Origin: an uncultured Flavobacteriaceae bacterium
GTDB taxonomy: Bacteria; Bacteroidota; Bacteroidia; Flavobacteriales; Flavobacteriaceae
Length of the DNA stretch: 50,097 bases
Direction: 5' to 3'
Assembly: GCA_929200365.1 (NCBI GenBank)
Contig: CAKMZM010000002.1
Location: 1 to 50,097 of the forward strand
The position numbers and the translations under genes are program-made. The stretch's first letter is position 1, and each line of letters starts with the position of its first letter. Below, piece after piece: positions 1-50,097 of this stretch. A model generated the notes under the pieces. That model made no database searches. It was not told the origin of the DNA and saw only the letters and a program-made list of their open reading frames with translations.

Positions 1-308
1 CAAATTTATTAGTGAAGTCGCAAATTAACCTTTAAGGTTTTGACAATAGTAAAAAGCTTTCCAAATCAGGGAAAATTCTTATTTTTTAGGAATAGAAAAA
101 GTTAAGATGAATTTATGGATATTAAATTTAAGAATTTGCGATTTCTTGACCATTTAAAGACACTCAAGGTTTATGTCTATCTATTTATGTTTTAACTAAA
201 ATAAATGTTACTCTTAATTAGTTGATTATTTGTTATAAAAGTCTATTCTGGAGATTAAAAAAAACATTTCTTTGTTTTATTTTTAGATTAAAACTACCTA
301 CAATTTCT

Positions 309-316
309 TATCTTTG
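309..316 (+). promoter_or_regulatory. Bacteroidota sigma70 -7 element (TAnnTTTG)
   Basis: TATCTTTG about 35 nt upstream of the PPIase ATG. Confidence 0.6.
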
Positions 317-349
317 TACCTTGTTTAAAGTTAAATAAAAAAGATTGTA

Positions 350-1282
350 ATGCAAGACGGATTATACGCAAAATTCAATACTTCAAAAGGAAATATATTA
401 GTAAATCTAGAATATAAAAAAACACCAGGCACAGTAGGTAATTTTGTTGGCCTGGCAGAAGGAGATATAGAAAATCAAGTTATTCCTCAAGGAAAACCAT
501 ATTATAATGGTTTAAAATTTCATAGAGTGATTGCAGATTTTATGATTCAAGGAGGAGATCCTCAGGGAACTGGAGCTGGTGGTCCAGGATATCAATTTGA
601 TGATGAGATTCATTCAGATTTAAAACATGATGGTCCAGGAGTACTATCTATGGCTAATGCTGGACCAGGAACAAATGGGAGTCAGTTTTTTATTACTCAT
701 GTAGAAACATCTTGGCTAGATGGGAAACATACAGTTTTTGGTAAAGTAGTAGAAGGACTAGAAGTAGTAAATACAATAGAACAAGGAGATGAGATCGAAT
801 CTATAGAGATTCAAAGAGTGGGAGCAGAAGCCGAAAATTTTAACGCTGTTGAGACTTTTAGAAGCTTTAATGGAGCTAAAGCAGAAAGAGAAGTTGCAGC
901 CCGTAAAAAAACTGAAGATTTATTAGAAGAACTTGCAGCTGGATTTGAGAAAACTGATAGCGGTTTAAGATATAAGATTATTCAGAATGGAGATGGAGTA
1001 AAAGCAGAAAAAGGAAAAACCGTTTCTGTACATTACAAAGGGAGTTTGACTGATGGCACGGTATTTGACTCTTCTTATAAGCGTAATCAGCCTATTGATT
1101 TCCCATTAGGAATGGGACAGGTAATTTCTGGATGGGATGAAGGAATTGCACTGTTACAAGTAGGAGATAAAGCAAGGTTTTTGATTCCACCATACCTTGG
1201 ATATGGAGAACAAGGTGCTGGAGGAGTTATTCCACCTAATGCAACACTTATTTTTGATGTTGAGTTGGTAGATGTAAAATAA
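350..1282 (+). CDS. Dual-family peptidyl-prolyl cis-trans isomerase (N-terminal cyclophilin + C-terminal FKBP)
   Basis: Cyclophilin motifs [43 protein letters not shown]; FKBP motifs [30 protein letters not shown]. Confidence 0.95.
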
Positions 1283-1306
1283 CTTTAGATAATTACATAC
1301 AAAGTT

Positions 1307-1337
1307 TTAAAAAATCCCTGTTTTAGGGATTTTTTAA
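1307..1337 (+). terminator. Intrinsic terminator (likely bidirectional)
   Basis: TTAAAAAATCCCT-gtttt-AGGGATTTTTTAA perfect stem after PPIase stop. Confidence 0.8.
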
Positions 1338-1597
1338 TTACTTGTTTTATCTAAAATATAAAAATAACGTTCTGCAATTTAATATTTGATAATAGAATGA
1401 GAATAATATAAATATGTATGTACTTAAAGTTTTTTGAATTAAAAATGTTATTTTTAATAATTGTGTTTTTTTAACATAAATTTTATTGTTTTAACAATAT
1501 GGTTTTTATAGAAATCATTTTGTTAAAAAAAAATATTAGGACGTTCGAATCCTCTTTTATTTATATTTTAACCCAAATTACATAGCTCCTCCTAGAT

Positions 1598-2401
1598 ATG
1601 AAACAAGGACTTATTATTTTTTTTATTCTGTGCAATATTCATTTTACTTCTGGTCAAGATGAAGCAGATATTCTAGTCAAAATCAATGATCAAATAGAGA
1701 TGATTGATGGTTATATAGAATTTGAAACTTTTTTCTTAGATCCAGAAGAATTTCTTGATAAGATGGCAGATCATGGCGCAGAACTTAATGGATATTATGA
1801 GCATGAACGTCTCAAGAAAATTACTAGAAAAGTAGGTACCAGAGTAGCAGATGTTGTAACTACATTTTATTTTTGGAATGATCAACTTATTCATGTAAAC
1901 TATAAACAACGCCCTTATTTAGAAACAAAAAATGCGAGTGGTCAACGAATTATGGATTATTCTAGTGCTTTTACTAAATATGAGTCGAAATATTATTTTA
2001 GAAATGATGAAGAATTAGAAAAAAAGGAAATGGGTCAACCTTTGGGTGGTATGGAGCCCGAAGAAGAGTTTATCAAGTATGCATATAAAATGAAGGCACT
2101 ACTAGATAACAAATTCTATAATAGAGATACATATGAAGCGTTACAGGGAAAATGGCTTTTTCTCCAGAATACAGATGATTGTTTGATTTTTGAAGGGACA
2201 ATACGATTTAATTTTTACAACGGTAAATTTGCAAATCGTTTGAAAACCAGAATAGAAGATAAAAACATCTTGGTTTGTTTTTTCCCTATGGATGATCGTA
2301 TTTATAGATATAAAATTGATAACTTAAATGATAATATGCTTACATTGACAGATCTTTTTTCTAAAGAAGAGTTTGTTTATACTAAAGTAAAAGTAGAATG
2401 A
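1598..2401 (+). CDS. Hypothetical secreted protein
   Basis: 267-aa ORF, N-terminal hydrophobic signal peptide, C-terminal lipocalin-like GKW motif. Confidence 0.75.
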   Translation: MKQGLIIFFILCNIHFTSGQDEADILVKINDQIEMIDGYIEFETFFLDPEEFLDKMADHGAELNGYYEHERLKKITRKVGTRVADVVTTFYFWNDQLIHVNYKQRPYLETKNASGQRIMDYSSAFTKYESKYYFRNDEELEKKEMGQPLGGMEPEEEFIKYAYKMKALLDNKFYNRDTYEALQGKWLFLQNTDDCLIFEGTIRFNFYNGKFANRLKTRIEDKNILVCFFPMDDRIYRYKIDNLNDNMLTLTDLFSKEEFVYTKVKVE

Positions 2402-2412
2402 TTTTTTAAACT

Positions 2413-2928
2413 ATGAATTTAAGATATCCTATAGGAAAATTTGAATGCCCAAAAATAATAACTTCCAATCATATCGAAAGATGGATATATGATATAGAAG
2501 AGTTACCAGCAAAACTATCAAATCTGGTTTCCACATTTAGCGAACAACAATTAGAAACACAATACCGTTCTGGTGGTTGGACCGCCAGGCAAGTAATACA
2601 TCATATTCATGATAGTCATCATAATGGATATATTCGATTTAAGTGGGCATTAACAGAAAATAAACCCATGATAAAGGCCTATGATGAGCAATTATGGGCC
2701 GAATTGTTTGACACTAAGTCTGCACCAATTCATTTATCCTTAGACTTGATAAAAGCTTTACATGCTAAATGGGTATACTTCTTAAAAGGTTTATCTGCTC
2801 ACGATCTCGAAAAAGAGTTTATACATCCAGAAGGAGATATTTCAATTTCGTTGGGCGAAGATATCGGTATCTATGCATGGCATGGTAATCATCATTTTGC
2901 GCATTTACAAATTATTGCTCAACTCTAA
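2413..2928 (+). CDS. YfiT/BstA-family (DinB superfamily) metal-dependent thiol transferase
   Basis: LRYPIGKF N-terminus, YRSGGWTARQVIHHIHDSH, YAWHGNHH metal-binding His pattern. Confidence 0.9.
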   Translation: MNLRYPIGKFECPKIITSNHIERWIYDIEELPAKLSNLVSTFSEQQLETQYRSGGWTARQVIHHIHDSHHNGYIRFKWALTENKPMIKAYDEQLWAELFDTKSAPIHLSLDLIKALHAKWVYFLKGLSAHDLEKEFIHPEGDISISLGEDIGIYAWHGNHHFAHLQIIAQL

Positions 2929-2929
2929 T

Positions 2930-3430
2930 TTAAAGAAATAATACCATTCTTTGCATTTCTCTATGTTCATCTTTTAGATCAGGATAATCCAGAGTATAAA
3001 AAGAAACAGTATTAAAACCCATTTTTTTATAAAAGGGTAGTGCAGGACTGGTACTCATTACATCTAGCCAAACAATTTTCTTACCAAGATTAATAGCATA
3101 ATTTTTAACAAACTCAATTCCCTTTTTAGCGATACCTAGGTCTAGACCTGTGGGCGATTTTAAAAGATATATTTTTTCTAACTGTAATGTTATAGAAGTA
3201 TCGAATCCTTTGATAGCTTCCTGCTTTTTGGATTAAAAAATAGGCAATGGAATGGTATCTGTTTTAAAATCTTCTTCAAAAGCTTCTTGATTGAAACTTA
3301 GATTTACATAATAGCTAGGATCATTATTTTCCTAAATATGGGCATAATGTTCTGGGTAGAATTGCTGGCTTATATTAATCAACTCAGTAATGTCATTGGT
3401 AGAACATTCTTTAAAAATTACTTCTTGCAT
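2930..3430 (-). pseudogene. GNAT acetyltransferase pseudogene
   Basis: 501-nt frame MQEVIFKEC...LEKIYLLKS...KKIVWLDVMSTSPALPFYKKMGF...RMVLFL* with in-frame stops at 3332-3334 (TAG) and 3233-3235 (TAA); absent from the ORF track. Confidence 0.8.
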
Positions 3431-3472
3431 ATTCTAAGGCTATAATACTGTAGCAATTTTTATAAGTTGTAT

Positions 3473-4030
3473 CTATTCTTTCCACTTAATATTACAACCA
3501 ATACTTGGTTTTTGTTTTTCAGAAACTTTGGCATTACGAAGTACAGCATCAAGTGCCTGACGAAGATCACGACCATTGACAGGAATTCCGTTTCCAGGTC
3601 TGGAATCATCAAGCTGCCCTCGATAAATGAGTTTTGATTCAGAATCAAATAAGTAAAAATCAGGGGTGCAGGCAGCATCATATATTTTAGCAATATTCTG
3701 GGTTTCGTCAAATAAATATGGAAATGTATAATTATTTTTCCGAGCGGTTTTCCACATTTCTCTAGGAGCATCCTGAGGGTATTTTTCGATATCATTACTG
3801 CTAATAGCTACAAAACCAAATCCCTGAACCCGATAGTCATTAGCGATACGTACTATTTCTTCGTTAACATGGATCACAAAAGGACAATGATTGCAAATAA
3901 ACATAACCACAGTTCCTTTTTCGCCTTTTATATCGTTAAGAGAATACTTGTTATTGGTAATAGAGTCTACAAGTGTGAAATCGGGTGCAATAGTACCAAG
4001 AGGTAACATGTTAGACGGAGTACGAGCCAT
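3473..4030 (-). CDS. Thioredoxin-fold / AhpC-TSA family protein
   Basis: MARTPSNMLPLG start, FICNHCPFV (CxxC), ACTPDFYLF, SIGCNIKW; ATG at 4030 preferred. Confidence 0.9.
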   Translation of the reverse strand: MARTPSNMLPLGTIAPDFTLVDSITNNKYSLNDIKGEKGTVVMFICNHCPFVIHVNEEIVRIANDYRVQGFGFVAISSNDIEKYPQDAPREMWKTARKNNYTFPYLFDETQNIAKIYDAACTPDFYLFDSESKLIYRGQLDDSRPGNGIPVNGRDLRQALDAVLRNAKVSEKQKPSIGCNIKWKE

Positions 4031-4134
4031 GATTTTCTTTTTTTTGAAAGGTTTCAAAATTACAATATTATACTATATAAGTCTACAAAAAACAGACCTT
4101 AGTTACAACTGTAATTCACAATTTTAAACATTGA

Positions 4135-4238
4135 TACTCATCTTGATTTTTTCTGTTTGTAAAAACATAAGGCTTTCAATCCTTGATGATACCTTTTTTA
4201 TATGGCATAGTTACAGTATGAAAAAATCAAGATGAGTA
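4135..4238. mobile_element. MITE-like element with perfect 19-bp terminal inverted repeats
   Basis: TACTCATCTTGATTTTTTC (4135-4153) / GAAAAAATCAAGATGAGTA (4220-4238); internal GCATAGTTAC core shared with elements at 10370 and 45208. Confidence 0.7.
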
Positions 4239-4258
4239 GTTTAACTCAATACTTCAAT

Positions 4259-6772
4259 TTACATTTCATCGCTAAAGAAAATAGCATTCATTAGTAGCTT
4301 ATTGGTGCCATACCAAAAAGCTCTAAAATTAGTATTGTCAGTAAACAGGATTACATTTCCTTTTCCAAAATTATTATGTTTAAAAGGAACTGTACCAGAT
4401 AGAGAATCCAAATTCTTTTTACTAATATATCCACTTAACAAAGGTTTTTTGGTATATCGAATTGGATTGTTGTAACTCTGTTTGTCTGGCTTAATAAATA
4501 ATTTTGTATTTCTAAATAGTGAAATCTTATCATTTTTATATCCAAAATTAATAGGATGAGAACGATCTATTTCGGCTTCAAAAATAGCTCCACCAATTAC
4601 TTGTGCACCATTAAAATCTTGTCTTTGTTCAAAGGATATGTTTTTTGCATCATTTTTTGGAGTAGCAAATTCGATTTTCATGAATTCATTATTCTTAAAA
4701 AACTGAGCAGCATTTCTATATCCAATTAGTGTTCCGCCATTACGAACCCATGTTTTTAATTTTTCTGCTTTTTCTTTGCCAAAAGACTGTCTCCAACTAT
4801 TCGGTAGTACAATATGTGTATACTTTGATAAAGTGATTCTGCTAAAATTACGTGTTTCTAATTTTGTAATAGGAATATCATAACGTTGATCCATTAAATG
4901 CCAGACTTCTCCAGCATCATAAGGTGTGATTCCGTTACCCGTAAACAAACCAATTCTTGGGAGTGATAAAGCACGAAATTGATTACTTCCAAGGTCAATT
5001 CCCTTGGTAAGACCTGTAGAAACACTATTGATATCAATGTGATTCTCGGCAGCTATTTTTTGTAATAATTTATGTAGCTCTTCTTTATTTAATTTTTGAT
5101 TTTGAACAGGAATTAAAATTGTACCATAGTCATAATCTTTGTTTTCTAATGAGAAAGGTTTCATTCCAACTTTGGCTCGTAATCCATTAGCTAGAATCTG
5201 ATATAAGGCCTTTGGAGTGTAATACTCATGCCATTGTATTAGGTATGCATAATCACTTTTATTAACAGGATTAGTTTTTCGATACGTGAGGTCTGATATT
5301 TCGTTACCTAGATTAGAAATAGCTGCATTATCAGAATAATCTAGGTTAAAGGCCAAAGGGAATGTCCAGGCAGAAACATCATAAAAGAGACTATCTTGAA
5401 ATGTTGTTCTTTTTTCAAAAATAGCTTTTAATAATCTTTTTTGTCGCTGGTTTTTAGGAACAATATAGCTATACTCTTTTTTGAAAAAACTACCTTGAAT
5501 GGTTACATCTTGTTTAAGTTCATATAGTTTGACTTGATGTCTTTTAAGGATTTCAGCAAGATGGTAAGATGAAGCCGCATCTTTTTGGTTACCAAAAATA
5601 TAAGCATCTTTAGTTGCTTCCTTTCTTGCGTTGTTGTAAAAACTTCGCTTATATTCTAATAACTCTTTACGCATTGATTTTGCGGCTTCTAATGTAGAAA
5701 GTGCCGCTGTAAATTGATTTCTTATAGTAAAAGGAAAAGTGAGTAGCCCATTATCGGTTTGCTGGGCATGACCACGCGAACTACCTTGTTCAAATAAAAT
5801 ACCAATGCTCCCATTAATATCAGGGAAAGTAGATCCTTTACCATAATAAAAGTCGTCAAAATTCTCTTCGGTATAATATAGTGAGCCAATATTATCTAAC
5901 GCTTTTACATGATAATTACCAATTTTTTTGGTGAGTTCCTGATTTAATTTAGGAGTTAAAGGATGTGTTCGTGATTGAATCCCTGGTTGAAAAAAGAAAG
6001 TACTATTAGATCCCATTTCATGATGATCGGTAAGAATATTGGGATACCATTTATGAAAAGTCTTGATACGAGCTCTGGATTCTGGTAATTGTACTGGTAA
6101 CCAATCACGATTCATATCAAACCAATAATGATTTGTTCTTCCGCCAGGCCATACTTCACTGTATTCTCGATCCTGAGGGTCTGTACTAATATTTTTGCTT
6201 TTATTGGTATTGGTCCAATAGGCAAAACGTTGCAAACCATCAGGGTTAAATGAGGGGTCAAATAAAATGACAACATTGTCTAAAAGATCGTCTATTTCTT
6301 GCCCTTGTGCAGCAGCAAGATAGTATGCCGCAACTAGTGATGCATTAGAACCACTAGGCTCATTACCGTGAATAGAGAATCCCTGATATACAATTGCAGG
6401 CAAGTTTTCTATATTTAATATATCAGAACCATTTTGAGTAAGTTCTATATGTTTTTTTTGTATTTCCTGAAGGTTTTGGTGGTTTTTTTCTGAGGTTATC
6501 GTGAGTAATAGTATCGGGCGATCTTCAAAAGTTTTTCCTCTATCTTCAATTGTTATTCTGGATGATGCTTTGGCGAGAACCTTCATATAGTTAACAAGCT
6601 TATCGTGGGTTACATGCCATTTTCCAGGTACATAACCAAGTATACTTTGCGGAGTAGGAATCTCAGGATTGTACGTAACATTTTTTGGAAGATAATATGC
6701 TAGGGATAGATCATCTTGAGAGAAGGAAACAAAGCCTAGTAGAATAAGAAAAACAGTAAAGATATATTTCAT
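4259..6772 (-). CDS. Secreted zinc carboxypeptidase (M14 family) with C-terminal glutamine-amidotransferase-like domain
   Basis: Signal peptide, SIHGNE (HxxE), NPDG, DMNRDW, DHHEM. Confidence 0.9.
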   Translation of the reverse strand: MKYIFTVFLILLGFVSFSQDDLSLAYYLPKNVTYNPEIPTPQSILGYVPGKWHVTHDKLVNYMKVLAKASSRITIEDRGKTFEDRPILLLTITSEKNHQNLQEIQKKHIELTQNGSDILNIENLPAIVYQGFSIHGNEPSGSNASLVAAYYLAAAQGQEIDDLLDNVVILFDPSFNPDGLQRFAYWTNTNKSKNISTDPQDREYSEVWPGGRTNHYWFDMNRDWLPVQLPESRARIKTFHKWYPNILTDHHEMGSNSTFFFQPGIQSRTHPLTPKLNQELTKKIGNYHVKALDNIGSLYYTEENFDDFYYGKGSTFPDINGSIGILFEQGSSRGHAQQTDNGLLTFPFTIRNQFTAALSTLEAAKSMRKELLEYKRSFYNNARKEATKDAYIFGNQKDAASSYHLAEILKRHQVKLYELKQDVTIQGSFFKKEYSYIVPKNQRQKRLLKAIFEKRTTFQDSLFYDVSAWTFPLAFNLDYSDNAAISNLGNEISDLTYRKTNPVNKSDYAYLIQWHEYYTPKALYQILANGLRAKVGMKPFSLENKDYDYGTILIPVQNQKLNKEELHKLLQKIAAENHIDINSVSTGLTKGIDLGSNQFRALSLPRIGLFTGNGITPYDAGEVWHLMDQRYDIPITKLETRNFSRITLSKYTHIVLPNSWRQSFGKEKAEKLKTWVRNGGTLIGYRNAAQFFKNNEFMKIEFATPKNDAKNISFEQRQDFNGAQVIGGAIFEAEIDRSHPINFGYKNDKISLFRNTKLFIKPDKQSYNNPIRYTKKPLLSGYISKKNLDSLSGTVPFKHNNFGKGNVILFTDNTNFRAFWYGTNKLLMNAIFFSDEM

Positions 6773-6811
6773 ACGTCTTATTTTTTGTAATTATTTTTGA
6801 TGTGTGAATAT

Positions 6812-6843
6812 AAAAAAAACCGCTTCATCCACTGAAGCGGTTT
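6812..6843 (-). terminator. Intrinsic terminator of the PUR/DUF3276 gene
   Basis: AAACCGCTTCA-tccac-TGAAGCGGTTT stem with a U-tract on the minus strand. Confidence 0.8.
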
Positions 6844-6876
6844 ACATAACTTTAACTTAAAGCTGTATGTATTTGT

Positions 6877-7269
6877 CTAGATATCGTCAAAGCTTACATC
6901 TGTAAAGCTTTCTGTAGGTGCAGTAACTTCTTTTGGAAGGTCATTTTCAACTCTATCTTTTTCATATGATTTCTGAAAATCTTTCTGGTGTCGTTCACTG
7001 ATTACTTCTTCTCCTTTTTCATCAACAATAAAATGAGTCATTTCATTTAAAATCTCAGTAAAACCAACAAAATCTTCTTTGTAAAGATAAATCTTATGTT
7101 TTTTATAGTGAAAAGAACCATCATCATTGGTAAACTTTTTACTTTCTGTTATTGTTAGATAATAATCTCCTGCCTTTGTAGCTCTTACGTCAAAGAAATA
7201 TGTTCTTCTTCCTGCTCGTAAAACTTTTGAGAAAATTTCTTCTTTATCCATCATTTCATTATCACTCAT
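6877..7269 (-). CDS. PUR-family DNA/RNA-binding protein (DUF3276)
   Basis: IFSKVLRAGRRTYFFDVRATK..YYLTITESKK..KHKIYLYKEDF. Confidence 0.9.
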   Translation of the reverse strand: MSDNEMMDKEEIFSKVLRAGRRTYFFDVRATKAGDYYLTITESKKFTNDDGSFHYKKHKIYLYKEDFVGFTEILNEMTHFIVDEKGEEVISERHQKDFQKSYEKDRVENDLPKEVTAPTESFTDVSFDDI

Positions 7270-7348
7270 AATCCGTATGTATTAATTAATTACTATTGTT
7301 ATGATGGTTTCAAAAATCCAAAAAAATTGTTAACCTTACAAAAAAAAC

Positions 7349-9106
7349 TCAAATTTCTTTTTCATTAAGTTGTTTTAGATATAGGTTTTTATAATACCCT
7401 TCTTTTCTTATTAGTTGATTATGAGTTCCTTGCTGGATTATTTTGCCTTCTTCTAAAACGATAATTTTATTTGCATTTTTGGCAGTAGAAACTCTATGAC
7501 TTACTATGAAAGTTGTTTTGTTTTTAGAAATCTTACGAAGATTGTTGAGAATTTCTTCTTCGGTTTCTGTATCTACAGCAGATAAGCAATCATCAAACAA
7601 TAGTATAGATGGATTTTTAAGTATTGCTCTTGCGATAGAAACGCGTTGTTTTTGGCCTCCAGATAGTGTGATCCCACGTTCTCCTAAAACAGTGTCATAT
7701 CCTTTACTAAAACCTATTATGTTTTTATGAACTACTGCATTTTTAGCTGCTTCATATACCTCTTCATCTGTAGCATTCTCATTTCCAAACTTTATATTGT
7801 TTTGTATACTATCACTAAATAAAAAAGCATCCTGTGGGACATAACCTATATGCTCTCTCAAATTGGTTAAATTGAGATTTTTTAGAGGAATCCCATCTAT
7901 TCGTATTTCACCAGATGAAACATCGTAAAGTCTGCCTATTAAATCTAATATTGTTGATTTTCCAGCTCCTGTTTTTCCTATAATACCAATCGTTTCTCCA
8001 TTTTTAACTTCAAAACTTATCTGTTGTAGAGCAGTGATATTAGTATCATCATAGATAAAAGAAACATTATCAAAAATAATATTTCCTGTAATTGGTGTTT
8101 TTTGGGTTACTGTATTAATGATTTCTGGTTCCTGACTAAGAAATTCATTTATTCTTACTTGAGAAGCTTCAGCTTGTTGAATGATCGAGCTAACCCACCC
8201 AACTGTTGCTACAGGCCAAGTAAGCATATTGATAAAAATGATAAATTCTACAATAACTCCAAAATCTTGTATGGTACCGTCAACGAATTGTTTTCCTCCA
8301 ATATAAATAACTAAAACATTACTAAAACCAATAAGTAAAACCATTAGTGGAAAAAACAAGGCTTGTACTTTTGCTAAGTCAAGATTCTTATCCTTGCTCT
8401 TATTAGATAATTCTGTGAAATTTTTCTGGGTAGGAGACTCAAGACCATATGCTTTGATTACAGAAATACCGCTAAAAGATTCTTGAGTAAACGTGGTTAA
8501 TTTTGATAAAAACTCTTGTACTATAGTACTACGTTTATGAATCGCAACACTCAACTTATAAATAGATATCGATAATATAGGTAAAGGAGTAACAGTGTAT
8601 AAAGTAAGCTCAGGAGCTATACTAATCATGTATCCTATTACAACTACAAACAGAGTAATAGTATTTACACTATACATAATTGCAGGACCGATATACATTC
8701 TAACTCGGGACACATCTTCGCTAATACGATTCATAAGATCTCCTGTTCTATTTTTCTTATAAAAATTGAGAGATAATTTTTCATAATGTTGGAATACTTC
8801 ATTTTTAAGATCAAACTCAATAAATCGGGAAACAACAATAAAGGTTTGCCTCATTAAAAAGGTAAATAATGCCGAAATAAGTAGCGCTCCTACAATAAGA
8901 AGAATGTTCATGATAAGCCCATTTTTTACTTCAGCAATATCAGTGATTTCTTTGTTGATATATTGTTCTACCACATCTACAGAGTCGCCAACTAATGTAG
9001 GAACTATTGTCGCAAAAACTCTTGCGATTATGGTAATCACCAACCCAATAATAAGTCGGTATTTATATTTCAAAAAGTATTTATTTAAATGGCGTAATGC
9101 ACGCAT
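7349..9106 (-). CDS. ABC exporter, fused permease/ATP-binding (MdlA/MsbA-like)
   Basis: TM region, Walker A GKTGAGKS, LSGGQKQR signature, Walker B LLFDD. Confidence 0.95.
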   Translation of the reverse strand: MRALRHLNKYFLKYKYRLIIGLVITIIARVFATIVPTLVGDSVDVVEQYINKEITDIAEVKNGLIMNILLIVGALLISALFTFLMRQTFIVVSRFIEFDLKNEVFQHYEKLSLNFYKKNRTGDLMNRISEDVSRVRMYIGPAIMYSVNTITLFVVVIGYMISIAPELTLYTVTPLPILSISIYKLSVAIHKRSTIVQEFLSKLTTFTQESFSGISVIKAYGLESPTQKNFTELSNKSKDKNLDLAKVQALFFPLMVLLIGFSNVLVIYIGGKQFVDGTIQDFGVIVEFIIFINMLTWPVATVGWVSSIIQQAEASQVRINEFLSQEPEIINTVTQKTPITGNIIFDNVSFIYDDTNITALQQISFEVKNGETIGIIGKTGAGKSTILDLIGRLYDVSSGEIRIDGIPLKNLNLTNLREHIGYVPQDAFLFSDSIQNNIKFGNENATDEEVYEAAKNAVVHKNIIGFSKGYDTVLGERGITLSGGQKQRVSIARAILKNPSILLFDDCLSAVDTETEEEILNNLRKISKNKTTFIVSHRVSTAKNANKIIVLEEGKIIQQGTHNQLIRKEGYYKNLYLKQLNEKEI

Positions 9107-9245
9107 AAAAGCTTATATTTTAAAAACAGATTTCTTAATAAATCCGTAAAGCTTGATAGCTTTGAGTTTCAAATTAATAAAATATGCTATTTTAGCATCA
9201 TTATTTTGAGTATAATATAATTGTAATATTAAAAAACTTTATAAC

Positions 9246-10343
9246 ATGATAACCGAAGTGTTTACTGCAAATCAACTTAAAAAGGAAGCTCCAGTATTTG
9301 GTCAACTATCTTTTGATAATCACGAACAAGTTGTTTTTTGTCAGGACAAAGATACAGGATTGAAGGCAATAATTGGGGTACACAATACAATTTTGGGACC
9401 TGCATTGGGAGGAACCAGAATGTATGACTATGCAACAGAGTGGGATGCACTTAATGATGTATTGAGGTTATCACGAGGAATGACCTATAAATCGGCTATT
9501 ACTGGATTAAATCTTGGAGGAGGAAAAGCAGTGATTATGGGGGATCCTCAAAAAATAAAAACACCAGAGCTTATGAAACGCTTTGGGAAATTTGTACACA
9601 CGTTGGGAGGTAAGTACTATACTGCAGAAGATGTAGGAATGGAAACCTCTGATATGGATACCGTAAGGGAGGTTACTCCTTATGTAACAGGAATATCTGA
9701 ATCAAAAGGAGGAGCAGGAAACCCTTCTCCTGTTACAGCTTATGGTGTTTACATGGGAATGAAAGCGGCTAGTAAATTCACGTATGGAAAAGATACACTA
9801 GAAGGAAAACGAATTTTGATTCAAGGGATTGGACATGTAGGAGAAGAACTGGTGCGATTAGTCTCAGAAGAAGGAGCAGAAGTAATTATTAGTGATATTA
9901 ATGAAAAAAGACTCGAAGCAGTACGTGCTAAGTATGGTGTTGACATATATAAAGGAAATGATCTGTATGCAGAAACAGCAGATATTTATGCTCCTTGCGC
10001 TCTTGGGGCCACTATTAATGATGAAACAATTAATAAATTAAAAGTAAAAGTGATTGCTGGAGCAGCAAATAATCAATTGGCTAATGAAAATAAGCACGGT
10101 TTGTTATTACAAAAGAAAGGAATAGTGTATGCTCCTGATTTTTTAATCAATGCAGGAGGTATCATAAATGTATATGCAGAGATCGAGGGGTATGGGAGAG
10201 ATCAAATTGTAGCTAAAACCGAAAGCATTTATGATACTACTTTAGCTATTTTAAATAAAGCAAAAGCAACCAACGTGACTACAAACACGGCAGCAATTAG
10301 TATTGCAGAAGAAAGAATCGCAGCCCGAAAAAAAGAAATGTAG
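9246..10343 (+). CDS. Glu/Leu/Phe/Val dehydrogenase (leucine dehydrogenase)
   Basis: GPALGGTRM, LNLGGGKAVI, TAEDVG, GAANNQL, APDFLINAGGII. Confidence 0.93.
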   Translation: MITEVFTANQLKKEAPVFGQLSFDNHEQVVFCQDKDTGLKAIIGVHNTILGPALGGTRMYDYATEWDALNDVLRLSRGMTYKSAITGLNLGGGKAVIMGDPQKIKTPELMKRFGKFVHTLGGKYYTAEDVGMETSDMDTVREVTPYVTGISESKGGAGNPSPVTAYGVYMGMKAASKFTYGKDTLEGKRILIQGIGHVGEELVRLVSEEGAEVIISDINEKRLEAVRAKYGVDIYKGNDLYAETADIYAPCALGATINDETINKLKVKVIAGAANNQLANENKHGLLLQKKGIVYAPDFLINAGGIINVYAEIEGYGRDQIVAKTESIYDTTLAILNKAKATNVTTNTAAISIAEERIAARKKEM

Positions 10344-10369
10344 ACCTATTTTAAAGTACAATTACCTGA

Positions 10370-10470
10370 GACTCATTTAAACTTTTTGTTTTTAAGCAAA
10401 AAGTTAAGATTTTTATCATAATGAAGCCTTGCCTGAGTAGCATAACCATAGTTACGGTACCAAAAAAAGA
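10370..10470. mobile_element. Truncated copy of the MITE at 45208-45367
   Basis: ACTCATTTAAACTTTTTGTTTTTAAGCAAAAA...AGTAGCATAACCATAGTTACGGTAC closely matches the 45210-45305 stretch; right TIR missing. Confidence 0.7.
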
Positions 10471-10501
10471 AGTTTAAGGTAGGTACGGTTAAAAATAATA
10501 G

Positions 10502-10509
10502 TATTTTTG
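10502..10509 (+). promoter_or_regulatory. Bacteroidota -7 promoter element for nusB operon
   Basis: TATTTTTG upstream of nusB. Confidence 0.55.
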
Positions 10510-10572
10510 CAGGGACAAAAGTTAAGACATACTATTTGCCATTTTTTAATATAAAGTTCTTTGTAATTTTCT

Positions 10573-11517
10573 ATGTTAACCAGAAGACATATTAGAGTAA
10601 AAGTAATGCAGTCTCTCTATTCGATGAAGCAGACGCAAAGTGATAACCTTGGTAAAGAAGAGAAGTTTCTTCTTTTTAGTATTGATCAGATGTATGAATT
10701 ATTTCTTATTAATCTTCAACTTCTGATAGAAATTAAAAAACACGCCGTTGATTTTTTAGAAAAAAGCCAAAAGAAATACCTTGCTACTTCTGAAGAAAAA
10801 AACCCTAATACCAAGTTTATTAATAATGAAGTTCTGTCATTGTTACAAAAAAACAAACAACTTAAGACAGAAATAGAGAAGAGAAAATTAAATTGCTGGG
10901 AATTAGACGATGAATATGTGGCTATATTATGGAAAGAGATTAAAGAAAGTGAGCTTTATAAAGATTATATGAATACCAAGCTTAGTTCTTTTAGAGAAGA
11001 TAAAAACTTTATACTTGATATTTTCAAAGAAGTCATAGCACCCAATGAAAAACTCTACGAATATATTGAAGATAAAAAGTTAACATGGATTGATGATTTA
11101 CCACTAGTAAATACTTCGATTATCAAAATGCTTAGAAAAGTTAAGTCATCTCACGATGAACAAATGAAACTCCCAAAGCTATATAAGGATATAGAAGATA
11201 AAGAATTTGCTACTGATATTTTTAGAAAAACAACACTTAATAGTGTAGAATTTGCAAAAGAAATCGATGGTAGAACCCCAAATTGGGATCAAGATCGTAT
11301 TGCAGAATTGGATAAAGCTATCATAAAAATGGCTATTTGTGAGCTAGTAAAATTCCCTTCAATACCTGTAAAAGTAACAATCAACGAATATTTGGAAATA
11401 GCAAAAGAATATAGTACTCCGAAAAGTAGTATTTTTATCAATGGAATTTTAGATAAAATTTCTAAAGAGTATCAAGAAAACGGGAAATTAAACAAAGTAG
11501 GTCGAGGATTAATGTAA
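10573..11517 (+). CDS. nusB: Transcription antitermination factor NusB (long Bacteroidota type)
   Basis: MLTRRHIRVKVMQ, IPVKVTINEYLEIAKEYSTPKSSIFINGILD. Confidence 0.95.
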   Translation: MLTRRHIRVKVMQSLYSMKQTQSDNLGKEEKFLLFSIDQMYELFLINLQLLIEIKKHAVDFLEKSQKKYLATSEEKNPNTKFINNEVLSLLQKNKQLKTEIEKRKLNCWELDDEYVAILWKEIKESELYKDYMNTKLSSFREDKNFILDIFKEVIAPNEKLYEYIEDKKLTWIDDLPLVNTSIIKMLRKVKSSHDEQMKLPKLYKDIEDKEFATDIFRKTTLNSVEFAKEIDGRTPNWDQDRIAELDKAIIKMAICELVKFPSIPVKVTINEYLEIAKEYSTPKSSIFINGILDKISKEYQENGKLNKVGRGLM

Positions 11518-11570
11518 TATTTAGAAAAAATAGTATTTTTAACCTTTAAATAATTTAAAAAACCCAAGTA

Positions 11571-12050
11571 ATGAAAAAAGGAATCTTAATTTTAGCCGGA
11601 GTTTTTGCTATGACAGTTATGTCTTGCAAAGATAATGCCGCAGAAAAAGTTAAAGAAGAAAATGTAGAAATAGCTGCAGATCGTGACGCAAAAAATACAA
11701 GTTACCCTGTGATGACTTTTACAAAAGTAGAACATGATTTTGGAACAATCAATGAAGGAGATGTTGTAGAGCATAAGTTTGCGTTTACTAATACTGGTAA
11801 AGCACCTTTAGTGATTGTAAGTGCAAAAGGTAGTTGTGGATGTACTGTGCCAGAGTGGCCAAAAGATCCAATTGCTCCAGGAGATACAGGAGAGATGTTA
11901 GTTAAATTTAACTCTAACGGAAAACCAAATCAGCAAACTAAGCAAGTTACTATAACTGCTAATACTGAGGCTGGAAAAGAAATTGTTAAAATTAAGGCTA
12001 TGGTGACCCCAAAGGCTAAACCCGAAGGTGGAACACCAGTAAGCAAGTAA
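11571..12050 (+). CDS. DUF1573-domain lipoprotein
   Basis: Lipobox VMSC, HDFGTI, SCGCTVPEW; nusB-DUF1573-yajC order. Confidence 0.9.
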   Translation: MKKGILILAGVFAMTVMSCKDNAAEKVKEENVEIAADRDAKNTSYPVMTFTKVEHDFGTINEGDVVEHKFAFTNTGKAPLVIVSAKGSCGCTVPEWPKDPIAPGDTGEMLVKFNSNGKPNQQTKQVTITANTEAGKEIVKIKAMVTPKAKPEGGTPVSK

Positions 12051-12053
12051 TTT

Positions 12054-12344
12054 ATGGATCAAATACAATCATTTCTCCCTTTTATACTGATATTTGTGGT
12101 AATGTATTTTTTTATGATACGACCACAGATGCAGAAAGCAAAAAAGGAGAAAAAATTTGCTGAAGATTTAAAAAAAGGAGATCGTGTTGTAACAAAAAGC
12201 GGTCTTCATGGAAAAGTTTTCGACTTCAGTGAAAAAAACAATGCTATTATTATTGAAACAGGATCTGGTAAATTAACATATGACAAATCTGCAATTTCAT
12301 TAGAGATGAGTCAAAAATTAAATCAACCAACTGATAAGAAGTAA
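12054..12344 (+). CDS. yajC: Preprotein translocase subunit YajC
   Basis: YFFMIRPQ, LKKGDRVVTKSGLHG. Confidence 0.95.
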   Translation: MDQIQSFLPFILIFVVMYFFMIRPQMQKAKKEKKFAEDLKKGDRVVTKSGLHGKVFDFSEKNNAIIIETGSGKLTYDKSAISLEMSQKLNQPTDKK

Positions 12345-12362
12345 TAACTAGCCTACTTATTG

Positions 12363-12402
12363 AAAGCGCGATAAAATTATTTTAATTTTATTGCGCTTTT
12401 TT
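12363..12402 (+). terminator. Intrinsic terminator after yajC
   Basis: AAAGCGCGATAAAATTA / TAATTTTATTGCGCTTT stem + T run. Confidence 0.8.
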
Positions 12403-12417
12403 ATGTGTTTTATTTTA

Positions 12418-12579
12418 GTACATGACAGAAATTAACTGTGAATGGTAATACGCTTAATAATTTTATGGTTTATCAAGACCTCACAGATCTTTAAGACCTG
12501 TGAGGTCTGTAAAACAACAATTTAATAATATTTTAATAATCAATTACTTAAATGTTTATCCTGATTTTTTGTCATGTAC
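12418..12579. mobile_element. 162-bp MITE with TTA target-site duplication and a central REP palindrome
   Basis: TIR GTACATGACA / TGTCATGTAC flanked on both sides by TTA (12415-12417, 12580-12582). Confidence 0.65.
12476..12508. repeat. Flavobacterial REP-type palindrome (ACCT.A.AGGT..ACCT.T.AGGT family), copy 1
   Basis: AGACCTCACAGATCTT-t-AAGACCTGTGAGGTCT, 15/16 arm match. Confidence 0.75.
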
Positions 12580-12619
12580 TTAGGTGTTTTATAGTTGATA
12601 TGGTATTAGTTTGTTTTAT

Positions 12620-13861
12620 CTACATGTTTTTCTTTGCTGTTAACTCAGCAATTTTCACGATTACTTCTACAGCCTTAATCATACTCTCTGCAGGAACATA
12701 TTCGTATCGCCCGTGAAAATTATGTCCGCCTGCAAAAATGTTCGGGCACGGCAGTCCCATAAAGCTTAATTGCGACCCATCTGTTCCTCCTCGTATAGGT
12801 TTTATAAGGGGGATAATATCGAGAGATTTCATAGCCTCTGCTGCAATATCTACAATATGCATTACAGGTTCTACTTTTTCCCTCATATTATAATATTGAT
12901 CTTTGATATCAATACATACTGTTTCTTTGTTATGTTGTGTATTGATTTTATGGGCTAATTCTTTTATGACCTCTTTACGAGTTTCAAACTGTTTTTTATC
13001 AAAATCTCTAATGATATATTGCAATACCGTTTCTTCAACACCTCCTTCTATACTGTATAAATGAAAAAAACCTTCTCGACCAGCAGTATGTTCAGGAGTT
13101 TCTTTTCTGGGCAATGAATTAATAAAGTCCTGAGCGATATACATACTATTAATCATTTTTCCTTTGGCATACCCAGGATGAACCATCTTTCCTTTAATAG
13201 TAACCACGGCTTTGGCAGCATTAAAACTTTCATACTCAAGTTCTCCGATACGGCTACCATCCATAGTATAAGCCCAATCTGCACCAAATTTTGAAACATC
13301 AAATTTATGAGCACCACGACCAATCTCTTCATCAGGAGTAAACCCAACACGAATTTTTCCATGTTTGATCTCAGGATGTTGTATCAGATATTCCATAGCT
13401 GTTACAATTTCTGTAACCCCTGCCTTATCATCAGCTCCTAATAGTGTTGTACCATCTGTAGTAATAAGAGTTTGACCTTTGTATTGTTTTAGATCATCAA
13501 AATAATCTGGAGAAAGTATAATATTTTCTGAAGCATTTAGGACAATATCTTTTCCATCATAATTTTCGATAACCTGTGGTTTTATATTTGCTCCCGTAAA
13601 ATCAGGACTGGTGTCAAAATGAGCTACAAAACCAATAGTAGATACCTCATGATCTATATTAGAGGGCAACGTTGCCATGATATACGCATGTTTATCTATA
13701 CTTACATCTTCTAGACCAATTTCTTTTAATTCCTCGACCAGTTTATGGGCAAGATCCCACTGTTTTTTGGTACTGGGAGTTGTATTACTTTTGGGGTCAC
13801 TTTCGGTATCAATAGTTACATAGCTTATTAACCTATTTATAATGTGTTGTTTTGAAATCAT
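12620..13861 (-). CDS. pepT: Peptidase T (tripeptide aminopeptidase)
   Basis: [41 protein letters not shown]. Confidence 0.95.
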
Positions 13862-13962
13862 TCTTGATTAAAATTTTAGTGTAAATCAAAAATAGAACTA
13901 TGTTTAGACTTTATTTAAAAAAAGAATTTTTTTTTGTACAAAATAGGATCGAGAAACTTCTG

Positions 13963-14117
13963 TAATCCTAACTTTGTTATCTTACCAATAGGCTGCTAGT
14001 AAAAAAGCGTTAGGGATTGCAGTAAAAATCCCACAGCCCGACGATAGGAGGTGCGAGGAATTGTAACGAAAAGCCCGACCCGATAGGGAAACGCCCTTAT
14101 ATGACAGAGTAGGATTA
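13963..14117 (-). ncRNA. Structured repeat, Flavo-1 RNA-like core (14007-14096) inside terminal inverted repeats, copy 1
   Basis: Minus strand GGGCGTTTCCCTATCGGGTCGGGCTTTTCGTTACAAT...GGATTTTTACTGCAATCCCTAACGC; near-identical inverted copy at 26.6 kb; resemblance to Flavo-1 is from memory of the motif. Confidence 0.6.
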
Positions 14118-14492
14118 AATACCCAAAAAGTGAAAAAATTATGTATAGAGAGTAAAGAACGGCTTATCGATATTATTAGCGGATCTTTTGATAAGACGCC
14201 CCAGGATAAAAAACAACTTTAATTCCTTGATATGGGATATACGATTAAGGGCATGTTTAAACACAATGTAAACTGAAAATCAATAGTTTGAAACTAAATG
14301 TTTTAAAAAAAGGATAAAAATATGTTTGGAACAGAAATGTATCCCATAATATTTTTTTATACTCATTTTTCAAATACTAGTTCTTTTTGCTCAGCTTTTT
14401 TTTTAAATCCTCTAAAATTACTGCTACCTTTTTTAATACAGCTACAGCAAACCACATGGTGGGGAAAAAAGTTTTTTGTAAGGAGTATCCAG

Positions 14493-14784
14493 AGCCCAGT
14501 TAAAGGGTCTCAACAAGGGGGTACCCCCTTATCGACATGGGGGCCACCCCATCAAAAGGTAGTTCGAGCTGATCCTGTAACGCTTCAAAGGGTGATGACG
14601 ACCCTTCGAAGGGATACAATCAGGGGTCGAGCTCATATCGTATGGCCTATAGGGCTTGGTAAGAGGGGTAAAAGTGATACCTTTTGGGGGTCGAAGCCAT
14701 AAAGGGAGCCTTCGAAGGAGTTCGGTAACGCTTCGAAGGGTGTTATTAAGAGGTAGAAGCATCCTGATAAGGGGTAAATGGTAT
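14493..14784. repeat. GC-rich degenerate tandem array with 21-bp period (about 13-14 units)
   Basis: (T/G)TCGA(A/G)-like cores at 14563, 14584, 14605, 14626, 14668, then (+1 shift) 14690, 14711, 14732, 14753, 14774. Confidence 0.7.
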
Positions 14785-14820
14785 AAAAAAACTGCACCAG
14801 CCATAAAGACTGGCACAGTT
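14785..14820 (-). terminator. Orphan intrinsic terminator abutting the 21-bp array
   Basis: Minus strand AACUGUGCCAGUC-loop-GGCUGGUGCAGUU followed by a U run. Confidence 0.65.
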
Positions 14821-15282
14821 CTAATACGATGTTGATACCAGTTTTATTTTTCAGGATCAGGAATTTTTTAAGAAAAATTTGACTATTTTTTGATTTTGTT
14901 AAGATTGTATACCCATGTCCTATCCTCTAATCACAGCAGTTCTACAATGATTCAAGAAATGATCATGAAAATGGAAAAATAGTAAGGAATCTTATTAAAA
15001 GCTACGGAAAATCAAAAATCAAAAACTAGATATTCCAAAGCTTTTTTTTAGTTTTTGGAAACCAAGACCCAAGTAGCATAGAACAGAGGTCGGAAGATGG
15101 GAGTTGGGGGATGTCCGTCTGACAATAAAGCAACACCTTATTTTGTTGTTTAGCTTCAATCAGATTATTAGAATGATAAAAGGACTGTTGAATTTAGTTT
15201 GTGGGATTGCTTTTTTACATAATAATAGCACTTTTTGATTAAAGCATGATTGAATTCGTTTTTCAATTTGTAAGTAAAGTTC

Positions 15283-15290
15283 TACTTTTG
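15283..15290 (+). promoter_or_regulatory. Bacteroidota -7 promoter element for pyrD
   Basis: TACTTTTG 20 nt upstream of ATG. Confidence 0.6.
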
Positions 15291-15310
15291 CAGTATTCAA
15301 AACAAATTTA

Positions 15311-16378
15311 ATGTATAAATCCTTACTACGCCCTTTATTATTCCTGTTTGACCCAGAAAATGTACATCACTTTACTTTTAGAATAATTCATTTTTTTTCT
15401 AAAATCCCCTTAGTTCCGTCAATTTTTAGAAGGTTATATACTGTTAATGACCCAAGGTTGCAACGAGAGGTTTTTGGATTGAAATTTAAAAACCCAGTGG
15501 GATTGGCAGCAGGATTTGATAAAAATGCAGTTTTGTATAATGAACTGGCTAATTTTGGATTTGGGTTTATAGAAATAGGAACCGTAACTCCTAGGGGGCA
15601 GGTGGGTAATCCTAAAAAAAGATTGTTCAGGCTTAAAGCAGATAAAGGAATTATTAATAGAATGGGATTTAATAATGATGGTCTGGAAGCAGTTATACAT
15701 CAACTTAAAAAAAATAAGGATAGGCTTATTATTGGGGGCAATATAGGAAAGAATACAGATACGTTGCCAGAGCATTATACCAAAGATTATCTCGAATGTT
15801 TTAGAACATTACATCCTTATGTAGATTATTTTGTATTGAATGTGAGTTGCCCAAACGTGGGTAGCCATGCAAAGCTAAATGATAAAGAATACTTAAACGA
15901 ATTAATAGTAGCTGTACAAGCAGAAAATAAAACGTTTGAAAAACAGAAACCTATTGTATTGAAAATTGCACCCGATTTAAATACAAATCAACTAGATGAA
16001 ATCATAGAACTGGTAGCCGAAACTAATTTAGACGGTGTGATTGCAAGCAATACTTCTGTTACCAGAGAAGGGTTGAAAACTCCTAAGGGTAAATTAGAAA
16101 CGATAGGTAATGGGGGATTGAGTGGCCAACCCATAAAAAATAAAAGTACAGAAGTAATTAAATATTTATCTGATAAAAGCAATAAAGCGTTTCCGATTAT
16201 TGGAGTAGGAGGAATACATAGTGCTACCGATGCTATAGAGAAATTAGAAGCGGGAGCAAGTCTGGTACAAATATATACAGGTTTTATATATGAAGGGCCC
16301 CAATTGATTAGGGATATTAATAAAGCACTACTTTATAACGCAAACCTTCAAGGTTTACAAAAAACCTTGAAGGTTTAG
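15311..16378 (+). CDS. pyrD: Quinone-dependent dihydroorotate dehydrogenase
   Basis: [44 protein letters not shown]. Confidence 0.95.
16342..16376. repeat. REP-type palindrome, copy 2, within the pyrD 3' end
   Basis: AAACCTTCAAGGTTT-acaaa-AAACCTTGAAGGTTT perfect 15-bp arms. Confidence 0.8.
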
Positions 16379-16382
16379 AGGT

Positions 16383-17006
16383 ATGAACTACGAAATTCTC
16401 TACACCTTTATTATAGCAACATTGGCATTATCAATCTCACCAGGGCCCGATAATATATTTGTGCTAATGCAAAGTGTGGTAAATGGTAAAAAATACGGAT
16501 TGGCCGTTGTAGCAGGTCTAATGTCTGGATGTTTGATTCATACTACACTAGTTGCTTTTGGAGTATCAGTAATTATTAAACAGAGTGAAATGCTATTTTT
16601 TACCATCAAATTATTCGGAGCGTTATATTTGTTTTTTCTGGCTTACAAAGTGTTTAGAAGTGAAGCTGAGGTAAGTCTTGCAGAAAATAAGATGCCTAAA
16701 AAAAGCCTTGGGCAATTATTTAAACAAGGATTTATAATGAATGTTTTAAATCCTAAAGTATCTATATTCTTTTTGGCATTTTTTCCAGGATTCTTATTTA
16801 GCAAAACAATAAGTAATGTTGTACAATTTTATATACTTGGATTTCTTTTTATTGTAGTTTCGTTTATTGTTTTTGGTTTGATAGCTGTTCTGGCAGGATC
16901 TATTGCAGAATATTTAAAAAAGAGTTCGAAAATTGGGGTTGTTCTAAAATGGCTTCAGATTATTGTTTTTATGGGGATAGGAGTTTTTATTCTCACCTCG
17001 GAGTAA
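16383..17006 (+). CDS. LysE/RhtB family translocator
   Basis: SPGPDNIFV, GALYL, GFIMNVLNPKVSIFFLAFFPGF. Confidence 0.93.
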   Translation: MNYEILYTFIIATLALSISPGPDNIFVLMQSVVNGKKYGLAVVAGLMSGCLIHTTLVAFGVSVIIKQSEMLFFTIKLFGALYLFFLAYKVFRSEAEVSLAENKMPKKSLGQLFKQGFIMNVLNPKVSIFFLAFFPGFLFSKTISNVVQFYILGFLFIVVSFIVFGLIAVLAGSIAEYLKKSSKIGVVLKWLQIIVFMGIGVFILTSE

Positions 17007-17017
17007 TAAATGGAGAT

Positions 17018-17045
17018 AAAAAAACCAAGACATTACGCCTTGGTT
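17018..17045 (-). terminator. Terminator between convergent LysE and collagen-like genes
   Basis: Minus strand AACCAAGGCG-taa-TGTCTTGGTT + T run. Confidence 0.65.
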
Positions 17046-17105
17046 CTTTATATAGGTAATGGGGTAAGCTATACATTCTCTGTTACATACTAGTTTTAGG
17101 TATGA

Positions 17106-17678
17106 CTACTTTTCGATATTAAAATGTTTCATGACTGCATAGTAATCATTAATATCAACTCCTTTTTCTTTTAGTTTGGATAGAATATCACGTTGCTCAC
17201 TGTTTTTATTTGTCGATGCTATGATTACAATTCTTAGTTCATGAAGTTCCCCGGCAGTAACAGAAAATGTAGTGTTTAGATTTCTATTATAGAAATCCAT
17301 AGAATATTGCTCCAATTCTATAAAGGTTCTGATATCAATTCCTAGTGGAGCTAAATCATTATTTGGGATAGGGTATAAACGAGTGCTTCCGCCTAATTTT
17401 AAATACCCCAAAATTGCATCATTATCAATTACTTCTTGAGTGAGTTCTGGCATAGATTGGTCATGAAAAGATCCCGATACTGTAGAAAGATCATAGGTAA
17501 AAGATTGAACATTGGCATTGCCATCCTGTCCATTAGTGCCATTAATCCCGGCAACACCTTGTTCTCCTTGCGGACCAGCAGGACCTATAGCGCCATCTTC
17601 TCCATCAGAGCAAGCAAATGCTAATAATGTAATAAGTAATAAAAAAAAGTACTTTAGTTTTAAATTTTTTGTTTTCAT
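17106..17678 (-). CDS. Collagen-like (Gly-X-Y) surface lipoprotein
   Basis: Lipobox AFAC, GEDGAIGPAGPQGEQGVAGINGTNGQDGNANV. Confidence 0.85.
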   Translation of the reverse strand: MKTKNLKLKYFFLLLITLLAFACSDGEDGAIGPAGPQGEQGVAGINGTNGQDGNANVQSFTYDLSTVSGSFHDQSMPELTQEVIDNDAILGYLKLGGSTRLYPIPNNDLAPLGIDIRTFIELEQYSMDFYNRNLNTTFSVTAGELHELRIVIIASTNKNSEQRDILSKLKEKGVDINDYYAVMKHFNIEK

Positions 17679-17910
17679 GATGTAAAGTTTTAATGATGTA
17701 ACCCATTGTACATTTAGATATTTTTTATCAAAATTTGTTAATTCAAGTGCTTTTCTCCTAATGTGTGTTAGGAAAGAAGCGTATCGAGAATAGAATTATT
17801 GGCCAAAAGAGCTATTTTCGATACATTTTGTCTTCATTTCATTACAGCAAAACACTCGAATTGACACTTTTTTGTAGCATTTTTCTTAAATACATAACAG
17901 GTTGATATAT

Positions 17911-19161
17911 TTAGTTGAGAATCCAAACCGAATTGCTTGCCTGGCTTAGTGATGAACCACCAGCTACGGCATATAGTTTTCCGTGTAATGATGCGAAGGC
18001 ATATTTTAGCTCTTTGGTGATAGGAATTCGGTTTGTGGCCAACTCCCAATCAATTCCGTTACTCGATTGATAATAATTAGTAAGATTACCACCAGATACT
18101 ATGTTAAGCCTATTGTTTAAGACAGCAAGTGTTGGATTGTATGCGAAGTTTATCATTGTGTTGTTTGATAGTTCATCCCATGTAACTCCATTTGCACTTG
18201 TTCGTATAATTACGCTTCGGTTACTTGGATCTCCTTTTTCTAAAACACCATACAATGTATTGTTTAAATTTGCAACAGCCATCCCATATTTAAAATGAAA
18301 ACCATGGTTTTCAGTTTCCAAAATCCAATTTAGACCATCTGTAGAACTGTAGACATAACGCTCATTAGAAGGATCTCCTATATTACTATTATATGCGGCA
18401 ATACGCCATAATTTGTTATTAAACACGGTCATGGTCATATTATTATATTGCAGAAATGGAGTTGTCTCGGCTTCCTCTGTCCAGATAATACCATCTTCAG
18501 AACTATAGATTGCCCTGGATACAAATCCTCCTCGCACACCTCCGTAAATCCATAATTTGTTTTGAAATACAATGGTGTAGTGTCTGTCAATAGCCCCAAA
18601 TACCGGAGCATCTTGTGCTAAAACCCAGGTAACACCATCAGAACTTGACCAAATATCCCCCAAAGGATCTCCTGCTTCATTTTGTCCTCCTATAACCCAT
18701 AATTTGTCATTAAAAGCTACTGTAGTCGAATATGCCCGCTTAGGAAAAGCTGCATTGTCGGTAAGTAATCTGGGGGCGATGTGCTCTGTAGTAAAAGTTC
18801 TGATTGCAGATGTAGCAATATCTTTTGTGCCATTATTTGCTGTTACTCTCCATTTATAAATAGTTCCAGTTTCAAGAGGAGTTTCTATGGTGTATGATGT
18901 CGTACTTACTGTGGCTATCTTACTCATATTGTTGTCATCAGGCCCGATATAAATATCATAGTTAAAAGATTCATTACTCTCGAAGGCATCCCATGATAGT
19001 TCTCCATCAATACGAACCAGTGTTTCATCTGTAGTTGGTGTAGAAAGTGTGATTTCCCCAAGTTCAAATTGTATAATAGGTTGGTCATCATCATTTTTAC
19101 AACTTAGTAGTAGTGTACAAAGCACTAAAGCGATATTAAAATGTTTAAAAAAAGTTTTCAT
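17911..19161 (-). CDS. Surface lipoprotein, FN3-like N-domain + Kelch/BNR-like beta-propeller
   Basis: LLSCKNDDD, YKWRV, repeats of LWVIGG / IWSSSDGVTW. Confidence 0.85.
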   Translation of the reverse strand: MKTFFKHFNIALVLCTLLLSCKNDDDQPIIQFELGEITLSTPTTDETLVRIDGELSWDAFESNESFNYDIYIGPDDNNMSKIATVSTTSYTIETPLETGTIYKWRVTANNGTKDIATSAIRTFTTEHIAPRLLTDNAAFPKRAYSTTVAFNDKLWVIGGQNEAGDPLGDIWSSSDGVTWVLAQDAPVFGAIDRHYTIVFQNKLWIYGGVRGGFVSRAIYSSEDGIIWTEEAETTPFLQYNNMTMTVFNNKLWRIAAYNSNIGDPSNERYVYSSTDGLNWILETENHGFHFKYGMAVANLNNTLYGVLEKGDPSNRSVIIRTSANGVTWDELSNNTMINFAYNPTLAVLNNRLNIVSGGNLTNYYQSSNGIDWELATNRIPITKELKYAFASLHGKLYAVAGGSSLSQASNSVWILN

Positions 19162-19172
19162 GTGTTCTTACT

Positions 19173-20480
19173 TTATTCTTGCGTGATTTTTCTTATTTTG
19201 TGATCATTCATATCAGCCACGTATAGATTATTATCTGTACCTATTGCAATACCAAAAGGAAAATCAAACTGGGCTGCACTACCTTGTCCATCTGCAAATC
19301 CTGAGGTGCTACCCGCTAGTGTGCTTACCACTCCTTCTGGTGTTATTTTTCTAATTTTATGATTACCGGTATCCACTACGTATAGATTATTATTTGTATC
19401 TATTGCAATACCAAAAGGAAAATCAAACTGGGCTACACTATCTTGTCCATCTGCAAATCCTGAGGTGCTACCTGCCAGTGTGTTGACCACGCCTTGCGGT
19501 GTTATTTTTCTTATTTTATGATTCTCGGTATCCGCTACGTATAGATTAGTATCTGTATCTATTGTAATACCATGAGGAAAATTAAATTGAACCGCACTGC
19601 CTTGTCCATCTGCAAAACCTCGATTACTCCCTGCCAGTGTGCTTACCACTCCTTCTGGTGTTATTTTTCTAATTTTATGATTACGGGTATCCGCTACGTA
19701 TAGATTATTATCTGTGTCCATTGTAATACCACTAGGAGCATTAAATTGAACCGCACTGCCTTGTCCATCTGCGAATCCTGAAGTACTCCCTGCCAGTGTG
19801 CTTACCACTCCTTCTGGTGTTATTTTTCTTATTTTGTGATTACCGGCATCTGTTACATATAGATTATTATCTATATCTATGGCAATACCTTCGGGAGCAA
19901 GAAACTGGGCTGCACTACCTTGTCCATCTGCGAATCCTGAAGTACTTCCTGCCAGTGTGCTTACCACTCCTTCTGGTGTTATTTTTCTAATTTTATGATT
20001 ATAGGTATCCGCAACGTATAGATTATTATCTGTATCTATTGTAATCCTGTTAGGTCTATTAAACTGCGCCATGGTGCCGGTGCCGTCTACAAATCCTTGA
20101 GTACTACCAGCTATAGTACTTACATGTACCTCGGTAATAATATAGGTGAATTCTGGGCCGGTAAGTGTTGTACCACTTACAGATAGAGTTACCAGACCTG
20201 TAAATGCTCTGGTGGGCACAATTGCCTTAATTTGGGTATTGCTTACCGATTGTACAGTACCTTCTTTGTCATTAAAAAATACGTGCACCTTACTGATATC
20301 TTCACCAAAATTATTACCGTTTATGGTTACAATAGTAGTTTTTGGCCCACTGGTAGGGCTTATATTACTTAGAGTTGCTACTGGTGGTACTACTGGTGGT
20401 GTGTTGCCATTATCATCACTACTACAACTTGCTAGCACTAATACCAGCAATATCACTATACTATTTTTTATTGTTTTCAT
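19173..20480 (-). CDS. Surface lipoprotein, IPT/TIG domain + six NHL repeats
   Basis: LASCSSDD, ISPTSGPKTTIVTINGNNF, 6x 53-aa VSTLAGS..F..P.GI.ID..NNLYVAD..NHKIRKITP. Confidence 0.92.
   Translation of the reverse strand: MKTIKNSIVILLVLVLASCSSDDNGNTPPVVPPVATLSNISPTSGPKTTIVTINGNNFGEDISKVHVFFNDKEGTVQSVSNTQIKAIVPTRAFTGLVTLSVSGTTLTGPEFTYIITEVHVSTIAGSTQGFVDGTGTMAQFNRPNRITIDTDNNLYVADTYNHKIRKITPEGVVSTLAGSTSGFADGQGSAAQFLAPEGIAIDIDNNLYVTDAGNHKIRKITPEGVVSTLAGSTSGFADGQGSAVQFNAPSGITMDTDNNLYVADTRNHKIRKITPEGVVSTLAGSNRGFADGQGSAVQFNFPHGITIDTDTNLYVADTENHKIRKITPQGVVNTLAGSTSGFADGQDSVAQFDFPFGIAIDTNNNLYVVDTGNHKIRKITPEGVVSTLAGSTSGFADGQGSAAQFDFPFGIAIGTDNNLYVADMNDHKIRKITQE
19176..20125 (-). repeat. Six 159-bp intragenic tandem repeats (NHL blades)
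   Basis: GTGCTTACCACTCCTTCTGGTGTTATTTTTCT-like block recurs at 19321, 19480, 19639 and onward with 159-bp spacing. Confidence 0.9.
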
Positions 20481-20629
20481 GTGTTCTTACTTTATTGTTT
20501 TTAAAAATTTTAATCTATGTTAGTATAGGTTAGCGTTGTATTAGGTATATAGATTACTATCAATTTTATTTTTAGGCGTACCCTTTGTTGTTTATTGATA
20601 ATGTCGTTTAGTTAAGTTTTTAATTGCTG

Positions 20630-20718
20630 GTCAGAGCTTTTCGATAAATTCAGGGCAGGCCTGTCGAAGACATTTGAAAACACAAATTTGGGATCACTTC
20701 GACAGGTTTGGTTTGACA
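20630..20718. repeat. Degenerate Bacteroidota REP element (GTC...GTCGAAG / CTTCGAC...GAC family)
   Basis: CCTGTCGAAG (20660-20669) / CTTCGACAGG (20697-20706) perfect IR, outer GTCA / TGAC ends. Confidence 0.65.
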
Positions 20719-20731
20719 TATTGATTTAATT

Positions 20732-21433
20732 TTAGTTAATTTGATATAAGATGCTTTTTGTGATTAGTTTTCCGTTTGCTTTGCGTGTTTCTTCTTTTAT
20801 CATACCCACACCTTCTGCGATCCATTGTTTAGTATGTTGTGTCGTGGTCATTCCCATGGTTAACTCATTGGTGTACCTAATTACATAGCAATCAAAAGTT
20901 CCTGCAGGGGTAGTAACTTGCTCTTTTGCAATTACTTTTCTGTTTAGCATATTGGTAGTCATATTTATGTTCATGATTCCTGTATTTACAGACATGTGTA
21001 CAGATGCATTAGGTAATTCCTGACCAATAGTTAAACTATTGGGGAAAGAGATGTCATCTCCCGTAATACTATACTGCATGTCATTATATTGATCAAGTAT
21101 GCCGGGGGCAATAAAAGATTCGGGGGCTAAACGGGTCGTTTTTCCAGCACAATGGGCTTTAAATGATGAGGTAACAATCGATTTATTGTTTTTTCCATCT
21201 TTTAAATGCATGGCAATAGTGATAACACTACGATTAGCTGTGTTTTCTACATCGGTTACCTTAAATTCACTTATGGTAGAGAGACGCTCCTTTTTATCAT
21301 ATTGATGAATGGTTAGTTTTTTGCCTTTCTCGCTAACATAAAATTTACTACAATTGTTGCTCTGGGCAGAAACCGATGTGAGTACCAGTACTGCAATTAA
21401 AAAAGCGATATGTTTTATCTGTTTGTATTTCAT
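20732..21433 (-). CDS. Secreted DUF3108/TapB-like protein
   Basis: Signal peptide ending VSAQ, KEQVTTPAGTFDC, WIAEGVGMIK; start at 21433 or 21451. Confidence 0.8.
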   Translation of the reverse strand: MKYKQIKHIAFLIAVLVLTSVSAQSNNCSKFYVSEKGKKLTIHQYDKKERLSTISEFKVTDVENTANRSVITIAMHLKDGKNNKSIVTSSFKAHCAGKTTRLAPESFIAPGILDQYNDMQYSITGDDISFPNSLTIGQELPNASVHMSVNTGIMNINMTTNMLNRKVIAKEQVTTPAGTFDCYVIRYTNELTMGMTTTQHTKQWIAEGVGMIKEETRKANGKLITKSILYQIN

Positions 21434-21458
21434 TTTTTTGATATGTGTCATGATGGTT

Positions 21459-22712
21459 TTATGGATTAAACCGAATTCTAATAGATTCTCCATTTTGCTC
21501 CACCAGTTCATAGGTTCGATCTATTGCATCTTGTATATAATCTGCATAATTGAAATCATTAGGTAAATTGATCAAATTCACATAATTCTCTTCGAAACGA
21601 GAAGTGTCTTCAAAATAATTGGTATAATCAGAGAGACTTTCTGGTAGCTGTGGAAGTGTTACTTTATTTGTACCATTATTTGGGATTGTAATGTCCCAAA
21701 AAAGGTTTTTGGCAGCGGGATTTATAATTTGAGTTTCGATATTGGTACATAAATAAATGCCAGATGGTTGTACTTGCAGACTGTTTGATGTAGAGGTGTA
21801 TGAAAAATCCCAGTTTGGTTTTGTAACGGATACTGTTTCAGGTAAAACATTAGTTTTAATTACTTTACTATGTCTTATTCCATCAGGGTGTGATGCTTCA
21901 TATCTTGTTAAGTAATACTCAAAACTTTCTGTAACTTCCAGGTATTGAGAAAGGTCACCTTCAAGATTAACAGATCTGTTGGTATCATAAATAGCATAAA
22001 GATCGGTGTAACTTCTATCTGAAGTATCATTTATCGTTATAGAGCTTGTTGGCACTATAGCGAAATCTGCAAAACTCAAAGTTCTATTTTCAGTTTCTTT
22101 ATAATTATCGATCCATGTATATCCATAAACCATTGGATCTACATCATTTGGCTTATACCTTATTTTTAGAAAAATTTTATCAGTAGAACTTTCTTTATTA
22201 TATGCATAGGTTTTGGTAGGAGCACTGGTTAGGGGATCGACTCCATCGGTAACAGTTCTGCTTTTTAGTCCATAAACAAAAAGTCTGATACGTGTAGCTC
22301 CGGTTAAGTTTAGCGTAAATTTTATGCTACCATTTCTGGTAGGCTGATAATTGGGAGCAATTGCACTACTACCTACAGGTACGTCTTTGATAGTGATTAG
22401 ACCTTTATAACTATCGGTTTCTAAAAGGGTAGTAAGCATAAAACTATTTGAGGTATACCCTTTTGCGGTTAGCGTATAAATCCCTGGTATTTTGTTGGTT
22501 TCTACGCTGGTTAAGATTTCGCCTTCAGCATTGTTGGCTATGATCATATTAGGTAAACTGTTTACACTAAGGTTAGAGTAATCAAATGTTGCTAATATGA
22601 TTTCTTGATTAGGATCTATTCCAGGATTGTTGTCGTCGTTTGAACAAGACAAGAATATGGCAATCGATAGCGATAATAAAAATGTATATAAAATATATTT
22701 TGATGTTTTCAT
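21459..22712 (-). CDS. Hypothetical surface lipoprotein (beta-rich)
   Basis: FLSCSNDDNN lipobox + acidic export signal; 417-aa ORF. Confidence 0.8.
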   Translation of the reverse strand: MKTSKYILYTFLLSLSIAIFLSCSNDDNNPGIDPNQEIILATFDYSNLSVNSLPNMIIANNAEGEILTSVETNKIPGIYTLTAKGYTSNSFMLTTLLETDSYKGLITIKDVPVGSSAIAPNYQPTRNGSIKFTLNLTGATRIRLFVYGLKSRTVTDGVDPLTSAPTKTYAYNKESSTDKIFLKIRYKPNDVDPMVYGYTWIDNYKETENRTLSFADFAIVPTSSITINDTSDRSYTDLYAIYDTNRSVNLEGDLSQYLEVTESFEYYLTRYEASHPDGIRHSKVIKTNVLPETVSVTKPNWDFSYTSTSNSLQVQPSGIYLCTNIETQIINPAAKNLFWDITIPNNGTNKVTLPQLPESLSDYTNYFEDTSRFEENYVNLINLPNDFNYADYIQDAIDRTYELVEQNGESIRIRFNP

Positions 22713-22776
22713 TTTTTTAAGATTTAGATTTTAATAAATTCTACTCTTCAGCTTCATTTTTTTGATCAAGAAGTTT

Positions 22777-23790
22777 TTAATCTTCTTTAATACTGCTTAT
22801 TTCACTACTTCTACGTGTACCACCTGCACCATCACTACGATTACTTCCAAAAATCCATATCTCATCATTAAATAATAATGCGGTGTGACCGTTGATACCA
22901 TCTGTTCCTGGTCTGGGGCCTTCATATCTGGTCCAGGTAATCATATCTGAAGAATACCATATTTCATTATTAAAAGGCGTGATGTTATCTTTACCACCTA
23001 TCACCCATGCTTTATTGTTGTAAACTGTTGCAGAATGTGCATTTCTTTCAGAAAACAGCGTAGTGGGGCTAACTTCGGCCCACGAATGCCCATCGGTGCT
23101 GGTCCATATTTCGTTTACTTTGTTACTGTCTATATCTTCTCCCCCCATCAGATACATCACATCATTAAAAACGACACCTTTTTGCCCTCCTCTTCCGGGG
23201 AATGCATTATTGGTTTCCTGTATCCAATCTATACCATTTGTTGTAGACCATACCTCGGTTTGGTTAGTTGTACGATTTCCTTTTGTGACATACATTTTGC
23301 TGTTATATATGATAGTTTCGTGAGCTGGTAAATCTCCAAAAGGAGGTGATAATTCACTCCAGGAAACCCCATCGGCAGAATGCCATATATTGGTATATGG
23401 AACATCTGCAATGTCTTTACCACCGATAAGCCAAAGCTGATCATTAAACGTGGTTAATGTAGCTCCCGATCGAAAAGATGTAAAACTAGTTGGTGTACTA
23501 CTAGAAAGAGGAACAGTGGTCCAATTAACACCATTACTACTGGACCAAAGGAAATGAGATCCAGAACTACCGTATGTATTATAACCTCCGGCTGCATAAA
23601 TTTTTCCATCAAAAATGCCCATTGCAACTCCTGCAAATTCACCCATTTGATCTTCTTCAGTTTGTACTGTAAACCTTAAAGAAAGTTCTCCTCCTCGTAT
23701 AGGAGTAGTATTATCATCTTCTGAGTTACATGAAAAATGGGTGATTATTAGGGTGACTAATAGTAGTATATTACATCTTTTTGTTTCCAT
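22777..23790 (-). CDS. Kelch-repeat beta-propeller lipoprotein
   Basis: HFSCNSEDD, repeats FNDQLWLIGG / IWHSADGVSW. Confidence 0.85.
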   Translation of the reverse strand: METKRCNILLLVTLIITHFSCNSEDDNTTPIRGGELSLRFTVQTEEDQMGEFAGVAMGIFDGKIYAAGGYNTYGSSGSHFLWSSSNGVNWTTVPLSSSTPTSFTSFRSGATLTTFNDQLWLIGGKDIADVPYTNIWHSADGVSWSELSPPFGDLPAHETIIYNSKMYVTKGNRTTNQTEVWSTTNGIDWIQETNNAFPGRGGQKGVVFNDVMYLMGGEDIDSNKVNEIWTSTDGHSWAEVSPTTLFSERNAHSATVYNNKAWVIGGKDNITPFNNEIWYSSDMITWTRYEGPRPGTDGINGHTALLFNDEIWIFGSNRSDGAGGTRRSSEISSIKED

Positions 23791-23980
23791 TTTTTTCAAA
23801 TTTTACTTCTTTAATTGCTTTATTGTTATGTATTATTATTAATGTATATTTCCCAACTTCTAAATGATTTATATTTAAGTAAATAGTGTTCGTAGGAAAG
23901 TAGTTGAGGTCTACTTTATAAATCTTTCTTTTTTTACTCATGCCTGCATGATTAATCAATGAATCAGGTTTTAATACCAT
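23771..23980 (-). CDS. Small hypothetical protein resembling an isolated T9SS C-terminal-domain tail
   Basis: LNINHLEVGKYTLII...KEVKFEK; overlaps the start of the next gene. Confidence 0.55.
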   Translation of the reverse strand: MVLKPDSLINHAGMSKKRKIYKVDLNYFPTNTIYLNINHLEVGKYTLIIIHNNKAIKEVKFEKNGNKKM

Positions 23981-24182
23981 TTCTATCTTAAAACTTGTTT
24001 TTTTTGCTTATGCTAAACTAAGGGCTAAGGCTATGCTTAATGTCTAGTTGAGCTGAATACAAGTTTTTCTTTTTTACTTAAATAAAAAACAGCTGTATTG
24101 TATTTGAGTAATTTTAAAGCAAAAATGATAGTACTAGATTCTGGGGTAAAACTAGGAGATATGAAAATAGAGGGGTGCAATG

Positions 24183-24212
24183 TATGTAACAAAGGCTATG
24201 AATTATGTAACA
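24183..24212. promoter_or_regulatory. Candidate AraC-type operator (TATGTAACA direct repeat, 21-bp spacing)
   Basis: TATGTAACA at 24183 and 24204; 15/16 match to 32176-32191. Confidence 0.55.
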
Positions 24213-24261
24213 TTAGATAAATAGGGGGATTACCCTCAATGTTGTTTAGTTAAGAAATTAG

Positions 24262-24738
24262 GTGTATTGAAAACAGATCAAGGATGAATCTATTTAACTA
24301 TTGTATTAGACTTATTTGATTGCAAAATCATTGGTTGGTCTATTCAGTGAACGAATGGATACTAGTGCCACTATTATACCTGCTTGGAGTATGGCTTGTA
24401 ACTACAGAAATATTATCTTACCTCTTATTTTTCATTTTGACAGAGGGGTACAATATGCTTCTGATAGGTTTAGAAAAAAAATTGAGGCATATAAGTATGT
24501 AAAACAAAGTATGAGTAGAAAAGGTAATTGTTGGGATAATACAGTAGCAGAATCTTTCTTTAAATCATTAAAAGCAGAGGTTATTTATCCATATCGATTT
24601 ACAACAAGAAATCAAGCTAAATTAGCCGTATTCCAATATATTGAAGCTTGGTATAATCAAAATAGAAGACATTCAGCATTAGGGGAATTAACTATTAAAG
24701 AATTTGAAAAATGTAAACATTTAAAACAAGTCGCTTAA
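24262..24738 (+). pseudogene. IS3-family transposase (OrfB, rve integrase core) fragment
   Basis: KTDQG*IYLTIVLDLFDCKIIGWS (stop + frameshift), FHFDRGVQYAS, SMSRKGNCWDNTVAESFFKSLKAE, YNQNRRHSALG; 5' part missing. Confidence 0.9.
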
Positions 24739-24740
24739 AG

Positions 24741-24836
24741 GTTGTTTAAATTTGTCGTAAAAATGGTAAGAATTTCAGGCATTTTACGCACTAGTTTTTC
24801 GGATAGCTATTTTTTTGAACGTATTGTTTAAACTAC
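24741..24836. mobile_element. Degenerate MITE-like element
   Basis: GTTGTTTAAA / TTTAAACTAC ends (9/10 IR), internal GATAGCTAT. Confidence 0.4.
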
Positions 24837-24842
24837 TATTTT

Positions 24843-25385
24843 TTAGCTGTATAGCCTTTTTATTTTCTTTTCGTATTCAGTTATTTTTGAATCAAGACGT
24901 TTATTCAAAAAAGCATTTTTATTATTAAGAGTACTAGAAATCAATTTAGCCTCTTCACAATATTTCACAATTTTATCATTGCTCCAATGACTAGGTGGAG
25001 TTTGTAAATTTGTTATTCTGTCTGCTATTTTAACAAGTCCAACTTCTTTTTGAAGTTTATTTATTCGATTTAAACTATCGGTCATCCTTTTTTGTTTTGA
25101 TTGTAGTTTTTCATCTTTTGTAAGTGCTTTTACAGCTTTAGCTATAGGCTCTCCAAATTTATCTTTGATCTCTTCAAAATCTGCACTTGTATCTTCAATT
25201 GTATCGTGTAATATTGCTATTTGAATTGCAAAATCAATGTCAAAATTGTTATTATAAGCCATTAGGACTTCCATAGCTACATTTGAAATATGTAACAGAT
25301 AATTAGAATTTGTGCCAGGCACTTTTTGCTCACTGTGTTTTTCTCCAGCAAATTTCATTGCTTCTTGATATAATTCCTGTGTCAT
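24843..25385 (-). CDS. HD-domain small alarmone ((p)ppGpp) hydrolase, Mesh1/SpoT-HD-like
   Basis: FAGEKHSEQ, YLLHISNVA, AILHDTIEDT, VKALTKD, VKIADRITNL. Confidence 0.88.
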   Translation of the reverse strand: MTQELYQEAMKFAGEKHSEQKVPGTNSNYLLHISNVAMEVLMAYNNNFDIDFAIQIAILHDTIEDTSADFEEIKDKFGEPIAKAVKALTKDEKLQSKQKRMTDSLNRINKLQKEVGLVKIADRITNLQTPPSHWSNDKIVKYCEEAKLISSTLNNKNAFLNKRLDSKITEYEKKIKRLYS

Positions 25386-25541
25386 TTATTTTTTTGCAAT
25401 TAGATATAGCGACTTTATATAATCACAATTATTGAGCTAAATACACCTAAATTTCGATTATATACTGTATCTGCTACACTAGTTACCAAAAAAGTATGAT
25501 TGTTTTAACAGAAGATATTTTTTTAGTTTTTATCTTGTTGT

Positions 25542-25620
25542 ATACAAGGCAAAAAGATATATCAAGAAAAACTATTCAATCATTTTCAGTTAAGTGAGCG
25601 AATACCTAAAGAAAAATTTT
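25542..25620 (+). pseudogene. IS1182-family transposase N-terminal remnant
   Basis: (ATA)QGKKIYQEKLFNHFQLSERIPKE resembles the N-terminus of Bacteroidota IS1182 transposases; start codon mutated. Confidence 0.65.
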
Positions 25621-25651
25621 CTGGTCATCTGAAAACAGGACTACTATATTC

Positions 25652-25778
25652 TTAAATATGCGCCTAGCCAAATGGATACGTAACAAATATGAGAAATTCA
25701 GGCATAAACATAGATTCTTTGCTTACAAATGATTATTAGAAAACTGTAAAGCATTATTCAAACCTACTTGTGCATTAG
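25652..25778 (+). pseudogene. Group II intron RT/maturase C-terminal remnant
   Basis: LNMRLAKWIRNKYEKFRHKHRFFAYK*LLE / frameshift / TVKHYSNLLVH* resembles the maturase tail RLxxWxRxKYK...W...YPNLFxHW, with both Trp codons turned to stops. Confidence 0.6.
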
Positions 25779-25882
25779 CGCCATAAAACGTAAAATGAAA
25801 ATGAAGTCGTAAATCAAAAAGATTAGGTTTGGTTTAAAACTCTATACTTTAGGCTGAATGCTTAGCCCGTATTAATTATGAG

Positions 25883-26527
25883 TCAATGTTTGGGGACGGT
25901 AGTTATTTTTTTTCGTCCAACAAATCTTATTACAGAGCCTTTTCCGTTGTGGTAAAGTCCTTCATTTAATTCAATTTCTTTTTCTACTAACTCCAGAACT
26001 TCATAATTTTCAAAGTCAGATTTTAGTTCATCAGTTGAAAATAATGAGTCTAAGTCTGGTGGTCCTCCAACTTTAGGGTTTTTGTTTTGATATTCAAGAT
26101 GATTTTTGCTAAATGCTTCAAATATTACAATTCCCCCTTTTTTTAATTTCTTATCGAGTAATTTATGGTATTTCGACTTAATATTTGGTGGAAAGTGTGC
26201 ATAAATAAGAGCTATAGCATCAAATTGCTCATTTTCATAATTCAATTCAGGCAATAGTCCAACTTGATAGTGAATAGAGACATTATTTTCTTTGGCAAGT
26301 TTCAAAGCCTTATTTTTTCCTTCGATACTTATGTCAAATGCAGAGACATTCAAACCAAGTTTTGCAGAATAAACAGCATTTCTTCCTTCACCTTCCGCTC
26401 CAAAAAGAACTCTTCCAGTTTTGAGTTTCAGGATTTGTTTTTTAAGAAATTCATTCGGTTTAGTTCCATATGCAAAATCGTTTTCACGATACCTGTCATT
26501 CCATTTTTTTAACCAAGAATCTATCAT
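25883..26527 (-). CDS. Class I SAM-dependent methyltransferase (TehB-like)
   Basis: WNDRY...[32 protein letters not shown]. Confidence 0.9.
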
Positions 26528-26582
26528 TTTAATATTTGTTCGATTTAATTACTGCTAATATTTAATATATGTGTCGAAACAG

Positions 26583-26751
26583 AGCAAAATGTTACCCCTA
26601 CTTTGTCATCTAAGAGCGTTTCCCTATCGGGTCGGGCTTTTCGTTACAATTCCTCGCACCTCCTATCGTCGGGCTGTGGGATTTTTACTACAATCCCTAA
26701 CACATTTTTACCAATACCATCTGTAAGATGGCAAAGTAGGATTACTTTGCT
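26583..26751 (+). ncRNA. Structured repeat, Flavo-1 RNA-like core (26614-26703) inside terminal inverted repeats, copy 2
   Basis: Inverted near-identical copy of 14007-14096; arms AGCAAAATGTTACCCCTACTTTGTCATCT / AGATGGCAAAGTAGGATTACTTTGCT. Confidence 0.6.
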
Positions 26752-26989
26752 TTTCGGTTTTTACAAACATTGAATCTTACCAAAAATACAATAACTATTC
26801 GATTAAACTTCTATCTGCTGTGATCACATATATCATATGTACCTCCAAGCATGGGCATCTTTTATTAGACATGAGGTAAATAATTAATCTAAAGGGCGCA
26901 AACTTTCTGTGAGTAGGGGTAACTGATTTGAAGTTTGATTGGATTAATCTCATATCTGGAAAATAAATTGTGTTTCATTAAATATAGTA

Positions 26990-27003
26990 ACCAAACGTTT
27001 GGT
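26990..27003. promoter_or_regulatory. TetR operator 1
   Basis: Perfect palindrome ACCAAACGTTTGGT upstream of the TetR gene. Confidence 0.75.
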
Positions 27004-27032
27004 AAAAAACTTTTTATTTGTATATTTACAGT

Positions 27033-27596
27033 ATGAGACCACAAAAAGTTACAGATCAGAATTTACTAGAGGGACTAATGTCAGTCATACGCTCTAAGGG
27101 GTATGATGGTTCGAGTCTAAATGATCTGGCAAATTCTACGGGTTTGAAAAAAGCAAGTTTATATCATAGATTTCCTAAAGGCAAGAAGGAAATCACTTCT
27201 GCTGTATTAATGTATGTTGAACAATGGGTTGAATTAAATATAGTTGGAGAACTTACTGATAGAACCCAAAAACCTAACGAAAGACTTAAAAGTGTAATCG
27301 AAAGTATAGATGATTTATATGAAGGAGGAGAAAAAATATGCATTCTGAGGGCATTAACAATGGAGAATAATATGGAGTTGTTTGGTAAGCAACTTAAAAA
27401 TATAATGACAAGTTGGATTGCTGGTTTTACCAATTTGGGTATTTCATTTGGTTTATCTGAAAAAGAATCTAAGAATAAAGCAGAACAAACGCTAATATTG
27501 GTACAAGGAAGCTTGATTGTATCTAAAGCAATGTCAACGTTAGAACCTTTTCAAAAAACATTAGTTTTAATTAATGAGATATACAAAATCAAATAA
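27033..27596 (+). CDS. TetR/AcrR family transcriptional regulator
   Basis: KGYDGSSLNDLANSTGLKKASLYHRFPKGK HTH. Confidence 0.93.
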   Translation: MRPQKVTDQNLLEGLMSVIRSKGYDGSSLNDLANSTGLKKASLYHRFPKGKKEITSAVLMYVEQWVELNIVGELTDRTQKPNERLKSVIESIDDLYEGGEKICILRALTMENNMELFGKQLKNIMTSWIAGFTNLGISFGLSEKESKNKAEQTLILVQGSLIVSKAMSTLEPFQKTLVLINEIYKIK

Positions 27597-27615
27597 AAAA
27601 ATTTACAAATAGTAA

Positions 27616-27633
27616 TTACCGAACGTTTAGTAA
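27616..27633. promoter_or_regulatory. TetR operator 2
   Basis: TTACCGAACGTTTAGTAA, variant of operator 1, upstream of the DsrE-like gene. Confidence 0.7.
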
Positions 27634-27669
27634 TATTTATCAATTAAATAATAATTAAAACAAAAAATT

Positions 27670-28035
27670 ATGAGTAAAACGGCAATTGTGGTTCTATCGG
27701 ATCCAAAAACAGGTTCTGAAGAAGCTTTAGGGCGAGTATTCAATGCATTAAGTGTAGCATATGATTGTAAGATAAATGACGAAGAAGTTGTAATTCTTTT
27801 TCAGGGTACAGGTTCAAGATGGCCAGAAACTCTTCAAAAAGAAGACCATCCAGTTCACGAACTTTACCAAGCTGTAAAAGGTAAAATAAAAGGAGTTTCT
27901 TCTGGTTGTGCAGGTGTATTCGGAGCAGATTCATCTGGTTTTGATTTAGTTTCAGAAAATCAAGTGCCTGGCACAAGTGGACTTCCAAGTTTTGTGAAAT
28001 TGCAAAAAGATGGATTTAAAATTATCACCTTTTAA
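27670..28035 (+). CDS. DsrE-family protein
   Basis: EALGRVFNAL, VVILFQGTG, GVSSGCAGVFG. Confidence 0.75.
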   Translation: MSKTAIVVLSDPKTGSEEALGRVFNALSVAYDCKINDEEVVILFQGTGSRWPETLQKEDHPVHELYQAVKGKIKGVSSGCAGVFGADSSGFDLVSENQVPGTSGLPSFVKLQKDGFKIITF

Positions 28036-28046
28036 GTAATTCACTC

Positions 28047-28087
28047 ATACACTACAAAATCAAAATGATTTTGTAGTGTATTTTTTT
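28047..28087 (+). terminator. Intra-operon hairpin/terminator
   Basis: ATACACTACAAAATCA-aaa-TGATTTTGTAGTGTAT 16-bp stem + T run. Confidence 0.75.
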
Positions 28088-28099
28088 AATAAAAAACTT

Positions 28100-29029
28100 A
28101 TGACGGAAATTTTTCACCAAGGAGAACTTGATATTCAACAAAAAACAGGAGAAGCTTTAATTGCTAATTCAGTTAGCAGAATGATAACTGAAATTATTCC
28201 TGCACGAGTAGATAAGTTTATAGAGGAACAAACAATGGCAATAGTAAGCAGTATCGATCTTTCTGATAATATTTGGATTTCTGTCTTATTTGGAAATATT
28301 GGTTTTACCTCTGTTCTTAATCCAAATACAATTTTATTTAATAGGGCAAATATCTGTAGTACAAAATCAGATATTTTTTATAATAATATTGAAAAAAGAA
28401 AAGAGTTTGGCTCTTTGTTTATTGAATTATCAACTCGCAGAAGATTCAGGATAAATGGTGTAGCAGAAATCAATAAAGCTACAATAAAAATTTTGATACA
28501 AGAAGCTTATGCTAATTGCCCTAAATATATTCAGCAAAGGGTGTTAAATATTCCTATCCATTTTCAGCCTGTAAACACTATTTTAGAAAAAGGGATAACA
28601 ATAAATCAATCAACTAAAGATTGGATTATGCAGGCAGACACATTTTTTATTGGCAGTAAAAGTAATAATAACAAATTAGATGCTTCACATAGAGGTGGAA
28701 ATAAAGGTTTTATTCAAATTGTAGAAAACGTCTTAAAAATACCAGATTACAAGGGAAACAGTATGTATAATACATTAGGAAATATACATCAAAATTCAAA
28801 AACAGGTATTTTGTTTATTGATTTCAAAAAAGGAGATATACTTCAATTAACAGGTACTTCAAGCATTTTATTTGACCAAAAATCGGAAGAAGATTTATTA
28901 AGAACCGGAGGAACTGGAAGGTATTTATTGTTTACAACAGAACAATGGATTAGAACAGAAAAGCATCATCAAGTAGATTGGAAATTTTTAAGCAACTCAC
29001 CATTTAATCCATCTGATGGGGAATCATAA
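28100..29029 (+). CDS. Pyridoxamine 5'-phosphate oxidase-family (tandem FMN-binding split barrel) protein
   Basis: FHQGELDIQ, RRRFRING, AYANCPKYIQ, DASHRGG, PDYKGNSMYNTLGNI. Confidence 0.88.
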   Translation: MTEIFHQGELDIQQKTGEALIANSVSRMITEIIPARVDKFIEEQTMAIVSSIDLSDNIWISVLFGNIGFTSVLNPNTILFNRANICSTKSDIFYNNIEKRKEFGSLFIELSTRRRFRINGVAEINKATIKILIQEAYANCPKYIQQRVLNIPIHFQPVNTILEKGITINQSTKDWIMQADTFFIGSKSNNNKLDASHRGGNKGFIQIVENVLKIPDYKGNSMYNTLGNIHQNSKTGILFIDFKKGDILQLTGTSSILFDQKSEEDLLRTGGTGRYLLFTTEQWIRTEKHHQVDWKFLSNSPFNPSDGES

Positions 29030-29073
29030 GAAATTATAAAACTGCTTGCAACAGCGGTTTTATAATTTCTTAT
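29026..29073. terminator. Long hairpin between convergent genes
   Basis: ATAAGAAATTATAAAACTGCT-tgcaac-AGCGGTTTTATAATTTCTTAT 21-bp stem. Confidence 0.75.
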
Positions 29074-29316
29074 ATTTTGGTTATGGGATTAATATCTTAC
29101 CCTATTTTGGCAGGTAGCATCTGCGATTTACATTCAAGAAAGATTAAATGAACATTTTTTACATAGATTAATAACCTATTAGATTATACTTTATCTTTTA
29201 ACTTAGGTTGTTTGTGTTTACACAATATAATTAATTAACAAGAACAACCTCTTCAATTAAACGACTATACCAAATGTTTTTGATATTCATTGAAAAGAAA
29301 TAAAAGAATAAGAGTG

Positions 29317-32124
29317 TTATTTAGTGTCTTTGGTAGCATACTCAGAAGGAGTACATTGATACATTTCTTTAAAACATTTAGTGAAATAAGAATGATCATT
29401 GAAACCTACAGCATACCCAACTTGAGATACATTAGTGTCAGAATTTTTGAGTAACTGTGTAGATAATTTAAGACGTTGAGATCTAATAAATTCTGAGGAT
29501 GTTAAGCCAGTTAATGCTTTTAATTTTCTGTGTAGTTGCATTCGACTCATACCTAAGGTTTTACTAAATTTTTCAACAGTAAAAGAAGGTTCTATTAGTT
29601 GCTGATCCATCACTTTTTGTATTCTCGTTAAGAAATTTTTGTCTATAGGAGTTATAGCAATATCTTTGGGAATCAAATACACTTCCTGACTATATCGCAG
29701 TTGCATTTTTTTTCTAATGGTTAAAAGATTATTAACCTTAGCGGTCAGTATTTTTTGATTATATGGTTTAGTCATGTAGTCATCAGCACCAGTTTTCAAT
29801 CCTGACAATTCATTTTCTTCACCAGCTTTTGCTGTTAATAAAATAATGGGAATATGACTGGTACGTTCATCGACTTTTAATTCGTTGGTAAGCACAATTC
29901 CATCTTTTTTGGGCATCATAATATCTGAAATAATAATATCAGGAATGTGTTTTATTGCTATTTGATATCCTTCTTCTCCATTTTGTGCACTAATGACCTG
30001 ATATTGATCCTTAAAACTATCTTGAAGCAAACTATTTAAATCTTTGTTGTCTTCAATAATTAATAAAATAGGAAGCTCTTCCTTTTTGTTATGAAATTTA
30101 GGTTCATTTATAGAGATATCAGCAGTTTCTTTAATACTAAGAAAAGAGGCAGTAACATCTGAATCTTCCTTTCTGATCGTTGCGTTTTTGATTACCTTAT
30201 CTAAAGAAATTGTAAGATTAAAACTTGTCCATTCTTCTGGTTTACTATCTACTGTAATAGTTCCCTCATGTAATTTTACAAGCTCATTTACCAGAGCCAA
30301 TCCAATACCTGCACCAGATTGAGAGTTGTGGGTTTGATAAAAACGTTTAAAAACCAATTGCTGTTGTTCTTTGGTTAACCCTTCTCCTGTATTTTTTAAA
30401 TCTACAAATAGTTTGTTTTTTTTAATATAGGCATTGCAGATAACGGTGCCATCATCTGGGGTGTATTTTATAGCATTCGATATTAAATTAGTTACAATTT
30501 TATATAGCGCATCCCGATCCAACCAACCTTCTTTATTATGATTGTTGAGGTAGGTTAAGAAATTAATGTTTTTTAGACCTGCGATATACTCAAAATCTTT
30601 AAGGATTGCATTAATTAGTTGTATTGGTTTTACCTTTTGCAGGGATAAGGTCATACTACCTGCTTCAATTTTAGAAATGTCTAATAATTGATCAACCAAT
30701 TCAGACATTCGATTACTATTGTTTAACACTAATCCAAAATCGGTACGATCTTTTTGACTAAGATCTTTATTTATTAATTTATTTTGTATAGTTCCTGATA
30801 TTAAGGTAAGTGGAGTTCTAAGTTCATGTGATATATTAGAAAAAAAATGAGACTTTGCTTTATCTAGCTGTATAAGTTCTTTTTTTAGTTCTCGTTCATT
30901 TTCAAGCTCGAATAAACTTTTGATTCTGTTTTTAGCAGTTATTTTATTATTATAAGATACAATTCCAGAAAAAATTAAAATTTCGATTAATACCGTATTT
31001 AAAAAATACAAACCATTGGCAGTAATTATACTGGTAATGTTTCCAATGATAAGTAAAAAACTACTGATAAGTACAATTTTAGAGATAAAATCTTTTCTTA
31101 TGTAGAATAAGTATATAAAAACAATTAGTGTTATACTGCCAAAAAGTACTCTGAATATGAAGAAAACCTGGATACGGTAATTAAGATAAGGGTTTGTTAT
31201 AGATATAATTAAGTTAATCGCGGCAAAAAGAATAATGATCAACAAAAAGTAGTTAGAAAAGATATATAATTTCTTATGCTCTGTCTTGAATTTTAATATT
31301 CCGTAAACAAAATAAAAATAAAAAAAGGATGCCCCAATAATACTGAGATGATTTACATAGTGATAAAGCATTGGATGAAGATTATTGAGCATAGAAAAGG
31401 TAAATGGGGTTTTTGGAGCATAAATTCCAGTTACAAAAAGTAAATAAAGGCTATAGTTTAAAAAGTTTTTATCTTTGGAGATAATATAGCTAATAAGAAA
31501 AAATAAACAGGAAATAAATGTTATACTTGAGAAAAAACTGAGATATTTGGTTGATGAAATTTCTCTAATCATATCACCAATAATACTTTTATGATCAACA
31601 AGTATAACTCCAAAAGACTCTTTTATACTCATTTTTCCAGCTTCTGAGATAGGTTTTTTATTAAAATAAAAAGGTTTAGAAAAGTCAATAGAATTAGCAG
31701 ATAAACTTAAAGATGATGCTTGTTCAATATCATAAGTGATTTTACCTTTTTTAATGAATGTTCCAGTTTTATATTTTTTGTATCCTTTCTTAAGAGGAAT
31801 ATAAAAATCAGATTCATCACTAATGAAGGTTAAAAAATATAATATTTGGGCATCTGTTTTTTGATTGATACGGAAGCAATACCAATAGAAAGCATCTGGT
31901 TTTGAATTTTTTAGATCGTTATAATGTATAGGTTTAAACGGTTGATTTGTAATTTGACCGAAATCAAGTTTTTTTGAATGATCTTTATAGAGTAGAACTT
32001 TTTCAATTGGAATATAAATACTATCCTTTGTAGTTATTTCTATGGGTAGAACAGAAATTTGTTGAGCACTAGAATTTATTTTAAAGATTAGAAAAATCAG
32101 AAAAAAACAATTTTTCATTAGCAT
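29317..32124 (-). CDS. Hybrid two-component sensor kinase/response regulator with 7TM-DISM-like input and AraC output
   Basis: Periplasmic domain + ~7 TM, ISHELRTPL, NLISNAIKYT, GAGIGL, receiver SDIMMP, AraC MSRMQLHRKLK...VGFNDHSYFTKCFK. Confidence 0.93.
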   Translation of the reverse strand: MLMKNCFFLIFLIFKINSSAQQISVLPIEITTKDSIYIPIEKVLLYKDHSKKLDFGQITNQPFKPIHYNDLKNSKPDAFYWYCFRINQKTDAQILYFLTFISDESDFYIPLKKGYKKYKTGTFIKKGKITYDIEQASSLSLSANSIDFSKPFYFNKKPISEAGKMSIKESFGVILVDHKSIIGDMIREISSTKYLSFFSSITFISCLFFLISYIISKDKNFLNYSLYLLFVTGIYAPKTPFTFSMLNNLHPMLYHYVNHLSIIGASFFYFYFVYGILKFKTEHKKLYIFSNYFLLIIILFAAINLIISITNPYLNYRIQVFFIFRVLFGSITLIVFIYLFYIRKDFISKIVLISSFLLIIGNITSIITANGLYFLNTVLIEILIFSGIVSYNNKITAKNRIKSLFELENERELKKELIQLDKAKSHFFSNISHELRTPLTLISGTIQNKLINKDLSQKDRTDFGLVLNNSNRMSELVDQLLDISKIEAGSMTLSLQKVKPIQLINAILKDFEYIAGLKNINFLTYLNNHNKEGWLDRDALYKIVTNLISNAIKYTPDDGTVICNAYIKKNKLFVDLKNTGEGLTKEQQQLVFKRFYQTHNSQSGAGIGLALVNELVKLHEGTITVDSKPEEWTSFNLTISLDKVIKNATIRKEDSDVTASFLSIKETADISINEPKFHNKKEELPILLIIEDNKDLNSLLQDSFKDQYQVISAQNGEEGYQIAIKHIPDIIISDIMMPKKDGIVLTNELKVDERTSHIPIILLTAKAGEENELSGLKTGADDYMTKPYNQKILTAKVNNLLTIRKKMQLRYSQEVYLIPKDIAITPIDKNFLTRIQKVMDQQLIEPSFTVEKFSKTLGMSRMQLHRKLKALTGLTSSEFIRSQRLKLSTQLLKNSDTNVSQVGYAVGFNDHSYFTKCFKEMYQCTPSEYATKDTK

Positions 32125-32175
32125 AAGTTTTACTTTTTAAATATAGCAATAATAAGTAAATCAGGTTTCTAGAGA

Positions 32176-32206
32176 TATGATTTATGTAACAAAATAATGT
32201 TACATA
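32176..32206. promoter_or_regulatory. Candidate autoregulatory operator upstream of hybrid regulator
   Basis: TATGATTTATGTAACA plus palindrome TATGTAACA-aaataa-TGTTACATA. Confidence 0.55.
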
Positions 32207-32410
32207 TATGCAAATCGATGTTCTAGATTGTAATCCAGAGAACCAAAATACTTTGGATTCTGAAAAATAATCATATTTTTATACTCGCAAATGAATTTTT
32301 CATTAGCAACAGATAATTTTTAGGGTTTTATCTCGTGATTTCCTATAACTCCCTTTTTGAGGGTCAGAATCTAAATGATTTTATAACCTTTTTTTCAGCA
32401 CTACTCTAAA

Positions 32411-33277
32411 ATGAATAAAAACGTAAAGCTTATTGAATGCCCTAGAGATGCTATGCAAGGTATAAAAGAATTTATTCCTACAGAAAAGAAGGTTCAATAC
32501 ATTCAGTCGTTGTTACGGTGTGGTTTTGATACTATAGATTTCGGAAGTTTTGTCTCGCCAAAAGCAATACCACAAATGGTAGATACTGCAGAGGTTTTGT
32601 CGCAATTGGATCTTTCTGATACCAGGAGCAAATTGTTAGCTATTATCGCCAATGTTCGTGGTGCTAATGATGCAGTACAGCATGAAGCTATCGATTATCT
32701 GGGATATCCTTTCTCGATTTCAGAAAATTTTCAGATGAGAAATACACATAAGACTATTGCAGAATCTGTAACTACATTACAAGAAATATTACATATCGCT
32801 GATAAAGCAAATAAAAAAGTGGTAGCTTATCTTTCTATGGGTTTTGGCAATCCTTATGGGGATCCTTGGAATGTAGAAATAGTAGGGGAGTGGACAGAGA
32901 AGTTAAGTAAGATGGGAGTGAAGATTCTTTCATTATCAGATACTGTTGGTACTTCTACACCAGAAATCATTGATTATTTGTTTTCGAATTTAATTCTAAC
33001 CTATCCAGAGATTGAATTTGGAGCGCATTTGCATACTACACCAACAAGCTGGTTTGAAAAAATTGACGCGGCATATAAAGCTGGATGCAGACGGTTTGAT
33101 GGAGCAATTCAAGGATTTGGAGGATGCCCTATGGCAAAAGATGAACTAACAGGTAATATGCCTACAGAACGTATGATTTCATATTTTACTACTGTAAATG
33201 CAGAAACAAATATCAAAACGCTAAGTTTTGAATCTTCACATAACGAGGCCACAAAAATTTTTTCTATCTACCATTAA
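32411..33277 (+). CDS. Hydroxymethylglutaryl-CoA lyase
   Basis: ECPRDAMQG, SFVSPKAIPQM, LSDTVG, GAHLH, GFGGCPMA. Confidence 0.92.
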   Translation: MNKNVKLIECPRDAMQGIKEFIPTEKKVQYIQSLLRCGFDTIDFGSFVSPKAIPQMVDTAEVLSQLDLSDTRSKLLAIIANVRGANDAVQHEAIDYLGYPFSISENFQMRNTHKTIAESVTTLQEILHIADKANKKVVAYLSMGFGNPYGDPWNVEIVGEWTEKLSKMGVKILSLSDTVGTSTPEIIDYLFSNLILTYPEIEFGAHLHTTPTSWFEKIDAAYKAGCRRFDGAIQGFGGCPMAKDELTGNMPTERMISYFTTVNAETNIKTLSFESSHNEATKIFSIYH

Positions 33278-33337
33278 ATGAATGTAACATGCTTAAAATA
33301 AATATGTTATTTTTATTTCTTTATCAAAGCATAAAAT

Positions 33338-33433
33338 TAATTTAGATTTGGTATAAATAAAATTTGTCAAGTTCGTTTTGATGAATATATTTGCGAACGA
33401 TACAAGTAAGCTATTTAAATTAAGTCTAAATAA
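33338..33433 (+). promoter_or_regulatory. Promoter (TTTG 33363, TATATTTG 33386) bracketed by two 23-bp TTATTTAGA-N5-TCTAAATAA-like boxes (putative Fur/iron boxes)
   Basis: TAATTTAGATTTGGTATAAATAA (33338-33360) and CTATTTAAATTAAGTCTAAATAA (33411-33433). Confidence 0.6.
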
Positions 33434-33436
33434 AAA

Positions 33437-34615
33437 ATGAAAAATAAATTAACACTATTATTATTAACTATTACTTTTATAAGTTTTGCTCAAACTAAGC
33501 AGGATTCTATACAATTGGATCCTCAAAAACAAATTAATGCTGCACAGCGTATCCTATCTGGTAATTATGGTAAGGCTGTAACTGTTGGAGTATACGGAGA
33601 AATGCTATATAATCAGCCTGAAGGAGACAATGGAGAGTTAGATGTACAACGATTAGTGTTACTTTTTGGATATAGATTTAGTGACCAGATACAATTTGTA
33701 ACAGAAGTTGAACTTGAACATGTGGAAGAAGTTTTTGTTGAACAAGCTTTTGTTAATTATAATGTAGCTGATAATGTAAACCTTCGTGGAGGTTTGATGT
33801 TGGTGCCTATGGGACTTATCAATGAGTTTCATGAGCCTACTACATTTAATGGTACAGAACGTCCTGCTGTTGATAATGTTATTGTTCCTACAACATGGAG
33901 AGAACTTGGTATTGGAGTTAATGGTAGATTTAATAACCTTTCTCTAGGGTATCAGGCTTATATTTTTAATGGTTTCAAATCTACAGAGTCTGACGGCGAA
34001 GGAGGAGTAAATGGGTTTTTAAAAGGATCAAATGGGTTACGTAGTGGTCGCCAGAAGGCAATCCAATCTACAATCGATAGCCCTACTTTTTCAGTAAAAT
34101 TAGACTACTATGGATTGCCTGGATTACGATTAGGTCTATCTGGATATTTTGGTCAAACACAAGCCGAAGATGATGTAGAGGATCAGAATGGAGCTAATGT
34201 TGGTATTTCTATGCTTGGTTTTGATGCTAGATATGCATATCAAAGGTTTACCGCCAGAGGACAATTTATTTATACATCACTATCTGGTACAGATGACTAT
34301 AATTCATTAACAGATAGAGATTTGGGTAGTGCTTTAATGGGATGGTATGTCGAAGGAGCATTTAACCTATTGCCTATGATAAATAAACAAAAACTATTTG
34401 CTTTTGCACGTTATGAACAATATGATACTCATGCAAGTACAGCGGGTAGTCTAGAACGAAACGATGCATATAATCGTACTGATATTACTACTGGATTAAG
34501 TTATCATATCACTCCTGGTGTGGTACTAAAAGGAGATTATCAATTTAGAGATAATGCCTTATCTAGTAATGATGTTAAGAACCGACTAAACTTCGGTATT
34601 GGAGTTTGGTTCTAA
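33437..34615 (+). CDS. Outer-membrane beta-barrel, OprO/OprP porin-like
   Basis: Signal peptide, EVELEH..VEQAF, INEFHEPTTF, IVPTTWRELG, terminal FGIGVWF. Confidence 0.8.
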   Translation: MKNKLTLLLLTITFISFAQTKQDSIQLDPQKQINAAQRILSGNYGKAVTVGVYGEMLYNQPEGDNGELDVQRLVLLFGYRFSDQIQFVTEVELEHVEEVFVEQAFVNYNVADNVNLRGGLMLVPMGLINEFHEPTTFNGTERPAVDNVIVPTTWRELGIGVNGRFNNLSLGYQAYIFNGFKSTESDGEGGVNGFLKGSNGLRSGRQKAIQSTIDSPTFSVKLDYYGLPGLRLGLSGYFGQTQAEDDVEDQNGANVGISMLGFDARYAYQRFTARGQFIYTSLSGTDDYNSLTDRDLGSALMGWYVEGAFNLLPMINKQKLFAFARYEQYDTHASTAGSLERNDAYNRTDITTGLSYHITPGVVLKGDYQFRDNALSSNDVKNRLNFGIGVWF

Positions 34616-34644
34616 ATATTTAATGATTGAAAAGTGTTTTTTCG

Positions 34645-34673
34645 CCTCATAGGTTTTGCCATGACCTATGAGG
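34645..34673. repeat. REP-type palindrome, copy 3
   Basis: CCTCATAGGT-tttgccatg-ACCTATGAGG, same family as 12476 and 16342. Confidence 0.7.
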
Positions 34674-34741
34674 TTTTAACGCTTTATAAATTTGGTCTGT
34701 TTTTTGTTTTATTGATAATGAGTTTTAAATACTTTTGCAAG

Positions 34742-35278
34742 ATGAAAATTAGAATGTCTATTATTCTTTTATTAGTAGTGACGTTTATACTAACTTCATT
34801 TACCAATCACTCTAAGAAAATAGAGAAAAAAGTAAATAAAGAAATCACTACTTATTTTGGTACAGAAGAATTTTCTACCGAAGTTATAAAAATTTCTGAT
34901 GTAGATAATAGAGCTGTAAAATCAGAGTTTGGAAAAGACAATCTGTTAAAGATAGTAAACGCAGATGGTTTATTGGGCTATGCATATATTGGTAATGCTC
35001 CAAGTAAGACTGCTACTTTTGATTATCTAGTAATTTTTGATAAAAATTTTTCTATTCTAAGATCTAAAGTGTTAATTTATAGAGAAGAATACGGTGGAGA
35101 GATAGGAAGCAAGCGTTGGTTAAAACAATTTGTAGGAAAATCAATGAATGATCAAATTAATTTCCCTGGAGATATTGATGGAATCTCTGGAGCTACAATT
35201 TCTGTAAGATCGATGACCAAAGCTTTAGATATTTTATTAAAAAGTATAAACGCATTACACTTAAACGAAGTAATTTGA
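34742..35278 (+). CDS. Extracytosolic FMN-binding (ApbE-flavinylated) protein
   Basis: YREEYGGEI, WLKQFVGK, DGISGATIS flavinylation motif; TACTTTTG at 34730 favours ATG 34742/34754 over the track's GTG. Confidence 0.88.
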   Translation: MKIRMSIILLLVVTFILTSFTNHSKKIEKKVNKEITTYFGTEEFSTEVIKISDVDNRAVKSEFGKDNLLKIVNADGLLGYAYIGNAPSKTATFDYLVIFDKNFSILRSKVLIYREEYGGEIGSKRWLKQFVGKSMNDQINFPGDIDGISGATISVRSMTKALDILLKSINALHLNEVI

Positions 35279-35766
35279 TGCAGTTTCATGGTTTAATACA
35301 TACTTTCCCCAAAGAAATAAAATTATTTATAGGAGTTTTTATTATTGTTTTAAGTGTAGGGTATTTTACGGGATTATTATTTGTTAATGAAACTTCATCT
35401 ACATACCCTAATGGGATTGAAGAGAATTATTTAGGTAATGAAGATGATGAGAATGCAGAAATAATGAAGTTTAAAAAAGGGGAAAGAGAAATGCTTACTA
35501 TTATCCATACCCATATTTTATCAATGTCATTTATCTTCTTCTTATTGGGAGGAATACTAGCAGTAACTTCAATACATAAAAAGCTAAAGCTTTTTTTGAT
35601 GATAGAACCCTTTTTGTCAATTATTTTAACTTTTGGAGGTATTTACTTTTTATGGATAGGGGTAAGTTGGATGAAATATGTAGTAATATGCTCTGGGATA
35701 TTAATGACAATTACTTTTAGTATAGGGACTGCCTTAGTATTTTGGCAACTATTTCAAAAAAAATAA
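35278..35766 (+). CDS. Conserved 4-TM inner-membrane protein with HTH(I) His pair
   Basis: Hydrophobic segments, IIHTHILSMS; TGATG overlap with FMN-binding gene. Confidence 0.75.
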   Translation: MQFHGLIHTFPKEIKLFIGVFIIVLSVGYFTGLLFVNETSSTYPNGIEENYLGNEDDENAEIMKFKKGEREMLTIIHTHILSMSFIFFLLGGILAVTSIHKKLKLFLMIEPFLSIILTFGGIYFLWIGVSWMKYVVICSGILMTITFSIGTALVFWQLFQKK

Positions 35767-35872
35767 AAACACTTCACTAAACTAGAAACGAAAAATTTAA
35801 TCTTAATCAGAATTAGTTTTTGTTCAAGGAAAAATACAGATTCAATTCTGTGTTAAAAAAAGAGCGATCAGA

Positions 35873-36385
35873 ATGAATGAGTTTTTTGAGTATGACAGTA
35901 TGATTTCTAAGTATTACAAAAAAGCATCTACTCATGCATTGCCGTTAATGTCTTGGGAGTTTTATGGAGAATATCGTACAGTATTAGAAAGTTTTAAAAA
36001 AGACTTTAATATCTTAAAGAAGATTACCAAAAACTGGAATTTTAAAAGAAATTATTATCAAGAATTTATCCATGAACAATCTGTTATTGTTATTACAAAA
36101 CCCAACCTTAAAATTGTATTTGTTTCGCAAAATATTCAAAAACTAAGTGGATATTTACCTAATGAAGTTATAGGCAACTCTCCAAAGATATTTCACGGGG
36201 AAGATACTTGTGCTATAACATTATTAAAAATGAAAAATGCAGTAGACAACAAAATTCCTTTTGAAGTGTCGATTATAAACTATAAAAAAGATAAAACACC
36301 ATATGTTTGTCTGATAAAAGGATTCCCAGTTTTAAATAAGCAAGGTAAGTTGGTAAATTATATTGTTTTTAAGAGAATTACCTAA
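35873..36385 (+). CDS. Stand-alone PAS-domain protein
   Basis: IVITKP..IVFVS..LSGY..NEVIGNSPKIFHG, INYKKDKTPY. Confidence 0.85.
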   Translation: MNEFFEYDSMISKYYKKASTHALPLMSWEFYGEYRTVLESFKKDFNILKKITKNWNFKRNYYQEFIHEQSVIVITKPNLKIVFVSQNIQKLSGYLPNEVIGNSPKIFHGEDTCAITLLKMKNAVDNKIPFEVSIINYKKDKTPYVCLIKGFPVLNKQGKLVNYIVFKRIT

Positions 36386-36907
36386 AAGAATCTTTTATTG
36401 GCTTTGGTTTCAGTTTGGATCTGAAGCTTTATAATTTCATTACAATGCAGGGTGATTTTTAACAAAACCCATATTTATTGTTCCACGGGTCTTCCATTTT
36501 AGATAAACTCGTCACTTTTTTGCGCTCATTCGTCACAAATGCGTTAATAAAATTTTATATATACCTTTTTTCTTTTTTGTTTGCTTCAACAAAGAAATAA
36601 TGAAGATTAAAGGCATTTCTTCGTAAAAATGACACTAAAGGGAAAACAATAGGGGCACATTCTTTTTTTAAACTTTCCATCATCAAAATTCTTATAATTT
36701 TTAATAGCATTAAAGCATTATTTAGGATGGATTATTGTGTTAATAATTTGGATGATAAATTATTGGTGGACTTAAAATTGTGTAAAATAGATTCTTAAAG
36801 AATCATTTATAGTCTAACAAGAATGAAACTAAAATAAAAACAGATTTCCATTATCTGAGAAGATATTAAAAATGATGTTTAATTGATAAGTTGGTATTAA
36901 AAAAGTT

Positions 36908-37774
36908 ATGATAAAAATATGTAAATCAATAAGCAAAAATAAGTGGTTTCAAAACTCTATTACAATTGCTATTTTAGTTGCAGGTGTTCTGGTAGGTATT
37001 GCTACTTACTCTGAGTTTTCTGAAAAGCACAAAGCCATATTAGAGGTGTTAAATCAAATAATTTTAGGTGTTTTCATTATAGAGATTGTAGTGAAGATCA
37101 TTGCAGAAGGCAAAAAACCTTGGCTCTATTTTACAGATGGATGGAATATTTTTGATTTTATAATTGTAGCAGCTGCATTTCTTCCTTTTGGAGGAAGCTC
37201 AATAGCAATATTACGTTTACTCCGTTTATTAAGGGTTTTAAAGCTTATAAAAGCATTACCAAAACTTCAAATGTTAGTAGGAGCGCTATTAAAGAGTATA
37301 CCTTCTATGGGGTATGTTTCTATCTTATTAATGTTGCTTTTTTATATTTATGCAGTAGCTGGTGTGTTCTTCTTTTCAGAAAATGATCCAATACATTTTC
37401 AAGATTTACAAAGATCAATGCTATCCTTATTTAGGATAGTAACATTAGAAGATTGGACAGATATTATGTACATAAATATGTTTGGGTGTGAGAACTATGG
37501 GTATGATGGAAATATGAATCTTTGCATAAATTCGCAAAGTTCTTTAGCACTCTCGGTTACTTACTTTGTGTCATTTGTTCTTATCGGCACTATGATTTTT
37601 TTAAACTTATTTATTGGGGTTATTATGAATGGTATGGACGAAGCAAAAAATGAGATGTTACTTGAAAGTCAAGTGAAATCTAGAGAAAAAGACACAAGTA
37701 TTGAAGATGTAGAAAGTAAAATATCCGAACTACAGAAATTGTTGGAGTTGTATAAAATTCAACAAAAAAGATAA
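36908..37774 (+). CDS. Bacterial voltage-gated cation channel (BacNav-like, Ion_trans)
   Basis: WNIFDFIIV, S4 LRLLRLLRVLKLIK, filter TLEDWTD, S6 LNLFIGVI, C-terminal coiled coil. Confidence 0.92.
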   Translation: MIKICKSISKNKWFQNSITIAILVAGVLVGIATYSEFSEKHKAILEVLNQIILGVFIIEIVVKIIAEGKKPWLYFTDGWNIFDFIIVAAAFLPFGGSSIAILRLLRLLRVLKLIKALPKLQMLVGALLKSIPSMGYVSILLMLLFYIYAVAGVFFFSENDPIHFQDLQRSMLSLFRIVTLEDWTDIMYINMFGCENYGYDGNMNLCINSQSSLALSVTYFVSFVLIGTMIFLNLFIGVIMNGMDEAKNEMLLESQVKSREKDTSIEDVESKISELQKLLELYKIQQKR

Positions 37775-37976
37775 TTAAACTATATGATTATTCCGATGTT
37801 TCTCCTAAAACCTTGTAGTACTTGATTTTTTTATCCTGTAATAAAATTTTTATGAAAATCAAAGCCTAGTGCGTCTAGTAATTACAAGAGGTTTTGGCTA
37901 ATGAAAAATTATTGGAACTTAACGTACAGGCATATTAAACTAAATCGTATTCAATAATTAATTTAAACTAATAAAC

Positions 37977-38447
37977 ATGGGGTTTTTTAACAAAGTGAAA
38001 AATAAACTAGGTATTGGTGGTGTAAAAGTTACACTAGAAGTACCAGGGCAAGTATCTAAAGAAAGTAAACAAATAGAAGGAAAAGTTATTTTAACCACCA
38101 AAAGCGAACAAGAAATTGTTGAAGTTGAAATCAAATTGATAGAAGAATTTACAACAGGACGAGGAGATGATAAAAGAACAAAAGATTATACTTTAGGATC
38201 TGTTAAGTTTTCTGATACATATGGGATTAAGCCTGAAGAAGTAAAAGAAATCCCTTTTATGTTGCCTTTTGAATTATTAAAATCTAACGCAGATTCACTG
38301 GCAGAAAAAGGAGGAGCCTTAGGAGCAATCGGAAAAATGGGGAAATTTGCATCCAACGAAAAATCAAAATACAAAGTAGAGGCTAATGTAGATGTAAAAG
38401 CAGCCGCTCTTGATCCATCTGATGAAAAGAATATTAGATTAGTATAG
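37977..38447 (+). CDS. Spo0M-like (arrestin-fold) protein
   Basis: MGFFNKVKNKLGIGGVKV, IEGKV, EIPFMLPF, VDVKAAALDPSDE. Confidence 0.7.
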   Translation: MGFFNKVKNKLGIGGVKVTLEVPGQVSKESKQIEGKVILTTKSEQEIVEVEIKLIEEFTTGRGDDKRTKDYTLGSVKFSDTYGIKPEEVKEIPFMLPFELLKSNADSLAEKGGALGAIGKMGKFASNEKSKYKVEANVDVKAAALDPSDEKNIRLV

Positions 38448-38661
38448 TTTGTATTTTGATAAAAGAAATAAAGATCAATACTTATTTTTATTTCGCAAGT
38501 ATATGTAATTAAAAAGATAACCCTACCTATTTATATAGCTAGGATTATTTTTTTGAAGATCAATCACCAAAAACCTACATAAGGAGAGTAATATAATTGT
38601 TTTTTGTTATAATAGAATTACGTATTTTAGTTTGATATTATCGAACAATACTAAAATAAAC

Positions 38662-39165
38662 ATGATAAAAGAAATAGAACAGCTATTAAATGATCAGATA
38701 AAATATGAAGCAAAAGCCTCTGCACAATACCTTTCAATGGCTAGTTGGGCAGATACCAGAGGATATAATGGTATAGCAGATTTTTTTTATATGCAATCAG
38801 AAGAAGAACGAGTGCATATGACTAAATTGGTCAAATTTATTAATGAACGAAGCGGAAATGCTGTTATCCCAGCAACAGAGAAACCTAGAGATGATTTTAA
38901 ATCACTGATGGAGCTTTTTGAAACATTCCTGAAAAGTGAAGAGTTTGTTACAGAAAAAATTAATAATGTTATATATGAGTGTCTAAAGCATAAAGATTAT
39001 AATGTACATAATTTTATGCAATGGTATGTAGCAGAGCAGCTAGAAGAAGAGGCAACAGCACGAACATTATTAGATAAACTTAAAATTATTGGCGACGATA
39101 AGTCTGGTCATTATTTATTTGATAGAGATATCAATACTTTTCAAGCAGCAGAAGAGCCTAAATGA
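38662..39165 (+). CDS. ftnA: Non-heme ferritin
   Basis: LNDQIKYE, YLSMASW, QSEEERVHM, FMQWYVAEQLEEE ferroxidase residues. Confidence 0.92.
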   Translation: MIKEIEQLLNDQIKYEAKASAQYLSMASWADTRGYNGIADFFYMQSEEERVHMTKLVKFINERSGNAVIPATEKPRDDFKSLMELFETFLKSEEFVTEKINNVIYECLKHKDYNVHNFMQWYVAEQLEEEATARTLLDKLKIIGDDKSGHYLFDRDINTFQAAEEPK

Positions 39166-39192
39166 TTGTTAATAAGTTAATAAAGATAAAAT

Positions 39193-39222
39193 AGAGATTC
39201 CTTTTTTTGGAATCTTTTTTTT
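39193..39222 (+). terminator. Ferritin terminator
   Basis: AGAGATTCC-T7-GGAATCTTT + T run. Confidence 0.75.
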
Positions 39223-39223
39223 A

Positions 39224-39258
39224 TATTTTTGTACTTTATTTAGATTCAATAAAAATTA
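39224..39258 (+). promoter_or_regulatory. -7 element followed by putative Fur/iron box
   Basis: TATTTTTG (39224-39231) then TTATTTAGATTCAATAAAAATTA (39236-39258). Confidence 0.6.
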
Positions 39259-39263
39259 TAGTA

Positions 39264-39407
39264 GTGCAAAGTTCAGGTACTCCATCATTATATTCTCCTT
39301 GTCCGGCTGTCAATTGTGAAATAGCCTGTGGAGGGAAAAAGAAAAAATGTTGTAAAAAATATAAAAAGAAAGGAAAATCTAATTGTAAAAGATGCCCTAA
39401 GATTTAG
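39264..39407 (+). CDS. Small Cys/Lys-rich protein with FhuF-type C-C-X10-C-X2-C motif
   Basis: GTG start: VQSSGTPSLYSPCPAVNCEIACGGKKKKCCKKYKKKGKSNCKRCPKI; own promoter and terminator. Confidence 0.7.
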   Translation: MQSSGTPSLYSPCPAVNCEIACGGKKKKCCKKYKKKGKSNCKRCPKI

Positions 39408-39451
39408 TTTATAGGGTTTTATAATATATTTTGAATGTTAATCCATTCTCG

Positions 39452-39488
39452 AAAAACGGAAATACCTACAGGTGTTTCCGTTTTTTTT
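39452..39488 (+). terminator. Terminator after the Cys-rich small gene
   Basis: AAAAACGGAAATACCT-ac-AGGTGTTTCCGTTTTT + T run. Confidence 0.8.
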
Positions 39489-39706
39489 ATAAAAAAAATG
39501 ATTATTCAATGTAGGGTGTTTTTCTATATAACTGTATTATAAGTAGAAGTCGAATTAAAGGTTGTAGTAAATAAGAGTAAGCATATAGCCTTGTTCGGTA
39601 TAAAAATTGTTCTTTTAATAATTATTTAGACTTAGTACGTATTATGACCTTCAAACGAATTTTAAGTACTAATTAACAAATAAATAGTTACTATAAAGGT
39701 AGATTT

Positions 39707-40153
39707 ATGGATATGAAAAAGATTATTTTAGCTGTATTTCTGGTATTTTCAGGAATTAATTGGGTAAGTGCTCAGGAGTGGCTAACCAATTTTGAAGAAG
39801 CAAAAAGAATCGCACAGGAAAATGATAAAAATATAATTTTAGTGTTTGCTGGTTCAGATTGGTGTGCACCCTGTATTAAATTAGAGAAACAGATTTTACA
39901 TACAGAGGAATTTCAGGGATATGCCAAGCAACATTATGTATTATTAAAAGCAGATTTTCCACGTAAGAAAAAAAACCAATTACCCGAAGCTTTACAGCAT
40001 CAGAATAATGCATTGGCAGAGAAATATAATAAAAGCGGAGGTTTTCCATTAGTTGTTGTTTTAGATAAAAATGGTAAAAAAATGGGAGCGATTGGTTATA
40101 AAAAAGTAACACCAAATACATACTTAGAAATGCTAAGTACAATGATTAAATAA
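39707..40153 (+). CDS. Periplasmic thioredoxin-like protein
   Basis: Signal peptide, FAGSDWCAPC, LKADFPR, GFPLVVVLD. Confidence 0.9.
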   Translation: MDMKKIILAVFLVFSGINWVSAQEWLTNFEEAKRIAQENDKNIILVFAGSDWCAPCIKLEKQILHTEEFQGYAKQHYVLLKADFPRKKKNQLPEALQHQNNALAEKYNKSGGFPLVVVLDKNGKKMGAIGYKKVTPNTYLEMLSTMIK

Positions 40154-40157
40154 TATT

Positions 40158-41141
40158 TTGAGATTTTTCTTTACCCTTTTATTCCTTGCTACGATAAGTA
40201 GTAGTTTTTCACAACAAATATATAAGCGTACCCTAAAATTGATGGGAAGTCGTTTTGATATTACTGTTGTCGATAAAGATAAAACAACAGCTAATCAATA
40301 CATAGATATTGCCGTCGAAGAAATTCAGAGAATCGAAAAATTGATTTCTTCGTGGGATAAAAACTCTCAAACTTCTTTAATTAATAACAATGCAGGGATT
40401 AATCCAGTGAAAGTTGATGCAGAACTCTTCGACCTAATATTTAGAGCTATTCAGATTTCTAAATTAACAGATGGCGCATTTGATATTAGTTATGCATCTA
40501 TGGATCGAATTTGGAAATTTGATAATAGAATGAAAGAAATGCCCTCTGAGGAAGAAATTAAAGCATCAGTAGCGAGAGTAGGGTACAAGTATATTGTTTT
40601 AGATAAAAAGAAATCTACAGTATTTCTAACCCAAAAGGGGATGAAGATAGGGTTTGGAGCTATTGGTAAAGGATATGCAGCAGATAAAGCCAAAAACCTC
40701 TTAATAAGTAAAGGAGTAAAAGCTGGAATCATAAATGCTTCTGGAGATATGAATACCTGGGGAAAACAACCCGATGGGAGTGAGTGGAAAGTTGCAATTA
40801 CCAATCCTTTGAATAAAAATAATGCATTTGCGCTATTACCAGTAGTAGAAAAAGCAGTAGTGACTTCTGGTAATTATGAAAAATACGTAATTTTAGATGG
40901 TAAACGGTATTCTCATATCATTGATCCCAGAACAGGATATCCATCTACTGGTGTTGTAAGCGCTACAGTTTTTGCTCCAAAAGCTGAGTTGGCAGATGCA
41001 TTGGCAACTTCTGTTTTTGTGATGGGAATTGAAACGGGATTAAATAGAATCAATCAATTAAAAGGGATTGAATGTATTATAATTGATGATCAGGGAAATA
41101 TTCATACCTCTGATCATATTAAGATAAATAATAATAAATAA
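40158..41141 (+). CDS. apbE: FAD:protein FMN transferase ApbE
   Basis: LMGSRF, TDGAFDIS, GAIGKGYAAD, VTSGNYE, HIIDPRTGYP, ADALATSVFVMG. Confidence 0.95.
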   Translation: MRFFFTLLFLATISSSFSQQIYKRTLKLMGSRFDITVVDKDKTTANQYIDIAVEEIQRIEKLISSWDKNSQTSLINNNAGINPVKVDAELFDLIFRAIQISKLTDGAFDISYASMDRIWKFDNRMKEMPSEEEIKASVARVGYKYIVLDKKKSTVFLTQKGMKIGFGAIGKGYAADKAKNLLISKGVKAGIINASGDMNTWGKQPDGSEWKVAITNPLNKNNAFALLPVVEKAVVTSGNYEKYVILDGKRYSHIIDPRTGYPSTGVVSATVFAPKAELADALATSVFVMGIETGLNRINQLKGIECIIIDDQGNIHTSDHIKINNNK

Positions 41142-41166
41142 CAATAATTCTTATAAAACCTACTTT

Positions 41167-41379
41167 ATGAATAAGTTGATACCAATACTTTTAGTACTAG
41201 TACTTTCTCTTAACTCATGTGTAGCTGTAAAAGAATACGAAAAAGTACAAATCAATGATCCTGATATGGAATTAGCGCTCAAAAAAATTGATCGTTTTGA
41301 GACTAATTTTCAAGTATATAGAGAATCTGCTGCTGGAGCAAATGGAGGAAAAACAGGTGGAGGATGTGGTTGTAATTAA
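41167..41379 (+). CDS. DUF4266 lipoprotein
   Basis: Lipobox LNSC, VKEYEK..INDPDM, terminal GGGCGCN. Confidence 0.9.
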   Translation: MNKLIPILLVLVLSLNSCVAVKEYEKVQINDPDMELALKKIDRFETNFQVYRESAAGANGGKTGGGCGCN

Positions 41380-41447
41380 GAGGTAATACCCCTCTTAAGC
41401 AAAGAATTTAAAAAACATACTAAAAACTTTTATAAAGTAAAAATCTT

Positions 41448-42695
41448 TTGAGAAAAACTCCCTTAATAATAGCATTATTATCTATAGCGATTGTAAGCGC
41501 ACAGGAGCAGCAACAGGATGATACAACAACCTACAAAAAAAGAGTATTAGAATCTGCCGAAGTAGATTTTTTGATGAGTTATTATACTCAGGATGGTGAT
41601 AATGCTTCGGTTACAGGTGGTGTAGGTACAGAAGAGCTCACAGATATTACACCTACAATAGTAGTTTCTATCCCATTAAATGACGATGATGTATTAACTA
41701 TAGACGCAGGAATATCTGCATATTCATCGGCTTCTTCTAGTAATGTTAACCCTTTTGATGGTAATGGTGCGGCAAACCCTTTTGTAGCTTCTTCAGGAGC
41801 ATCAAAAAAGGATGTGTTAACAACAATATCAGGAAATTATAGTCATAGTAGTGATGATCGAAATAATGTATGGTCAGCCAATGTTGCGGTTGCAACCGAG
41901 TATGATTATTTTTCTATAGGCTTTGGTGGTAGTTATTCAAGAATTTTTAATGAAAAAAATACAGAATTAAGTGTAAAAGCCAATGTATTTCTAGATACAT
42001 GGAAAGCAATATATCCCTCAGAATTAAGGGATCAACCTACATTTACGAAGTTTGATGATGAATCTCGTAATTCGTATTCTGTAGGATTAGGATTTTCACA
42101 AATTTTGTCTAAAAGGTTACAAGGATCTCTTTCATTAGATTTTATTCAGCAGGAAGGTCTTTTGTCAACACCGTTTCAACGCGTACAATTTGCCGATGTG
42201 GTCGATGTAATTATTGAAGAATTTACATATGGTGATGATGTAGAAAGATTGCCAGATTCTAGGTTTAAAATAGCTGCAGGCGGAAGATTACATTATTATA
42301 TTAATGAAATTTTTGTACTGCGAACATTTTATAGATATTATATAGACGATTGGGGCATTAATTCACATACCGCAAGTATAGAAATACCCATTAAAATCAC
42401 AGATAAATTTACACTGTATCCTTCATATCGTTTTTATACACAAACAAAAGCAGATTATTTTGCACCATTTAATCAACACCTGTCTACGCAGCAATTCTAT
42501 ACTTCGGATTATGACTTGTCTGATTTTGATGCGAATCAATATGGTTTTGGTATTAGTTATACCGATATTTTTACAAAATTCCATATCTGGAAACTTGGTT
42601 TAAAAAGTATCGATTTTCGATTTAGACAATATGAACGTAACTCTGGACTTAGCTCTAGTTTATTTTCAGGAGGATTTAGTTTTATAATGGATTAA
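41448..42695 (+). CDS. DUF3570 outer-membrane beta-barrel protein
   Basis: SYYTQDG, SAYSSASS, EYDYFS, ERLPDSR, YRYYIDDWGINSHT, YTSDYDLS; TTG start. Confidence 0.88.
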   Translation: MRKTPLIIALLSIAIVSAQEQQQDDTTTYKKRVLESAEVDFLMSYYTQDGDNASVTGGVGTEELTDITPTIVVSIPLNDDDVLTIDAGISAYSSASSSNVNPFDGNGAANPFVASSGASKKDVLTTISGNYSHSSDDRNNVWSANVAVATEYDYFSIGFGGSYSRIFNEKNTELSVKANVFLDTWKAIYPSELRDQPTFTKFDDESRNSYSVGLGFSQILSKRLQGSLSLDFIQQEGLLSTPFQRVQFADVVDVIIEEFTYGDDVERLPDSRFKIAAGGRLHYYINEIFVLRTFYRYYIDDWGINSHTASIEIPIKITDKFTLYPSYRFYTQTKADYFAPFNQHLSTQQFYTSDYDLSDFDANQYGFGISYTDIFTKFHIWKLGLKSIDFRFRQYERNSGLSSSLFSGGFSFIMD

Positions 42696-42829
42696 ATCAG
42701 TTGATTACCATATAATTTTTCTAACCATATACTACTATTATCTTTATTCTGTATTGAAATAAGCAAGTTCTGGGTTTTAAAAATACCTTGGGTTAAATAC
42801 TTTTATACCGTTTTTAAAATTGAAGTATT

Positions 42830-43675
42830 ATGAAGATAAGTGAGCAAAATCAGTTTCATTACGATCGTATTGCAGAGGCGATAACGTATATTAAACAAAA
42901 TTTTAAAGATCAACCTAACCTGGATGAGATTTCCGAAGAGGTACACATTAGTCCTTTTCATTTTCAAAGACTCTTTACAGATTGGGTAGGGGTGAGTCCT
43001 AAAAAGTTTTTGCAGTACACTAGTTTAGAGTATGCAAAAAATATTTTAAAAGATCAGCAAACTACTTTGTTTGATGCAGCATACGAGACCGGACTTTCTG
43101 GAACAGGAAGATTACATGATCTTTTTATAAAAATAGAAGGAATGACTCCTGGAGAATACAAAAATGGAGGTCAAAACCTAGATATCAATTATAGTTATGC
43201 CGAAAGTCCGTTTGGTAAAATGCTGGTAGCTTCAACCTCAAAAGGTATTTGCCATATGACATTTACAGATGATGACAATGCATTTACAATATTACAACAA
43301 CGTTTTCCGAAAGCAAAGTTTACTCAAATTGTAGATAGATTTCAACAAAATGCGCTATTTATCTTTACTAAAGATTGGAGAAAATTAAGTCAAATAAAAC
43401 TACACCTTAAAGGAACAGATTTTCAGTTAAAAGTTTGGGAAACATTACTCAAAATCCCAAAGGGAGGATTAACAACATATGGAACCATCGCCAATCATAT
43501 TCATAAGCCTAAAGCATCCAGAGCCGTAGGAACCGCAATCGGTAGTAATCCTGTTGCGTTTTTAATTCCTTGTCATCGAGTAATCCGATCCACAGGTGAT
43601 TTAGGACAATATCATTGGGGCAGTACACGCAAGACTGCTATAATCGGCTGGGAAGCTGCAAAAACTAATTCATAA
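42830..43675 (+). CDS. Bifunctional AraC-HTH / O6-methylguanine-DNA methyltransferase (Ada/Ogt-like)
   Basis: SPFHFQRLF..GVSPKKF, GTDFQLKVW, SRAVGTA, IPCHRV active site. Confidence 0.92.
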   Translation: MKISEQNQFHYDRIAEAITYIKQNFKDQPNLDEISEEVHISPFHFQRLFTDWVGVSPKKFLQYTSLEYAKNILKDQQTTLFDAAYETGLSGTGRLHDLFIKIEGMTPGEYKNGGQNLDINYSYAESPFGKMLVASTSKGICHMTFTDDDNAFTILQQRFPKAKFTQIVDRFQQNALFIFTKDWRKLSQIKLHLKGTDFQLKVWETLLKIPKGGLTTYGTIANHIHKPKASRAVGTAIGSNPVAFLIPCHRVIRSTGDLGQYHWGSTRKTAIIGWEAAKTNS

Positions 43676-43800
43676 CTAATCTAAGAAAAGATATCAAGGT
43701 ATTGATTAGTCATAGTCGTCAGGTTATATTTTCATTCAGAAAAGAGAGAATAATCATCAATTTTCACCAGAAATGCTGAAGTTGGTTGTTTTATATGTAA

Positions 43801-43898
43801 ACCTAACGGTCATGTACTATGATGTAAAATAGAAAAAGGGAACACTATTCTTACTGTGTTTCCTTTTAGTTATTTACGCTAATAGATAAGTTATGGGC
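43801..43898 (-). other. attC-like imperfect hairpin
   Basis: Minus strand TAA-AAC-GCCCATAAC ... GTTAGGT (GTTRRRY); inner arms AAAAGGGAACAC / GTGTTTCCTTTT and TGTAAAATA / TATTTACG. Confidence 0.5.
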
Positions 43899-44223
43899 GT
43901 TTTATAATAAAACGTTGATAAGATATAATACCCCTACCTCTCTTCGTACTTAATTTTTTGTGGTATTTTAAATCACTTCAATTTAAAAAAGAGAGAAATG
44001 TGAGCACTATCCAAATTTAAAATAATGAAGGATAGTTTAACGATACCTCATTACGAATAAAACCCTGAATGATAATAAAATTAGGGCGAGAGTTTTTTAT
44101 AAACTACACTGTTTTTGAATGAGGTATATGATGTCTATAGTATATGAAGAAAGGATTTAATGGTCTGGTATTAGGTATAAAATCAAAAAAACGTTAAATT
44201 TAGCCTCTTTAAACCCCCCAACT

Positions 44224-44619
44224 ATGCAATCTAAATTAATTTTTATCATAGTGAGTATAGCTATGATAACATTAAGTAGCTTTAAAAGCAGTCCTGAATA
44301 TCAGGAAGTAATTACCAAAAATCAAAACACTAAAACATCTCAGAATCCCCCAAAAAAACTAATAGGAAAATGGGTAATGGATGGTGATTTAGATACATAT
44401 ATTAATTTAAGGTCAGATGGGAGTGTCATAGAAAAATCCTTAGGAGCACCTCTTAAAAGATACTGGCGATTAAAAGACAGTAAACTTTGCTTGAAAGGGA
44501 CTTCGGCAAAAAGTAGTGCAGAAATATGTCTAGAATATGAATTAAGAGATGATATATTAGATATATTAGTTATTACAATGAATGAAATGGAACTTCATTA
44601 TATCAGGAATAAAGAATAG
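44224..44619 (+). CDS. Secreted lipocalin-like hypothetical protein
   Basis: Signal peptide, LIGKW motif. Confidence 0.7.
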   Translation: MQSKLIFIIVSIAMITLSSFKSSPEYQEVITKNQNTKTSQNPPKKLIGKWVMDGDLDTYINLRSDGSVIEKSLGAPLKRYWRLKDSKLCLKGTSAKSSAEICLEYELRDDILDILVITMNEMELHYIRNKE

Positions 44620-45207
44620 TGATATAGTAATGATATAAAACTTGTTGATAGGATAGATATGAGAATTTTATCATTTCTTAAGGTAGAAATAGCATTAAAA
44701 AGCATCACAATTATAGATTATCAAAAACATTAAATATGCTTATCCCTATGTTTCCCCTATTTGATTATTAACCCTTAGTATAGTTTGATTTTTCTTCAAG
44801 CAGCAAAAAGATATGCCAATTAAGCAACGTTAATAATAACAAAGGGTTCAGACAGTGATAAAAAGCTTTTGGGGAACTTAACGGACAAGCATAATATTAA
44901 ATATCACAACTCCCTACTTTTGTATTTGTAATTTTTACTGTTATATATATTGACCACAAGGCTAATCAGTTTTTAAAACAGAATCTGGTACTGCATACCA
45001 AATATCAGACTTAAAAGAAATCCTAAAGGTTATTACGATTACCTTAGGAGTAGACCTGATAAGAAAATGGAGAAAACAATCGTTTTTATAGCAAATTGAA
45101 AAAAGTTAAAACCATTTCATACTACTTTTTGGTATCAGAAAATATTTTCATCAAAAAAAATAAACTGTTACTAGTCCAAATATTGAAAGCATGATCGTTA
45201 TAATATA

Positions 45208-45367
45208 GAACTCATCTGAACTTTTTGTTTTTAAGCAAAAAATTTAAGCCTTTTTGCACTAGTGAAGTCTTTTTTTAGTAGCATAGCCATAGTTATGTTA
45301 CGAAAAAAATCAAAACTAGGGTAAATAAGGAAAATTTGCAGAAAAAAGTAAAAGTTAAAATAAGTTC
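45208..45367. mobile_element. 160-bp MITE, full-length
   Basis: Imperfect TIRs GAACTCATCTGAACTTTT / AAAAGTTAAAATAAGTTC; central GTAGCATAGC-cata-GTTATGTTAC hairpin; second copy at 10370. Confidence 0.7.
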
Positions 45368-45406
45368 ACTATAAAAAATAAAACAATTACAAAACAAAAC
45401 AAACAG

Positions 45407-45751
45407 ATGAAAGAATTTATGTTTATTATTAGAGGAGGAGAAGAAAAGTATAGTAATAACTCTCCTGAAGAAATGCAACAACATATGCAGCATTGGCAAC
45501 AATGGATGGGTGGTTTAGCAAAATCAGAACAACTTATTGGTGGCCAACCCTTAATGAGTGAAGCTAAAACACTTACTGAAGGAGGCAAAAAAATAACAGA
45601 TCGCCCATTAGCAGAAGGAAAAGAACTAGTTGGAGGATACTTGCTAATCAAAGCAGATTCTCTGGATCATGCTGCCCAAATAGCTAAAGATTGTCCAAGC
45701 TTTGAGTATGGATGTAGTGTCGAAGTACGAGAAATAAGCCCAATGGAATAA
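45407..45751 (+). CDS. YciI/DGPF-family protein
   Basis: MKEFMFIIRG, TDRPLAEGKELVGGY, VEVRE. Confidence 0.88.
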   Translation: MKEFMFIIRGGEEKYSNNSPEEMQQHMQHWQQWMGGLAKSEQLIGGQPLMSEAKTLTEGGKKITDRPLAEGKELVGGYLLIKADSLDHAAQIAKDCPSFEYGCSVEVREISPME

Positions 45752-45756
45752 CTTTT

Positions 45757-47034
45757 TTGGAAAATAGAGATCACATAGATTATACATTAAACCATCTTTT
45801 TAGACAAGAATCTGGAAAGATGGTTGCTGTTTTGATTAAAATATTCGGTACCGAAAATATAGAATTAGCAGAAGATGTAGTACAGGATGCTCTGGTTAAA
45901 GCTCTAGAAACTTGGAAATATAGAGGAATGCCAGATAATCCAAGAGCATGGTTATATCGCACAGCCAAAAATAAAGCTATAGATATTATCAGGCGCAATA
46001 AGCATAGTAGTAGTATTGATTTTTCTGATCCCGAAAAACAACTACTAACTTCTGGATATACGCTAACTTCTACAATGGATACCTACTGGCAGGAGCAACA
46101 TATAAAAGATGATTTTCTGGGAATGATGTATGCATGCTGTCACCCCGATATCTCACAAGAAAATCAAATTACATTTATCCTAAAAACATTATGTGGATTT
46201 AGTACCAAAGAAGTTGCAAGATCCTTTCTTACCAGTGATGATGCTATTTCTAAGAGATTGTATAGAACCAAAGAATATTTCAGAAAACATAAGATACGTC
46301 CTGTAATTCCTACTATTAATGAAATTAATCTTAGAACCAAAACGGTACTTAGTGCAATCTATCTCATGTTTAATGAAGGATATAATTCTACTCATGCCGA
46401 TCAATTAATTCGCAAAGATCTGATTAGTCAAGCAATGTTTTTATGCCAGTCTCTTTTATCTGAGAAACGTACACAATTACCCGAGGTTTACGCTTTGATG
46501 GGGTTAATGTGTTTTCATGCCTCTAGAATTAATAGTAGATTAACAGAAGAAGGGAGACTTATTTTGCTTTCTAAACAGGATCGTACAACATGGGATGCAA
46601 CACTAATACAATCTGGAGAACAGTATTTAAATAAAGCTGCTTTTGGAAACGAGCTCTCAACATATCACCTAGAAGCCGCTATCGCATATCAACATTGTTG
46701 CGCAAAGCAATATGCAGATACAAACTGGAAAATAATATTAGAGTATTATGAACTCTTATTAAAGATTGCTAATGACCCTATTGTCTTTTTAAATCGATGT
46801 CTGGTTATTCTAGAACTTAAAGGCTCAAAAGAAGCAATAGCAGCACTCGAAAATGTAAAGAATGACAAGTTACTGGGGAATTATTATCTATACCATGCAA
46901 TTTTAGGCGAAATCTACCAACGATTAGAAGATAATAACGCAGCTATGATATACTACCAAAAAGCGATACAACTCACCCAGTCCAAACAAGAAAGACAGTT
47001 TCTAAAAGATAAAATTGCCCGTATATCGAATTGA
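45757..47034 (+). CDS. ECF sigma factor with C-terminal TPR extension (ECF42-like)
   Basis: LAEDVVQDA, PDNPRAWL, CCHP, IYLMFNEGY, QDRTTWD, YHLEAAIA; follows a YciI gene. Confidence 0.9.
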   Translation: MENRDHIDYTLNHLFRQESGKMVAVLIKIFGTENIELAEDVVQDALVKALETWKYRGMPDNPRAWLYRTAKNKAIDIIRRNKHSSSIDFSDPEKQLLTSGYTLTSTMDTYWQEQHIKDDFLGMMYACCHPDISQENQITFILKTLCGFSTKEVARSFLTSDDAISKRLYRTKEYFRKHKIRPVIPTINEINLRTKTVLSAIYLMFNEGYNSTHADQLIRKDLISQAMFLCQSLLSEKRTQLPEVYALMGLMCFHASRINSRLTEEGRLILLSKQDRTTWDATLIQSGEQYLNKAAFGNELSTYHLEAAIAYQHCCAKQYADTNWKIILEYYELLLKIANDPIVFLNRCLVILELKGSKEAIAALENVKNDKLLGNYYLYHAILGEIYQRLEDNNAAMIYYQKAIQLTQSKQERQFLKDKIARISN

Positions 47035-47404
47035 AAATTGGTTATGATAACGAAGTTTCAGAAAATCTTTTTACCTTTTCAGAATAAAATGCCTTTTTAT
47101 TCTGTAACTCCATGCGAATTAAATAATATTTTTCACGGGAAACAGTGTTCTATAAATTGATGGTATTATTGATATTTGTTTATTATTCAAACTTTGGCGC
47201 ATACTATACATTTAGTTTTGAAAAACTAAACAGAATAAAAATAAATTTAAAAAAGAAACAGGTTTTAATTTATATAGTGAGTAGTATCTGTTCTTAGAAG
47301 TGATGATATAATGTTAAATGTAACTTTGTTATATTTTGTAGTATCTTAATTTATGAGAGCTTTGAGGAATACTTAGTATTAGGTAAATATAATAATATTG
47401 TAAT

Positions 47405-49792
47405 ATGGGAAACAACCAAGATCAGATACAACAGCTTATAGAAAATCTGGAAATTCTACTGAAAAGACAGCAAGATTTCTCAACTCAAATACAACATCTT
47501 AAAGATGAGATATATAAACTAAAAACAACATCGACCAACCAGCCTGATATAAGAACAGAAAAACCAACTCCTGTTTCACCTACAGTCGAAGTTACAAAAG
47601 AGAGTATCAAAGAACCATCATCTTCGGTTAAGCCAGAGACTATACAACCAGTACTAGTAAAAGAAGAAAAACCTATTATTGCCAAAACCAGTATACCAAA
47701 AAAGAAATCTAACCTTGAAAAATTTATTGGTGAAAACCTAATCAATAAAATAGGCATTGTTATTATTATCATAGGTGTTGCTATTGGAGCAAAGTATACG
47801 ATAGAAAATGACCTAATAGGACCATTAACCAGAATTATACTGGGGTATTTAACAGGATTAGGGCTTTTGGGAATTGGGATGAAATTAAAGAAAAAATATG
47901 AAAACTTTAGTGCCGTACTGGTTAGTGGTGCTATGGCTATTTTATATTTTATTACCTTTTTAGCATACGACTTATACGACCTGATTCCGCAGACTTTAAC
48001 ATTTATACTGATGCTACTATTTACGGCATTTACCGTTTTTGCAGCAATACAATATAATAAGCAAATTATAGCTCATATAGGACTCGTAGGAGCCTATGCG
48101 GTTCCTTTTTTATTAAGTGACGGATCAGGTAGAGTAGTAATTCTGTTAAGTTATATGGCGATTATTAATATTGGGATTCTAATTATTGCCATCAAAAAAT
48201 ACTGGAAACCCCTTTATTTTTCATCTTTTTTGCTTACCTGGATCATTTTTATGTCATGGTATGGCGATAAATACACAATAGAAGAACATTTTACCCTTGG
48301 TTTTATATTTCTTACTGTCTTTTTTACCACATTCTATCTTATGTTTTTGGTATACAAACTTAGAAAAAAAGAAAGCTTTAAAATCATTGATGTAATTCTA
48401 CAATTATCTAATTCATTTACCTTTTATGGTATTGGATTTTCGATGTTAAGCAATTACGAATATGGTAAGAATTTATTAGGTGTATTTACATTGGTAAATG
48501 CAGTGATTCATTTTGCAGTAAGTGTTATTGTGTATAGATTAAAACTGGCTGATCGCAACCTGTTTTATTTTGTATCTGGTATGGTTTTGATTTTTATTAC
48601 GATTGCATTTCCTGTACAACTAGATGGAAATTGGGTTACACTGCTATGGGCAGGAGAAGCAGCATTGTTATTTTGGATTGGGCGAACCAAAAAAGTACCG
48701 ATATACGAAATTCTCTCGTATCCGCTGTGGGTCTTAACTTTTTTTAGCCTTTTGCATGATTGGGTCGTGGCGTACTATAGATATAGCCCAACACTACCAG
48801 AAACCAAGCTAATGCCAGTGTTTAATATTTATTTGATGACATCAATATTATGTATTGCGTCTTTTACATTTATCTATATCACACATCGTAAAGAGAAACT
48901 ATCTTTTCCCTGGCCAAAGCAATCCTGGCTGTATACAATGCTTACCATAGGTCTAGCATTACTATTGGTATGTACTACCTACTTTACATTTTGGATAGAA
49001 ATAGATAGTTATTGGAATCAGGTATATCAGGATATAAATCACCATTACACTTCCCAAAATATAGATAGTACAGAACAGTATGCAGTATTATCAGATACCA
49101 GAAATTTTAGAGCTATTTGGCTTATTAATTATAGTATGTTGTTTCTAATTATTTTGTCTTTTGCAAATATCAAAAAAATTAAAAATAGTATTTTAGGATA
49201 TATCACCCTTAGTTTTATGTTATTTGCTCTTTTTGTGTTTTTAACCAGAGGATTGTACCTGCTAAGCGAGTTTAGAGACAGTTATTTAGAGTTAAAAGGA
49301 ACAGAATTTAGTGTAGCAGCTTTTTCTCATATAGGTATTCGATATATTTCCTTTGTATTTCTGGCAGGTTTATTATTTACTTTTTATAAGTATGTAAGAC
49401 AAAAATTTCTAGATAGAACTTTTAAAATAGCTTTTGAAATTATACTACATTGTACATTAATCTGGATAGTGAGTAGCGAATTAATACATTGGTTAGATTT
49501 GTCGGGGTATACAGAAACATATAAACTTGGATTAAGTATTTTATGGGGTGTTTACGCGTTATTACTAATTGTTTTAGGAATATGGAAGCGAAAGAAATAT
49601 CTACGAATCTTAGCAATTATAGTATTCGGAATTACACTTATAAAGCTATTCTTCTATGATATTTCACATATGGAAACTATTGCTAAAACTATTGTATTCT
49701 TAGCTTTAGGAGTGCTTCTTTTGGTTATTTCATTTTTATACAATAAATACAAACATATTATTGCAGATGAAACAAATAGAGACAAATCTTAA
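47405..49792 (+). CDS. DUF2339 multi-pass membrane protein
   Basis: N-terminal coiled coil, LEKFIGENLINKIG, many TMs, LIKLFFYDIS. Confidence 0.9.
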   Translation: MGNNQDQIQQLIENLEILLKRQQDFSTQIQHLKDEIYKLKTTSTNQPDIRTEKPTPVSPTVEVTKESIKEPSSSVKPETIQPVLVKEEKPIIAKTSIPKKKSNLEKFIGENLINKIGIVIIIIGVAIGAKYTIENDLIGPLTRIILGYLTGLGLLGIGMKLKKKYENFSAVLVSGAMAILYFITFLAYDLYDLIPQTLTFILMLLFTAFTVFAAIQYNKQIIAHIGLVGAYAVPFLLSDGSGRVVILLSYMAIINIGILIIAIKKYWKPLYFSSFLLTWIIFMSWYGDKYTIEEHFTLGFIFLTVFFTTFYLMFLVYKLRKKESFKIIDVILQLSNSFTFYGIGFSMLSNYEYGKNLLGVFTLVNAVIHFAVSVIVYRLKLADRNLFYFVSGMVLIFITIAFPVQLDGNWVTLLWAGEAALLFWIGRTKKVPIYEILSYPLWVLTFFSLLHDWVVAYYRYSPTLPETKLMPVFNIYLMTSILCIASFTFIYITHRKEKLSFPWPKQSWLYTMLTIGLALLLVCTTYFTFWIEIDSYWNQVYQDINHHYTSQNIDSTEQYAVLSDTRNFRAIWLINYSMLFLIILSFANIKKIKNSILGYITLSFMLFALFVFLTRGLYLLSEFRDSYLELKGTEFSVAAFSHIGIRYISFVFLAGLLFTFYKYVRQKFLDRTFKIAFEIILHCTLIWIVSSELIHWLDLSGYTETYKLGLSILWGVYALLLIVLGIWKRKKYLRILAIIVFGITLIKLFFYDISHMETIAKTIVFLALGVLLLVISFLYNKYKHIIADETNRDKS

Positions 49793-49888
49793 AAATTTCT
49801 TTATAAAGGATATGTTTAAAACCTGCAAAGTGAGAATGTCATAATTATATGTGTTCTTAATGCTAGATAATTAAAAAGGTGTAAACTC

Positions 49889-50097
49889 ATGAAAAAGAAA
49901 ATTATAAAATTCCTAGTGCTATTGATTAGCTTTGGAGCGTATGCCCAGATGGACCAATATGCTTATAGAAGTATATTGCCAGAGATAACAGACACCTGGC
50001 ATGCAATTAGTCTACCCGATGAAATATTTAGTAAAGTTTCGACAAATCTATCTGATATTAGAGTTTTTGGGATCACAAACAAGAAAGATACCATAGA
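49889..50097 (+). CDS. DUF3999-like secreted protein (5' part, runs off window)
   Basis: MKKKIIKFLVLLISFGAYAQ...WHAISLPDEIF...LSDIRVFG; typical partner of DUF2339. Confidence 0.7.
   Translation, partial: MKKKIIKFLVLLISFGAYAQMDQYAYRSILPEITDTWHAISLPDEIFSKVSTNLSDIRVFGITNKKDTI

Follow-up and report, generated by a model that had tools for sequence, protein, structure and literature searches.

How ferritin iron is released is poorly understood outside the bacterioferritin-Bfd pair (PMC12363616, in excerpt). In that pair, according to excerpts of PMC8945002, bfd adjoins bfrB, is regulated separately, and is induced by iron starvation; the action of the Bfd protein depends on heme, and FtnA is not among its partners. 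In the ferric-siderophore reductase FhuF, a separate small domain has a single loop that supplies all four ligands (bioRxiv 2023.07.04.547673, in excerpt), and fhuF is under Fur control (PMC8068687, in excerpt). Here, we analyzed a stretch of 50,097 nucleotides from an uncultured Flavobacteriaceae bacterium (the window), in which an earlier note had pointed to a Cys-rich microprotein encoded next to a ferritin gene. We tentatively propose that this microprotein is a Fur-repressed stand-alone FhuF-type [2Fe-2S] electron shuttle that would release ferritin iron. New here are the variable spacer of its Cys motif, a tabulation of how gene, box, and ferritin co-occur, the carriers without Ftn, and the minimal Acidobacteriota forms.

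Results

The microprotein ORF occupies positions 39264..39407 of the plus strand, starts with GTG, and encodes 47 amino acids, with a variable N-terminal half followed by a conserved Lys/Cys core. Its cysteines stand at positions 13, 18, 22, 29, 30, 41, and 44, the last four forming C29-C30-x10-C41-x2-C44 at the C terminus. The earlier description of an ORF of about 47 codons with this motif and three further cysteines was accurate, as was the statement that the product is highly basic (12 Lys and 1 Arg, pI 9.75, net charge +12). By itself, the bare CC-x10-C-x2-C pattern is weak evidence; a six-frame scan of the own genome gave 10 occurrences, and the reversed control gave 2. With the fuller CCxx[YF]-x5-8-CxxCP, the counts drop to one and zero.

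We compared the 22 core codons of the window with those of the 28 equal-length loci among 30 and found 251 synonymous and 58 non-synonymous changes, the differences at codon positions 1/2/3 being 52/40/283. Because of this conservation, with its third-position bias and excess of synonymous changes, the ORF is a real gene whose core is under purifying selection. Of 27 Aquimarina loci, 23 share the position of the GTG, and an ATG start stands 24-32 codons ahead of the CC in 26 of 30 family loci. Aquimarina also provides the nearest named relatives (best 96%), and ferritin lies upstream of the microprotein in all 27 of its loci. That the ORF is untranslated, being a conserved RNA or a product of chance, is barely credible. 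The GTG start and the absence of the exact protein from a collection of 15 billion sequences would fit such a reading; it is opposed by the codon bias, by the start and stop conserved among relatives, and by the more than 140 relatives given by gene callers. A conserved RNA was rejected on account of the codon changes, which are mostly synonymous; the coding RNA has no folding signal (z -0.2). A contig from an RNA library (metatranscriptome) spans 39273-39414 with 3 differences; as a contig only, silent on strand, level, and regulation, it gives a weak hint of expression. Lys codons of the family core (30 loci) are 40% AAG as compared to 17% in the own genome, in a set of genomes that differ in GC, and long A runs would thus be interrupted.

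The core, KKKK-CC-KK-Y-KKKGKSN-C-KR-CP (39336..39398, plus strand), contains a predicted FhuF-type Fe-S loop (C29, C30, C41, C44). In all 147 family proteins, we found the CC, a [YF] at +3, and the final CP; the lysines of the core are nearly invariant. Only this core, KxxCCxx[YF]-x5-8-CxxCP, is the conserved part of the family, and the N-terminal half is not conserved. The spacer from CC to the next Cys is 10 residues in 79 proteins, 9 in 61, 8 in 6, and 11 in 1. Across 58 class-wide loci, it is 8 in 30, 9 in 16, and 10 in 12, and exact spacing was therefore rejected as evidence.

The three N-terminal cysteines, present in the window protein as the earlier note had said, are dispensable and not a family feature, with none in 33 of the 147 members, one in 34, two in 38, three in 39, and more in 3. 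This count bears on a non-redox function, in which the protein would be an Fe/Zn chaperone or metallothionein-like buffer, plug a pore, or direct ferritin to degradation as an adaptor. The up to seven cysteines of the window protein point in this direction, its charge complementarity and linkage to ferritin would suit any ferritin-binding role, and degradation also opens ferritin stores (PMC12363616, in excerpt). We nevertheless consider such a function improbable, given the members devoid of extra cysteines, the fixed four-Cys pattern with its conserved aromatic residue and proline, the lack of a metallothionein family match, and a box of the Fur type. The metallothionein-like role that the earlier note had offered as its alternative was rejected on the first of these grounds.

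Protein searches returned 29 and 123 relatives, nearly all of 32-77 aa. A pattern search identified carriers in 88 of 150 Flavobacteriaceae genera (reversed control, 4), after G048 and five second matches had been dropped for a stop codon, for being out of frame, or for not being Lys-rich. Profile matches were found in 107 of 401 genomes of the class, almost always in single copy, which is a lower bound because the profile missed members found by the pattern. The loose DNA pattern was too noisy for counts and served only to pick 40 loci by eye (Lys-rich, in frame), to which earlier profile matches were added; L043, L192, and weak matches above E 0.002 were treated as chance, and the fusions P0046, P0149, and P0150, which look like read-through or frameshift calls, were set aside. 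In the Acidobacteriota, the phylum of a Blastocatellia record, 7 of 151 genomes matched, 6 of them with the motif, and two of the forms have only ~23 aa, so the core alone suffices. At the other extreme, some subfamilies extend the N terminus with a long Lys-rich stretch. Longer versions (P0084, P0119, and L184, a Poseidoniales archaeon record) carry an N-terminal zinc-ribbon-like CxxC...CxxC, and one locus (L132, in G913) has two copies ~4 kb apart in a family otherwise single-copy.

Literature searches, with subscription journals outside their coverage, found no paper on the family among those listed; one database record bears the automatic name "ferric iron reductase protein FhuF", and the other named ones are "hypothetical". 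The AlphaFold2 model of the microprotein reached pLDDT 64 and pTM 0.38, and Foldseek and VIA searches with it gave no match. A search by sequence for a solved structure of a relative found none, and an Atlas search with the homologue P0004 returned only "hypothetical protein" clusters, under 0.9. As modeled, the fold of this cluster-free 47-mer is uninformative.

Among NCBIfam families, only FhuF-type models drew matches from two or more members (103, 44, and 7 of 119). With an E limit of 1, 103 of the 119 matched TIGR03950, the best at 1.1e-7 and none reaching the cut-off, and 44 matched TIGR03951, while PF11575 (FhuF_C) was matched by 5 and by nothing in the own genome. No member passed a Pfam or NCBIfam family cut-off; the window microprotein scored 10.5 bits as compared to the FhuF-type curated cut-off of 137.9. 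Escherichia coli FhuF shares with the core the CC, the Tyr at +3, the basic flanks, the C-x2-C, and the C-terminal position. A direct comparison of FhuF with the family profile gave a probability of only 6.7%, so the likeness may reflect either homology or convergence. A search of longer proteins gave two matches among the candidates listed, neither of them FhuF-like. Thus, of the "exact" FhuF-type motif claimed earlier, the FhuF-like loop holds, as the weak TIGR03950 matches indicate, and the exactness does not, a spacer of 10 being specific to a lineage within a range of 8-11. The motif and the family matches favor an electron shuttle, against which stand this spacer range, the missed cut-offs, and the low probability of the direct comparison. 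We consider it likely that the loop binds an Fe-S cluster; the four cysteines could instead bind Zn or one Fe.

Immediately upstream lies a non-heme ferritin gene (38662..39165, plus strand, ATG at 38662; 167 aa; PF00210 E 5.7e-35, best NCBIfam match non-heme ferritin), whose subunit has a net charge of -10 and a pI of 4.9. It ends in a predicted intrinsic terminator (39193..39223, plus strand; hairpin 39193-39217 and T tract, z -5.2), and the same hairpin layout follows ferritin in most of the loci L002-L027. Next come a Bacteroidota -7 promoter element TAnnTTTG (TATTTTTG, 39224..39231, plus strand; consensus from PMC9723704, in excerpt) and a predicted Fur box (39238..39256, plus strand) that matches the published Riemerella consensus used for scoring (PMC5609570, in excerpt) at 14/19 positions. 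A second predicted terminator stands 3' of the ORF at 39451..39490, within 39445-39500 (plus strand; 16-bp stem, z -6.7), and is not kept as such in all relatives. All elements of the separate transcription unit described in the earlier note were thus found, and a sigma-70 promoter scan gave nothing relevant. In most family loci, the -7 element stands 12-17 nt ahead of the box start. Transcription is expected to start ~7 nt past the -7 element, under the box. The order is -7 element and then box in the window's subfamily and the reverse in other subfamilies, the two being close together in each case, and both positions of the box would be expected to repress.

We found a box of at least 14/19 upstream of 31 of 42 family loci as compared to 123 of 2487 gene starts of the own genome, and in 14 of 40 class-wide loci as compared to 17 of 254 other genes of the same loci. 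It persists where ferritin is not adjacent: among the 20 fetched of 28 unlinked carriers, the box was kept in 9 of 12 that have ferritin and in 1 of 8 that do not. From the predicted box, the microprotein is likely repressed by Fur at high iron. In the F. psychrophilum transcriptome supplements (PMC9723704, files 1, 3, 4, and 6), no family member was found after ftnA and a peptide search gave no match; of the chelator rows, 29 of ~373 were covered. The same supplement (THC0290_0927) places after ftnA a convergent 83-aa "probable ferredoxin" that is not dipyridyl-induced.

A Fur-controlled basic peptide may also act as an iron-sparing regulator resembling the Fbp proteins, which would bind RNA or DNA through its Lys runs and be switched by iron or redox state at its Cys loop, with ferritin merely a regulon neighbor or a target. 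Fbp proteins have 29-54 aa, are basic, and are Fur-regulated (PMC10730256, in excerpt); the net charge and nearly invariant lysines of the microprotein, the Lys-rich N termini of some subfamilies, and its usually solitary position with its own promoter outside the Flavobacteriaceae would all suit such a role. However, no family match to Fbp or to any nucleic-acid-binding domain was found, the consistent family matches are FhuF-type, and the transcript lacks a structure signal, and we regard this regulator as unlikely.

Elsewhere in the window, two Fur-type boxes of 15/19 each (33340-33358 and 33413-33431) precede a trio of porin-like, FMN-binding, and membrane-protein genes (33437-35766), which adjoins ferritin in several relatives and is likely an iron-regulated envelope redox/uptake cluster, as judged from its genes and boxes. 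Between this trio and ferritin (35873-38447) are genes for a PAS-only protein, an Ion_trans channel, and a Spo0M-like protein, the latter two occurring in 2 and 1 of 27 Aquimarina loci. The top Fur-box scores of the own genome (C22 (L147), C144, C41, C264, and C45) include one ahead of a second ferritin (16). The other top-scoring genes we take to be NqrA-like (17), superoxide dismutase-like (15), and receptor-like.

Ferritin lies directly upstream on the same strand in 60 of the 88 Flavobacteriaceae carriers and in 25 of the 30 best loci. Among 150 Flavobacteriaceae genomes, 80 have both genes, 8 the microprotein only, 19 ferritin without the microprotein pattern, and 43 neither, and 72 of the 81 genomes with the window's ferritin subtype also carry the microprotein; because kin and linked genes are not independent, these figures overstate the co-occurrence. 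Dps is the best ferritin-family protein of the 8 carriers without ferritin. At E 1e-20, this query matched no ferritin in 51 of the 150 genomes, and in the 10 of these that were checked Dps was the best. The own genome (89% complete) encodes two PF00210 proteins over the cut-off, both Ftn-like.

Class-wide, no more than 8 of 58 loci had ferritin within 1.5 kb, and outside the Flavobacteriaceae it was near in only 3 of 34 (10-kb fetch), once upstream and twice downstream; there, the microprotein is mostly solitary, with its own promoter. The two downstream cases come from a feoB island in which the ferritin is a distant one and the gene order differs (L141, L142: feoA-feoB-small Cys protein-microprotein-DUF6686-like-ferritin-(DUF4856/imelysin-like)), which includes an uncharacterised 124-126-aa gene. 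In Blastocatellia, the microprotein follows a ferritin-like gene (L185/L186; 1 of 6 motif-bearing loci and a sister genome). In the ferritin tree, L147 and L185 have long branches, and any count of independent linkages drawn from it is tentative.

Three of the six motif-bearing Acidobacteriota loci follow TonB-dependent, siderophore/FecA-like receptors (L187, L190, L191), and in L190 the microprotein is followed by a Cys_rich_CWC gene and fur; in L189, it is divergent from superoxide dismutase. These receptors, together with the FhuF-type loop, the adjacent feoB (L141, L142), HmuY (L113), and DUF4856-imelysin genes (L127), and the 8 genomes that retain the microprotein without Ftn, would fit a shuttle of broader scope, a redox domain detached from FhuF that reduces incoming ferric iron chelated by siderophores or citrate, ferritin being at most one of several clients. 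Nevertheless, the siderophore-binding palm domain of FhuF is missing, and in Flavobacteriaceae the microprotein tracks ferritin rather than receptors; we judge this general shuttle unlikely too, slightly more so than the regulator. One subclade (L196, L200, L210, L211; 4 of 20 loci) lies behind a thioredoxin-reductase-like flavoprotein and a 2Fe-2S ferredoxin and has no box.

In other genera, the downstream genes change from locus to locus, and many are convergent. In the window, they form a thioredoxin-ApbE-DUF4266-DUF3570 operon (39707-42695), for which the earlier note had suggested that the microprotein might sense iron. Among the 27 Aquimarina loci, apbE follows in 9 and DUF3570 in 14, with apbE missing from 5 of these 14; of 30 family loci, 2 have apbE no farther than 1.5 kb away. 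An iron sensor for this operon, or a leader peptide of the downstream gene, agrees with the order seen in the window and part of Aquimarina; it is very improbable and was rejected in view of the strong intervening terminator and the variable genes beyond it.

Discussion

The evidence strongly places the microprotein in iron homeostasis. In the mechanism that we tentatively favor, Fur would repress the gene while iron is plentiful, and the four invariant cysteines would bind an FhuF-type [2Fe-2S] cluster. We infer that the Lys-rich surface docks on the acidic heme-free ferritin and that an NADPH-flavin reductase supplies electrons; the cluster would then pass them to Fe(III) in ferritin, and Fe(II) would be released. 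In lineages other than the Flavobacteriaceae, this module likely acts on further ferric substrates as well. We prefer this electron shuttle because the layout repeats that of bfd-bfrB, because a search of the own genome (89% complete) gave no stand-alone Bfd, and because a +12 peptide suits a -10 ferritin subunit. It is further supported by the enrichment of Fur-type boxes, by the linkage and co-occurrence with ferritin, by the recurrence of this linkage with a distant ferritin after feoB and in Blastocatellia, and by the subclade behind a flavoprotein and ferredoxin. Against it, the linkage is mostly one family's, carriers without Ftn exist, as do 19 ferritin genomes with no match to the microprotein pattern, half of the motif-bearing Acidobacteriota loci follow receptors rather than ferritin, and membership in one regulon, even side by side, does not imply that two proteins bind each other. 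Because Bfd requires heme and shows no binding to FtnA (PMC8945002, in excerpt), the electron route would also have to differ here.

A broader and more doubtful possibility is that widespread, undescribed FhuF-type [2Fe-2S] mini-ferredoxins of 23-65 residues are the missing equivalent of Bfd, induced through Fur at low iron and reducing the core of heme-free ferritin directly, with the same near-minimal loop serving uptake receptors in other lineages. For iron release from heme-free ferritin, the family would offer one concrete candidate, in a phylum that is prominent in the sea and in soil. Should the 23-residue forms carry a cluster, they would rank among the smallest [2Fe-2S] proteins in nature and could serve to model the unusual coordination of FhuF. 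Even if the role in ferritin fails, the family appears to be an unnamed iron-regulon member in more than a quarter of the sampled Bacteroidia genomes.

Like Bfd (PF04324), the microprotein is encoded by a small gene beside an iron-storage gene, predicted here to be regulated separately, and both have a set of four cysteines. Unlike Bfd, it stands next to a heme-free ferritin rather than a heme bacterioferritin, and it has no sequence or Pfam match to Bfd, PF04324 being matched neither by the ORF nor among 46 and 119 family members; identity with Bfd was rejected for these reasons. The Cys pattern of Bfd also differs from that of the microprotein. Bacterial metallothioneins are small and Cys-rich, and the microprotein resembles them in both respects; it differs in having only four cysteines conserved across its family, a Fur-type box, and no family match. 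With FbpA, FbpB, and FbpC of Bacillus subtilis (PMC10730256, in excerpt), it has in common that it is tiny and basic, with Fur regulation predicted here; it differs in its invariant four-Cys loop and in matching none of these families.

Unlike FhuF and the ferric-siderophore reductases, the microprotein lacks a siderophore-synthetase-like palm domain, has 23-65 aa across its family as compared to ~260, combines a poly-Lys loop with a spacer of 8-11, and scores below all cut-offs; for want of the palm domain and of scores reaching the TIGR03950, TIGR03951, and PF11575 cut-offs, a ferric-siderophore reductase as such was rejected. What it shares with them is the C-terminal CC-xx-Y...C-x2-C loop and, by prediction, a Fur-type box. 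The microprotein is best described as a stand-alone FhuF-type loop.
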